From contig CP089276.1 of assembly GCA_023920165.1 (NCBI GenBank), positions 3,286,001 through 3,350,000 of the forward strand: DNA of 64,000 nt. The letters are read 5' to 3'. Made by a program: the position numbers and the translations under genes. This document shows positions 1 through 64,000 of the stretch, one piece after another. Numbering within the stretch: position 1 is the first letter of the stretch; every line of letters starts with the position of its first letter. The notes under the pieces are model-generated. The model was not told where the DNA came from, ran no database searches, and worked only from the letters and a program-made list of their open reading frames with translations. This DNA comes from Curvularia clavata. Lineage: Eukaryota.

Positions 1-676
1 GCGGGACAATCCAGGTACGCCGCCATTGACATGCCGCACACTGTATATAAGACGCCGGCTCCCCGTCGCTGTTGTCGAGGCTGACTATCTCTTCAGCTTC
101 GGCTTCGACGCCTCGCCTGTTTGTTTCTTCCGCTTCTTCGCCGTTGCTTTTCCCTGCAGCCTATCAATAGCAAAGTGGGGCCTCTTGTTGCTCAAACACC
201 ACCATAAATACTTCTTGAAGCTATCTACAAAATCTTCCCCCTCCACCTATCGGTCTTGCCTTGATTGTGCCCGGCCGCTAGACAATCTCCGTCCGTACTA
301 CGACCATCTCCGGGTTTCAAGCCAGGGACTGTCGAAAGAGCGGTGGCATTCTGCCCAATTGTCTCTGCAGTTGTTATCCGACCACTGCTTCTCCTACTAG
401 AGGTCAGCTAGCGCCATCGTAGTCAGCCTCAGGCCCCAGAAGAGCGGTGGATCCACCCTTCACGCTCGCTGCTGTGTGACTCTGGCTCAAATACTCGTAC
501 AGGTCCACTAATCTTGTCTTTAGTTTGACTCCGTAGACACGGCCGTGCCTTCCTCTCCCCCCTCTCTTCTCTGCCCCGCCAGCCGTCACACCTTGTCTCA
601 TCATACTTTGGTCGCTTTTGTGCATTGCTACACAAACACCTCACCTCACCTGCTGCTCGTCCACAATTAGCCCACC

Positions 677-3600
677 ATGGCTTCTACACCAGACAGCACC
701 AATGGCCAAGTGCCCCAGCACAAGCACCTCGAGCAGCTCCTCCACTCGGCCGACCGCCGCCCCTCGCCCCTGCCCACACATCTGAGCGTACCAGGCTCAT
801 CAGGTCACTCGACCCCACGAATTCTTCCTCAGGAAGGCTTCGGTGGCTCTGGATATGTCGCCCCCGTCTTCGAGGGCAAGGAGAAGCAGATGGAGGCCGT
901 CATGGACGGCGTCGAGGAGAAGGGCTTCATGCCTCCAGAGCTCGTCGAGTCCGAGACCAAGTGGTTCTACAACGAGCTGGGCATTGACGACATGTACTTT
1001 GCAACTGAGACTGTAGACGCGTAAGAATTGCCGCTTCCAATTCCTTACATTCACAATGCTAAAAATAGCCCCGCAGAATCGTAAACCACATCCACTCGCT
1101 CTATGCCGCAAAGGTCGCCGCCTACGCCAGAGACGACAAGCGTCTTGAGATCCGCCTCGACAAAGAGGCCCCAGACCATGCCGTTTACATCGATACCAGC
1201 AGGCCTGGTGTTTCTGTCATTGACGGCCCACAATACGAGCAGCGCATTGGCAAAAAGTACCTGGCCGTCTCAAAACCGGGACTCGCATACCGTGTCGAGA
1301 GTTTCCGCTCTGAAAGCCCACTTCCAGGCAGTGACGAGCAGCAGCTTCGATGCTACTTCGTCTACCAGTGCGACTTTGTAGACCCCAACCCGAGCGAGAC
1401 CGAGACCAACCTTGAGAAGATTGGTGACAAGCGCTTCTTGCAAAAGGCGACTGCCAACACAAAGGCAATTTACCAGCAGGTTCTCCAGGTCGCTGTCGAG
1501 CGTACTGGACCCGTCATTGACCACTTCGACATTGAGGGCTCACGCGATAAGCGCCTGGTCGTTGGTTTCAAGCGCGGAAGTGCCCTCGGTCTCTTCAGCG
1601 CCCTGAGTGATTTGTACCACTACTATGGTCTGACCACTTCGCGAAAGTACGTTGAGCAGTTCTCCAACGGATACACCGTCATGTCTCTGTACTTGCGCCC
1701 ATTGCCAGGCGCTGCGGGTGCCAAGCACCCTCCTATTGAGGCTTCGATCCACCAGATCACCAAGGAGGTTTCGCTCCTTTACTGTCTCCCACAAAACAAG
1801 TTCCAGACGCTCTTCGCCACAAGCAGGCTCAGTCTGCAAGAAACCATCTACGCACACTGTGTGTGGGTTTTCATCACTCACTTCCTCAACCGCCTGGGAA
1901 GCGAGTACACTGCCTTGTCAGCAATTCTGGACTCTGAGAACAGCGTGCATGCTGAACTCCTGGCCAAGCTGAAGCGAAGGCTACGTGCTGAGACATTCAC
2001 GGCCGATTACATCTACGAGATCATCATGCAATATCCTGATCTCGTCCACACTTTGTACCTGCCCTTTGCAAAGACTCACTACGTTCAGACCCGGGGTCAG
2101 GAAGATGACTTCCTCCCAACTCTGAGTTATCTCCGTCTTCAGGTCGACAAGGTCCAGACTGACGCCGAGTTGACCGACACCATCAACAAGGCCGTGGTCA
2201 ACGACCACCACGAGATGGTCATGACCTCTTTCCGTGTCTTCAACAGCTCCGTTCTCAAGACCAACTTTTACACTCCTACCAAGGTCGCTATCAGCTTCCG
2301 TCTGAACCCTAGCTTCCTCCCGCCTTCTGAGTACCCTCAGCCACTGTACGGAATGTTCCTTGTCATTGGTTCGGAGTTCCGCGGTTTCCACCTGCGATTC
2401 CGCGACATCGCTCGTGGTGGTATCCGTATCGTCAAGTCAAGGAGCCAGGAAGCCTACTCGATCAACGCACGCTCAATGTTTGACGAGAACTACAACCTCG
2501 CAAATACTCAACAGCGAAAGAACAAGGATATTCCTGAGGGTGGATCCAAGGGTGTCGTGCTCCTTGACTTCAAGCACCAGGACAAGGCCCGGGGAGCTTT
2601 CGAGAAGTACATTGACAGTATTCTTGACTTGCTCCTTCCTCCTACTAGTCCCGGTATCAAGGACCCGATTGTCGATTTGCACGGTAAGGAGGAGATCCTG
2701 TTCATGGGTCCTGACGAGAACACGGCTGATCTCGTCGACTGGGCAACTGAGCATGCTCGTATTCGAGGCGCGCCATGGTGGAAGTCCTTCTTCACTGGAA
2801 AGAGCCCCAAGTTGGGCGGTATTCCCCACGACCGCTACGGCATGACGACCTTGTCCGTACGCGAGTACGTCAAAGGAATTTACCGCAAGCTCAACCTGGA
2901 CCCCAGCAAGATTCGCAAGATGCAGACTGGTGGTCCCGATGGTGACCTTGGATCAAACGAGATCCTTCTCAGCAACGAAAAGTACATTGCTATCGTTGAT
3001 GGCTCAGGTGTTCTAGTCGATCAAAACGGCATCAACCACGAGGAACTGCTACGCCTGGCCAAGGAGCGTAAGATGATCAACCACTTCGACGTGTCGAAAC
3101 TCTCGTCCGAGGGTTACCGTGTGTTGGTTGACGATACCAATGTGCGACTACCAAATGGAGATCTTGTGTACAATGGTACCACCTTCCGCAATACCTTCCA
3201 TCTGCGCAGCGATATGCACTACGACACCTTCGTCCCCTGCGGTGGTCGACCCGAGTCTATTGATCTGTCTACAGCCAACAAGCTCATTGTTGACGGCAAG
3301 TCGGTCATCCCCTACATCGTCGAGGGTGCCAACTTGTTCATCACCCAGGACGCCAAGCTACGTCTCGAGAAGGCTGGTTGCATCCTGTACAAGGATGCTT
3401 CAGCTAACAAGGGTGGTGTCACTTCGTCCTCGCTCGAGGTCCTTGCATCCCTGTCATTTGATGACGAAGGCTTCATCAAGCACATGTGTGTTGGAGAGGA
3501 TGGCCAAGCTCCTGAATTCTACAACAACTACGTGCGTGAAGTCCAGAAGACTATTCAGAACAATGCCCGCCTCGAATTCGAGGCCATCTGGAGAGAGCAC

Positions 3601-3976
3601 CAGGCCACCGGCCAGCCCAGGAGTGTTCTGAGCGATACCCTCAGTAACGCCATCACCAAGCTGGACGAGGAGATGCAGAACACAGATCTGTGGAAGGACA
3701 TTCAATTTAGGGAGTCTATTTTGAAGGAAGCTCTGCCCAACATCCTGCTTGAGAAGATTGGTCTTGACAAGATCATGGAGAGGGTAAGTCGCTTAAAACA
3801 TGCAATTGAGGCAGAAACTAACAAACACATAGGTACCGGACAACTATCTACGTGCCATCTTCGGCAGCTATCTTGCCAGCCGCTTCGTTTACGAGTATGG
3901 CCCATCGGCTAGTCAATTCGCCTTCTTTGACTTTATGAGCAAGCGTATCGCAAAGGGCAGCACCGCTGCTCACTAA
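677..3976 (+). CDS. GDH2: NAD-specific glutamate dehydrogenase (large fungal form); exons 677-1020, 1077-3783, 3833-3976
   Basis: GGIRIV, KNKDIPEGGSKG, MGPDENTA, GGPDGDLGSNE and NKGGV motifs; two GT-AG introns restore the frame (gtaaga..cag, gtaagt..tag). Confidence 0.95.
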
Positions 3977-4457
3977 AATCAATCTTTTTTTTTCGTGGAC
4001 ATATGAGCATGGTGCTCTTAAACAGGCGTTTGGTTTAGATAGAAAAAGTTCTTTTTGATTAAAGGCTGGGTTTATAGGTAGTAAGATCCTGTGACCATCT
4101 ATGGCGCTTGGGAAACCCACTGGTGTGGGGCACTGGCTATGGGCAGCTGGTTTTGGCTGTACCGGTTGAGAGAAGTAGATGAACGAATGTGAATCATTTG
4201 AAGTTATAGCCATTATCTCTTAGTTGTTGGGGTATTAGATTGTGTGCATACGTCGTTGTGAGATATTGATATCCTGTCTTACGTCTGTAGCATAATCGTA
4301 GCAGACGTGCATTAACTATATCTAAAAAGAAAATGTGACCCAAATACCCAGGGTCGAAGCTGCATTGACGTCTCCCGGCGACAACAGGGTAGCATTGAAC
4401 TATATGCATCTTGGTATCCTCTTGACAAAAACAAACAAACAAGCAAACCCGACCCAC

Positions 4458-6843
4458 TCATCCCTCACTTCTCACTACACCCGCACTCGTCCTAATATCA
4501 AACTCAACCCACCTTGCCCTCCCTTCTCTCCTGCCCCTCCTCCCGCCACTCTCATCCAAACTCCCCGGATTCATCACCGTGCAGCCAAAGTATTTTACCA
4601 CAAATGGTGGTGCCTCAGCATCTGCAAGCACCACGCTATTCGGAAGCGGGTACAATCCGAGTGCGTGCGCGAAATCCCAATGCAGAGGGCGAGCGGAGAG
4701 TGGGTAAGGGCTGAGATGTGACTGTGAGAGAATGGTTCGAGTAAGGGCGCGGGCGGTTTGGGTATCTGGGTCGACTTCTGGTTGTTGCTGTTGTTGTTGT
4801 TGGCGTTGAGGGGGATGTTGAAGATCCAAGTCCATTGAATCTTGCTGTTCTTGTTCTCTAGCTTGATGACTTGGTGCGAAGGGCATTTCGTCGTCAGCGT
4901 CCGGAGGCGGCTTGTTGAATCTGATTGAGTTTCTCTGCAGACGGCCAAGTAGGTCGTCTCGCAGGATGGCCATTTCGCCTTTTACGCCAAACCAGGTGAG
5001 GCGCGAGGGGTTGGAGGTCCAGATTACTTCTCCTTCCTTTCCTTTGGCTTTGCCGGGCCCCCAGATCTCGCGGTTCGCTTCGGCTACGACTTTTCTGATC
5101 CGGCTGGTGAACATGGTGGGGACAGGTTTTCGGGGTAGGGGTGTAGCGGCGCCGGCGGAGAAGGCACTGGGCCAAGCGTCGTTGTCGCCAGGGACAAGGA
5201 CGAGAGTTGTGTGGGCTATGAGGGGCTGGAAGTCTGCGAGCACAGAGGCGAGAGCGTCAAAATGCTCTTTGTATTCTATGCTTCCGGTGCCGGGTATGCC
5301 AGCTAGACTGGCTTTTGAGCTGAAGTTTCCCATCAGAATAATGGCAAGTGGGTAGACGGGATGGGCGTCCGTCGGATCAGGTGTGTATGTTCGTAACAGT
5401 GTACGAAGGGCAGACAACGTAGACGGAACGTCCAAATGCAGATCTGATGCTATCACAATGTTGTGAGACTGTTCAGGATCGAGGAGTTTCGACGCAATCT
5501 TGTTCATGCGCGAACCAGTTCCGCGCTGGGAGCCGACGCCCAAGAAATCAGTCCAGCCGAACGCTGGGCCGGCCAGACTGTTCTTGTCAACCTCTTCCGC
5601 GCCGCCTAATGTCGCTGTTCGTCGTTCGCAAGGAGGATGGCCGACTGAAAAGCAAAGAAACTTCCCGCCTATCGTGCCGCCAATACCACCACTGCCTCCC
5701 AGTGATGAGCCTGCTCCTGAGTCTTCTTCGTAGCTACCTTCAACCAGTACAATCATACCTGGTGCAAAGTAAGCGCCTTTTTCAGGTATTGGCCGCGCAT
5801 GCTCAATATCAAGCGCGATTGTTCCCGTAAGATCGGAGAGCGAGAGCGCTCCAGTTGCTGAGACTGTGAGCATGCCCAGTAACAGATGAGTGCTTCCAGA
5901 TCGTCCAAGCAAGTTCGCAATGGGCGTGATTGTGTTCATTTGCGACGTTGCAATGGATCCCGTCCGGCTCAGAGTAGCTGACCTAGCTGTGCTGAAAGAA
6001 GGCGCCTGAAAGGTCTCATTGCGGAGTATGCGTTGATGTACAATATGATACCGCTGGCGAAAGAGTTCAGTTTTGTGCGAGGGATCTGGGAATAACGATG
6101 GTTTTGCGGCGGATCTAGCATGATTAGCGGAGGCCCTGAACATATTCGACATGAACTCACTTCTCAAAATGTTTCTGAGTAGCATTGTAGATTAGTTTGG
6201 GCTGCTCAAAAGCGCCAATGACTCTCATCCATTCTCGAGGATCTTTGAGCATATCCTCTTCATCGTCCTTGTCTTCCACCTCTAAGCTTGATATGCCAAA
6301 ACTTGAATTGCTGTCCAAGTTTCCGCGTGCGGACTGGCCGGCTACCTCTGGGCCAAAGTTGAAGCTGCTCTGGCGCCCTAATGTTGAACCTTGGACAATT
6401 CTCCCACCACTCATGGACCCTTCTAGTGTCTTAAGTATGCTCTTCAGCGTCTCATTATCTCCCTCCACAATGACCTGGCCGCCGCATTTCTTCCAGCTCT
6501 TTGCAACTTCCTCCAGGACCTTCTCCGCTAAGCCCTCCTCTCGCCATCCTGAACCGCAATGTTTTCCAATAAACGTGGCTAGAGCCTGAAGAGCGGAAGA
6601 TGTGAGGGTGAGGTTATGCTTCTTGGTGAATGTCCGGAACGCTAGTGGTCGCAGTGTCGCTGGTGGTAATAGTATAGGAAGAACAGTCGACTTTGCAACG
6701 GGCTTGAGGGCTGGCGGGGCGCGTATTGGGGCTGTTCTGCGGGGATTGATAGGGTGCACTGGTGTTCCAAACGCAGGTGATGAAGATGGAATGGCATCCG
6801 AAGGTACCGCGGATGGTTTGTCTGGTCTTCTTGCTGTTGTCAT
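4458..6843 (-). CDS. DPB2: DNA polymerase epsilon subunit B; exons 6843-6161, 6114-4458
   Basis: LRPLAFRTFTKKHNL N-terminus, SDLHLD and VPGDND phosphoesterase-like core, NPSRL; intron 6160-6115 joins ORFs 6157-6843 and 4458-6185. Confidence 0.93.
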
Positions 6844-6915
6844 ATTTGTGTGGTGTTCGTAAAAGTGAGGGTATGTTATTTGGACACTGGTGTAGTCGGT
6901 CTACGATTCCACTTT

Positions 6916-6943
6916 ACGCGCGACGCGGTCGCGCTTTCGCGCT
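6916..6943. promoter_or_regulatory. cluster of MCB/SCB-like CGCG elements in the 250-bp divergent DPB2/NASP promoter
   Basis: ACGCG at 6916 and 6923, TCGCGC, and TTTCGCG (CGCGAAA on the minus strand) within 28 bp. Confidence 0.6.
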
Positions 6944-7093
6944 AAAAACAGCCCGCTTTTCCTAGCAACCACCAACCATTACACCTAAACACAACATTCA
7001 ACATCTTCGCGCTTCATACTGTAACTGCGCATTATCAGTTCTGCAGTCGCATAAATCACAGAAATATCACGAGCTTTCTGAAACTCGCCTATC

Positions 7094-8455
7094 ATGGCTG
7101 ATCCTGCAACTGAGCCGCTTGCGACCGTCACCGAGATCGAAGACACTCCCAAGACCAAAGAGAAGCTTTCAGAGCTGTCGCAAGCTGCCTCTATCCACTA
7201 CTCTACCAAGAACTTCCCGGCCGCCGCTGAGAGTTATGCGAATGCTGTCGAACTCCAAGCTGAGCTCAATGGCGAGATGGCACCAGAAAATGCCGAACTG
7301 CTCTTCTACTATGGGCGTGCACTGTACAAAGTCGCAGTTGCCAAGAGCGACGTGCTAGGCAACAAGGTCGCACAAGAAGAGAAGAAGAACAAGCAGTCGA
7401 AGCCGAAGAAGGCTGCCAAGACAGAGACAGGCGAAGGTTCAAGCGCTGCAAAGAGTGAACCGAAGACAGAGTCGATAGCGAACAAGCCATATTTCCAGCT
7501 GACTGGTGACGAGAACTGGACCGACTCGGAAGACGAAGACGAAGAAGAGCAGGACGGCGAGCAGGAAGAGGATGATGACGACTTTGGCAATGCATACGAG
7601 ATCTTTGAGCTAGCTCGCGTTCTCTATGAAAAACAATTGCATGCGCTACAAGAGGGTGAATCTGCAGACAAGGGCAAGGGCAAGGCGGAGTTGAGCCCTC
7701 GTGAGCGCGTCATAAAGGAGAGGATTGCCGACTGCCACGGTTTCCTCGTCGAGATCTCGCTTGAGAATGAACGCTTCCATGATGCTGTAGCGGACGCCCG
7801 CAAGTCGCTTGCACTACAAGAGGAGCTCTACCCCTTCGAACACGAAAACGTCACAGAAGCCCACTATTCGCTTTCACTGGCGCTCGAATTCGCATCGGTT
7901 TCCAAAGTTCGCGAAGATCAAACGGGACAATCGACAGATGAGCCCGTTGAGACAGAGCAAGGCAAGGTAGATGAGGAAGGCGTCAACTGGGACTTGCGGA
8001 AAGAAGCTGCTGAGCAGACCGATCTCGCCATCCAGAGTTTGGAGGCGCGGTTAAAGAAGGAAGAAGCTGCGCTCGATTCTGACAAGCTGAAGCCAGAGCA
8101 GAAGAAGGAGAAGCAAGCCATCATCGCTGATAAAAAGGGCATGTTGGAAGACCTCAAGACTCGTCTCGTAGATCTTAAGTCGGATCCTACCAAACAGCAA
8201 TTCGACAGCATTGACTCGTCCGTCTTTCAGGGTCTGTTGGGTGGCATGTTGGGCGCTGATGCAGCGACTCAGAAAGCAAAGCTTGCTGAAGCAGCCAAGA
8301 ATGCAAACGATGTCTCAGGTATGGTCAAGAAGAAGGCAAAGGCACCCGCACCTGCACCGGCGGCGTCAAAAGATGCTGGCAGTAGCAAGAGAAAACTGGA
8401 GGTTGACGATGGTGGTGCGGATGAAAAGAGGGCTAAGACTGAGGAGCCATTATAG
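7094..8455 (+). CDS. NASP/Sim3/Hif1-family histone chaperone (SHNi-TPR)
   Basis: TPR interrupted by an acidic tract (LFYYGRALY..EDEDEEE..DFGNAYEIFELAR), EISLENERF motif, basic C-terminal NLS-like region. Confidence 0.88.
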   Translation: MADPATEPLATVTEIEDTPKTKEKLSELSQAASIHYSTKNFPAAAESYANAVELQAELNGEMAPENAELLFYYGRALYKVAVAKSDVLGNKVAQEEKKNKQSKPKKAAKTETGEGSSAAKSEPKTESIANKPYFQLTGDENWTDSEDEDEEEQDGEQEEDDDDFGNAYEIFELARVLYEKQLHALQEGESADKGKGKAELSPRERVIKERIADCHGFLVEISLENERFHDAVADARKSLALQEELYPFEHENVTEAHYSLSLALEFASVSKVREDQTGQSTDEPVETEQGKVDEEGVNWDLRKEAAEQTDLAIQSLEARLKKEEAALDSDKLKPEQKKEKQAIIADKKGMLEDLKTRLVDLKSDPTKQQFDSIDSSVFQGLLGGMLGADAATQKAKLAEAAKNANDVSGMVKKKAKAPAPAPAASKDAGSSKRKLEVDDGGADEKRAKTEEPL

Positions 8456-8637
8456 ACACTCTTCTCTAGAGTGTTATGTTGCCATTTGTCGATGAGGCGT
8501 ATTGGATGGTCATGAGTGTCTAGCGTTATGAAAGAGGAATGCAAGCTTCTAAATCACAATTCGCAAAGCAAAAGAATACTCCAAACACCACAAAAGATGC
8601 AAATAACACCGTTTTAACAATTCTAGGTCACCCAAAA

Positions 8638-9613
8638 CTATAGCTTCGCCTCAGTTGGAGTCTTTCTCTTGAATCCCGTCAGAACGGCACCACCATCAAT
8701 CTCGATAGCATTGCCAGTCATGTGCGCGCTTCCCGCACTGCTCAGGAACAGCACCAACCCTGCGAAGTCGCTAGGCTTGCCAATCCTGCCTGTTGGCTGA
8801 CCCGATGCCAGGGAATCGCCGTACTTCTCCAGACCAAAGTTTGTCATTCGCGAAGGGAAAACACCAGGGCAGATGGCATTGCACATGATATTCTTGGGTG
8901 CGAGTTTCGAAGCCTGCATCTTGGTAAGGTGGATGCATGCCGCCTTTGCGGGACCATCTACAACGTATATTATCAGTCTCATATATACCAGAAACCTATA
9001 TAGCCGCGGCTTCATGCAACTCGAAGGTGGAGAAAAAAGGACAAAACTTACATGAAAATGTTCCGGTGCCCGGTTTGCTCAGTCCACCGCTTTCGTCTGT
9101 CGTCACGTCAAAGGTACCAATCCCGGCCATACTAGCGATATTGATAACCCTGCCTGGCGTATCCGCGTTCGCACCCTTGAGCAGCAGCGGCTCCAGCCCC
9201 ACCGTCATATAAAAGATGCTCTTAACATTAAGCGCATACAACTTATCCCAGGCATGCTCTGGATAATTGTAATAATCGTCGCCCCAGCTGGCGCCCGAGT
9301 TATTTACCAGCACCGTCAGGCGATCTGTTCGCTTCTTCATCTCATCACAGAGGGCCAGACAGCCGGCCTTGTCCTTGAGGTCGGCGACAATGTAGTCGCA
9401 TTTTCCGGGGCCGAGGGCATTGAGGCGCGCCGTGGTGCGCGAGAGCTCGGATTCTTTGCGTGAGGCGATGAAGACGTGAGCACCGTTTTGGACAAAGGCT
9501 TGCGCGGCCATTTCACCGAGGCCTGTGGCACCACCGGTTACGAGAACGACATGAGAGCGGAAGTCGAAGAGGGTGCTGACGCGTAAGTCATCTTTGGAGG
9601 CGGCGTGGGTCAT
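8638..9613 (-). CDS. short-chain dehydrogenase/reductase (RhlG-like) with PTS1; exons 9613-9052, 8957-8638
   Basis: TGGATGLG, NNSG, catalytic YGPAK formed across the intron, DGG; C-terminal -AKL. Confidence 0.9.
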
Positions 9614-10512
9614 TGTTGCGATAGGTGAATTGGACGGGGAAAACGAAGTAGCAAGGTGTCTAGTTCAGCGGGACTGAAAGTAGGTCCTTCAAGTAGGAAG
9701 ATCTAAGTCAAGACGGGAAGGGGCGACGTTTGATCCTACCATGATGGAGCTCGCTATCGGCTCAACCGCTGTGGAGAGCTGGGAGGAACCTCGGCTTCTC
9801 TAGAGGCGTTTTTGCGGGGAGCTTTTAACCGCCGAATCCTTCGGAGCTCGACTGCAGCTGCAATGCTCCACTCCGACACGTCGACCAAGAAAGGTGGGCT
9901 GGAACTTCAACAAAGCTGTCATGAGTTGTAGTTAGGTTTGGTTGCCGGTTCTTTTGAGTAACGTAGTAAATCACATCCAAGTACCTTGTAACTGGGTATC
10001 TTGTAGTCCTAAACGAATGTTAATCCTCATTGGATGAGATCTTCCGTTGTGAAGAATTTCAACTTAAACCAAAGCGCGACATGACTCGTTTATGCACGTT
10101 TCGGAGGTATTGGAGGTTTTCAATTGGTCTTTTTTGCGTGCATCTGTAAAGGAATGTTTCTCGGTAACGTAGTGTATTTGGTATGAGACGAGCTTCGTCA
10201 TGCTGCTCCAAGTTCTATCGGTAATTTCAACGGAATTTCGTGGCAAGTTTAATATACAAGTATGTGTAATGATTTGTTCCTCATACAGTGTTACCCGTTC
10301 GAGTGGGCCGTTTTCAGACAGCGGGACCCGAGAACGATGATTGTCGCTAGGAGGTGGGAGTGTAGGAGATTGGCAACAGGGGCGGGGTTGGCCAAGCGCT
10401 AACACCTCGTTCAGTCAGCAAACAAGTGCAATAACTATGTATCCATCCAACCAGGACTACTCCGTACTTTCTGTGTGGAAGTTCAACACTTCATTTCCCC
10501 TGTCACTTCTTC

Positions 10513-11751
10513 ATGAATATATACAGCCATACTGGCTGTTCATGTCGTTCCTCCAGGCCCTGAAACCGGACCGATCGACTGGAGTCTCCGTGCAAACAAC
10601 CTTGGGGAAATATTGATTCCGTTTGCACGTTATGTCAAGCCCAATCCCCTGCACCGCACACATGGAGATTTCCCAGCGTTCACCAAGTTACCTGCTGAGC
10701 TACAGTTCCACATACTCCGTTTCTGTGATAGCACAACTCTCCTCCAACTCATGCAGACCTCGACTGCGTTTCGCCACAAAGCAAAGATAAGCTTTTTTGG
10801 TCGGACCCAGATGCTTGGTACTGGGTTGATGCCAACTGGCTAATTAGGGGAGAGTTTTCAGGGGAGGCTCATTCTGCCACGGATTTCATACACCAGGTCC
10901 AGCAGATCGAACTTAGCTTCGAAGATATGAAGGCTTCTCTGCAACAGACAGTAGCGATGTTGATGAAAAACAGGCTCAATATCGTACTCGCCGGATACGC
11001 TGGTTTGTTACATCTTACCAGAGACATTTCCCAAAGCAACGTGTGTGGTTATGAGCGACGAAACGACACGAGCAGCTGGATCAATGTCGCTTAGCAATAT
11101 CCAAAGAACGGAGGGCAACACAAGCGTCATAGACTTATACGTGTTTATTGTGACTTTAGATGATACCAACATGAACCTGGCTACAAGGAGCCCAATTCAC
11201 TTCAATGCTTTGGACGGGCACCAGGACGTTGCGGGATCTCTGTGGGTACGACAATCAATCATTGTGCCACCGAAATCGTGGCGAGGACCAGCCGGCAGAT
11301 ACGCGGAGGTACTATATCATGACCAGCAACATCTGAAGAAAGGGTGTATTTGAGTGTGCTGATAATTCAAGCGATTGAGAGAGATTGCTTTGGTGAGCAA
11401 GGTCAGGTATTTCCCTGTCCACAGCGCGATCCTATGTGCGGAGTGCAATTTGCGAATGGAAGAGAATGGGCAGTGCATGCTGTAAAAACGTGGCATTATA
11501 TGGATGCAGAAATGCCTGCGCTGTACAAGAATGAGATTGTCAAACAGCAGAAGGATAACCCTTTCAAAACGCTGGCTCAAAGATACCAAAGGCCAAACGA
11601 CCAGGAAAGAGAAGCACATAAGCAGGGGATCCTGAACCAATTAGATCGGGATCCAGACTATGTCCAAGGCCGACGGCTTGAAGCGAACGATATATGGATT
11701 CTGTATTTGGAGATTACATCCGAATATATTCGTCCTCAGGTACCGTTATGA
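10513..11751 (+). pseudogene. frameshifted F-box-like / C2H2-type zinc-finger gene remnant
   Basis: FTKLPAELQFHILRFCD F-box-like motif; continues in another frame as KLFWSDPDAWYWVDANWL; C-terminal CPQRDPMCGVQF..HAVKTWH; several frame changes without splice signals. Confidence 0.6.
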
Positions 11752-13232
11752 AGCAGGACTGCGGCGCTTCTAAGACGACAAAATGGGATGTTGCTAAAGT
11801 TTCAGAGTCCTTACGCACTGCTTTCAACCGTGTTGATTCAATGTTTCTGAGCAGACATTAGTTCAACCTTTAGGCGATACTTACTATCAGCAGACCAACA
11901 GAATACGTGACGTCATTGCTTGCTCCGCCTTCACACTTGCCATATCAGGAGATTTTCTCCATGAACGACGGGAAGTGGCTTAATTGTGGGGCGGAAACGA
12001 GATGGCGGAGGGTCGGACTTAGCACCATGATCGTTTTGTCCTCTGCCTTCGTCCACCAAGAACTCGTCGACTTTTGCTCCGGCTTATCTGGCAATATCAG
12101 ACCACCTTGTGGCGGTGAAATCGCTGATAGGAGGGATTGCACTTGAACTAGCTATCTTACATGGTTTGGAGTGTTTCGAATTGAGCTGCGGATGATCATC
12201 GGAGAGCTTGGTGCCAGTGCGTCCTAAATCGAAGCGTCATCTGTCAAAAACGGCCCGTTCGGAACATTATGCAAACGGACAGAGTAGCGAACGGATGACT
12301 TGTGGGTCTTGTCTATGTATATATGACCACGTGTGGCCGCATGAGATGGATCTGCCACGATTTACTAAAGAAAAGTAGGCACGATGTGAGTAGGATCTCC
12401 TGGGATGAAGCTTGGTATCGGGATACATGGACTTGCAACTGTGGCATGGACCATCGTATCTCAAAACCTGGGTCACGACATCTAGTGCGGCTCGGGACGA
12501 GGAAGATTACCAATACCCTGGATCAACGGCTTCTGGTGCTTCTCCTGCACTCATCCCACTTAGAATTCGAGGTTTCACAACAAGGTTCACGTACCTACAT
12601 ACGCATGTGCATCTTTTTCCTACGCTACGGATTGCCGAAAGCATTTCCGTCATGTCAGCACTTACAGGGCGTCTCATGCAGCCCTAATGCTGATCCATGT
12701 ACATGCGTTGCTGCACCTGCCAAAAATACACGGCGCGTCATAGGACCATGGCCAAGGTACCTTGATCAGGTCGAGCCTTTTTGTCCGTTGCACCCATGCG
12801 ACAGGATGCCTGGTGCTATATGGGATGAATATCAGTGGTATGTATGAGGCGGTGCAACCATTCCGCCGAGGAGAGAGGATTGCAAAGCGGCTAGCGGCCA
12901 GACCCCTCTGGTTTTAAAGCACGCCCCTAAGGTTTGTGCATGCGGGACAGCCTAGAAGCGGCTGCTGACCCCGTGATTGACCATTGGTAGACGCGGCTGG
13001 CACGAAACGCGTGTTAGCTTATAGCCAACATCTATAGCGGCCGTGGCTGCAATGGGTGCTGGCCTCTACTATCCCCACTCCCTTCTTGAGCTCATCCGCC
13101 CCCACGCCCTTATATGGTCCTCCACCCTAATCCCACCATTGTCCAAGCCAGAACAAGACCTGGCATTGTCGACCATTCTCCCCTTCTGTTCCCGAGACCT
13201 ACGTGGAGGTAATACCGCTCCACCCCACGAGC

Positions 13233-14858
13233 ATGCCTAAAAGATCGACCGGTTGCTTTGAATGCAGAAAAAGAAAGGTCCGCTGTGATGAAGCCCGGCC
13301 AGAATGCAACACTTGCTTGAAGCGCGGGACGAAATGTCCTGGTTACCGGCCGACGCAGGCTTTCATCCTCCATGAATTTGACACGAGACGAGAGAAGCCC
13401 GCGTTAATCAAGGAGGACGAGAACCGCTACAAATTCGCCATTGAATCTTCCCCCAGCTCACAACAGTCTAAGCAATCCCAAGGACAGCTTGCAATCCGCG
13501 TAGAGGGGGTCCGGTATGAGCCAATAGGCACGCACATTCCCAAACAAGTCAGCTCGGTTCCTGCAGAACGTATTCAACATCTCGGCACTTTCATTGCGCT
13601 ATACCTTCCCAAGGCTGAAGGCCAGGCGTTACCAGGGCCTTCAGCTCTCATGCTTGGCTTGCCTAACCTGCCTGCTAACAGCCCGGTTCTTGAGGCAGCA
13701 ATTGACGCGCTGTCTGCGGCCCAGCTGGCTGTCGACAAGAAAAACTCACCCCTTGTCCATCGTTCACGGTCGCTCTATGGTACAGCACTAAGTCAGATGC
13801 TGCAAGCTATCCAGGATCCAAAGACAGCCCTTCAAGACGAAACGCTCCTGTCTACATATCTGCTCTCGCTATACGAGGTAAAAAAATTCTAAATATCTTT
13901 GTGTAACATGCTTATCATTGACGTGTCAAACAGGTGTTTGTTGGTGTCGCACGGGGTCATGGGTTCTTTTACCATACCCAAGGACTTTTGCACCTTCTGA
14001 AGCAGCGCGGTCCAGCTTCTTTTACGAGCAGATTGAGTATGCAAATCTACCACGGGATACGATACAATTCGGTATGACGACGCCAACCTCCCTCAATTTT
14101 GCCACTTTGCTAAGTTCTCCTAGCTAAGCATTGGCTTCCTAATACGAAAGGCCTCAATGCTGGATACTCCCGAATGGATGACAGTAACAGCCCGAGCAGC
14201 CAAGGTCGATCCTTACGTAGCACTCATCGACATTGTCGTAATGATACCACGCCTTTTGGAACGCACTGACAAACTCGAAAGGCCAGACTGCCCCAAGGAA
14301 GAAATCGACAGCCTGATAGAAGACTCACAAAAGGTCGCTAGCCGTGCTTTCGATTGGATTTCCAACTTTGAAAGGCACGGTCCACGCTACAACAAGGTCG
14401 AACTTGCATCCATGGACGGCTTCGTGGACATGTGCGACGACCCAGTCTTCGACCCAGTCTTCGAGTTCCACTACTTTGGCGCGGGGATCTGCTACGAAAT
14501 CTACTGGACCAGCATGCTGATCATGCAAGGCAACACGTTCAAGCTACTCCAACAATACCGGCAACTCGAACCCAAGCAACTCATGACATGGGGCCGCCAA
14601 CTCGAAAGTTTCGCCGATTCTATCTGCCGAGGCATACCATACAACTATCGACCCAATACGGGGTATGCGGCGAAGTTCGGTTCCTTGACGCCTCTCATTG
14701 TCGCGAGGAAATATTACGAAATGACGGGTGCAACTGCTGCCGCGGCGTGGTGCAGCAAGGTCTATACGCGTGGAAGGGTGCCCGAGCTCTACGAGGCACC
14801 TGACAATCCGTTGGAAGATGTCAAGAATACTGTCAAGGATAACCCACGGTATATTTGA
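13233..14858 (+). CDS. Zn(II)2Cys6 transcription factor; exons 13233-13877, 13934-14071, 14124-14858
   Basis: CFECRKRKVRCDEARPECNTCLKRGTKC; two GT-AG introns keep the frame. Confidence 0.92.
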
Positions 14859-15492
14859 AGCTCCCGAGCTAGAGCGACAACGGCAATACGACATAGATCG
14901 TAGGTGTATCCAGCTCAGAGGACGCCTTAGTCCTTATCTCCTTGAATGGGAGGGTGTAAGGATGTAACCAGACTCATGCTCTGGTTGGCATCGCGCTCAC
15001 CAGCACATAGGTTTTTGGATGTCCTGCTATGCAATACATGGCATAACATCGGCCGCAAGGTATCAGGAACCTAATGTTGTCAAGTAGATGGGACCTGGAA
15101 TGTTCGTCGGACAAACAACATCAATCGCCAGCTTTAGAGGCACGAAGACATCGTGCTTGGGCAATTGGTTGAGCAACTCGAAAGCGTACGAGTGGCTATT
15201 AGGCCTAAACAACCACAGCGATGCTGGCGACGAATCAAGTCCCGCTTGGCTTGCATTTTCCAACCCATGGAAAGGCTAGAGACTGGATCAGGCTGGCTGT
15301 GCGAAGAAGTAAAACCCAGGGCTTCTTAGAGCCCTGGTGTAAGGAAATATAACCTTATATCTATATCCCCTGATATGTTTCTCTCGAAATTTTCATTATT
15401 CGTTAAAACGAAGTATACGAAAATCATGTATTTACAAGTTCATATAAATATCCCACACTGAAAAGAAGAAGTAAAAACACCCACCTCTTCCT

Positions 15493-16554
15493 CTAACCCT
15501 GCAATTGCGTAACCAACTTACCCTGGTTGCCACCCTTAAACAACAACGTCCATGTCTTGGGCACATCCTCGAACTTCGTTGGCACCACCGTCTCCGTCTC
15601 TGGACCCATCTGAATCTTGCCCTCCTTAGCCGCCTTGACAAGTTCCTGGACGAACGCACCCGCCTTGCCGCTCTCAACCGCATCCAGCACGATGAACCCC
15701 TTAATCTCAATTCGATTGCTGATAATCTCAAACCAATTCTTGACGGCAGCCTCGCCAACAGAGTTGTACGTTGCGACAGCACCGCAAGCAGCAATGCGGC
15801 CATGGCGTTTCATTCGCCCCAGCATGAGCGACAGGATATCTCCGCCGACGTTGTCGAAGTAGACTTCTACAAAGCCCTCAGTCGCTTTCTTGAGATCCTG
15901 CTCAAACGACGGACTCTTGTAGTCTACGCATACATCCGCACCCAGACTCTCCACCCAGGCGCACTTCTGCGGTCCGCCCGCGATACCAATGACGCGCTTG
16001 CATCCAACGACTTTCTTCGCGAGCTGCACGACCATGGAGCCCGTGGCGCCAGCGGCACCGGAAACGACAACGGTGTCGGACGGCGAGGCGCGCGCAATAT
16101 CGATGAGGCCGTAGTATGCTGTTAGACCTGTGCCGCCGAGGGCACCGACGAAGTGTGTAGGACGGATTCCTGCGCTTTCATCTGCGTTGATGGGACGTAC
16201 GGCTTTGGCGGGCATGACGATATACTCAGTCCAGCCGAAGCTGCCCATAACAAGTTGACCGGGCTTCAGGTTGGCGGCGTTGGAGGTGACGATTTCGCCT
16301 ATGCCACCGGAGCGCATTACTTCGCCCACCTTCACTGGAGGGACGTACAGGCGCTCGGGCTCGATCGTGGGGTCAAGCCAACCGCGCTGGGCAGGGTCGT
16401 TGGAGAAGTAGAGTAGCTTGATGAGGACTTCATCGGGTCCTGGGGCGGGCAGTGTCGTCGTTTGCAGCTTGAAGGTTGCGTTATCTCCCTCTACCACAGG
16501 TTCGCCGCTGGGAGGGTTGCTGAGGATCCATTGGCGAGTCTCTTGGCCTGCCAT
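15493..16554 (-). CDS. NADP-dependent oxidoreductase (prostaglandin reductase/LTB4-DH-like MDR)
   Basis: SNDPAQR, GLTAYYGL, SGAAGATG, YFDNVGG and GGNQGKLV motifs; single exon. Confidence 0.92.
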   Translation of the reverse strand: MAGQETRQWILSNPPSGEPVVEGDNATFKLQTTTLPAPGPDEVLIKLLYFSNDPAQRGWLDPTIEPERLYVPPVKVGEVMRSGGIGEIVTSNAANLKPGQLVMGSFGWTEYIVMPAKAVRPINADESAGIRPTHFVGALGGTGLTAYYGLIDIARASPSDTVVVSGAAGATGSMVVQLAKKVVGCKRVIGIAGGPQKCAWVESLGADVCVDYKSPSFEQDLKKATEGFVEVYFDNVGGDILSLMLGRMKRHGRIAACGAVATYNSVGEAAVKNWFEIISNRIEIKGFIVLDAVESGKAGAFVQELVKAAKEGKIQMGPETETVVPTKFEDVPKTWTLLFKGGNQGKLVTQLQG

Positions 16555-17176
16555 TGCAACGGTTGTGAAGCTTGTTTGTATAAACTAGTAGCTTTGAAAG
16601 GAAGTGCTGAGAATAGCGCGATGGTTGACGTCAGATAGTAGGTAGCTGAATCTAGCAAATCCAGAGCGGCCACCACCACCCCTTATATAATAACGAGCTT
16701 CATCCTGTCAAGTGTCAACGGAGCTTCTACGGTGATCCAAGGTTATCCACGCCTTCAGATGTAACAGCGTACCACGGTAGACTAACTTCATCTAGTAAAC
16801 ACCGAGGTGTAAACCTTTGCGGTGAATCTCGGCTTCTCTTAGAAAGCCCATTTTTTCTGCCCACTTGGCTGTTTTTACACTTAGTGCGATCGAGTGATCG
16901 AATCATTGAGTCCGATATTCGTCCAGATCTTGACACGATGACGCCTGGTCACCGCTTTGAATCACCTGGCTATCGCGGCGCCAGCATGCCCGCGCGGGGT
17001 GGGTTGATGGTGGAAGGTTTAGATGCGGGAGCTTGGAGCTCACGTAGTGTGGGGTCATGGCTACATGATTCGCGATTGCCGCATGATGAATCCATACAAC
17101 AGTACGTTGGATATGGCTCAATTGTTGGCTATTTGCCCTTATAGAGTATCTAAGGATAAGGACGAATATTCATCCC

Positions 17177-19236
17177 TTACCACTTGCCACCCTTGCCCTT
17201 CTTCTTGTTCTTGCCTTTATCAGCACCACCCTTCTTCTCCTGAGCAGCTGGAGTGCCCTTGTCGTCTGCTACCACACCTCCCTGAGTCAGGCCGTCCATC
17301 TTCTTCTTTCCTTTTCGTCCTTTGGGACGGTAGTAGCTCCTATCACGCATTGGGAGCCACCTCTCAGGGTCCATCTTCTTGCCTTCTACAAAGTCTTTTG
17401 GCATCCTTGCCTTTCGTAACTTCTTGGCTTTCGACGGCGCGACATTGGTTGGCGCAAGGCCGCGTTTCCGTGATGCAGCTGCAAGGTTGACTGAGGTAAG
17501 GTTGCCAAGGGGAACGCCAGCCTTTTCGAGTTCAACAGCGTCAATGTCTGACACTAGGCGGTTTGCCTCTGGCAAGTATGCTAGAAGATCTGCCGGTATT
17601 GAGGCAGGGTCTGTTATACTGTACGCTGCGACCAGACCGGCAATGGCTGCTCTGTCTTCGCTGTCTTGATCATACAAGCCCTTGAAGATCTCCCCTGCAG
17701 ATTTAACATTATCCGGGTTGTGCGTATCAAGGAGTGCTGTGCCAGCAGCGACCATAAGAGACTTGGAAGGTGCTTCTGTCTTTGACTTGTGGGGTTTCCG
17801 CCAATACTCAGCTGCTTTGGCTAATTCGTTCTTTGATGCACCTGGACGTCCCTGCTGCGCGTACAGCGAGACGAGTGCCGCAATGAGACCTGGCGCAAAG
17901 CGTACATCGAGATCAGATGCGGAACCACTCTGTTCTAAACGCTTGAAGAAAGATTCAAGAAGGTGTGTCGCAGCGGCGTAGTTGTTTGTGATTACATAAA
18001 GCTGTGTGATTGTGAGTATCAGGCCAACGTCATTTGGCCTCTTCTCGAGCAGAGGCAATATTTCTTTCAAGGCAGCTTTCTCTGTGCTTGTATTTCTGGC
18101 GTGTGCGGCCGCATTGAGAACAGCAGCCATGTTGACTGCTGGAGCTAGTGATGGGGCTGGAGTTCCAGAGATGACCTTTTGGGTAGATTCAGCAACACCT
18201 GCCACCTTTTGCGATAGGAGCGAGATGACATATTCGTCTTCTCGGAGAATATTCGACTGGTAGGAGAAGAGCTGGTCGGTGGCTGGGGGTTGGGGCGACG
18301 AGTGGAATAAACGATGCGAGAGGTAAGGGTTTGAGTGCTCTTTTGAGGCAGCGATGCTGTTCACTTGAGCAATGTAACGGGTGGAAAGTTCCTTGATACT
18401 GCTGATGTTAGCAATTACACGACAACTTGACTGGGACTCCATACTCAGCAAAAGGAATCTTTGTAGCCAATTCTTCAGCCTCGTCAGTCTTGCCTAGCTG
18501 TATCAAGACGTAGACTTGTTGCACGGTGATTGGCAGTAGTTCAGCCTGCTTCTCTTCCTCACTCATATCCGAAAGCGCATTACACAAATCTTTTGCCCGC
18601 TTCAAACAGACTTGCGCTTGCCCGAACTCGTTGCGTGAGATACTGCCGCATGCCGCGTTGAATGCCGTCTCGAAAACTTCCAAATCCTCTCGCGTGGGCT
18701 GCTTCTTCTGGGCCAGCTCGCCCTGTCCTGTCCATTCCAATTGTGCGTCTACGGCTCCGGAATTGATTCGGATATCATACTCCTCGTCCTCAACGTTTTG
18801 GTCTGCGAGTTCCTTGTAGATTCTTGTCGCCTGGGCGAAGTTCTCGGAGCGGTACGCCTGGATTCCATTAGCCACGTGTGCGCATCCCCGTATATCTGGC
18901 ACGTACAGCCTGAGCGAGCATGTGCTTCATTCCACGGCTGGAATTTTGCCCTGCAGCCTGTGCCACTTCTACAGCCTTGGCCGCATTGCCCGTCTTGTAG
19001 AGTGCATACGCATATTCGAATTGCGCCTTCTTCTGTACTTCGGGCGCAGCCTCGAACACTTGCAAGGCGTCCTCGTATCGGTCTAGGTGTAGAAGCGCCA
19101 CAGCTTTGGTATGCTGCGCATCTTGATCGTTCTTGGACTTTTTGAGCGCCGCATTGGTAGCTTTAAGGACTTCGTCGTGGTCTTCAATCGTCGTTTGCGC
19201 AAGCAATGTCGCGAGGTCTCTCGTCGAGGTGGCCAT
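17177..19236 (-). CDS. SRP72: signal recognition particle subunit SRP72; exons 19236-18907, 18857-18445, ~18401/18398-17177
   Basis: N-terminal TPRs; C-terminal DPERWLPMRDRSYYRPKG..TQGG RNA-binding motif. Confidence 0.93.
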
Positions 19237-19659
19237 CTTTGATTTGCGCCTTAATTTACCATCCGTCAGGAGAGATCACTGGGACTTTGGACGGAATGGG
19301 CGGCGCTGGCGGGGCGAGTGCGGAGGTCTTGGTGAAGGCACGCGGGGGTCTGAAGGTGGGATGGGGCACGTACCTACTAGAAGTTCGCCTAGGCTTTCGG
19401 TGGACCGAAATGGTCGGAAGAACTACCTCCAATACAATAACTCTGATAAATTCACGAGACGAATGCGAATGTATCTGCAAAGCAAGTTGTTTGAAAAAAG
19501 AGCCACCAGCCAAATGCAAACACATATAGAAGGCAAGTTGTTTCATTATATAATATTACAAGATATCTATACTACTCTGGTAATTTAGCTTGTGACTTGA
19601 AGTATGTTCTTTTTATCCGACTATTTCGGCTCCAAAACGCCAACGCTATGCAATAAATA

Positions 19660-20988
19660 TCAATTCACATCCTCAAACTCATCTTCTTCACTTTCATCTC
19701 CGCCATTGGATGCGGCCGGAGTGATCACAGCTGGGGTTGCTGCAGCCGAAGGCGTAGGAGCAGCCGATGATTCCAGTTTCACTCGTTTTGCGTCTGGAAG
19801 AGGATTTGGGGTCCCGACATCTACGTCTTCGAATTCATCCTCGTCCTCGTCTTCTTCGTCATCGTCTTCTTCCTCTTGTTCCTTCCTCCGACGCTCAGCC
19901 TCGATCTGGGCGAAGACCGCGTCAAGATTCTGATTGCTGGCAATAGCATCACCACCCTCAGTCTTGATACTGGGCGTGTCTGCCCCGTTGTCCTCTTGCT
20001 TGATAGCTGTAGTATTTCCAGCCGCATCTCGGATAACAGTAGACTGGGTGTGCCATGAAGGCAACTGGTTTTGCATGGAAATTTTCTCTTGGCGAGCCTT
20101 CTCTGCCATTCGCTGTTTCTCGTTTTGCTCAGCGCTTGAACCAATCTGTACGTTGATCTTCTCTGGGCCTGTATCGATGCCCTTCACTGCGGTTGGTCGC
20201 AGCACAGTTGTCTCTATAACCTCAACCTGAGTACCTGGGTCGACATTCCTGTCACGAGGGAGCTCGATTCTTTCACTGATGATGTCCGCTGGCTCCATTG
20301 CTGGGAGACTGCCCATGCTCTCGATCTCCTTCATTGTCTCAATGAGTGGGCCAAACAGTTTGTTGAATTTAGCAGGGGTATCGTCGATATCGTCCGCTTG
20401 AGCGTCAGGATCGATCTCATCCAGTCGGAATCCGCACCTCGCGCAAATGAAGCCACTATCGTCTGGTCCAGGATTGTCGTCCGGGTGATCAAGTGCTTGC
20501 ATAGTTGTGTACGTAGATTTGCACCGCAGGCATTTAAACTCGGGCTTCTCGGTCGTGGGCTTCGCATCCCTCTTGATGCCCTCGTCAATCTTGTAGATTT
20601 TGTACTTGATGGAGTCGACCGCGTGGCGCCAATCAATATAGAAGAACTCTCGACTGGATGCTTTGTTCGCGCCTTGGCGCATGACATGTTGAGTATACCT
20701 GAGCCTGTGAGCGGCAGTCGTAGACAGCGTCAAAGGTGCTTACGATGAACACAAACCCGCTTCTCTCAGCTTGCCCGCAACTTTGCTCACATGTTTCGAG
20801 TTCTTGCCTGCATCCAGAATGATGGTCATGTCGGCTACGGGTAGTGCGCCATGGTAGCAGAGGGCGTCCATAATCACAATATGTTCGGTCTCATAGAACA
20901 TGCGGACTACGGTCCGCAGCAACTGCTTCACTACTTGTACGGGATCCTTGGCGCGCTTTTCTACCGGGTCCTTCATTGCGACACCCAT
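19660..20988 (-). CDS. TFA1: TFIIE alpha subunit; exons 20988-20744, 20698-19660
   Basis: LLRTVVRMFY winged helix, FFYIDWRHAVDSIKYK, CLRC..CARC zinc ribbon, QNQLPSWH, EDEFEDV acidic tail. Confidence 0.9.
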
Positions 20989-21869
20989 GCTGGCGAAGTG
21001 TTTGCGAGCGCCTGTTCGATATTGTCCGATGCGGCAATGCCTGCACAGATTTAGAGGACTGTGGCAGATACGACGAGTTCTGCCAGCACTGTTGGGGAGA
21101 GAGAAGCGGTCGTGGGAAGAGGAGGTGAGTGCGGTATCAATGTCCCAGGCAGAAAGCTGGAGCAAGCGGTGGTGCAGGCGGTGAGTTACATCTGCCGCGA
21201 CTAGTAGTACCAAAACCGGAAAACCAAAACACCGAGCTCACCTGCAAAGACAAGGCAACGACACAATGAATACGAAACAACTCTGACAACTGCAGCTGCT
21301 TTCAAAGGTAGAGTCGTACGTCATAATCCTAAACATCTGGCTATATTGAAAGGTAACAATCCTACCAAAATGTACTTCGTAGGGTAGTCCACCATTTCCA
21401 AGTTTTTGTGATCTAGGACAGGTACCGCCTTTTACATGTGAGGACTGCCGGATTCTTTTGTATTTTATCCAACAACTATCCGCATATAAGCCGATGTGAC
21501 AGCGAGTTGGCATATGAGAAGATGAGGCGTAGTATCGATGTACAAGGCAGAAAGCTGGAGTAAGCGGGGGCGCCAGCGGTGGGTTGTACTTGATGGTTAG
21601 CATATTTGATGTGACTCGCTATCGAACCTTTGTTGGACCAGACTTCGAGCAGGTCAAGACTCTTATTTTTCTGAACAATTTCGCAACCATGATTGGTATA
21701 TATGGTGATTCTGTACGGCATTGGATCCGAATTGCTCACCTAGTTCGGCTTAGCTTCAACCTGCAGTACCTGCTGTGCCAAGCCTGGAGCTCCGAGAAAA
21801 TGGGAAACTGCGTCCCCACAATTAAACATAACCTGTAGCAGCACACACCTTCTCTCGATTCCATACTCC

Positions 21870-23892
21870 ATGACCGGTTGCCTCCTATTCTGGAGCAAAC
21901 TTTCGAAGAGACTTTCGCGACAATGTCTGACAACGAAGGCCCCCGCCGCGACCAGGATTCGTCGAATCGCGACAGGAGCGACAAGAAACGCAAATGGGCA
22001 GATCGCGATCGCAGAAATGCTTCGAGGGGAGGCGGTGGGCGCCAGCACGGCAGCCGTCCGAACAAGAAGAGAAATATGGGGCGTAAGGACTATAAGTTAG
22101 CGATCTCCCACCCTACCAATGTGCGTGTCTAACTAAACAAGTTCCTCTCAATTAGACCGACGAGATCGCAATACCGAGCAGCAAGCCAAATATAAAGAAC
22201 AGGATGAGAAGGGCGATGAGCGACCTGCTTTGCCTGCCGCTTTTCCTGCAGAAGAGGTCGAGGCCGAGGAGCGCAGACCGAAGCGCAAAGTCGCAGTCAT
22301 GATCGGTTATTCAGGCACTGGCTACAAGGGCATGCAGATCGACTACAAGCAAAAGACAATTGAAGGCGACCTGTTCAACGCGTTTGTCGCAGCCGGCGCA
22401 ATCTCCAAAGCGAACGCATCAGACCCTAAGAAATCATCCCTCGTACGTTGCGCTCGTACCGACAAAGGTGTACATGCTGCCGGCAACGTCGTGTCGTTGA
22501 AGTTGATTATTGAGGATGAAGATATCGTCGAAAAGATTAACAGTCACTTGTCCGACCAGATCAGGGTGTGGGGTATCCAACGAACAATCGGCTCTTTCAG
22601 CTGCTACCAAGCCTGCGACTCAAGATGGTACGAATACCTGATTCCAACACACTCGTTCCTTCCCCCGCATCCTTCGAGTTATCTGGGCAAGAAGCTGGAA
22701 GAATATGCGGAAAAGGAGAATGATCTCGAGGGTTACCGCCAGAGGCAAGCCGAAGTCGCAGACTTTTGGCCCAACGTTGAGGAGAAGCACATTAAACCTA
22801 TACTAGAGTCTTTAGATGACTCAATACGACCACTGGTCCTGGAGGCGCTCTACAACATTGATGCTGTCGACGCACAGCCAGGGGAGGATCCTGTCATTGA
22901 CGCCTCAATCGACAATGCTGCCGAAGAAAAGAAACCCGTGAACACCGAAGCAGCCGAGGAGACCGTAAAGCCAGATGGAGGCGAGGCAGACACTAGCGAA
23001 CAGCCTGCAGATGAAGTCAAGCAAACCATCGATGCGATACAGCAAAAAGAACCTAGCATCACCCTGGATAGCTCCACTGATGGTTCGCGCCCCCTGCCCG
23101 AAGGCGTAGTGAACCAGCCGGTCCTGGAAGAAGCCATCAAAACGCTCAAAAAGGCTTACATCGATGTAAAGAAGGCTTACCGTATCTCCCCCGAACGACA
23201 GGCCCGCGTCCAAGAAGCACTGGACAAATACCTTGGAACACACAAATATCACAATTACACTGTCCACAAGAAGTTCAACGACAAATCAGCCCAACGCTAC
23301 ATCAAAAGCTTCAAGGTCGCCCCCAAGCCCATCATCATCAACGACACCGAATGGCTCAGCCTGAAGGTCCACGGTCAAAGCTTCATGATGCATCAGATCC
23401 GCAAGATGGTCGGCATGGCCGCACTAACTGTACGCTGCGGTACTGATCTTTCCATCATGGACAAGAGCTTCGAGAACAACGTCGTGCGCATCCCCAAAGC
23501 ACCCGGTCTAGGCCTGCTCCTTGAGCGACCCGTCTTCGACTCGTACAACGCCAAATTGGCCAAGCAGCACAACCGTGATCCAATCGATTTTAACAAGTAC
23601 AACGACCAGATTGAGGCTTTCAAGGAGCGTGAGATTTACCAGCGCATTTTCCGTGAAGAGGCACAAGGAAACCAGTATGTCTTTTTTCCGACTCAGCTGT
23701 TTGAAGAGTATACTGATCATGTCTAGGTTCAACACGTTTTTCACTCACTTGGATAACTACAAGGATCCTCAGTTCCTTTACTTGACGTCTGGGGGCATTG
23801 AGGCGACAAAGACAAAGCGTGAAGACAAGTCCGAGCAGCGCAAGTTTGAAGAAGACTCGGAGGATGAAAATGCCAGTGGTGGAGAGGGCTAG
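21870..23892 (+). CDS. PUS1: putative mitochondrial Pus1 isoform from an upstream ATG in a different frame; exons 21870-22095, 22156-23674, 23727-23892
   Basis: ORF 21870-22100 is presequence-like; the same donor (22096) spliced to the TAG acceptor at 22155 joins the catalytic frame (A|AC CGA CGA GAT). Confidence 0.6.
21923..23892 (+). CDS. PUS1: tRNA pseudouridine synthase Pus1 (TruA family), putative nuclear isoform; exons 21923-22095, 22142-23674, 23727-23892
   Basis: GYSGTGYKGMQ, catalytic RTDKGVHA, GQSFMMHQIRKM, PKAPGLGLLL; N-terminus carries KKRK and NKKRNMGRK. Confidence 0.9.
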
Positions 23893-24248
23893 TGAGTCTC
23901 ACAAAAGGTAGTGTTTGAGTTTGGGCTACGAGATGTTGGCATCTAGCATTGTGATACCCACGTAGACGGTATATGCATATTATGGATGACTTATGAATGT
24001 CAAAACAGAAAACGAGCCGCATCCCCGAAACCTTTTGGTAGGTACTTGCAACATCACAACACGAAGTTTATCGCAAAAAAATAAAATGCAAATCAAAAGG
24101 TTTCGTTCGTGACGAAAAGTTCACACGCCCCCAAGCTGTTTACACGCAGGTACAAGCCTCTAGATCCTAGAATTACAATTCCCTCATTCCTTGCACCAGA
24201 TGCCCATGCCTCGTGTGCCGGAACCCATAAATCTCATGAAAAAGGACT

Positions 24249-25759
24249 CTATGCAGTCCTGGCGACAGGCTTCTTCTCACCACCCATGTCGTGCTCAGTG
24301 TAGTAGAAGTTCTCCTCGGGAATGCGACCCCTAAGGAACTCAGGCTCGGAGCCGCGGACGTAGATGTCCTCGAACAGGACCTTGCCAGTGGGCTCGGGAA
24401 CGGCCATGTTCTCAGCCTCGGCGACCTCAGCATCGACATCGGAGCGAGCCTGCTTGTCAATGGACTTGAGCTCCTCCTCGGAGGTAACGCCCCAGTCAAG
24501 GAGCTTCTGCTTAAGACCGGCAATGGGGTCGTTTGTGCTACGCATGCGCTGAATCTCCTCACGGGTCTGTCGTATATGTTAGTATTTGAAAACTGCCTCA
24601 GCTCCTCAATAAACTTACGCGGTATGTGGTTCCGGGGTCGGACATGGAGTGTCCTCCGTAACGGTAGGTGACGTATTCGTAGACGAGAGGACCCTTGCCA
24701 GCGGCGGCGTACTCCTTTCCGTACTTGACAGCGGCCTTGACAGCGAGGACATCCATACCGTTGATCTTCAGACCAGGGATGTATTGACCACGCTTGTAGT
24801 AATCGGTGAGGGCAGAGGAGCGGTTAGCAGCAGTACCCATACCGTACTTGTTGTCTATGTCAAGTTAGTAGACTTCACATTTATTTGGGTGGTAGTTACG
24901 CACTCTCGCAGCCAAAGATGACGGGCAGGTTCCAGAGCTTAGCCATGTTGAAAGCCTCAAAGACCTGACCCTGGTTGGAAGCGCCGTCACCGTAAAGGGC
25001 CAGGGTGACGTTCTTCTTGTTGGTGTACTGGCATGCGAAGGCGATACCAGCGCCAACAGGAACCTGGGCACCGACAATACCGTTTCCACCGTAGAATCCG
25101 GGGGCGAACATGTGCATGGATCCACCTTTTCCGTACGCGATACCCTCTCTTCTGCCGAGCAGTTCACCGATGATGGACTTGACGGTTGCGCCGCGCATCA
25201 GAGCGAAGCCGTGGCAGCGGTAAGCGGTGATGAGGTGGTCGGCACGCTCAATAGCGTGTTCGATACCGACGGCAACGGCCTCCTGACCGGTGGACAGATG
25301 GCAGAAACCCCGGATCTTCTTCTCCTTGTACAGTCTGTCGGCGGCCATTTCCATACGTCTGTTTCCGGTGTTAGAAGGTCATCATCTGCAGACATATCGA
25401 AATTCGGAGTTTCCATACCGGACGGCGACCATGTCGTAGTACATCTTCTTCAGCTCCTGCTTGGTGACGTTCAATGTGTACGGCGGCGGGTCCAGTTCGT
25501 ATGTCTCGAAGGCCTCGTCCGAGAGGCGGATCTCGAAGGGCTGGTCATCGGCCTACAAGCGGTCAGTGATCCATTGCATGGTCTACAGCCTCTCAATTGA
25601 CCGTCTCAGAGGGATTCTTACCGCAGGCACATTGGCCGGGTCGGTATGCGATGAAGCCGCGTCCGTGGTGACCGACCTGAAGGCGGGGCGCGCAACAGGG
25701 GCAATGACATTGCGCCTCAAGGGCGACGCAATGCTCCGCCTAATTGTCCTGGACAGCAT
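24249..25759 (-). CDS. PDA1: pyruvate dehydrogenase E1 alpha; exons 25759-25622, 25552-25419, 25358-24904, 24854-24619, 24566-24249
   Basis: [39 protein letters not shown]; four GT-AG introns; mitochondrial presequence. Confidence 0.96.
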
Positions 25760-26733
25760 TGTGGGAGGCGAGCAGGATGTGGGAGGGGTGAAGTCGGGGT
25801 TGACTGTCGGTGGTGGTGTTGATTCGAAAAGTTGCTCAGCTCCGCCAGCTCGGGGATCCGCTTTCGCGCTAAGCGATTAGGCTCCGCTCAACGCCAAATC
25901 TCATCTCGTCCCGATCTTCTCCGACCCAACAACATCTCGGAATATGTGCCCTCAACATCCGCTTAACAACGCCTCTCAGGCCTTTGATACTTTCTGCTCG
26001 GTAGATGTGTGCTCTATGTGTATCATGTGTTCATCAACGAACAAACCGACGATTCATACCGGGTATCGCAAATACCGTATAAATATTCCCGGCCCCCACC
26101 TCAGCGAAAAGCAAAGGCCCCGATGCAACATCCGAAGTGAAGGCCGAACTGCATCATGTTATTCAGAAAGAGAGAATGAAAATTCATTCGTATAGCGAGA
26201 TTCTAGAAATGGAGCATGGACTTCGACATATTGAGCGATACTTAGAAGGCTCTTTTCGTAAGAGATGAGTGTGGCGGGGCTACGCACTTCGTCGTCTGCG
26301 CTTCCACCCCATTTACAGACTTGCCGATACTGATACTTCAATTCTTCGTACATACAATCTGCCTATGGATTTGTTAGCCGACTTGCATGAACTACTAGGC
26401 CTAGTCCGGGTCTTACCAACCGCGCGCGAATGTAGACGCTTACAAGGCCATGGATAGGATTCAGGAGAGGCTTTTGAAACGTCCCCGCATCTCACCACCG
26501 CCCAATCGAAGATATGAGTCTGGCGCTTAAAGAACGAGGCGACGCTCAACTCGTAGACGAAAGTGTCCTGAAATAGTTTGAATATCTTCAAATAATAGAA
26601 AGATCAATTATCATCAGGTCGCTGTGCTCTTCAGATCTTCTCTTGTTCAATTTCATCACTCCGAAATCTCCTCAAATTGTCTTTGAAAATTCCAATCTTG
26701 TGACTGAGCTTAACCTCCGGAAGATTTGGCCAA

Positions 26734-28464
26734 ATGGATACAACTGCACACCAAGGAAAACGTAAAAGTCCAATGGTTCCTAAGCCATCGCCATTCGTTT
26801 ATGATTCTCTCAACTACACTGGAGGTTACATCAGACTACTCAATTTCTTACCACACTTATCAGAAACTGGCCTTTTGCAGTGTCAGATACGGCATGCCAG
26901 CGTCGAGTCAAAATACTCATGTCTTTCGTATGTATGGGGGCCCGCAGACGAGTATGAAATTCTTGTAAACGGCAGAATCGCAAAAGTAAGAAAGAATCTC
27001 AGAGATTTCATGGAAGTTGCCAGGAAAAAGTACTCTGCTTCTTCGCACGCATTCTGGATAGATGCCATTTGCATCAACCAGCAGTGTGAACCAGAGAAAG
27101 CCCACCAGGTCTCGCAGATGTCAAGGATATATCCAGGTGCTGAAGAGGTCATTGGATGGCTGGGTTTCAGTCAACGGGTAGAACGAGCCTTCACTTTTTG
27201 GGGCGAGTTGAACACACTACAGCCGCGGACGTACCATGAAACTCACAACATATGGCACAATCATATCAATAGCCGGAACAAAGAGCTAAGGAAGGACTGG
27301 AATGAACTTGCGGAGCAGGATTACTGGAGGAGAGCTTGGATCACACAAGAAATACTTCTTGCAAGGAAATTCAAACTTCTTGTCGGTGAGTCGGAAATCG
27401 AACCAAGGTCAATCCCAGGCATTGCGCAACTCCTACCAGATCGTTCATCTTCGAACACATCAAATCTGGTTTCTACGCAGATATTCCACACATACCTCGA
27501 AAATCTGTGTGGTACAACCGAGATGATGGGTGTCAACCTAATCTCACTTCTCCGCATGCTACCAAGAGACAGCACCAATCCCCGAGATCTCATCATCTCT
27601 CTCCTTTCCATTGCCTCAATCAATGATTCCGTCATTGTCGCCTGTAGTAAATCTAACGAGGACATGCTGCTCGACCTCCTTGAGATATTTGCGGAAACCC
27701 TCTGTCCATGCATCACTTCGTACTTGATCAACGCCTTGGAACTTCAAATCACTCCAGAAATATTCATCAAATCAACCCAAGAGATCCCGTTGTTCTCCTT
27801 TTCGACGAAAACAGCAGACTTCCTGCCCACATTCTTATTAGAGTTAGACGACCAGATGGAACACTGCACACAATGCGGATCCGAGGGCATCGACCTAGAA
27901 ATCGAATGGACAGGTCTCTGTATGGGAAATTTCAGCGGCTGCACACGCGGAAGTCATCTTTACCTAAGCAGGAAGCACATCGCCGAGGGAGAGACGAACC
28001 ACATTGTAAAGACGGGACACGGCACCAAAGAATTCAAAGTACGCTTTGTGGAAGAGAACGGGCTTGAGAACAACTCCGGGGGGTATTCACTATACTTCAC
28101 CGCAGACGTGCTCGTTAACCTTTTTCATTCTTTGCAATCCAGCTCATGGGATGATAAGTCAATTTGCACTGGTCCACACCCGTCTCGTACACATTGCAGG
28201 GTGCAGCGTGTCTCTGAGCCAGAAACATGTTGCGCTCTCAAATCATGTGAAGAGGATCATCCCTCCATGGACATTCTGGCTGGTTACGAACTTCCAGGAC
28301 CGTCTATGACTACAAGGCATCTTTGGCATTCTCAAGGACAACTGGGAGATTGGTCTGCTGCATCTACTGTCAAGAGGTTTTTCGAAGATCCGGCCCCTTG
28401 GGTGCCTGGGTACGTACGCGATCCTTTACCGCATGCCGCCTTTTCGGATCTTGCTATTGATTGA
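26734..28464 (+). CDS. heterokaryon incompatibility (HET, PF06985-type) domain protein
   Basis: YSCLSYVWG, FWIDAICINQ, EKAHQVSQMSRIY, YWRRAWITQE; intronless; Cys-rich C-terminal half that I do not recognise. Confidence 0.9.
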   Translation: MDTTAHQGKRKSPMVPKPSPFVYDSLNYTGGYIRLLNFLPHLSETGLLQCQIRHASVESKYSCLSYVWGPADEYEILVNGRIAKVRKNLRDFMEVARKKYSASSHAFWIDAICINQQCEPEKAHQVSQMSRIYPGAEEVIGWLGFSQRVERAFTFWGELNTLQPRTYHETHNIWHNHINSRNKELRKDWNELAEQDYWRRAWITQEILLARKFKLLVGESEIEPRSIPGIAQLLPDRSSSNTSNLVSTQIFHTYLENLCGTTEMMGVNLISLLRMLPRDSTNPRDLIISLLSIASINDSVIVACSKSNEDMLLDLLEIFAETLCPCITSYLINALELQITPEIFIKSTQEIPLFSFSTKTADFLPTFLLELDDQMEHCTQCGSEGIDLEIEWTGLCMGNFSGCTRGSHLYLSRKHIAEGETNHIVKTGHGTKEFKVRFVEENGLENNSGGYSLYFTADVLVNLFHSLQSSSWDDKSICTGPHPSRTHCRVQRVSEPETCCALKSCEEDHPSMDILAGYELPGPSMTTRHLWHSQGQLGDWSAASTVKRFFEDPAPWVPGYVRDPLPHAAFSDLAID

Positions 28465-28702
28465 GGCATATGAAAAGATGAGCGACACAGAAAGAAGATA
28501 CTGCCATACTAGTTAACAAACTATTGGAATCGCTCTGGTGTACTTTCCATCTGGATGACCTGACGGGAAGTATGAAGACTACGTCTGAAGAAATTTATAT
28601 ATGATGTTGACAAAATCTTGATAGAATCGCTGTTACGCGTCGTAGGGCTGCAAATTGGAAGACTACTTATACATATATACAATGGCACTGCTGCCTATGA
28701 AA

Positions 28703-30039
<1,337 letters not shown>

Positions 30040-30242
30040 TGCGAAGTTTGCAACAAGAAAGAAAGCACCTTCTGGTATTATTGTACTCGAACGTGTCAAC
30101 GTAAGGCCAGAACACCAAAATGAATAATGTTCGGACACCAAGCGGAGGGAAAGCTTCGACCAATGACGGCTGGGCCGTTGGCACTGATGACGATCGAGGC
30201 TGAGGATCGGACGTTAGGAAATGCCCCACCGTGGCCGAAGAT

Positions 30243-30273
30243 CACGTGCAATCGCGTCGCGGCTAAGACGCGT
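30243..30273. promoter_or_regulatory. E-box (CACGTG) and perfect MCB (ACGCGT) in the divergent HEM15/KU70 promoter
   Basis: CACGTG 30243-30248; ACGCGT 30268-30273. Confidence 0.4.
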
Positions 30274-30450
30274 GCCTAACGGTTGCCTGGTCTGGTCCCG
30301 GCGCGGCGATTCCAATGCGACGATTGTTTGCTTTTACTTCTTAAGCCCAAAGTACTGCTAAGGTAGTTCAGAACTACCCACTTCACCACAATATAAAACT
30401 CTTGCTGAATAGCCATTCTCTCATCCGTGCTTGAATACGACTATTGCATC

Positions 30451-32484
30451 ATGGTGGACCCGCAGGATAACCGAGACGGCGAAGCAGAGGGAGAGGAAGA
30501 GGACGAGGAAATAGATGACACTGTGCGCTTAATTGAAAGGTCTATACTTTCGATTTTCATTAACAAAATCTAGAGCTACAAGACTATCAAAGATGCCGTT
30601 CTCTTTGCTATCGATGTCAGTCCTAGCATGCTCGAAAAACCACCAAAGTCAGAAGACAAGAAAGCCGAGCGTGACTCACCAACCTCTGCCGCTCTCAAAT
30701 GCGCCTACCAATTGATGCAACAGCGTATCATCTCTAATCCGAACGATATGATGGGCATATTGTTGTTCGGAACAGAGGAAACAGACCTGAAGGACGGCGA
30801 CAACACATTCCAGCATTGCTATCTCCTGTCAGATCTTGACGTGCCTTCAGCACAAGACGTCCAGAGGCTGAGGGATATGGTTGAGGACGAAGCAGAGGCT
30901 GAGGAGATACTCAAGCCGGCAAAGGAGGGAGCCAGCATTGCAACCGTACTCTTTTGTGCAAATCAGATCTTCACAACCAAAGCCCCGAACTTCTCGTCAA
31001 GGCGTCTATTTTTAGTTACCGACAATGACTACCCGGTCAAAGCTAAAGCAGACAAAGACGCTGCAGTTACTAGGGCCCGGGACTTGTATGATTTAGGCTG
31101 TACCATCGATCTGTTCCCAATTTCGCAACCAGACCACAGCTTCGATCGGTCGCGTTTCTACGACGATCTTGTCTATCCGACATCACCTTCAGATCCTGAT
31201 GCGCCAGTCACTATACCGTCTACCACAAAAGTCGCAAAAAGCGGCGAAGGTATCTCTCTTCTCAAACAACTCATCTCTTCGATAAACTCGAAAGCCACAC
31301 CAAGGCGTGCTCTTTTTTCATTACCGATGGAGCTTGGGCCTGATCTACGGATTGGTGTGAAGGGATACATCATGATCAAACGTCAAGAGCATGTCAAATC
31401 ATGTTATGTTTGGGTCGGTGGTGAGAAACCGCAGATAGTCACCTCTGCAACCACACATATGGCAGATGATACCGCACGAATTGTCGAGAAGGCTGAGCTA
31501 CGAAAAGCATACAAGTTCGGCGGTGATGCGATAACATTCTCACCTGAAGAGATGATCAAGATACGGCAATGTTTTGGTGACCCAGTCATACGCATAATCG
31601 GCTTCAAACCTCTTTCCAGCGTGCCAATATGGGCAAACACGAACAAATCGACCTTCATATATCCTTCGGAAGCAGACTACGTTGGCTCAACGCGTGTCTT
31701 CTCTGCATTACAACAAAAGCTCCTCAAATCTCAGAAGATGGGCCTTGTATGGTTTATTCCCCGCCGCAATGCTGCGCCTACTCTTGCGGCCCTTATACCA
31801 GGCGAGGAGAAAATCAATGAAGAAGGCGAGCAAATCATGCCGCCAGGCCTTTGGCTTGTGCCACTTCCCTTCGCCGACGACATCCGTCAATTCCCTACAC
31901 CACCCGAAGAACCCCTCAAAACGACAGACTCCCTCACAGACAAGATGCGTCTCATCATCGAGCAACTCCAACTTCCCAAGGGTATCTACGATCCCTCTAG
32001 ATACCCAAACCCCGATTTGCAATGGTTTTACCGCATATTGCAAGCACTCGCATTAGAAGAAGAGCTTCCAGAGCATCCAGACGACAAGACGATTCCGCGC
32101 TACAGGCAGATAGATAAGCGCTGTGGCGAGTACATCGAAGACTATGGTAGAGAGTTTCAAGAGGTATATGCTCAGCAGGAGAAATCTGCACTTGCCCATC
32201 GCACAAAGCCTACTGCCAAGAAACGCGCTGGTGGAGATGAAGGCGAGGAGAAAAAGCCAGCAGCCAAGCGCGTGAAGAAGGAGCCGACGGTTAAAGGAGA
32301 GGATGGGGACAATGATGGTATGACGGATCAGCAGATGGCTGATATAAATAACAGTGGGCAGATCAGCAAGCAGACTGTTGCGGCACTGAAGCAGTGGTTG
32401 GGTGCTAGGGGGCAAAGTGTCGCGGGGAAGAAGGCGGATTTGTTAGAGCGGGTGCAGGAGTATCTCGATGGGAAGGGACTTTAA
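30451..32484 (+). CDS. KU70: Ku70 DNA end-binding protein; exons 30451-30522, 30574-32484
   Basis: KDAVLFAIDVS vWA start, RRLFLVTDND, LPFADDIR, YPNPDLQWFYRILQA, C-terminal SAP domain. Confidence 0.96.
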
Positions 32485-33205
32485 CGTTTCACTGCGATCA
32501 TGTCATGAATGCGGAAGGCGTTGAGGTACAATTGAGATGCTTTACCTTTGATCAAGGCTTTGTGTAGTCGCTCAGACCGAATGCATATCATCATTTGCTC
32601 CATTCATCATGGAAAACATCACGTTTCATTGCGTAAATCGAGAAAAACGAGTTGAGGAAATAAAAACCTCGGTGATGTGTTGGCCTCCCCTTTCATTTTA
32701 TTGTGCAGGAGGATACTACTACCAGATGTACGTTCTAACGTTGTATACTAGGCTAGTGTTATCAATATCTTGTTTAACGTCTAATAACGATAAAGTTGAT
32801 CCAGTCAACAGCTTTTTCACATTTTCCATCCCACGCTTGAATCAAAAACAAGAAATCAAAATAGATGGGAAAAGTGAACAAATGAAAAAAAAGGACACCG
32901 CGCAACATACTTACTCCCGCCGCTCGCGACACGACGACTGGTCGGCTAACCAGAGGGCCCACAAGTTCTCAATCTGTTTCTTCTTCTCTCTTTGACCCTA
33001 GCACCCCTGTCGTCGCGCGCACGTCCTCAATGTACCATATACTATGTGACTGAAACGCTGGATCTAAGCTCTCGCACTCCACGATGTTGAAATCGATGTG
33101 AGTAAGGAGAGAAGACGTTTAGTCAAATGGCTAAGAGAGGTAAACTATGCTATATCGTGGCGAGAAACTATTGAAATAAAGCAAGAGAACAAAAGTTTAT
33201 TGGCA

Positions 33206-35667
33206 TCAAGATGCTGGGCTGATGACCTTAAATGTATGTGTGTCATTTTCATAACAGATCCATCGGTTGTGCTGTATTTCAGTTAGAGAAAAAGAAAAAA
33301 AGAAAAAAAGGAGACTGTGTGTGAAAGAAAGAACGAAAGAGAGAAAGGACATTGTGCTTACTTGCGCGAGTGCGTATCCGAGCCTCAGGACTCTGTTGAT
33401 CCGGTTTTTGACTGTGCTTGCGGGCTCAAGATATCGTTCTTCCTCGTCACGCTCTCTATGGAACCAATTCTTGGGGTAGTAGCCATGAGTCCAGATCAAG
33501 CCCCGAGAGAGGTAGTCTTCTGGAAGCGGCAACTCATCTGGCCTCTCACCGTCGGCTGGAAACAGATTATCAGCGAGTAGGTTGTCAATGTTTTCGGCCT
33601 GATTGGTAGGTGATGGTTGGTGTATCTGGGTTTCTGTTTTCAGTAACGTATTGAGAAAGGCGATGAGGTCGGCCCAAGGAAGATCATCAAAGAGATTAGA
33701 AACGTATGGGTTTGAAACAAGCGATACAATGAATGCAAGCTTCATGTTGACGTGCGAAAGCACGTTCTTATCGCCGACTCGACGCAGGACGAGAGAAAAT
33801 GTGTCGTTAAAGAGCAACCTGGCGTTCTTGAAGGTGAGTCGCTCAGTAAGTTGCGTAAGCTTCTCACCAATTTCGCTCGAGGCAACGGAAGGTTGAAGGG
33901 GATCTGGCTGGTCGATTGCTGATGCTGTACGTGGACTTTCCTCGGGAGCGATAGTGGCAGACTTTTTGGCTTTCTCAGAAAGCTCGATGAGGAAGGCTTG
34001 ACGTAATGCGTTGTCGTCAACACCGTAATCGAACCACCCTGCAATATTAGTAACGGCAATCCAAACGCCGTGATCCTTCCACTTGGCAGTAACCCGACCG
34101 ATATGATCGCTCAGGCCATCCAAGAACTCAGCCTTGGCCTTCACGAAATCTTCTGATGTCTGCTCCTCCTTGACCGAAAGTCCCAGAAATTGAAGGCCAT
34201 GTGATTTGATGAAACAGGCATCAATCGGAAGGGCTTGCGTAAAACTAGCGGTGGTGCGTCCAAGAATCGGATCCAAAAGAGTCAGGATTGACTCGCGTGC
34301 GCTTCCAAACGGTTTAACGCAAGTTAATGATCGAGAGTAATAGTACATCTGCTGGAGAGCATTCGGCCTCGCAAGAATGGCGAGGTGGTGGTAGAGCCGT
34401 CCAGTAATCGGGTTTTTGTCCGCTGCCTTCGTATACCATGATCGTGCAACACCAGCCCAAGTATCACGATCGCGCACATCCTCATCCTCAATAGCCATAC
34501 GGTATCTGCCCAGATCACCGAGACACTCTATCCACGTGTCTTCGAAAGCCGGAACAGTCTCGTAGAGCAAGGCCATCATTTGGTAGGCCAAATAAATAAA
34601 CGCCAACATATAGTCCATACTTTCTGGGAGACGCCTCCGAAGTAACTCCAAAAAGGAATGAATACCATGCTTCCACATACGCGCGGGCATGGAATACTTA
34701 GCTGCCAGACCACGAAGCGCTGGTGAAGCAGACGGATGCTGGCTTGCAAGGAAAAAATCATGATGCTCATGTAACAGCGTACGATGCAAGGCTATAAGCG
34801 CTTGCCAATGGTCAGGAGGTAGCTTAGTGTTAGGATCTTGTACAGCCGCTGCTTGGGCGCGGTCAACATGTATACACTTATTTTCGACCATAGCTAGACC
34901 CGCGTATATCGATTTCACCTCAGACGCAAGCTGCTGTTGCGAAATTGGCCGAGAGTCTGGCTGTAATAAGAGATCAGGATATCGCTCATCATATTGTGGA
35001 TGACCGGTAAGAACAGGTTGGGATTTAGGGGTACTCCGTTCCTGGGGACGAACAGGCGACCTAGGTTGCGGAGACTGCAGCTTAGTGCTCTTCGTGGCTT
35101 CGGCTGACCACTCACTTGACGGCTCTGGAGTAGACTGGTGAGGCGACGATGTACCTTTGGCGCTATGCTTAGAGTCGAAAAGTCTTGGCTTAGGCCTGGT
35201 CTTATCGGAAGTAACTTGATATGGGGCTTTTCCTCTCTGTCCATAGGCTTCGTGCTCTGCTGCTCGTTTTCGTTTAGAAGGGGGAGAGTTTGGAGCAGAT
35301 CCCTTAGCAGATTCTAGGTTGAGGTTTCCAATATCTAGTGCAGACTGATCCCCTGCGGTTGCAACAGAGGAATGATCAGGTCTCCTAAATGATGTCAGAT
35401 ATCGATACGGGCATCTGGAGGCCGAACTTTTTACCTAAAATCATTTGCTAAGCTCTCGAATTTCTTAAATGCCTGCTGCGAGTCCAGGCCGTCAAAATCC
35501 GAAGAATGTTCCGCCTTGGCATGATCGAACAATTGTTGGAATGTTTGGAACACACGTCCCCTATGATTCGGGTATGGGCAGAGGTGCTCAGCCCACTCAG
35601 CGCTCGCTTTCTGAGTTCTGAGCGCCTTAGCCCACCCAGTAGTGTGATGCAAGTTGCCAGCATTCAT
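33206..35667 (-). CDS. Est1/SMG5-7-family (Est1 DNA/RNA-binding TPR) protein; exons 35667-35435, 35384-33362, 33271-33206
   Basis: QPDSRPISQQQLASEVKSIYAGL, LHEHHDFFLASQHP, RMWKHGIHSFLE, WIECLGDLGRYRMA, GRLYHHLAIL, PLPED; frame checked through exon 2. Confidence 0.88.
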
Positions 35668-38600
35668 TCTGTCGCTAGGCGCTTCAGGTGTAATTCTCGG
35701 AAAGATGTTTTCGCCTGTGCAGCTGACGCGTGTCAACAGATCTCAAGGCACGGTATTTGATTGGTGGGCGACGGAATGCCCACATTACCCAAGCGTGTGC
35801 GAACACTCGAGCTGAATATCAGTTGGAAACCCGCGAATGCAGTTTACATGCTCCTCATAGCAATACTCTTCTGGTTTTGCGCGCTGTCGCAAAGCAGCTA
35901 GAGATTTGTGGGGGCCGAAATGAAGATAGTGGGAAAGTGATGAAGAGAAACCGGTTGCTGCCGGATATGACGACAGGGACAACTATTTCGACGAGAGCAA
36001 CAACGTCCAAACGATATGTGATTGGCTGAGTCCAAATTCAAGGTATTGGAGCACCATGAGTGCTCTTGGACAACAGAGGTTGTTATAGTAAAAAAAGTGG
36101 TGGGCGCACTAGCCTGCAGGCAAAAGGCAACCGTATCAGGCTGCCTGAGCTGGGAGCCGCCCCACGCTTAGCGTGCACCACCCATCCACATGCATAAAGT
36201 CACCGTATTGAAAGGCAATTTTTTGCCTGATATCTTTCGGAGGCTCTACTCAACCTTTCTTTCCAGCTGAACATCTTTCACAATCTCGTGAGTAGGATTG
36301 GCGAGCAGCAACTCCACATGAATCGTCCCTCATAAGCACATTAGTAACTCTGGTTCGCGTGGTCTGACACGAGTGTGCTCTTCAAGACTAACGAAAATAG
36401 TGACTGCATATCTGGCTCTTTTCCTACTACACTCGACTGCGACCAGTTCATGAGCTCCATGTGTTCAGTGTCTTTTGTCAAGGGCCACGTTATACATGCG
36501 TTTGAACACAACAAAGAAACTGCCACATCAGCCACCGGGGTTGCTTTTGATCCACGAAAATGAAACACATCACTGACCTTACATGCAACAATCCGTTCGC
36601 GGATATAGGGAACACAGCGTTTTCGAACATGTGCGTTCCCGGCCTTTGAACACCGTGTCGAAAATGTCTGGCTTATGGCTATGCCCAAGCTCTGCCTACA
36701 GCCTTGCTACAATATTCTTTCCGATGATTGCAGGCAAACAACGGAGAGGGGGAGTGGTGTATCTGGATGTCAGGGATGGACCTTCTCCGGTGATCAACCA
36801 AGGTAAATATACCAAGCCAATATGGTTTTACCTTGGACCAGGCACATTAGTTTTTCCCTCGATTCATAGGAAAAGGACATCATCTTTCGAAATACAAACG
36901 CTGCCCCTGGATTCCATTGGACAACTCGTACCATACACTGGAGCCTCGGATTGGCGGAACATACATCAGCTGATATATCCGGTGTTCAAGTTACTCCTCG
37001 GATGCAACGAGAGCGGGCATCAATCAGTACCTTGTACGAGCGTCACGATACTGACCCTGGAAGTACCAATCTTTCGGTTACACAAGGCACCCGGGTGAAG
37101 CGCGATAGGTCTACTTGGCTCGTTACAATAGGATATGTGGAATATTTCCATTTGGGACTTTGCCTGATGCGTTGTAAGATGTAGTCATACAGAGCCTTGT
37201 TTATGGCCTGATGAATATGGTTGATTGTTTGGTAAGTTTCCCTGTTTCCAGTGTAACGGGATGGTGGTTTTCTGGTACGATCGCCGGCTTCCAAGAAACA
37301 AAGTTTTACCTGATTGCGAATGATTGAGCAATCTGCTATGGACACGCAAGTCCTCTAGGGTTTCTACAGCACTACAGGGGTTTGATGGAGTTTTGAGTGC
37401 GTATTAGTGGATTATCTCTATACAACTGGCTTTCGTTGACACATACGTAGGCCAAATGCGGGGCAAGTGCCAACAACTTTGGGCCTAGCCACTCGGAATC
37501 AAAACCACTTCCACCGCTGATGGTGTAGCCATTGGATCCGACCCAATCAACAACGGACCTATCTTATGACAATGTCATCCATCACCAAGGGGCAGCTGAT
37601 ACAACTACGGGGCCATCCCGAGAAGGCTTATCGTAGAAAACAGGTTGCAGCGCGTTACCTGTAACTAACCCTGCCGATATCAATCATTGAGTGATCGTTG
37701 GTATTGCAGGGCCGACGAGCGAGCGTCAGAACACTGGTCGTCAACCGGTAATCAATCGACCTATCAGAAGGCTACATGGTGCAGAGATACCTGATATCGT
37801 CGCTTAGCGGGTGGTTGGAACCCCAGAAGCAAATTAAATTTGTTTCAATTTTGAAAGAGGCTTTCTAGGCTTCCAGGGACGTGAAAATCAGGTAGCCGAG
37901 GTGCGGGTTGCAAAATTGGGGCCGAAAGCAAAGTCCTCCACCTTATACAAGGCTGAAAGGTGGGGCGCGATATTGTACCTCGTAAGTATGGCTTCACGGC
38001 AGTTGTGGTTTCAAGTGCTCTGTTCGAAAGCCCAACTCATCGGGATTCGTTCTTCGACTTACAGAGATCCTTAAGGAATGCCTCAGGCTTGCCATCTGAC
38101 CGTTCTTACAACTTACCAACGGGCAGCAGCGGAACTTCCTGATGACCTGCATCAGCGAACTAGGTTCCCACATCAGGCTGAGTGAGCAGTTGTTGAACGG
38201 TGTAACACAAGCACGTCATCGAGGCACCCTCTACAGACCTATCACACCTAGCTAAGCGAACAACCATGAACGGTGAACACCCCAGCATCTCTAATCTCAA
38301 GCGGCAAAAGCTACACACCATGTTTTGCCATGCACGCGTGTTTTGTAGACACAACGATGCCGTCATTCCGAGAGGATGGTATGGTCCTCTGACCCTAGTA
38401 TTCTGCTTGATACTCCATGTAGATTGCAAGCCAAGAGCAGTACTGTGAAATTCGCAAGAGAGGCAGATGCAGCCACACATCACAAGGTGCATATCTTGAC
38501 CGCAATTCACACTTGAGGGTGTGTGAGTCAATTGCTTTTTGCAATGTCACTGCTTTTTGATCTTGATAATAATGTGATATCGGCGCATGAACTTGGCGAG

Positions 38601-41074
38601 AAGTAAAACTATACACCCAGCCCTTTGTGGCTTTATTTCATTCTATTCATGCATCTCCAGAATTTAGGACTTAATTGCGCCAGGAAGACTACAACCGCGA
38701 TTCAATTGAATATCGCATACAGTGTCGAGTAGATGATATCGTGCTGAAAGAATGTGTGTGCCGACTCCACTATGATTTCACCGGTTTACGATCTACGGGT
38801 AGCATGAAGCGCTAGCGTGTTCCAGTCCCGATGAACCACTCGTTCAGGTGCGGATCGAACCCAGGGCAACACATATTTAGGCGGCAATACAACCAAGCCA
38901 TCGGATCAGGGAATCGGCCCCCAATCTCCGGAATAGGTTAGTTTTCGGCTGGGGACTGATTATGCTTTATCACCCACAAGGCTGAGATCGTGCACACCTA
39001 CTAGTATACGAGACATCCCGTGCCGCAGTTGCACGTTGCATAATCTGTCCGCAAAATTGCGGTCCGTTGCCTTCTTATTCTAGTCTCACGGACCCACATG
39101 CGGCTCATTACCAATAGTTCGGTGGTCAGCTGCAGGATATGCCGTATGAGGCTTATGGCGTGTTTCTGATAGGCTGCAACAAGTACAGCCTACCCAGTAA
39201 CAACGTAATACGCGGCTGGAAATGGCGATGGTGATGATATCAATAGAACAAGCGCTACGTGCTGAGAATTTGACATAATGATTAGTCTAACAATATTGGG
39301 TCAATGATATGGTTCAAATATTACAACAGGTACGAACTGTCCGATGACTTTCACCATGGAACTCCACCGACTCCACTTGGTGTTAGTCTTATGATTGGAC
39401 TCAGGCTTCATCAGCAGGCCTCTGGAGGACAAAACGTCCTCGGTAGTGCCTTCCCTTCAGGTCCAGCAGGCATAACTGTGGGCGTACCTTCTTTTCACCG
39501 GATCTGCCAGGCTGAACACAAACTATATCGCAATGACCAGCTCATTGACCTAGAATGGAGTACATAGCCTGACAGTCATCTGACATTTCACTAACTATGA
39601 TTAAAGGTTCTCTCTTGAGGACTGCAAGGAAGTCCTGCTCAAAACCCACAAGATGCAGAGTCGATAGGACAAAAGCAATCATCTCTTCTTTTTCCTTCTC
39701 TATTTTCTCCTCGAGGGATGAGAACTCTTGAGCAGGTACCCGTATAACAGTTTACATAGATCCTCGGATCTCGTTCGGTTGATGTACCGTGGTATTACGC
39801 CTCTGCAACGCTCGGTTTACAGGATGAAACCCTCTTTCCTAAACCTTTTTCTCGTCCATCTGGCTCACTGTGTTCCAGTGAATTCCACTCCAGAACAGCA
39901 GAAGCCAAGTCCAAAAGGCGGTCAGGTTGTGACAACGCGCCCACTAATTCCTCATGACCACGAGGCCTGCAGCGCTAGCTCCGCTGTTGGCACTTTGCAA
40001 TACTGCATACGACCAACAAACCTCTGGAGAGCCAGCCACTATGCAGCCTTGGAATACGTGTTTGAGCAGAATCGAACTCATAGGATATCGTGAAAGACAA
40101 CCAGATAACGCTGACGAATCAAGTGGCTGTGCCGCTTGCGTTCAAGGATCGGAGTGGCGACAAGAGTCATGGCGACAAGAGTCTGGACAGCTGAAAATCT
40201 GGGTAAGGATGTTCCTGAAGGCGCCTTACTCCGTATTCTAATAACGCACGCCCTGGAAACGAAGCAACTAATAGGGGAAGCCCTTTACACCTAGTCGCGA
40301 GTTCGTCTTTTCACCCCCTTTCGCAAGCCTCGACCGCACGTGGACAGAAATGATCCATTCTCCCAACATGCTTGAGCCTGCATAAAAATAAGTTCAGACA
40401 CAGTAACCCCGAGTCATTCCTGAATTCGTGTGTTATGCGAATATTCATCATCGCAAAATCAACGATCATTCTTTGCGGCTGCGCAAACCGGATTCGTAGT
40501 GGTGATTAATTCCTTGGCGGCTCTGGCTCAGTCTGCTTTGCCACCACGATGTCCAGGAAAGGGGCTGGAATCTTGACGCTGGCCAAGATCGAGAGCTGAT
40601 CTCATTGTGTATCGACACAGATTAGGTGATTGTATCAAGAATGTAAAACAAGAGGCGCATGGATGGCCAGCTCGGCACCCCGCAGTGCTGTCCAGGCGAC
40701 CGATTGCACCAAGCGCTTAAACAAATCAACAGTCTCAAAAGGTAAGCTGTTCGAGTGAGTTGAAAATTGCTGCGAAATCCTGAGAACTTCATGAGATAAT
40801 AGAAAAATTGGGACCTAATGAGTGGGATGACATAAGCCGTATAGCCATGCCGAGGCTAACGTCTCCACGCAAAAAGGGCCGAGAAGAACGATGTGTTACG
40901 ATCTGCGATTGTTATGGTACTATATATAACGGCCCCTCCGGAATGCGGTTTTGGTAGTAGTATGTACAGGGACTCTGTGTTCTGGGCACCGTAAATGACT
41001 GCGCTATTTGTTCGCAGAACCATTGTTGCACCAGGACATTCTGCGCAAGGAGCGTCCTCAACAACTCGCCCCGC

Positions 41075-44000
41075 ATGCCCTATTCTGAGCTCAGCGAGCA
41101 ACAGCAAGCTTTGATCGCCAATCGCACCAGAGTTTGGGAGGTGAGGCGTTTTTGTCAAGTCCTACCATCTGTCGTCAAGTATGCGCGCGGGGCAGGCAGC
41201 AGTTTGACAAGCCAGCCGTTGGAGCCACATGATGGCTCGCAAAATGAGCCAGATGGCGCACTTGCTGCCTTGCTTCGATGTCTCGTCCACCGAATGGGCG
41301 CCGACTTGGCCATGGTCAGCTTACTGGATGACCACACACAGTATTTTGTATCAGGCGCCAGCCGGACCAATATGAACGACGTCAAGGTCACGCTGGGTGA
41401 GTACGTCGACCCGAGTTCTCCGAAGACGCTATTTCCATCAAGCTAATCACTCCGGAATAGATTCGACCAAATGGTATGGCTGCGAGTCGGTTTCCCACCA
41501 TGGGGGTTTGTGCGAACGAACCATTACGATGCAGAACCGTCCTGGAAACATGGCCTTGTATGAAGAACTCGACATGGCTAAACAAGACAGAACCAAAGAT
41601 CTCCCATTTGTAAAAGGGGACATTGCCAGGTTTCGTTACTACGCGGGAGTTCCTTTGAACCCGTACGGCGGTCCAAACATTGGTACTGTCTTCGTCTTTT
41701 GCGAAACACCGTCGGATCAAGGTCTCTCCGACGAAGATCGTTCGTACTTGTTTGAGATAGCCTCACACATTATCAAATATCTTGAGCAAGCCGTGGAGGC
41801 GTTGGAGGGCAAGAGGGTTCTAAGATTCAACAAGAGTTTTGCTTCACTGTTGGATGCTGAACTATCTACAAAGGTCACCCCTGACATCGGGAACGAACAG
41901 CCTGAGCAGAGGGAGACTATGGTATCGAACCTATATACTGAAGCCACCTTGCGCCTGTATCAGTTGGCAGCAACCCTACTCTATGACACGTTTGAATTCG
42001 ACGGAGTCAGGATCCACGAGGTAGACCAATTTGGAAGTTACACGAACAACAACCCAGACTGGAACGGGTCCAAAGTTTTGGCCGAGCATCTCGGACCTAT
42101 GGAACAACAATTGGGAGATCCGTCACAACCGCTGCTGGAAAGGTTACTAGAAATGTTTCCTCAAGGTTGTGTCATCCAAACACTAGGTAGTTCAGACAAC
42201 ATTGTCGCCGCTACAAACACGGGTCAGGTGGTTCTTGTAGTGGACGAGCTTATTTCTACTGAGCTGCCGCAGATCTTCCCAGCGGCAAAACAGATAGTCG
42301 TAATGCCTCTATGGGACACACATCGCGAACGGAACATTGGAGCGGTTCTAGGCTTTGCTAACGACCAGTCCCGAGTCTACCTAGGTTCAATGGATCTTCT
42401 GTCCATCTCGGCATTTTGCACAACACTCATGACGCAGGTGCGGCGTCTTGAGGTGCAAGCCATGGATAAAATCAAGTCCGATTTCCTCGGCTCCATGTCG
42501 CATGAAATGCGGACTCCTCTACACGGGATACTCTCGGCGCTTGAACTCCTAGCTGATACGCCCTACAACACTGATCAGCGCGATCTACTCGAAACTGCAC
42601 GATACAGCAGTATCTCATTGCTCAACACTATCGAACATGTATTGCATTTCAGCAAAATCAGTTCGACAGCGCGGGTTTTGGATGAGACACACTCGAACGC
42701 GTCAAGTTCATGGACCGCGCAGCAATCAAGCCCTAGGTACCCACAGGCGGCAGCAATGTCCCTGAAAAGGCATACTTCAAAGATGGTGACCGTTTGTGAA
42801 GAAGTATTCCAGCGAGAAGTGCGAAGTCTTCACCTCAAGGACACCATCCAGCACCAGTTCCCTAGCCGCTGTCAACGCCCCTATAGTCGGTCGCCATCAC
42901 CTCCGTCACCAGCCCAGTCGCCTGGGCCGAAGCACCATCCTGCTATGTTTTTCGACACGAATGTTTCTTTATCCTGTACACTCACAGCTGTTGCTAGCTT
43001 TCGGGCAGTTTTTACGCATTTGCTAGTAAGAAAAATCTTATCCACCTACACGCGGTGTCAAGACTAACCTTTCTACAGAACAACGCTTTGAAATTCAGTT
43101 ATCCTACAGGGTGCATTCGAGCGACCTTAGACATCGACGAAAACCTTTGTACACTACGCTTTATCGACGCTGGCAAAGGCATTAATCCAGATTTCCTTCG
43201 ACATTCCATCTTCGAGGCCTTTTCACAGGAAGACCCACTGGCTGAAGGCACTGGACTCGGGCTTTCCATCGTGAAGCGCACCATTACTGCGCTTGGCGGT
43301 CGACTTGATGTTGAGTCAAAGGAATCACGTGGCTCGACTTTCACAGCAACGTTTCCTTCCAAACGAGTAGTTTTCGATCCAAGCCACATCGTGGAACTTG
43401 GGGTTACTGGTCAACCAGAGCTTCAGGTGAGCGTATTCACTCCAAGCAGATGGGTGATAGAAGGCGAAGTGCGAGGTGATCGATGCAATGAGATGCTTCT
43501 GGCGTCCCTCACGCGAAGCTTAGGAAGATGGTTCCAAGTCGCGGTCACGCCTTGGGAGTCTTGTAGCACAGGCTTGCGTCTTCTAGTTCTTTTGGAAGAA
43601 GATCTAGCAGATGCAAAACAGACTCATGGTGGTAGTTTCGGTCATGACAAGTGCCTGGTACTTTGCCCAGACCTTCAAACAACTCTCAATTCAGATACAA
43701 CGCCTCTGGAAAACATTGCCACCATCATTGGTCCGGTCACTCTCACCAGTCTCCAAGAAGCGTTGAGACGTTTATTTCCTGATTTTGTCGTACCTCTATA
43801 CCCTTACGATGATCATGAACAGCTACAGACATTGATGGAAGACTCAACAGAGACGATGGGGAATGACGGGGAAAGGACGGATGGCATACCATCCAGAGAT
43901 GTATTGTCTCAGCTAGCGTCTCAACTAACAGTCGAAACAAATCCTGAGGGGAACGATATCGTAGGCACGATATCAGTGGAAGCAACATCAAAAGCTGAGA

Positions 44001-44545
44001 GCAAGAGATTGCCCGACGGAGTTATGGCTGATACAGCCGCAAAGCCCCCCACCAATAATGTGCATAGCGACGCTCAACCAGAAGACCCGGCAGCGTGTGT
44101 GCTGCCCCAGAAACACAACACAAGAGAACCAAAACTGCTGTTGGTTGACGACAACCCAGTGAACCTTAAGGTTCTGGGTATGTATGCACAGAAATGCAGC
44201 AAAATCAAAGCAAAGTCAGTCAATGGTGGGCAGAAGGCGATTGATGCCTTCAAGCGAGCATTCTTTGAAGAGGACAAGGCCTCTCAGCGGTTTGATCTTA
44301 TATTTCTTGATCTCTCGATGCCCGAAGTTTCCGGGTTCGATGTTGCGAGGCAGATACGTGAGATTGAGACCCAACAGGAATGTCAGTCTCGGGTGTACAT
44401 CTGCGCGCTTACTGGTCTATCGAGCGACAAGGACCGCAATGCTGCTTATGCGTCGGGCGTAGACCAATATCTTGTCAAGCCTGCGAGGCTAGGGGACCTG
44501 CAGTGGGTTGTTGAGAGATGGCGAGATAGCCTGATGCGTGAATGA
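41075..44545 (+). CDS. hybrid sensor histidine kinase (GAF-HisKA-HATPase-REC); exons 41075-41396, 41461-43025, 43079-44545
   Basis: RYYAGVPL (GAF), H-box SHEMRTPLHG, N-box NNALKF across the intron, GTGLGLSIV, receiver VDDNPVN..DLSMP..KP. Confidence 0.92.
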
Positions 44546-45265
44546 ATGACACCGAAGCTTATCTCTGTACCATGTTGTATCTCTTGGCTCTGTATGGTGG
44601 CGCTGCGTTCTGTGCTGGCCACAGTCCCCTGCCACATACTCGAGTAACCTACTCTATGAAGATCATACTACCCATAACCATATCCTGTTTTCTTTGAATT
44701 TCGCATGAATGAACTAGGACGACGATAAACTCCATAGCTGAACGTGAGGCGGAAGATATTCCATGCGCTTGAACCGCAAGCGTACTAGCGTTCGCTTGAC
44801 GGGCCTGCCTGATACGCGAAACATGGCAACGTCATGATATGTATTTGAGCGAATCCTCCCCAGTTACGTCCTTCTTCAAGCGAGCGCTAGCGGACGTAAT
44901 GTCACGGATGAATCACCGGCATACTTCTCCTCTCCAGTTACCCGTCACTCTTTCTCTTCGATAACGCGATCATCGCGGGCTGAATGTAAGGCGTTCTATT
45001 CTTGGTAAGCTGAGCAGCACAATGTTCCGATGCCGACGATGATGACAGTTGCGCCTCATTGCTTTTGCGCTAACGCGCCGTAACATGGCTTCTGGATACT
45101 GCCTACCGCACAATGGAGAGGAAGCTAACAGAAGAAGCAGTGGAGCTCCAGCAATGCGCACGCCGTCGTAGTCCAAACACCGTTCCCCTACGTTACCCCG
45201 GATCCCCACCACCAGCCAGGTCCACCTCTAGCACAGCACGAGTCGAACACGACACTCAGTTCGAG

Positions 45266-47123
45266 ATGGCTGCTACCACCGAGTCGGTCTTTGTTGAAGA
45301 CGTGGACGTCGACCGTGAGCTCAGAGCCCGCGGAAGGAATTCCAACCAGCCGTCCAAGTCAGGGGCAACCTCTCCAGGACCCGATAGCGAGAATGAAGAC
45401 GCGCCTCTCTTGAACACTTTCAGAGACGACTATGGGGGCGCCCGTAGTGATGGAGACAGCAATAGCGAGTCCGAGTGGGCTGGAGACATGGACTTTCGAC
45501 ACCTTCCCTGGTGGAAGCGTCCTTCGGTAGGCGCATCAAGGCTTCCAAGTTGCTACGTCGACGACTGACAGAGAAGCATAGATATACTGGCTACTTCCGC
45601 CGTTTCTGCTCTTCACAACAGCCTTTGGCGGTATCATCGTACCCAAGATCAACCTGATCATGGATTTGGTCTGCGAGGACTACTACGCCGCACTGCAAGC
45701 CGACCCGATATCGTCACCCATGGACCCCGGCCAGGATCGATGCCAGAACGACGCCATATCATCCCGCTCCTCGCTCTTCCTCTTATACGCTAGTTTATGC
45801 TCCGGTTTACTGTCGGCCATTGTCAGCCCAAAGATTGGTGCACTCTCAGATCGATATGGACGTAAGAAGTTTATGATCTACAACACATGCGGCACGCTGT
45901 TGGGCGAAATCATCACCATAATGGCTGCCAAATTCCCTGAAACTGTTCACGTTAACTGGATTCTGGTTGGCTACTGTCTGGAAGGCATATCTGGATCGTT
46001 CATTGTCGGCATGGCTTGTGCACACTCGTATGCATCTGACGTTGTTTCGCCCCAGAGACGAAACATAGCTTTCTCATACTTCCACGCATGCTTATTTGGG
46101 GGTATCGCCATTGGACCCGCTCTTGCGGGGTATATCATCGACGCCCGGGAAAAGATAGTGGGTAAGACTGAAGCAGTGCTTCTTATCTTCTACATGGCCT
46201 TAGGCGTACATTTCTTCTTCATTACGTTCCTCATTTTCTTTGTCCCCGAGTCGCTCAGCAAAGCACGGCAGGAGGCTGCGCGCGAGAAATATCAAGAGGA
46301 AGTGGAAAGACACGAGCCAGCACAAGATTGGATCAACCAGATACGTTCCGTCAACCTCTTCCGCCCGCTCAAGATACTGTGGCCCACCGGTCCTGGCACC
46401 TCATCTGCTGTGCGCTGGAACCTGCTTTTGCTGGCGGCTACAGACACCATCATGTTTGGTGTTGCCATGGGTTCCATGAGCGTTGTGCTGGTATACACCC
46501 GGCGTCAGTTCGACTGGCACGAACTCGAGTCTGGCCGCTTCACAACTATCGTAAACTCGTGCCGTGTTTTCTCTCTGCTTGTCATTCTACCTATTATCAC
46601 CCGCGTCGTCCGAGGCAAAAATGGTACGGCTCGTTTGCGCAGCACTGGCTCTGACTTGTTTGATCTTTCCGTTATCCGGGCTGCCATCTTCTTCGACATG
46701 ACTGGGTACCTAGGTTATGCAGTTGCACGTAGGGGCGAGCTATTTGCACTATCCGGTGCACTTGGTGCTATCGGTGGTATCGGATCCCCTACGTTGGGTG
46801 CGGCCTTGACAAAGCATGTCCCGCAAGATCAAGTTGGCCAGCTGCTTGGTGCAACAGGATTGCTTCACGCTGTAGCGCGTGTCATGGGCCCCACGATCTT
46901 CAATGGCATATACAGTGCCACTGTCGCGAGCTTTAGGCAAACAGTGTTTGTTTCTCTGGCTGCTACTTTCGGTCTCGCCTTCTTGTGCAGTTGGTTTATT
47001 CGCCCGCATGGTAAGTTTGAATCCTATCAGCCCTATGCTAATCGACTGAGTGGGCTAACTTTCGCAGTGTATATTGACGAAGACAAAATCCACGACGCCG
47101 CTGCAGACGAAGCGGAAATCTAA
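45266..47123 (+). CDS. MFS transporter (SLC46/tetracycline-efflux-like); exons 45266-45526, 45582-47010, 47068-47123
   Basis: PWWKRPS|IYWLLP, motif A GALSDRYGRK, about 12 hydrophobic segments; an in-frame upstream ATG at 45113 makes the start uncertain. Confidence 0.88.
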
Positions 47124-47984
47124 TTCATCCCTTTGTCAATAAAGCAAGTCATATATGCCGCTTGTCCATAACTTTCTCAAGTTCGATTAGAATGTTTCCT
47201 GAGCGTAAATGTCACTTAACCTTTTCTTCAACTGCTATACATATAGCGAGTACAATTGGTCATTAGGAAAAGGAGCATCCTGGGTTCATACCTGTTTCTA
47301 TGTTTCTTCAGAATACGTGTATATTCTTCTTTAAGCATTTCGGATAGTTTGTGTGCTTTGTAACTATGAATAAGATGGAGAGGTTTCAACACTCGAAGAT
47401 TAGTTCTCAAACTCGGTCGGACCTGGATCTATATTTATTTGTTTCTTCTTGCGGACAAGAGTAATTTCACTAGAATATGTTCAACCGATTCGTGCTCCGC
47501 ATGCCTTATTTCGCAGTCTTAAGAGTTGACGTCAATGTGGGCAGATGAATGGTTCATGCTTAAGATATCTGTTATATTTGAATGTGATATCTCCAAGTAT
47601 TATTGTTTTCATCGCATTCTTTTCACTCAACATAAACTCTACAGAACTTTATCATGCTAAAGGACCCATCTCCAAAGTGGGGACAACCTATCATGAGGGG
47701 GAGGGGCTTACCTAAGGATGCCTCGGCCCGCTAACTAAAATGACGGGCCTATTATCTACGTCAGCTTCCACGTTGCATCTTCTGGTGCCAATTGGCTGGC
47801 GCGCAAACCGCAATTGACCTTTGCGCTTTATTTATCTTGCACGACCCTCGAGAAAACTCGCTCATTTGTTGCACGTCTGAGCTATTCACTGTTTATTGCT
47901 GCTCAATGTCAGCGGCTTCTCGGTAACGCGCGACCCTTTTGACAGGCTCTCTTTCAGGGCAGCGCGTGCTCCCCGCTACCAACC

Positions 47985-49308
47985 ATGTCAAAAGAGAACC
48001 GCGCTTTTGATACCGATACATTCGGCACTGGCTATGGCTTTGAATCATTTCCAAAGCGGCCCATAGAAATGCCGCCTACCTGGGTGCTTTTCGTGGGTCT
48101 GGCCTTCTTGCTTGGTGCGCTGGGCTTTTGGGTAAGATTTTGGGGTACACGCGTTGTATATATGTCAATTACAGGCAACTGACTTGGGGTGTGAACGCAA
48201 ATAGGTCTACATAGCGCTGCATCTGCTGGCACCAACTCCGCGACCATCACATCGATCAGAGAAGCAATACACCACAATACTACCCGACGGAAGGCGAAGC
48301 GACCCCAAGGAGTTGCCGTGTTGGCTGGACAAATGGGCAGCAGAGAAAGAGGCTGCGAAGAGGCAGGCTGCGAAAGAGCCGGGAAACAAGGTCGTTATAC
48401 CCCCACAAATGCCGATTGAAGAAGCAGAGCTGTTCATGAGCGTCGTGGTGCCTGCATACAATGAGGAAGACCGTCTAGAAGGCATGTTGGAAGAAGCCGT
48501 TCAGTTCCTAGAGAGCCAATACGGGGATGCGCATGCTGGGGAAAAGGGAGGAAAAGAACAAAAAGGCTGGGAGATTCTGATTGTCAGTGACGGAAGCAAG
48601 GACAAGACAGTAGACAAGGCGCTGGAGTTTGCAAAGGAGCACCAACTCAGTCAGCATCCCAAGGCTAAGCCGGGGCCGTGGTCGAAGGACAATAAGGCGG
48701 CGGCATCGCATTCGACACACATCCCCCACGGCAGCATACGCGTCATCAGCCTCGAGGAAAACAGAGGGAAAGGTGGAGCTGTCACCCACGGCATGCGACA
48801 CGTCCGAGGCCGCTACATCGTCTTCGCGGACGCAGACGGCGCAAGCCGCTTCTCGGACCTGGCTGCGCTGGTCAAAGGCTGCCAGAGCATCGAAGACAAG
48901 CACGGCCGCGGTGTCGCCATCGGTTCCCGCGCGCACCTTGTCGGAAGCGAGGCCGTCGTCAAGCGCTCCAAACTCCGCAACTTTCTCATGCACGCCTTCC
49001 ATATCCTCCTCCGCATCATGACTCCGCCTGCAACAGCTCGCATCCGCGATACTCAGTGTGGTTTCAAGCTGTTTTCGCGTCCCACACTTCCCTACATCAT
49101 ACCGTACATGCACTCCGAGGGCTGGATCTTCGACGTAGAAATGCTTATGCTGGCGGAGAGTGCGGACATCGCTATGATTGAGGTCGCAATTGGGTGGAAG
49201 GAGGTTATGGGCAGTAAGCTGAATGTTGTATGGGATAGTCTGGGCATGGCTTGGGGCCTTGCTCTGCTGAGGGCGTGTTGGATAGCGGGGATATACCGGA
49301 GAGATTAG
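47985..49308 (+). CDS. ALG5: dolichyl-phosphate beta-glucosyltransferase; exons 47985-48131, 48205-49308
   Basis: SVVVPAYNEEDRL, VSDGSKD, NRGKGGAV, FADADGAS, DTQCGFKLF, WIFDVE; N-terminal TM segment. Confidence 0.93.
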
Positions 49309-49585
49309 TACGCTTGACTTCAAGTTTTTTATTGTTATTAAAAATAGATATTGTTCACCCGGTTATGGAAGTCGGCCTTGTTATGTCGTCACGTTGCGAT
49401 ATGCTGCTATATTTTCATCGCTACATGACACTCTATAGATGATACTGACTTGACAACTGAATATTGTTAAGGCGCAATCTCCGTTTGAGGTAACATAAAT
49501 AGTTCAGCAAAATGACGATGTTTCAACCCGGCAGCTGAAGAAGCTATGTCGTGGAGGCTCCATCGTCTTCAACTATCATGACTGC

Positions 49586-50946
49586 TCATTCAAACCTCGC
49601 TATCCATCCATCACCCACCCTCTCCCCCTTTGCATCCACACCACCCCAAAATACAACACTAGCTCCCGCTTCCATAACATCGGCACCAAAGAAAGCTCTC
49701 GGACCAGGATGAAGCTTTCCATCATCTCCTTCCAACTGTTTCTCTGACGGAAGCTGCACCACCGCCTCTGCCCATGAGAGGTGTCCAGTGTCAGCACCCA
49801 ACGCAGACCGGATATTGTCCTTGAGCTTCGCAGGATTGATTGCGTTCTTGAGTGTTGTAGCTGGTTTTGGTTCCAGGTCACTCGAGGGAATCTGAAGAGC
49901 CCATGTATCGCTGAATTGCGTCACATCGCGTGAGTGTTTGGGATCTTCTGGATCGGTGCTGTGGATGTCCGAATCGCGATCACTTCGGACTCCAAACAGG
50001 TAGACAAGATAATTGCGGCCCCAGCCGGTAGTGACTGGGAGTAGAGCTCCATGGTGCCTTGCTCGAGGTCCTGGTGCGAGGGGATTGGTCGGGAAAGTGA
50101 ATGACTCCCATTTCTTCTCTTCGTCTGAAGAACTGATACTGAGGTGATGCAGTTGGCTACTCATAGGGTCATTTCCGGATACCAGCCACAGCTGTCCATT
50201 CGCCAGCGATGCATTTGATGTCGCCACCGGCGCGGTGGGGAGTTGTGTCCAGTAGCGGGCCGCAATGTCGAACTGCCAAAGGTCTGATGCATTATCACCG
50301 GAACCGTCGACTCCACCAAAAAGGATTACATGCTGATCATGTGAGAATAGGTGCGCATTGCGACGTGGCCCTGGACCGATGGCGCCAGTGTCGATGTCAC
50401 CCTTGGATGGCTCAAGGATGTCCCAGCTCTTCCTCTCTGGACTGAATAGCCATACAGAAGAATTCTCATCGATAAAACTTCTATTTGAATCACTTCCACC
50501 GTAGACCGCAATGTTCCCATGGAAAGCGCAAGCAGCATGATTTGATCTTGCTGTAGGGGTTTGCTGGTTCGCTGATGTTGATAATGCTGGGATCATACTG
50601 TAATCCATTTCTGGCTTTCCAGAATGCTCAAGAGTGACCACATGGATGTCGTTGCTAGCAAGGGCATTGCTCGCAGTTTCCCCACCAAAGATGTAAGCTT
50701 TGTTGCCAATGACTGTGACTGTGTGATTGGAGCGGGCCAAGGAGCGTCTGAAGGTCAGCTACAATCTATGAAACAAAAGCGACAAGCTACGTACTCTGAT
50801 GGATCGCCTGTTGCTGTAGCTATGCGCGTGAAATTTACTTTGAGAGGCAGTGTCGGCTTCGAGACAAGATAGGCCGCGTAGCCTGCTTCTGCTGTATGCT
50901 CCACCACTTCTGCAGCTACCCAAGCACCTGCTGCAACTTCTGCCAT
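49586..50946 (-). CDS. kelch-repeat beta-propeller protein; exons 50946-50795, 50747-49586
   Basis: repeated R-x-x-H...FGG/YGG...W kelch units. Confidence 0.85.
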
Positions 50947-51247
50947 TACTGTTTTTCAGAGTTTATGTCGATTGATAATTGGTATTATAGCTCTAAGCAG
51001 TAAATTACTGGATCAGGTGTAAAGAAAGATCAATGGCGAGGCAAAGGACGATGAAAGATGCGAGGTCTAATGCAGGTACGCGACAGGCATGACGTCAATA
51101 GCCCCCATGGTAGGTGCGTACGCGGTGTTCGACAATATGATAAGTTGGAGCTATGGTAAATGGGTATAAATATACCGAATCTATTGGAGAGGATAGTTGA
51201 GGATATATACAGAGTGGAGATTTCGAGCGATTGAGAGCGGTTCAATC

Positions 51248-52726
51248 TTACGCTTTTTGTTGTTCAACGTGGTCAAGCCAGATGGGAGTATCACTGCCTA
51301 GGGGCTTAGGCATGATTTCCCATTTGACTTCCAGATTCTCGATAGTCGCTGCATGTCTAACAGCTCTCAGCGTACCAAATTCTGTTTCTCTAGACTCGAG
51401 ATATCTCTCGACGTCCTGAGATCTCTCAAAGTCTTTGCGGTCAAACCCGCTCTTGCCCTCGTATCGGCCCAACGACCGCAGATACTTCATGACACCAGCC
51501 AATGACACTCTCACCTCATATGTCCCTCCTTCAGTACCACGTTTGTACAACGCGGCCATAATACCAGTTGCTAAGAGATATCCCGCGCCGTGATCTAAAG
51601 CTTGACAGGGCAATACCCGTGCAGGCTCGTTGTCACCGTAACTTTGGGCTTCTGCTACATTGATGCCGGAGCAAGTTTGCACGAGAGAGTCAAATCCGCG
51701 ATTCTGGCTCCAGGGACCATCAGGGCCATAAGCATTTAGGCTTGCCACAACCAGACGGGGATTTATCTTGCGGAGTTCTGCAGCCGAGAGACCTTTCGCA
51801 GCAAGACTCCCAGGACGATAGCTTTGAATGAAGACATCAGCCGTGGAAAGCAGATCTAACAGCTTTGCTTTGTCTTCGCTCTTATTGATATTGAGCTGTA
51901 CTGTGCGCTTTCCCCGCGAGAGATCAATGTCGAGATCTGGAAGGTCAGGCAGAGAAGGTGAGGTGACCCATATGACATCTGCTCCATGTGCAGCCAACGT
52001 CTTCCCTGCGACCGGTGCAGCTATGACTCGGCTCATCTCAACCACGCGGATACCTCTTAAACATCTGTTGTCTGGTATTTTTGATGGCATCGGAGGCATA
52101 TAGGGTGTGGCAGAAGCGGTCTTCTTAATCAGAATCGGATAATCTGCGATGGCTTTGGCTTGTGGTAATGAGTCCCATTCTTCGAAAGATCTCAGTGCGG
52201 CGATGACGGCCCCTCGTCTGAACGCTTCCGTTTCTAAATCAACGGCTTTCCATTTCAATACTTCTTTTGCAACATCATCTTTCGATGCGTCAAGTCCCAA
52301 ACCCAGGATTTGCAATGCATTCCGTCGGGTATTTGGAAACGAGTCATGTATTCTTGCGTATCCATCAGATGCCTTGTGCAATCCACCAATGGTACCCCAT
52401 GGTGGAGTTGCTGCTTTTCCATCGAGTGTGTAGAGGCGTTCAGATTTGAATTCGACACATGCGTGTTCTACCGGAACTTTCACGTTTGGCACGGCGTTTT
52501 CGTGTCGAATCGACCAGTACAGAGCTGCTGCGAGCGCAGACACTGCAATGGTTGACTGTGCAAGTACGTCCACTCTGAAAGATGATGGGAGACATTCGGA
52601 GTCGATAGGAAGCTCGAGTGAGCTCAAAGCGTCCTCTGGGAGACCCAGGAGTTTCCAGATGTACGCAGCCGAATCGCTTGCAGAGAATGCAGAGCGATCC
52701 CTGGACACGGGCAAAGGGTTAGACAT
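51248..52726 (-). CDS. CoA-transferase family III (CaiB/BaiF)
   Basis: LRGIRVVEMSRVIAAP, HGADV, RGKR, DVFIQSYRPG, RGFDSLVQ. Confidence 0.92.
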   Translation of the reverse strand: MSNPLPVSRDRSAFSASDSAAYIWKLLGLPEDALSSLELPIDSECLPSSFRVDVLAQSTIAVSALAAALYWSIRHENAVPNVKVPVEHACVEFKSERLYTLDGKAATPPWGTIGGLHKASDGYARIHDSFPNTRRNALQILGLGLDASKDDVAKEVLKWKAVDLETEAFRRGAVIAALRSFEEWDSLPQAKAIADYPILIKKTASATPYMPPMPSKIPDNRCLRGIRVVEMSRVIAAPVAGKTLAAHGADVIWVTSPSLPDLPDLDIDLSRGKRTVQLNINKSEDKAKLLDLLSTADVFIQSYRPGSLAAKGLSAAELRKINPRLVVASLNAYGPDGPWSQNRGFDSLVQTCSGINVAEAQSYGDNEPARVLPCQALDHGAGYLLATGIMAALYKRGTEGGTYEVRVSLAGVMKYLRSLGRYEGKSGFDRKDFERSQDVERYLESRETEFGTLRAVRHAATIENLEVKWEIMPKPLGSDTPIWLDHVEQQKA

Positions 52727-53164
52727 CAGAGAAGCAATGGTATGAGAATATTATTGAGTTGAGTATTATAGATGGACTTCCAAACATGTGTACAATGAGA
52801 TGAAACTGCTACGGCTTGGAAGGGAAGTCACATTGAGTCACCATGGCCCATGTGACCAGGACCTAGTATCCCATTTTCGGAAAACTGGTAAAGCCGGATA
52901 AAAACTAAGTAGTGAGAGGGTGGCTTTGTAAGGCCGCTTACTTTGAAAAGTTATGTAGCACGACACGCTTAGTTTTTTCTACTAAATCTTGAATACATAC
53001 TAATTCTTGCTTTTTCTCTTAATTCAAACCATCAAAGTTCCAAAATAAACGTGTGGTCGTTGAAATAATCTAAGTTAAAAGTGTCAAGATTTGGTGGGGA
53101 TAGCCGCTTGTTCTGGGATATCCGGGGTTAGTACGTACCGATTTTCCGAGAGTCCCATTAACTA

Positions 53165-53219
53165 ACGTCAAGGATCAGCAAGCTGGCCAGATCAGCAAGC
53201 TGGCCACCCCACCCAACCT
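53165..53219 (+). repeat. left TIR of the outer element with two 17-bp direct repeats
   Basis: GATCAGCAAGCTGGCCA twice in tandem. Confidence 0.9.
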
Positions 53220-53287
53220 AATCCAACTCTCTTCACCATTGATCCACAACAACGCAGTAAAATTAGATAAAATTTAACGGATATAAT

Positions 53288-54929
53288 TTATTGTCTAGAT
53301 TTACACGAAGTGCGAGTGTGACCTTGAATATGGTAGTTTGTGCACGTCGGCGGCGCGCGCTGGCGTCGCTGACTGCCCTTACTCTGCTCTGCCTCTACAA
53401 ACTACTCTTTCTGCCTCTAAAGCGAGCTGCCGAGCCTGCTGCATCTGGAGCACTCCGCCAGAAGCGATATATTGACGCGGCTGATTCTGCTTTTGTCGCT
53501 GGCGCTGATTTTCTTTATGTAGCTTTTTGTTCTCCTCCGCGAGTATTACTGCTGATTGCATTGCAAGCTGAGCGCTCTTAGCAAGCTGGCGGATAGCAAT
53601 GCTTGTTGGACTCTCTGGCTGCCGCCGCAGTCGCTCTTGGAGATAGCGCACCTGCTGCTGAAGCTGCTCTACTGTATGTGGTGTCTCTGTCTGCGCCGCT
53701 GCCTGCGCTGTAACGTTGTCATCTATAGTTGTCTGTGGTGGAGACGGCGTCCGGACGACAGTTAGCGACGACAGAACACGATCTGGATAAGAAGGGATAA
53801 GACCTGTCGCCCGAAAGCCTAATTGGATATTCTGCTGCGTAAATATAGTCGGCTAGATCCGTGTATAGGCTGTAAGGAAGTCGATCTTGTCGATATGGTA
53901 GACGCCTTGGCGGGCGAGCTCCTCAATCTGACGTCTGTACGCGCGCTTAAGAGGGGAGTAGCAGCTTATATCTAGAGGCTGGAGAAGATAGGAAGTATAT
54001 GGCGGCATATAGAGAGTAATAATCTTGTTATCGGCGCAGTACTGGTCGAACTCTGGCGTAGCGTGGCTGCTATGGCCGTCAAGAATAATAAGCCGATAGA
54101 CTCCAGCTGTTCGAGCCGCTATATGCTGATTGAAGTGCTTTACCCATTCTAAGCCTAGCTCATCTATCGTCCAGCCGTTGTCTGACACGCCAATAGTCCA
54201 ATCGAGTGGGAGGTCGCGGTACTAGCTGCTCTAGTGGACTTTACCAGACAAGATTATGAACGGTGGAAGACACCAGCCAGACGCGTTGACGCACTCGATA
54301 GCTATTACCTACTCGCGATTGCCTGGCTGTATTACAACTGCGCGGCCAACTCTATTAGAGCTAGTTACGACTTTTAATGTTGCAGCGACGCCCATTACGA
54401 ATCTAGTCTTGTTAAAGTTGTAGATATCTTAGTCAAGAACGCCATACGTCTGTCGCGTCTCCTCTACTAGTTTAAACCACGCTGTAATCGCGATAGGATC
54501 CTTAGAACTAGCGCGCTAGTTATTAAGCTTTCTAGTCTACTTTGTCTAGAGCTCTGGCTGGCCTTAGATAAAGCGCGACACCCATTTCTTACCTATAGGT
54601 AGTAGAGGTGGATCTTGGCTACGCGCGGCGAGTAGAGCGTCTGCCATTCGTCGCACGTCGATGATATGGGGTGGAAAACTACGCCGGTCAAGGTCTAAGA
54701 TCCACTGTACGAGAGAATGCTCTTCAATAGACGATAGCTTACAATTAGCAGGTCGCACCTCAGATCGTGGCTGGGTACCACTGACGCGCGTCTGGAGTGT
54801 GGATTTTGGTACATCAAAGGCCATTGCAAGAGCGCAGAGAGACTGTTTTAGATTATTACGATAGGACGCGATAGCAAAACTTATTCTGCCTTCACGAGAA
54901 GTCTGTATAGAGTGTTGTTGTCGCGGCAT
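53288..54929 (-). pseudogene. outer transposase (HTH-CENPB, DDE_1, C-terminal zinc knuckle) with stops and a frameshift near 53400
   Basis: VPKSTLQTR HTH, IYNFNKTRF (degraded NFDETGF), DGHSSH, QPLDISC, PTCTNYHIQGHTRTSC; in-frame TAG/TAA stops. Confidence 0.92.
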
Positions 54930-54997
54930 TATGGTAGTTGTAGAGAGAGTCGCGTCAGGTTGGGTGGGGTGCGCAGCTTACTGATCCGCGCAGCTTA

Positions 54998-55104
54998 TCC
55001 GTGCCAAGGCGTAGCTTATGACTAAGCTACGTCAGCTGCGCTGACACTCGCCGCAGGCGAGTGCCGACCCTCAATACGATATTACCTTCAATACGATATT
55101 TTTT
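54998..55104 (+). repeat. left 107-bp TIR of the inner element
   Basis: exact reverse complement of 56887-56993; contains three hairpins and TCAATACGATATT twice with a 17-bp period. Confidence 0.95.
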
Positions 55105-56886
55105 CAACTACCTTTGATAAACTATCAAATTGCTACTCAACCACGCCAGTTTTCGTACTGATTTTCGTACGCTAGTAAACCTGCAGCACGCATTAATGCC
55201 CACACCCGCTGTAATTGTTTATATACTGGTTGGTAAGCTTGGAAATGCCGCTTTTTTTTCATAACTGGCATGCCCTTCATCTTTGAATATTCAAATATAA
55301 GCTGGCTTAACTCAGCTACAAGCTTATTTTAAACCATCTTTCGTGCCGAATGGGAGTAAATAACTCCTATTAAAGATTTAAGAATTGTACGAGTCCTTTG
55401 TTGGCGTAATCGCCGTAATTGTGCAATCGAAGTCATAGTACGTAGTTCACCAATTACTTAGTCTCCAGCAACAGACATATTATACGCTCCAAACAACGTA
55501 CGTTTTACGTTATCGCTAAGCTCCTCATTCTCTAGACAATAGTCAATATTGCGCTTAAGTATCCAGATCGTTAGAGGCGTGTTTAGCTCTAGTGGTGGTG
55601 GTGTTCCATCTATAGTAGCGTTGCTGCTACTATCACTACTACTACTGCCAGTATCTTGGCAATCAGCATTCCAATCAGCAAAATCTCTCTGTATATTATT
55701 CTTAACACGCTTAATATCCAACGGATATAATCCTGAGTCCCGCCAGCCTTTTTATATCGTACAGGACTTGAATATATAGGCGCGGATTGACTCGATAGCA
55801 GCTAGGAACTCAACCTTATTAAAAGCTGTACAGCCTGTTCGGGTTGCATAATCAACAGCCTGCGCGTGCCAGTGCTTGTACGGCTGAAAACAGCCCACAT
55901 CAAGCGGTTGGAGAAAGTGAGATGTATGTAGAGGCAGGCGATAGGCAATAACCTTATGATCCTCAAGGACTTCGAGAAACTCTTAGGTACAGTGTGAATC
56001 AAATCCATCAAATAAAAGCAGCCGATACAACCCTTGCATATGCTTTTAGCTCTGTTGTACGAAGTGCTTTACCCACTCAAAACTCAATCGATCATTTGTG
56101 TAGCCAGTGTCGCTGTGCGCAATAAGATAGTTGTCAGATAAATCGGTAAAGTAGCGCTCAAGGAGTGCGTCGCCTTCAACAATAATCATTGGTAGGATAG
56201 CGTAGCCTGCGGCATTGACACACTCGGTAACAGTCAATAATATACAATTATCAGGCGTCGGCAGATAGACGCGGCGGCGAGGTTCAAAAGTAATAACCCA
56301 CTGGTCTTTTCCAATTCCAATGCGAAAGCCAGTCTCGTCAAAGTTCCAAATATCTAATAGTAGGATACCATACGTCTAAATTAGGCTCGTAAAGGTATTA
56401 AACCACTCGATAATAGAGTCTGAATCATGCGCGAGTGCGCGATTAAGATTAAGAGATCTCTGTCATCGTACGTGAAGCTTAGATTGCCGTTTAAGCCATC
56501 GTTTTGCCCATCGCGAGCTTGCAGTTGGTGGAGGACCAGGACTATCATGAGCTTGTTAAAGAAGATAATTGGCACACGATACAATCATAGGCAGTCGTAC
56601 ACAAACTCCAAGTTCATCAAGGCGTGCGATATAATCGTATAGTGCTTGGTCTTACGCCTCAGCAAGCTTATATATACCGGAAGGGCGTTTAGAATGTGTT
56701 AGGCGGCCCTTTAATCGGGCGAGTAATCGCTGGTATAGAACACCGTGTTCACGCGCAAGCTGCTTAAAATTCGGCTTTGGGATATCCTTGATAGACTCTA
56801 AGATCTCTACAATGCGATCATTAATTGAGGTTTGTAATTAAGCCATTGTGGGGGCTACAAGAGAGGATCAAAGTAGTGGAGTTACA

Positions 56887-56993
56887 AAAAAATATCGTAT
56901 TGAAGGTAATATCGTATTGAGGGTCGGCACTCGCCTGCGGCGAGTGTCAGCGCAGCTGACGTAGCTTAGTCATAAGCTACGCCTTGGCACGGA
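56887..56993 (-). repeat. right 107-bp TIR of the inner element
   Basis: exact reverse complement of 54998-55104. Confidence 0.95.
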
Positions 56994-57329
56994 TACTGAT
57001 CTTTGACGTTAACTATCGAGTGCTATTATGTAAGCACATAGCTGTAACTATATGCTACCTAATTTGCATCTTAATTATTGACTGTCTCTTGCAAAAGGTT
57101 ACAGCTGAGCGCTATCTCTGAGTCTTAGTTGTACCGTGTTGCAAATGTGTAAAACCCGTCATCTTGTTGTATCGGCCCCCATTTGCCAGGATGGCGTGAC
57201 ATCATGCTCAGCCTTGTGAGCGAGACACCGAGTACCCGAACACTGGATAGCCGGTTCAACGAGGCCTTATCAAATCTGGCTACATAAACCAAGGCTCGGT
57301 CAGCCTGGCAATCATGGCACAACCCCACG

Positions 57330-58920
57330 ATGAACCACGTTCTAAACACTCTGGCCTTCGGAGCACTTGGTGCTGCCTTACTGGTGAGTTAATGTCGCTT
57401 TCCCAATTGTCAAACCGAACTAATTTCTCATAACCTGTAGGTTCTTTTCAAGATTTTCTACAACATCTTTCTACATCCTCTGCGAAACTATCCCGGACCA
57501 AAATGGTGGGCCGCCACTCGCCTCGCATGGACGCATTCCTTGCAATCGGGTCTGTACCATCTTAAGCTCCACCAACTCCATACTCAATATGGCCCGGTCG
57601 TTCGTGTTGCACCTGATGAATTATCCTTTGTCAGTACTGAAGCCTGGAGGGACATTTATAGCAACCGCAACATTCCAAAGAACCGTGTATGGGCCGGCCA
57701 AGAAGAAGAAAACCATCCAGTCAGTGTTGTCAGCACAGATGAAGCAACGCACTTTCGAAATCGGCGAGCGCTTGCTGGCGCATTCACAGAACATGCAATT
57801 AATGAGCATGCGCCACTGCTTGAAGGCCTCGTCGAGACCATGCTGCAGAAGCTCGGTGAAAAAGTCGTACAAGGCGAGGGATGCGCTGTTGTTAATTTCA
57901 CAGATTGGTTTAACTGGTTGACTTTTGACATTTCGGGAGCTCTTTCCTTTGGGGAGTCTTTCGGGAGCATAGCAGACGGCCGCGCACATCCCTGGGTTGA
58001 GATCAGTTGTAGCTTTGGGAAAGGGATTGCACTTATGGCTTCCATCAACTTCTATCGCCCGTTGAATAAGCTGCTGAAACTAGCTATGCCCAGGAACGTC
58101 ATGGAAAAGATGAAATATCATCGGGAGCTGGCTCATGAGAAGCTCATGCAACGTTTTGCAATGGAAAATAAGGCAAAGGCTCAAGATTATGTTGGCTCGA
58201 TCCTGGCATACAATTATGAGAAGGGTCAGGCGAAGATTCCCGACGAGGAGATTGAAGCAAATATGACTGTGCTTATCTTCGCGGGAAGCGAGACGACGAG
58301 TACCGCCATGACGGCCATACTTACTCAGCTTTTGCAGAACCCAGCGGCACTGGCGAAGCTCGTGACAGAGGTTCGTGTAAACTACGAGAGCGAAAAGGAT
58401 ATCAATATCAACACTGTGGCGAAGCTGGAGTATCTCACTGCCGTTATCCAGGAAGGGATACGAATGGGCCCACCGGCAGCAGTGGCTTTGCCTCGCATTA
58501 CTCCTAGAGAAGGTGCGCATATATGCAGTCAGCATGTACCTGGAAATGTGAGTTTCTCCTCAAAATACCATGTAAGATGCGCTCACTGACATCACGGAGA
58601 CCTTTGTATCTGTGAACCAGTACCCTACCTTTCGTTCAGCGATGAATTTTACCGATCCTGATCTGTTCGTACCAGAACGCTTCTTGCCACACTCACCGTA
58701 TCCATCTGATCGAATAGATGCTTTTGAGCCATTTCTGCTCGGACGTCACAAATGTATGGGGCAGAAACTTGCCTGGACGATTATGCGGCTGACGCTGGCG
58801 CGGCTGTTTTTTGCATTTGATATGGAAGCAGCTGACCATGTCGATGATTTCGGCTCACAGAAAACGTTTATTTTCTGGGAAAAGAAGGCGCTGAAGGTGC
58901 AGCTTCGAAGAAGAAATTAA
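57330..58920 (+). CDS. cytochrome P450 (Tri11/CYP65-like); exons 57330-57383, 57441-58547, 58600-58920
   Basis: HPLRNYPGP, YGPVVRVAPDELSF, FAGSETT, EGIR, PERF, heme motif FLLGRHKCMG. Confidence 0.9.
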
Positions 58921-59508
58921 GATCAAGTGATTTGTCCACGGGCACTGAGCTTCAACTTCTTTTTTCAGGTTGGCGATGGGCTAAACCTAGAACCATGGCA
59001 GTAGTAATATTATTTGGAGCCGGGAGTGTTCATATTTCCATGCACTACTAGTTGTTTTGTATGCGTCAGCATACTAGTGAGATTCCATTTAAGACCAGTA
59101 TCTGCTTTGATCTTGAATAAATAAACCCGGCAGCAGCAAAGATTACTAGTGTCGGAAGAGAATTTACACACGGGGCTCTTTATGCTCTTAGCCCTCCCAG
59201 AATGACATAGATAACACTAATAATCAACTTGACTATGATATTCAACTTGGTGCAGGAAAACAGGTGGCATTGGATCTGGTCACGCAGCCGGACAAACTCT
59301 CCGAGGGCCGACGGTGGATGTCCTTTCCTTGTCTCTCCGCATTTCTCGCACAAGGCTGTGGGCCGGATGCAGGACAACCGGCGCCACTAGAGGGGCGTAA
59401 GCTGATGCTCGGATGAGCAACGGGTGGTGCCCTGCATGCAAGTCCGGTGGCCACCACGCTGGGCCAGGATAATTCGCGCAGACGCTGCAACGGTGCTTCT
59501 TGTGACAT

Positions 59509-59598
59509 GCTAGGGGTGAACGGCAGGGCGGGAACAAATGACATGGTAGGAACAAACGGCATGGCAGGAATAAACGACGTGGCAGGAATAAACGACGT
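59509..59598. repeat. 18-bp minisatellite, about 5 diverging copies
   Basis: GGCAGGAATAAACGACGT exact at 59563 and 59581; variants at 59545, 59527 and 59509. Confidence 0.85.
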
Positions 59599-60559
59599 GG
59601 CATGGACCACGCACGCGCAGTGTACCCCCGATTCCCACCTGATCTTGCACCAGCAGCCACTCACGACATGAGCCAGGCAGTTCCAATCAGGGTCCCTCGG
59701 GATAGTGGCCAGTTATCTCATGCATCAGACGCTCCTCTGCCCGGGTCTTGGTCATGGATCGCCACACTATGTTTGATTTAGAATCATTGTTGTGCCCATC
59801 CTTCCATGTGCACGTAGGGCTTATACTACCCCATGAAGGGATGCGCAGGCACAATGATACAATAGGCGTAGAGTTGACAGCAACGGCAGATTGACTGTAG
59901 TTAGGCAATGTTGGGAAGCCGTCGCGTAGCAAACCCAATCGCAAGCTTGTCTCCGAGGGAGGGCTGCGGCCTCCTTACGATGGTCAAAATGGAGGCCCTA
60001 GTCCAAATTTAAACTTGAATGCAAGTCAGCCACAATGTGTTGTTCACATTTTGTTGTCGCAGACTCGGCTGACAGCCAATGCCCGGCTCAGGCACACACC
60101 GCGAACGCAGGAGAGGGTGAGGATGGTGGATGCTGATGACGCTAGTGTACGATGCCGCGGATGTGGAGCGGCTGGGGAACGGTTGACTACGGAACTACAT
60201 TAAAGCAAAAGCAAGTCCTTCTCACCACTTTCTGCAGCCAAGCTGGCTGGACAGGGGGCCATTAGCTCGGGCAGCAAATGAAACGGGCGCACGCCGCGAG
60301 CCAGCCCTATCAACTGTCGGCTCACTAGCGCGTATCCAAAGGTCCCCAACGTCCTTGCAGGGTCCAACTGTTGACGATGAGCAGCCGTAGAATGGCTGAG
60401 TATAAGTGCTGAGTGAAAGATATAAGGAGCCTGTCGGCTTTCTCCAGCAGGCTCCAAATGATTCAGCAACCCTCTCAATTCCAGGCCTAACCCACCAAGA
60501 CCACTTTTCGTGTAAACTTCTGCAGTTTTACCATTTCCGAACTCGGGTTTCGGTATATC

Positions 60560-60852
60560 ATGAACAGTCCAAACACCAGCACAATCACTACAAAGTCTTC
60601 GAGCAACTCTGTGCCAACCGCATCCCCTCCAGAGTAAGTGTCCCTGCCTACCTAGTCGCCAGTAATCTCACATATTACAGGAAGCCCAGCCAAACCACCA
60701 ATCTCACGGAAGATGCGCTGAAGGAACATGATGCTAATTCGGCCGTGAACGATCACCACTGGGCCATGGAAGAGCATGAGAGAATACAGAGGCTGCAACT
60801 GGCGGCGAAGGAACTCGGGTTCGAACTTCATCGGAAATATTTCCATAGATGA
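60560..60852 (+). CDS. small spliced hypothetical protein (81 aa); exons 60560-60633, 60681-60852
   Basis: atcATGa start, GTAAGT..CTCAC..CAG intron that restores the frame, TATA-like sequence at 60401-60425; no recognised domain. Confidence 0.6.
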
Positions 60853-60885
60853 CGATTAATATGGACTGACATAGCAGTCCGATTT

Positions 60886-62110
60886 CTAATGAATTCTTTT
60901 TCTAATAGCTCCGACAATACTTTTCAGGCCGCTTAGCCTTGCCTCTTTGGTCTCGCCCAAATAGAGGCTAGCCACGGGCCATGCATGAATTCCACCCTTC
61001 TCTTCCCAAACATCCACCTCTTTTCCAGTCTTTTCCAGTAGCGCGATGAGATGCCTTGTTTCTGGCCCAAGCACCTCCTCGCTACCATATAAGAAATACC
61101 ATCCCTTGTCCGGTGATGCTTCTGTCCATTTCTGGATGTCTTTACAGTGTCCAGGCGAAACCAAGGGATCGTCAGGAGATACTTTGTTCCCAATGTATTG
61201 TCGGCCGTAGAGTTCTAGCGATGAGCTGTTAAGATAATCCGATGTAGTATTGCTATTATTAGGCGATACGATTGTAACCCACGGGCTGATCATGACCGCA
61301 AGGCCAGGCTTTTGGTGACGGAGTTCTGTGTGTTCGGACAAATAAAGCAAGAAGCTCAGCATCAGAGTTGCGCCAGCAGAGTCTCCGCCGACAACAACAC
61401 GAGCCGATGACTGCGCCAGGGAAAGCACATACTCATAACCGGCTAACGTTTCATGGAGTTGAGTAGGATACGTGGCGTCCGGTACAAGGGTGTATTCCAA
61501 GGCAAAGAGCGCCGGGTTGCGATATCCTGCGGCTTTGAGTAGTGTGACCCAGGCAAGTAAGAATTCCATGTAGAAGTAACTGCTTCCCATAGAGAACCCA
61601 CCGCCGTGGCAATAGTACACAATCAGATCGGGCTGCTCTTGTTGATTGTGCACAATCCATACGCCCCTGAAGTTTGGCCGCTTGATATCGACCCACCGGA
61701 TGGGGCTAGTGACAACTCCATGTCGCAGCATGCGGAACCTCAAAAACGGAAGTGAAACTTGTTTTGAGAAGAAAACTCTTCCCAAAAATGCAGGCATATT
61801 GGCAAATGCATAGCGGACAAAGCGGATAACCAGGTCCTGAAAGGGTGTTGCCTTCCTCACCCAAGGCGTTCGGCGTTCATACGGGACGAAGAATCGCTCA
61901 TAAATGAACTGATATGGTATAACAATGGCTTTGAAAGCTATGAGGATCAGTACGTCGAGGATACAGATGACATTTGTACGCACCGAGTGAAGGTAGCTGA
62001 GGGAGAAGCCATGTTAACAGAGGGATAATCCCAATTTGAATTAGTAGTTGAGGTGCAAGAAAGACTAAGAATACAACGCAGTCCAGGTATGAGATTTGAC
62101 TCAGTATCAT
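60886..62110 (-). CDS. alpha/beta hydrolase, HSL family (Say1-like steryl acetyl hydrolase); exons 62110-61984, 61937-60886
   Basis: HGGGF, GDSAG, ISPW, catalytic His in GIHAW; hydrophobic N-terminus. Confidence 0.88.
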
Positions 62111-62679
62111 TCTGAAATACAATAAAAAGGGATGAAGTCTGTCAGCTTCCTTTCTTTGTCTGTTTCATGGCGAGTGACAAGTGACAATGACGATGACGCC
62201 GTCAAGGGTCCAGCTAAGCCACAATCGTTTAGCGTCACAGCCACAGCCATTCCGAACTCAACGCTCACTGCTCATACTCTAGCCAGGGCACGCGCTATGA
62301 CCAGTGAAGTATCTCATAGACAGACCGTAGACTCAAAACAAAGGAAAGGTGAAGACAGGATGCTGTGCCCTGGCCAGCCAGACCTGAAGGTCTCCACCAC
62401 GTGATCAGCGTTAGTGCCTTTGCGCACAGACCAATCGGTCGCGACTCCCGGAAAACTTGCGCGCTGCACTCAGTTGTCACTCCGCAAACACGACTGACTG
62501 CGACTGCAATCAACTTCACTTGCTCGCCTGCTCCTTCACTGAGGAACTATCCAGCTTGGTGCTCCTTCTTACCTTCCTTACTTATATCTTTTTAATGGAA
62601 TAAACCCTGCGACAGACGTCACTCACCGTTGTTCGCGCGACAGCCTAAGCCAAAGGTCGCGAACTCGCAGACATTCATA

Positions 62680-64000
62680 ATGGCAAACCCAACAGTCGAT
62701 CCCAAGGCGGCACCGCTCGCCGACGAGCTGAAGGAACTTGCTCTGTAAGCGCTTCTCTACTGAGTCTACTATGGCACTACTGACTTGAATAGATCACTTC
62801 CAACAACTGTCTTTCCCAAAAACTTCTTCTGCGCTCTATGCAACCAACTGGCTTTCGACTCATACAAGCTAATCTGCTGCGCGAAATCAATCTGCTCATC
62901 ATGTATGCACACACACCATCGTTTCCTTGGCTGAATTTCGACCCCACTCTAACATGCATTTAGGTCAAGCAAACCTTCAGTTCCCTACAACATGTCCGTC
63001 GTGTGATCATTCGCCTCTCGAAGCCGATTCGTGTACGATCAACAAATCGCTCCGCAATACCATGCGTGTCTGGCTGCAAAAGCAGAAGAAGAAGGAAGAG
63101 GCCAAAGCTGCGGCACAGGCAGCTACCCCACCTGTGGAGGGCACACCAACTGCGCCAGAAGTGCAGCCTGTGAGCGATGGCGTAGAGAAGCCTGTAGAAA
63201 GCGTTGAGGAGCCGCTCAAGGCAGAGAGTGGCAACGCTGAAGAAGCTACTGGTTCTGCGGGGAACGCGGAAGAGACTGGACAGCGTGCCGGCTCTGCTTC
63301 GGCCCAACCCAACGAGGTAGGTCTTGAATGTCTGTTTCTTTGTTCTCGCAGAGGCATTTTGGAGTTATACAATAAAGAAGGAAGAAAAGAAAGGAAGACG
63401 AGGAAGAGAAGCCATTTCTTGAAGAATGCAAGAATTGTTGCCATACGTGCCAATGACCATGAATTTTCTTTTTTTCTATTCACGATTGCTAACTTGCAAT
63501 TAGGAAAGCACATCTGCTGAGGTTGGATCTGAGCGACGCGGCAGCACTGCCTCCCAGAACGTCCCGAAAAGCACGGAGCCTGCAGCTGCTGAGGCCTCGA
63601 CCGAGGAACGAGGCAACACTCCTGGCGCTAATGGCATGACGGGCAACAACCCTATGATGAACAATATGCAAGGCCAAATGGGCTTCGGCTTTCCTGCTTC
63701 AGGTGGTTTCAATAATGGAATGAGTTGGAACGGGATGCCTAACATGATGGCCAACGGTAACTGGAATGGCATGAATCCTATGGGTAAGTTGCGCCTTTGA
63801 ATATCATAGCAACCGAACAGCTATTGATCTTTCTCTAGATTTCAACGGAATGAACGGCATGCCCAATGGCATGTACGGCAACTTTGGGGGAAACATGGGC
63901 ATGGGCATGAACGACATGTCTGCCATGAACATGATGCAGTATGGAGGCGGCTTTGGCAATGGTTGGAATGGCATGGGCGGTGGCTATGGAAACTTCAGCG
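62680..64000 (+). CDS. RING-type zinc-finger protein with a Gly/Asn/Met-rich low-complexity region, cut off by the window end; exons 62680-62744, 62793-62902, 62964-63316, 63504-63783, 63839->64000
   Basis: spliced CALC..ICCAKSICSSC..CPSC..NKSLRNTMR; four GT-AG introns with branch points. Confidence 0.8.

Follow-up and report, generated by a model that had tools for sequence, protein, structure and literature searches.

The gene described here, which lies on the forward strand of the window (the whole stretch of 64,000 nucleotides that was analysed), probably gives rise, by way of a single first exon, to two proteins that differ at the N-terminus, one of nuclear type and the other of mitochondrial type. 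Comparison with related fungi inclines us, somewhat less firmly, to regard this arrangement as an ancient dual-coding exon, present in the Dothideomycetes and the Leotiomycetes, in which approximately 170–270 nt would encode an NLS-type N-terminus and, in the +1 frame, a mitochondrial presequence. On this proposal a choice between two acceptors 14 nt apart, the branch-proximal one weak and the distal one strong, would set the productive start, and splicing and leaky scanning would jointly set the split between nucleus and mitochondria of a tRNA/snRNA enzyme whose isoforms mutually repress one another.

To our knowledge, a fungus that is not one of the whole-genome-duplication yeasts has a single gene of the PUS1/PUS2 type and needs its enzyme in two compartments. 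Our literature searches found no description of the way in which filamentous ascomycetes meet this need and none of a two-frame PUS1 exon. The proposal, if true, would provide a clean and deeply conserved case of a nuclear gene that is coded in overlapping frames in a eukaryote, one in which both frames carry sorting signals and in which splicing and translation initiation must cooperate, and it would explain the disagreement among the public gene models of PUS1. It would also offer annotators a rule for such cases, namely the combination of an out-of-frame upstream ATG with an acceptor that is shifted by a non-multiple of three.

The gene belongs to the TruA/Pus1-type pseudouridine synthases. 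The PF01416 profile matches residues 355–462 of the exon 2 translation with 41.8 bits, above the curated cut-off of 23.3, and is present in all relatives among the matches listed; the exon 2 product is 86–92% identical to PUS1 of the Pleosporaceae. A motif in the N-terminal half, RTDKGVHA, is found in the ORF translation and shows no variation among the distant relatives compared (19 of 19); it contains an Asp that we take to be the catalytic residue. The second intron is supported by an alignment of a relative's spliced contig (L016) to the window, which breaks at 23676/23727, and by annotated orthologs, which run on into the sequence of exon 3. The features of the gene are collected in Table 1.

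Table 1. Features of the PUS1-type gene (positions in the window; names of single sites refer to their first or last base as used in the text)
Feature	Position	Strand	Remarks
Upstream ATG, frame +1 to that of the main start and shared with exon 2	21870..21872	+	weak context, T at -3
Exon 1 read from the upstream ATG, 75 codons + 1 base	21870..22095	+	putative mitochondrial presequence form
Main ATG	21923..21925	+	strong context, A at -3; in a different frame from the catalytic exon
Dual-frame stretch, 173 nt	21923..22095	+	read in both frames
Donor-like GTAAGG	22083..22088	+	in Gly-Arg-Lys codons of the main frame; 73-nt intron with TAG 22155
Common 5' splice site GTTAGC	22096..22101	+	equivalent donor used in spliced contigs L002 and L016
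CTAAC branch-site motif	22129..22133	+	branch A 9 nt from first acceptor, 23 nt from second
First acceptor AAG, 46-nt intron (22096-22141)	22139..22141	+	productive for ATG21923
Second acceptor TAG, 60-nt intron (22096-22155)	22153..22155	+	productive for ATG21870; 14 nt 3' of first
Exon 2 (TruA/Pus1 catalytic domain)	22142..23674	+	starts at 22156 in the upstream-ATG form
Intron 2, GTATGT ... TAG	23675..23726	+	read from sequence
Exon 3 and stop codon	23727..23892	+	sequence, annotated orthologs

A distance of 53 nt (2 mod 3) separates the two start codons, so that they do not share a frame, and because of the frame arithmetic at the donor at 22096 each of them is productive with one acceptor only. 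When the first acceptor is used, the TAG at 22153-22155 becomes the stop codon of the upstream-ATG frame, which is then a 79-codon uORF overlapping the main start; when the second acceptor is used, it is the main frame that hits a stop, after 12 codons. Each form of the mRNA would thus make the other start codon a decoy, and the isoforms would therefore repress each other's translation. The main ATG begins the N-terminus that is seen in most annotated orthologs and that carries the basic clusters KKRK and NKKRN. The presequence-like peptide that begins at the upstream ATG overlaps the main coding sequence for most of its length; it is hydroxyl-rich and basic, the first 40 residues having a net charge of +9, and its first acidic residue is residue 49.

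The initial annotation had listed both ATGs, the GTTAGC donor, the CTAAC motif and the AAG and TAG acceptors, all of which lie where it placed them. It had read the frame of ATG21870 as open for 75 codons, free of Asp and Glu in its first 48 residues and joined to the catalytic frame only through the 60-nt intron, and this description is accurate. Its corresponding statement for ATG21923 was that the 46-nt intron is the only one by which this start is joined to the catalytic frame; that intron does bring it into frame, but the word 'only' does not hold, since the 73-nt intron from GTAAGG at 22083 to TAG at 22155 keeps ATG21923 in frame as well.

Considered alone, the window is unremarkable, and neither its open second frame nor the missing acidic residues go beyond chance. 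When codons were shuffled among synonyms so that the main protein was preserved, 67% of trials had an open second frame (P = 0.67) and 19% had no acidic residue among its first 40 (P = 0.19). The open frame is unremarkable because the main-frame N-terminus lacks codons able to create stops in the +1 frame, and we rejected it as evidence by itself, as it largely follows from main-frame composition (per-lineage P of 0.2–1.0). These two values for the window are what could be said for a purely fortuitous pattern, a +1 frame that is open but functionless across coding sequence of low complexity; all results of the ortholog comparison speak against it and we regard it as scarcely credible. Since the pattern in the window lies within chance, the significance rests on that comparison.

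The ortholog set comprised 80 loci from metagenome contigs, which were reduced to 28 clusters at less than 88% exon-2 identity, each with one representative. Those from the Dothideomycetes include Pleosporales, Aureobasidium (100%), Saxophila and Meristemomyces types and a Verruconis type, and those from the Leotiomycetes include Hyaloscypha (96%), Cadophora (95%), Mollisiaceae (90%) and Lachnellula; the sample is confined to these two classes. The null model consisted of 3000 synonymous shuffles, and the codon probabilities at the second acceptor were taken from each lineage's own codon usage. The frame statistics were calculated without L002 and L016, which are spliced contigs, and without L041, which is too short, and L073 was excluded for an odd 35-nt gap 3' of its first acceptor.

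Across the two fungal classes of this sample, conservation extends to the upstream ATG, to the open second frame and to the second acceptor. Aureobasidium pullulans and Paraphaeosphaeria sporulosa are among the species with this architecture. A homologous upstream ATG lies 8–86 nt 5' of the main ATG in 27 of the 28 representatives and, in the remaining one (L027), 4 nt downstream; it has been lost in L056/L061. The contexts of the two starts differ as they do in the window, the base at -3 being T in 11, C in 8, G in 8 and A in 1 for the upstream ATG, as against A in 23, G in 4 and C in 1 for the main ATG. From the upstream ATG as far as the donor, the +1 frame holds no stop in any of the 28, for which the shuffles gave a mean of 8.3 stops and a minimum of 1 in 3000. 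The second acceptor is kept at the level of the nucleotides: TAG or CAG stands in the right phase 3' of the first acceptor in 27/28, where the codon before a conserved Asp is CTA, TTA, GTA, ATA, CCA or ACA, so that the encoded residue differs (L, V, I, P, T) and YA-G is kept. The spacing of the acceptors is 14 nt in 26/28 and 11 nt in L078, with no second acceptor in L051. Of the 54 distinct sequences in the wider set, 50 keep TAG or CAG; L030/L032 have CCG at this place and the clade of L051/L067 has GGT-G. Multiplied over the 28 representatives, the probability of a YA codon given the residue is ~1e-21 and that of a frame without stops is 10^-4.4, values that treat the clusters as independent and, given that the clusters share descent, overstate that independence. 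The expectation of the initial annotation, that orthologs would keep both the second frame free of stops and the acceptor in its correct phase, is thus borne out.

The composition of the second-frame peptides provides a further line of evidence. In the first 40 second-frame residues of the 28 representatives there are 14 acidic residues in total, against 39.4 expected and a minimum of 21 in the 3000 shuffles. The same bias can be followed in the Arg and Gly codons ending in GA: 14 of 135 Arg/Gly codons end in this way in the part encoding the first 40 residues, as compared with 170/493 later in exon 1 (p = 9e-9) and 426/1549 in exon 2 (p = 3e-6). The median position of the first acidic residue is 43 for the second frame as against 2.5 for the main frame, and over the first 30 residues the net charges are +5 and -2, respectively; the second-frame value lies between +3 and +8 across all 28 representatives, whose N-termini are uniformly basic though otherwise unalignable. 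Judged by codon choice, the second frame is under codon-level selection, acidic residues being avoided through the use of synonyms. Both frames therefore carry signs of selection, the main frame as a conserved protein and the second in its want of stops, its depletion of acidic residues and its bias in Arg/Gly codons.

A basic, acid-poor N-terminus of this kind fits a matrix presequence. Measures of amphipathicity, by comparison, add no independent sign of an amphipathic helix beyond charge when set against the shuffles: the maximum hydrophobic moment has a mean of 0.632 in the second frame (0.435 in the main frame) and 0.602 in the synonymous shuffles (P = 0.06), and the count of hydrophobic residues, 266, does not differ from the null value of 264.6 (P = 0.46). 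These results would suit a second-frame isoform that is real and whose N-terminus is not a presequence, the protein either having some other destination or, by removal of the NLS, forming a cytoplasmic version of the enzyme; the second-frame isoform would lack the basic clusters of the main N-terminus in any case. We consider this improbable in view of the positive charge in every representative, the late position of the first acidic residue and the active avoidance of such residues. The need for the enzyme in mitochondria, demonstrated by the PUS1/PUS2 pair of yeast and by the isoforms of human PUS1, also argues against it. The case of Cryptococcus (PMC7049704) points in the same direction.

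The motif CTAACTAAxCAAG around the branch site is conserved, and the distances from the branch to the acceptors in the representatives are mostly 8–11 nt for the first and 22–25 nt for the second. At the first acceptor the equivalent of the AAG in the window is AAG in 15, CAG in 9 and TAG in 4 of the 28. The 73-nt intron mentioned above has, by consensus, the better donor and acceptor, and introns of the GTAAGG type are found in 12 annotated Alternaria models. In the Pleosporaceae the second acceptor might accordingly serve the donor at 22083, giving an in-frame nuclear form that is 9 residues shorter and leaving the frame of the upstream ATG irrelevant. As an explanation of the second acceptor this is very improbable, and we rejected, as a general account, the idea that GTAAGG is the real donor: a GT occurs at this place in just 7 of 28 representatives, which cannot account for an acceptor kept in 27, and in L002, a spliced contig of Alternaria type, it is the downstream donor that is joined to the first acceptor. 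The GTAAGG form could coexist with the two-frame explanation.

Transcript evidence comes from two relatives, whose contigs L002 and L016 are without two introns that are present in the genomic L003 and L015. The first acceptor is used in both, this being the one RNA form seen in them, and they begin 32 and 25 nt 5' of the upstream ATG, which is therefore inside the transcripts. The initial annotation had made its reading depend on transcripts starting upstream of this ATG, as these two do.

Both forms of the protein have been annotated at a single locus. The GenBank locus tag DPSP01_012516 of Paraphaeosphaeria sporulosa carries two models, KAL5373652.1, which follows the main frame through the first acceptor, and KAL5373653.1, which follows the second frame through the second acceptor; their last 562 residues are identical. 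A literature search for a paper on the Paraphaeosphaeria annotation returned nothing relevant; the pair are predicted or annotated forms, and ab initio prediction may be the source of most annotated models that follow the second frame. Single models of that type occur in five further species among the 200 database proteins listed, in which the gene has at least three types of N-terminal model, and one is found for P. minitans among the members of the clusters. The second-frame peptide of the window can be aligned over its full length with the N-terminal part of KAL5373653.1 (E 3e-10), and the exon 1 peptide read from the upstream ATG matches two annotated proteins at their N-termini, P0065 (residues 1-74) at E 3e-10 and P0118 at E 2e-9. 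In a collection of 5.8 billion proteins, a word-based search for the second-frame peptide of the window matched no protein of more than 134 aa at E <= 10; the blank is due to the low sensitivity of the search, the homologous N-termini having later been found through the catalytic domain. Between the ortholog tests, the spliced contigs and these two isoforms of one gene, the dual-frame reading put forward in the initial annotation is supported.

It is against this evidence that a purely regulatory role must be weighed, in which there is no second protein and the exon holds two devices, an overlapping uORF that damps the main ORF and a second acceptor that diverts transcripts into an unproductive mRNA for NMD. 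The 79-codon uORF of the first-acceptor mRNA, the stop after 12 codons in the main frame of the second-acceptor mRNA and the exclusive appearance of the first-acceptor form in the spliced contigs would all be expected, and the prior chance that the frame of a uORF coincides with the frame rescued by the acceptor is about 1 in 2. Such devices do not, however, predict a frame that is free of stops up to the donor in 28/28 against a null mean of 8.3, a depletion of acidic residues confined to the first 40, or the uniformly basic N-termini of peptides that are otherwise unalignable, and they leave the two full-length isoforms annotated at one locus unaccounted for. We therefore think it unlikely that regulation is the whole explanation, while giving it more weight than the other alternatives. 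On the first-acceptor mRNA the upstream frame does have the form of a regulatory uORF, and this is compatible with a second role.

The two-protein reading that we prefer would operate as follows. The gene would be the single tRNA pseudouridine synthase of the PUS1/PUS2 type of a Pleosporaceae-like fungus. Its main form would start at ATG 21923, in strong context, on an mRNA lacking the 46-nt intron, and would carry the basic clusters as a putative NLS; ribosomes would reach this start by leaky scanning past the upstream ATG. The minor form would start at ATG 21870, which stands in weak context and opens the +1 frame with its basic, acid-free, presequence-like peptide, and it would join the catalytic frame only if the spliceosome skipped the first acceptor and took the TAG ending at 22155. 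This supposes that the second acceptor is used in the organism of the window and that the resulting protein is imported into mitochondria.

Parts of this arrangement have counterparts elsewhere. Human PUS1 acquires its dual localisation from one gene through alternative in-frame starts. For the Pus1 of Cryptococcus neoformans (CnPus1), to which yeast PUS1 and yeast PUS2 are both homologous, a dual localisation has been proposed, again from one gene with alternative in-frame starts (PMC7049704). The gene described here would share with these two examples the supply of nucleus or cytoplasm and of mitochondria from one gene, a first AUG in weak context followed by a second in strong context, and a longer N-terminus that carries the presequence. 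It would differ from them in that its AUGs are out of frame with one another, in that one set of nucleotides carries both the presequence, read in +1, and the other N-terminus, and in that the 3' splice site must move by 14 nt for the catalytic frame to be regained.

In Saccharomyces cerevisiae the same enzyme family serves the same two-compartment need with two genes, nuclear PUS1 and mitochondrial PUS2, which are the two homologues of the single-gene CnPus1 (PMC7049704). Here one gene with two frames appears to take the place of the two genes of yeast. A second source describes SRC1/HEH2, in which alternative splice sites a few nt apart lead to reading of the downstream exon in two frames, and a fungal MDH gene as another alternatively spliced dual-coding region (PMC7491326). 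The likeness lies in a non-triplet alternative splice site and in an exon sequence read in two frames, both frames being long conserved. In SRC1 it is the exon 3' of the alternative site that is dual-read, from one start and with one truncated product, unlike the present gene, in which the upstream exon would be dual-read from two starts and the products would converge on the same catalytic domain.

Repressive overlapping uORFs, on which data for fungi are given in PMC7049704, form the remaining comparison. The upstream AUG here resembles theirs in being out of frame and in weak context, in overlapping the main start and in having a frame that ends soon past the junction; it differs in that the frame is open to the donor, shows selection at the level of composition and is rejoined, through a conserved acceptor, to the frame of the enzyme.

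Four loci (L039, L043, L045 and L047) have an extra intron within exon 1 and were kept outside the statistics of the 28 representatives. Examined by eye, they retain the upstream ATG, which precedes the main one by 26 nt, and their second acceptor is TAG.

The gene is of the TruA/Pus1 tRNA pseudouridine synthase type and its exon 2 scores 41.8 bits against PF01416 (cut-off 23.3), with 86-92% identity to the annotated tRNA pseudouridine synthase 1 of Bipolaris, Exserohilum and Alternaria, which points to a Dothideomycete of Pleosporaceae type. The elements of a two-frame first exon described in the initial annotation are confirmed, every coordinate matching the window sequence, and sequence arithmetic bears out that ATG21923 (the main frame) reaches the catalytic frame through the 46-nt intron and ATG21870 (the second, or +1, frame) through the 60-nt intron. 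The claim that ATG21923 does so only through the 46-nt intron is wrong, however, because a third in-frame model exists, in which the donor GTAAGG at 22083 is joined to the second acceptor and the 73-nt intron also keeps this start in frame.

Features of the PUS1 gene and its flanks in the window
Feature	Position	Strand	Remark
(T)CGAGAAAAT motif	21793-21801		~70 nt upstream of ATG21870; overlaps a 12-codon uORF starting at 21800
TruA/Pus1-type tRNA pseudouridine synthase gene	21870-23892	+	three exons
Upstream ATG	21870	+	shares frame with catalytic exon
Main ATG	21923	+	off by one frame relative to catalytic exon
Alternative donor GTAAGG	22083	+	73-nt intron with TAG 22155
Donor GTTAGC	from 22096	+
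CTAAC branch motif	22129-22133	+
First acceptor AAG	end 22141	+	46-nt intron
Second acceptor TAG	end 22155	+	60-nt intron
ORFs resembling parts of a metabolic enzyme gene broken up by introns	24249-25354	-	downstream of PUS1

By the same arithmetic, the first acceptor gives, from start 21923, an enzyme with a basic, NLS-like N-terminus and, from start 21870, a 79-codon overlapping uORF ending at the TAG at 22153-22155; the second acceptor brings start 21923 to a stop 12 codons past the junction and places the catalytic domain behind a presequence-like N-terminus when translation begins at 21870. In the proposed mechanism both start codons would be carried on the mRNA, most scanning ribosomes would bypass the weak upstream AUG and initiate at 21923, and a minority would initiate at 21870.

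In the window by itself the two-frame pattern is not beyond chance. The main-frame N-terminus has a high content of R, G, D, K, N and S, and hardly any of its codons has T as the middle base; stops can therefore scarcely arise in the +1 frame. The ATG21870 peptide does lack Asp and Glu in its first 48 positions, as had been noted; among synonymous shuffles of the window, which preserve the main-frame protein, 67% leave the +1 frame open and 19% keep 40 residues of it free of Asp and Glu.

The first part of exon 2 was used to scan metagenome contigs for orthologs, giving 80 loci. Conserved Met-Gly-Arg codons located 20 nt ahead of the donor served as the anchor for each locus; 28 representatives were taken from clusters with less than 88% shared exon-2 identity. 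BLASTP against named database proteins assigns the clusters to the Dothideomycetes (Pleosporales; Aureobasidium pullulans, 100%; Saxophila/Meristemomyces types, 85-90%; Verruconis type, 84%) and the Leotiomycetes (Hyaloscypha, 96%; Cadophora, 95%; Mollisiaceae, 90%; Lachnellula, 86-88%), a few clusters being unplaced. The spliced contigs L002 and L016, the locus L041 (too short), the locus L073 (an odd gap) and the L039/L043/L045/L047 lineage were excluded from the statistics on the 28. The last of these has an extra intron within exon 1, ~250-400 nt upstream of the match start, and by eye its upstream ATG precedes the main one by 26 nt and its second acceptor is a TAG. At L073 the first acceptor abuts sequence ~35 nt deeper into exon 2 than in the near-identical L044 and L049; the cause may be deletion, one more splice variant or misassembly.

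In 28/28 representatives the +1 frame contains an ATG and reads without interruption from the donor to beyond the main ATG, with 0 stops observed against 8.3 expected from synonymous shuffles (minimum 1 in 3000); this ATG precedes the main ATG by 8 to 86 nt, except in one locus (L027), where it is 4 nt downstream, and the upstream ATG is lost in the L056/L061 lineage. The second acceptor is present in 27 of the 28 (TAG in 18, CAG in 9), 14 nt downstream of the first (11 nt in L078), and in all 27 its phase brings the +1 frame back into that of the enzyme; both the second frame and the acceptor phase are kept as the dual-frame proposal would have it. Counted over distinct sequences, it occurs in 50 of 54, the exceptions being L030/L032 (CCG) and the L051/L067 clade. 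It is supplied by a CTA, TTA, GTA, ATA, CCA or ACA codon, and the encoded residue varies (L, V, I, P, T) while the 'YA' before the G of an Asp codon is constant; judged from these codons, the constraint acts on nucleotides rather than on protein. The product over representatives of the probability of no +1-frame stop is 10^-4.4, and that of the second-acceptor codons, given residue and lineage codon usage, is 1e-21, both products overstating independence since the clusters are related by descent; all comparative tests point the same way. The two-frame logic and its conservation are, at the level of sequence, demonstrated.

The first acceptor is AAG in 15, CAG in 9 and TAG in 4 of the 28 representatives, and the branch A lies mostly 8-11 nt from the first acceptor and mostly 22-25 nt from the second. 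A weak proximal site set against a strong distal one is the usual arrangement for alternative 3' splice site use. In Pleosporaceae the second acceptor may be used with the GTAAGG donor; this pairing cannot explain the conservation of the acceptor because a GT stands at the donor position in only 7/28.

The second-frame peptides cannot be aligned between the two classes, yet all have a basic start. Over residues 1-30 they carry a net charge of +3 to +8 (median +5), against a main-frame median of -2, and the median position of the first acidic residue is 43 against 2.5. The first 40 second-frame positions hold 14 acidic residues against 39.4 in the synonymous null (minimum 21 in 3000). An Asp or Glu in the second frame requires a main-frame Arg or Gly codon whose last two bases are GA. 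Such codons number 14/135 in the early part against 170/493 later in exon 1 (p = 9e-9) and 426/1549 in exon 2 (p = 3e-6). Against the synonymous null the hydrophobic moment shows no clear excess (0.632 vs 0.602, P = 0.06), and hydrophobic residues do not differ in number (266 vs 264.6, P = 0.46). Support for a presequence is confined to charge-based features, and the second-frame isoform might be real but non-mitochondrial; import into mitochondria is a putative step of the model.

The base at -3 of the upstream ATG is T in 11, C in 8, G in 8 and A in 1 of the representatives, and that of the main ATG is A in 23, G in 4 and C in 1. This order, with the weak AUG ahead of the strong one, is the pattern outlined for dual localisation by leaky scanning in Cryptococcus and Neurospora (PMC7049704), and leaky scanning would likewise operate here. 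In Leotiomycete-type loci a CAATTGAGGG(C/G)T(G)ATGAA string is conserved around the upstream ATG (L035, L042, L044, L049, L054, L057, L066 and L039/L043/L047) beyond the need of a start codon, and in L056/L061 the CAATTGAGGG string is present without the ATG.

Two of the 80 loci are spliced: L002 (1954 nt) and L016 (1970 nt), compared with the genomic L003 and L015 respectively, each lack the first intron and one later intron. Both join the donor equivalent to 22096 to the first acceptor, and the 46-nt form is therefore an assembled mRNA, presumably the major one. They start 32 and 25 nt before the upstream ATG, which is therefore within transcripts. Use of the second acceptor in Curvularia clavata would complete the scheme.

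Public models of the gene show at least three N-terminal types. N-termini were inspected in the 200 database proteins listed, 136 of them with 60 residues or more ahead of the catalytic motif. The majority type joins the main frame at the first acceptor; twelve Alternaria models (P0008-P0018, P0020) carry the 73-nt intron from GTAAGG to the second acceptor, unlike the Alternaria-type spliced contig L002 with its 46-nt intron. Six listed models, from Paraphaeosphaeria sporulosa, Lojkania enalia, Cudoniella acicularis, a Claussenomyces MAG, Venustampulla echinocandica and Chlorociboria aeruginascens, begin with second-frame residues and enter exon 2 in the phase of the second acceptor, and P. 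minitans KAL5420008.1 is of this type. In P. sporulosa the locus tag DPSP01_012516 has two products, the main-frame KAL5373652.1 (634 aa) and the second-frame KAL5373653.1 (636 aa), which share an identical C-terminal stretch of 562 residues and diverge only in the 72 and 74 residues before it; such a pair under one tag would usually reflect alternative transcripts seen by an annotation pipeline, and the remaining single second-frame models may have been predicted ab initio. Over its full length the window's second-frame peptide aligns with the N-terminus of KAL5373653.1 (E 3e-10), and it also aligns with the Lojkania model (E 2e-9). Four more of the listed models are hybrids. Some models (P0194, P0200, P0141 and P0121, from Pseudogymnoascus, Cadophora and Phialocephala) link a second-frame N-terminal part to exon 2 elsewhere in phase, or change frame mid-way; these lineages may have extra in-phase acceptors, or gene finders may have forced the frame.

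A purely regulatory role, in which an overlapping uORF and unproductive splicing yield no second protein, accounts for the upstream ATG and the second acceptor but leaves unexplained the stop-free +1 frame, the position-specific avoidance of acidic residues and the annotated second isoform. All tests run (ortholog frames, acceptor, composition and start context) favour the dual-targeting interpretation originally offered, and the full two-frame, two-acceptor, two-localisation model seems to us reasonably probable.

In yeast, PUS1 and PUS2 serve the two compartments, and a need for PUS1 in both is plausible. Pus1 dual localisation via alternative N-termini has been described, a single Cryptococcus gene being proposed to serve both compartments (PMC7049704), and dual-coding regions created by non-triplet alternative splicing are known, including fungal SRC1 (PMC7491326) and many human cases. 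The phenomenon is thus of a known kind. What differs is that the exon upstream of the alternative site is read in two frames from two starts, that both products converge on one catalytic domain with two different putative sorting signals, and that the arrangement is conserved across two classes of Pezizomycotina; literature searches found no description of this PUS1-type combination, which is apparently undescribed in the literature found.

Upstream of the gene, the (T)CGAGAAAAT motif recurs at a similar distance from the upstream ATG in L001, L003, L004, L006, L007, L009, L018 and L019, independently of overlap with an ATG, and may be a promoter element.
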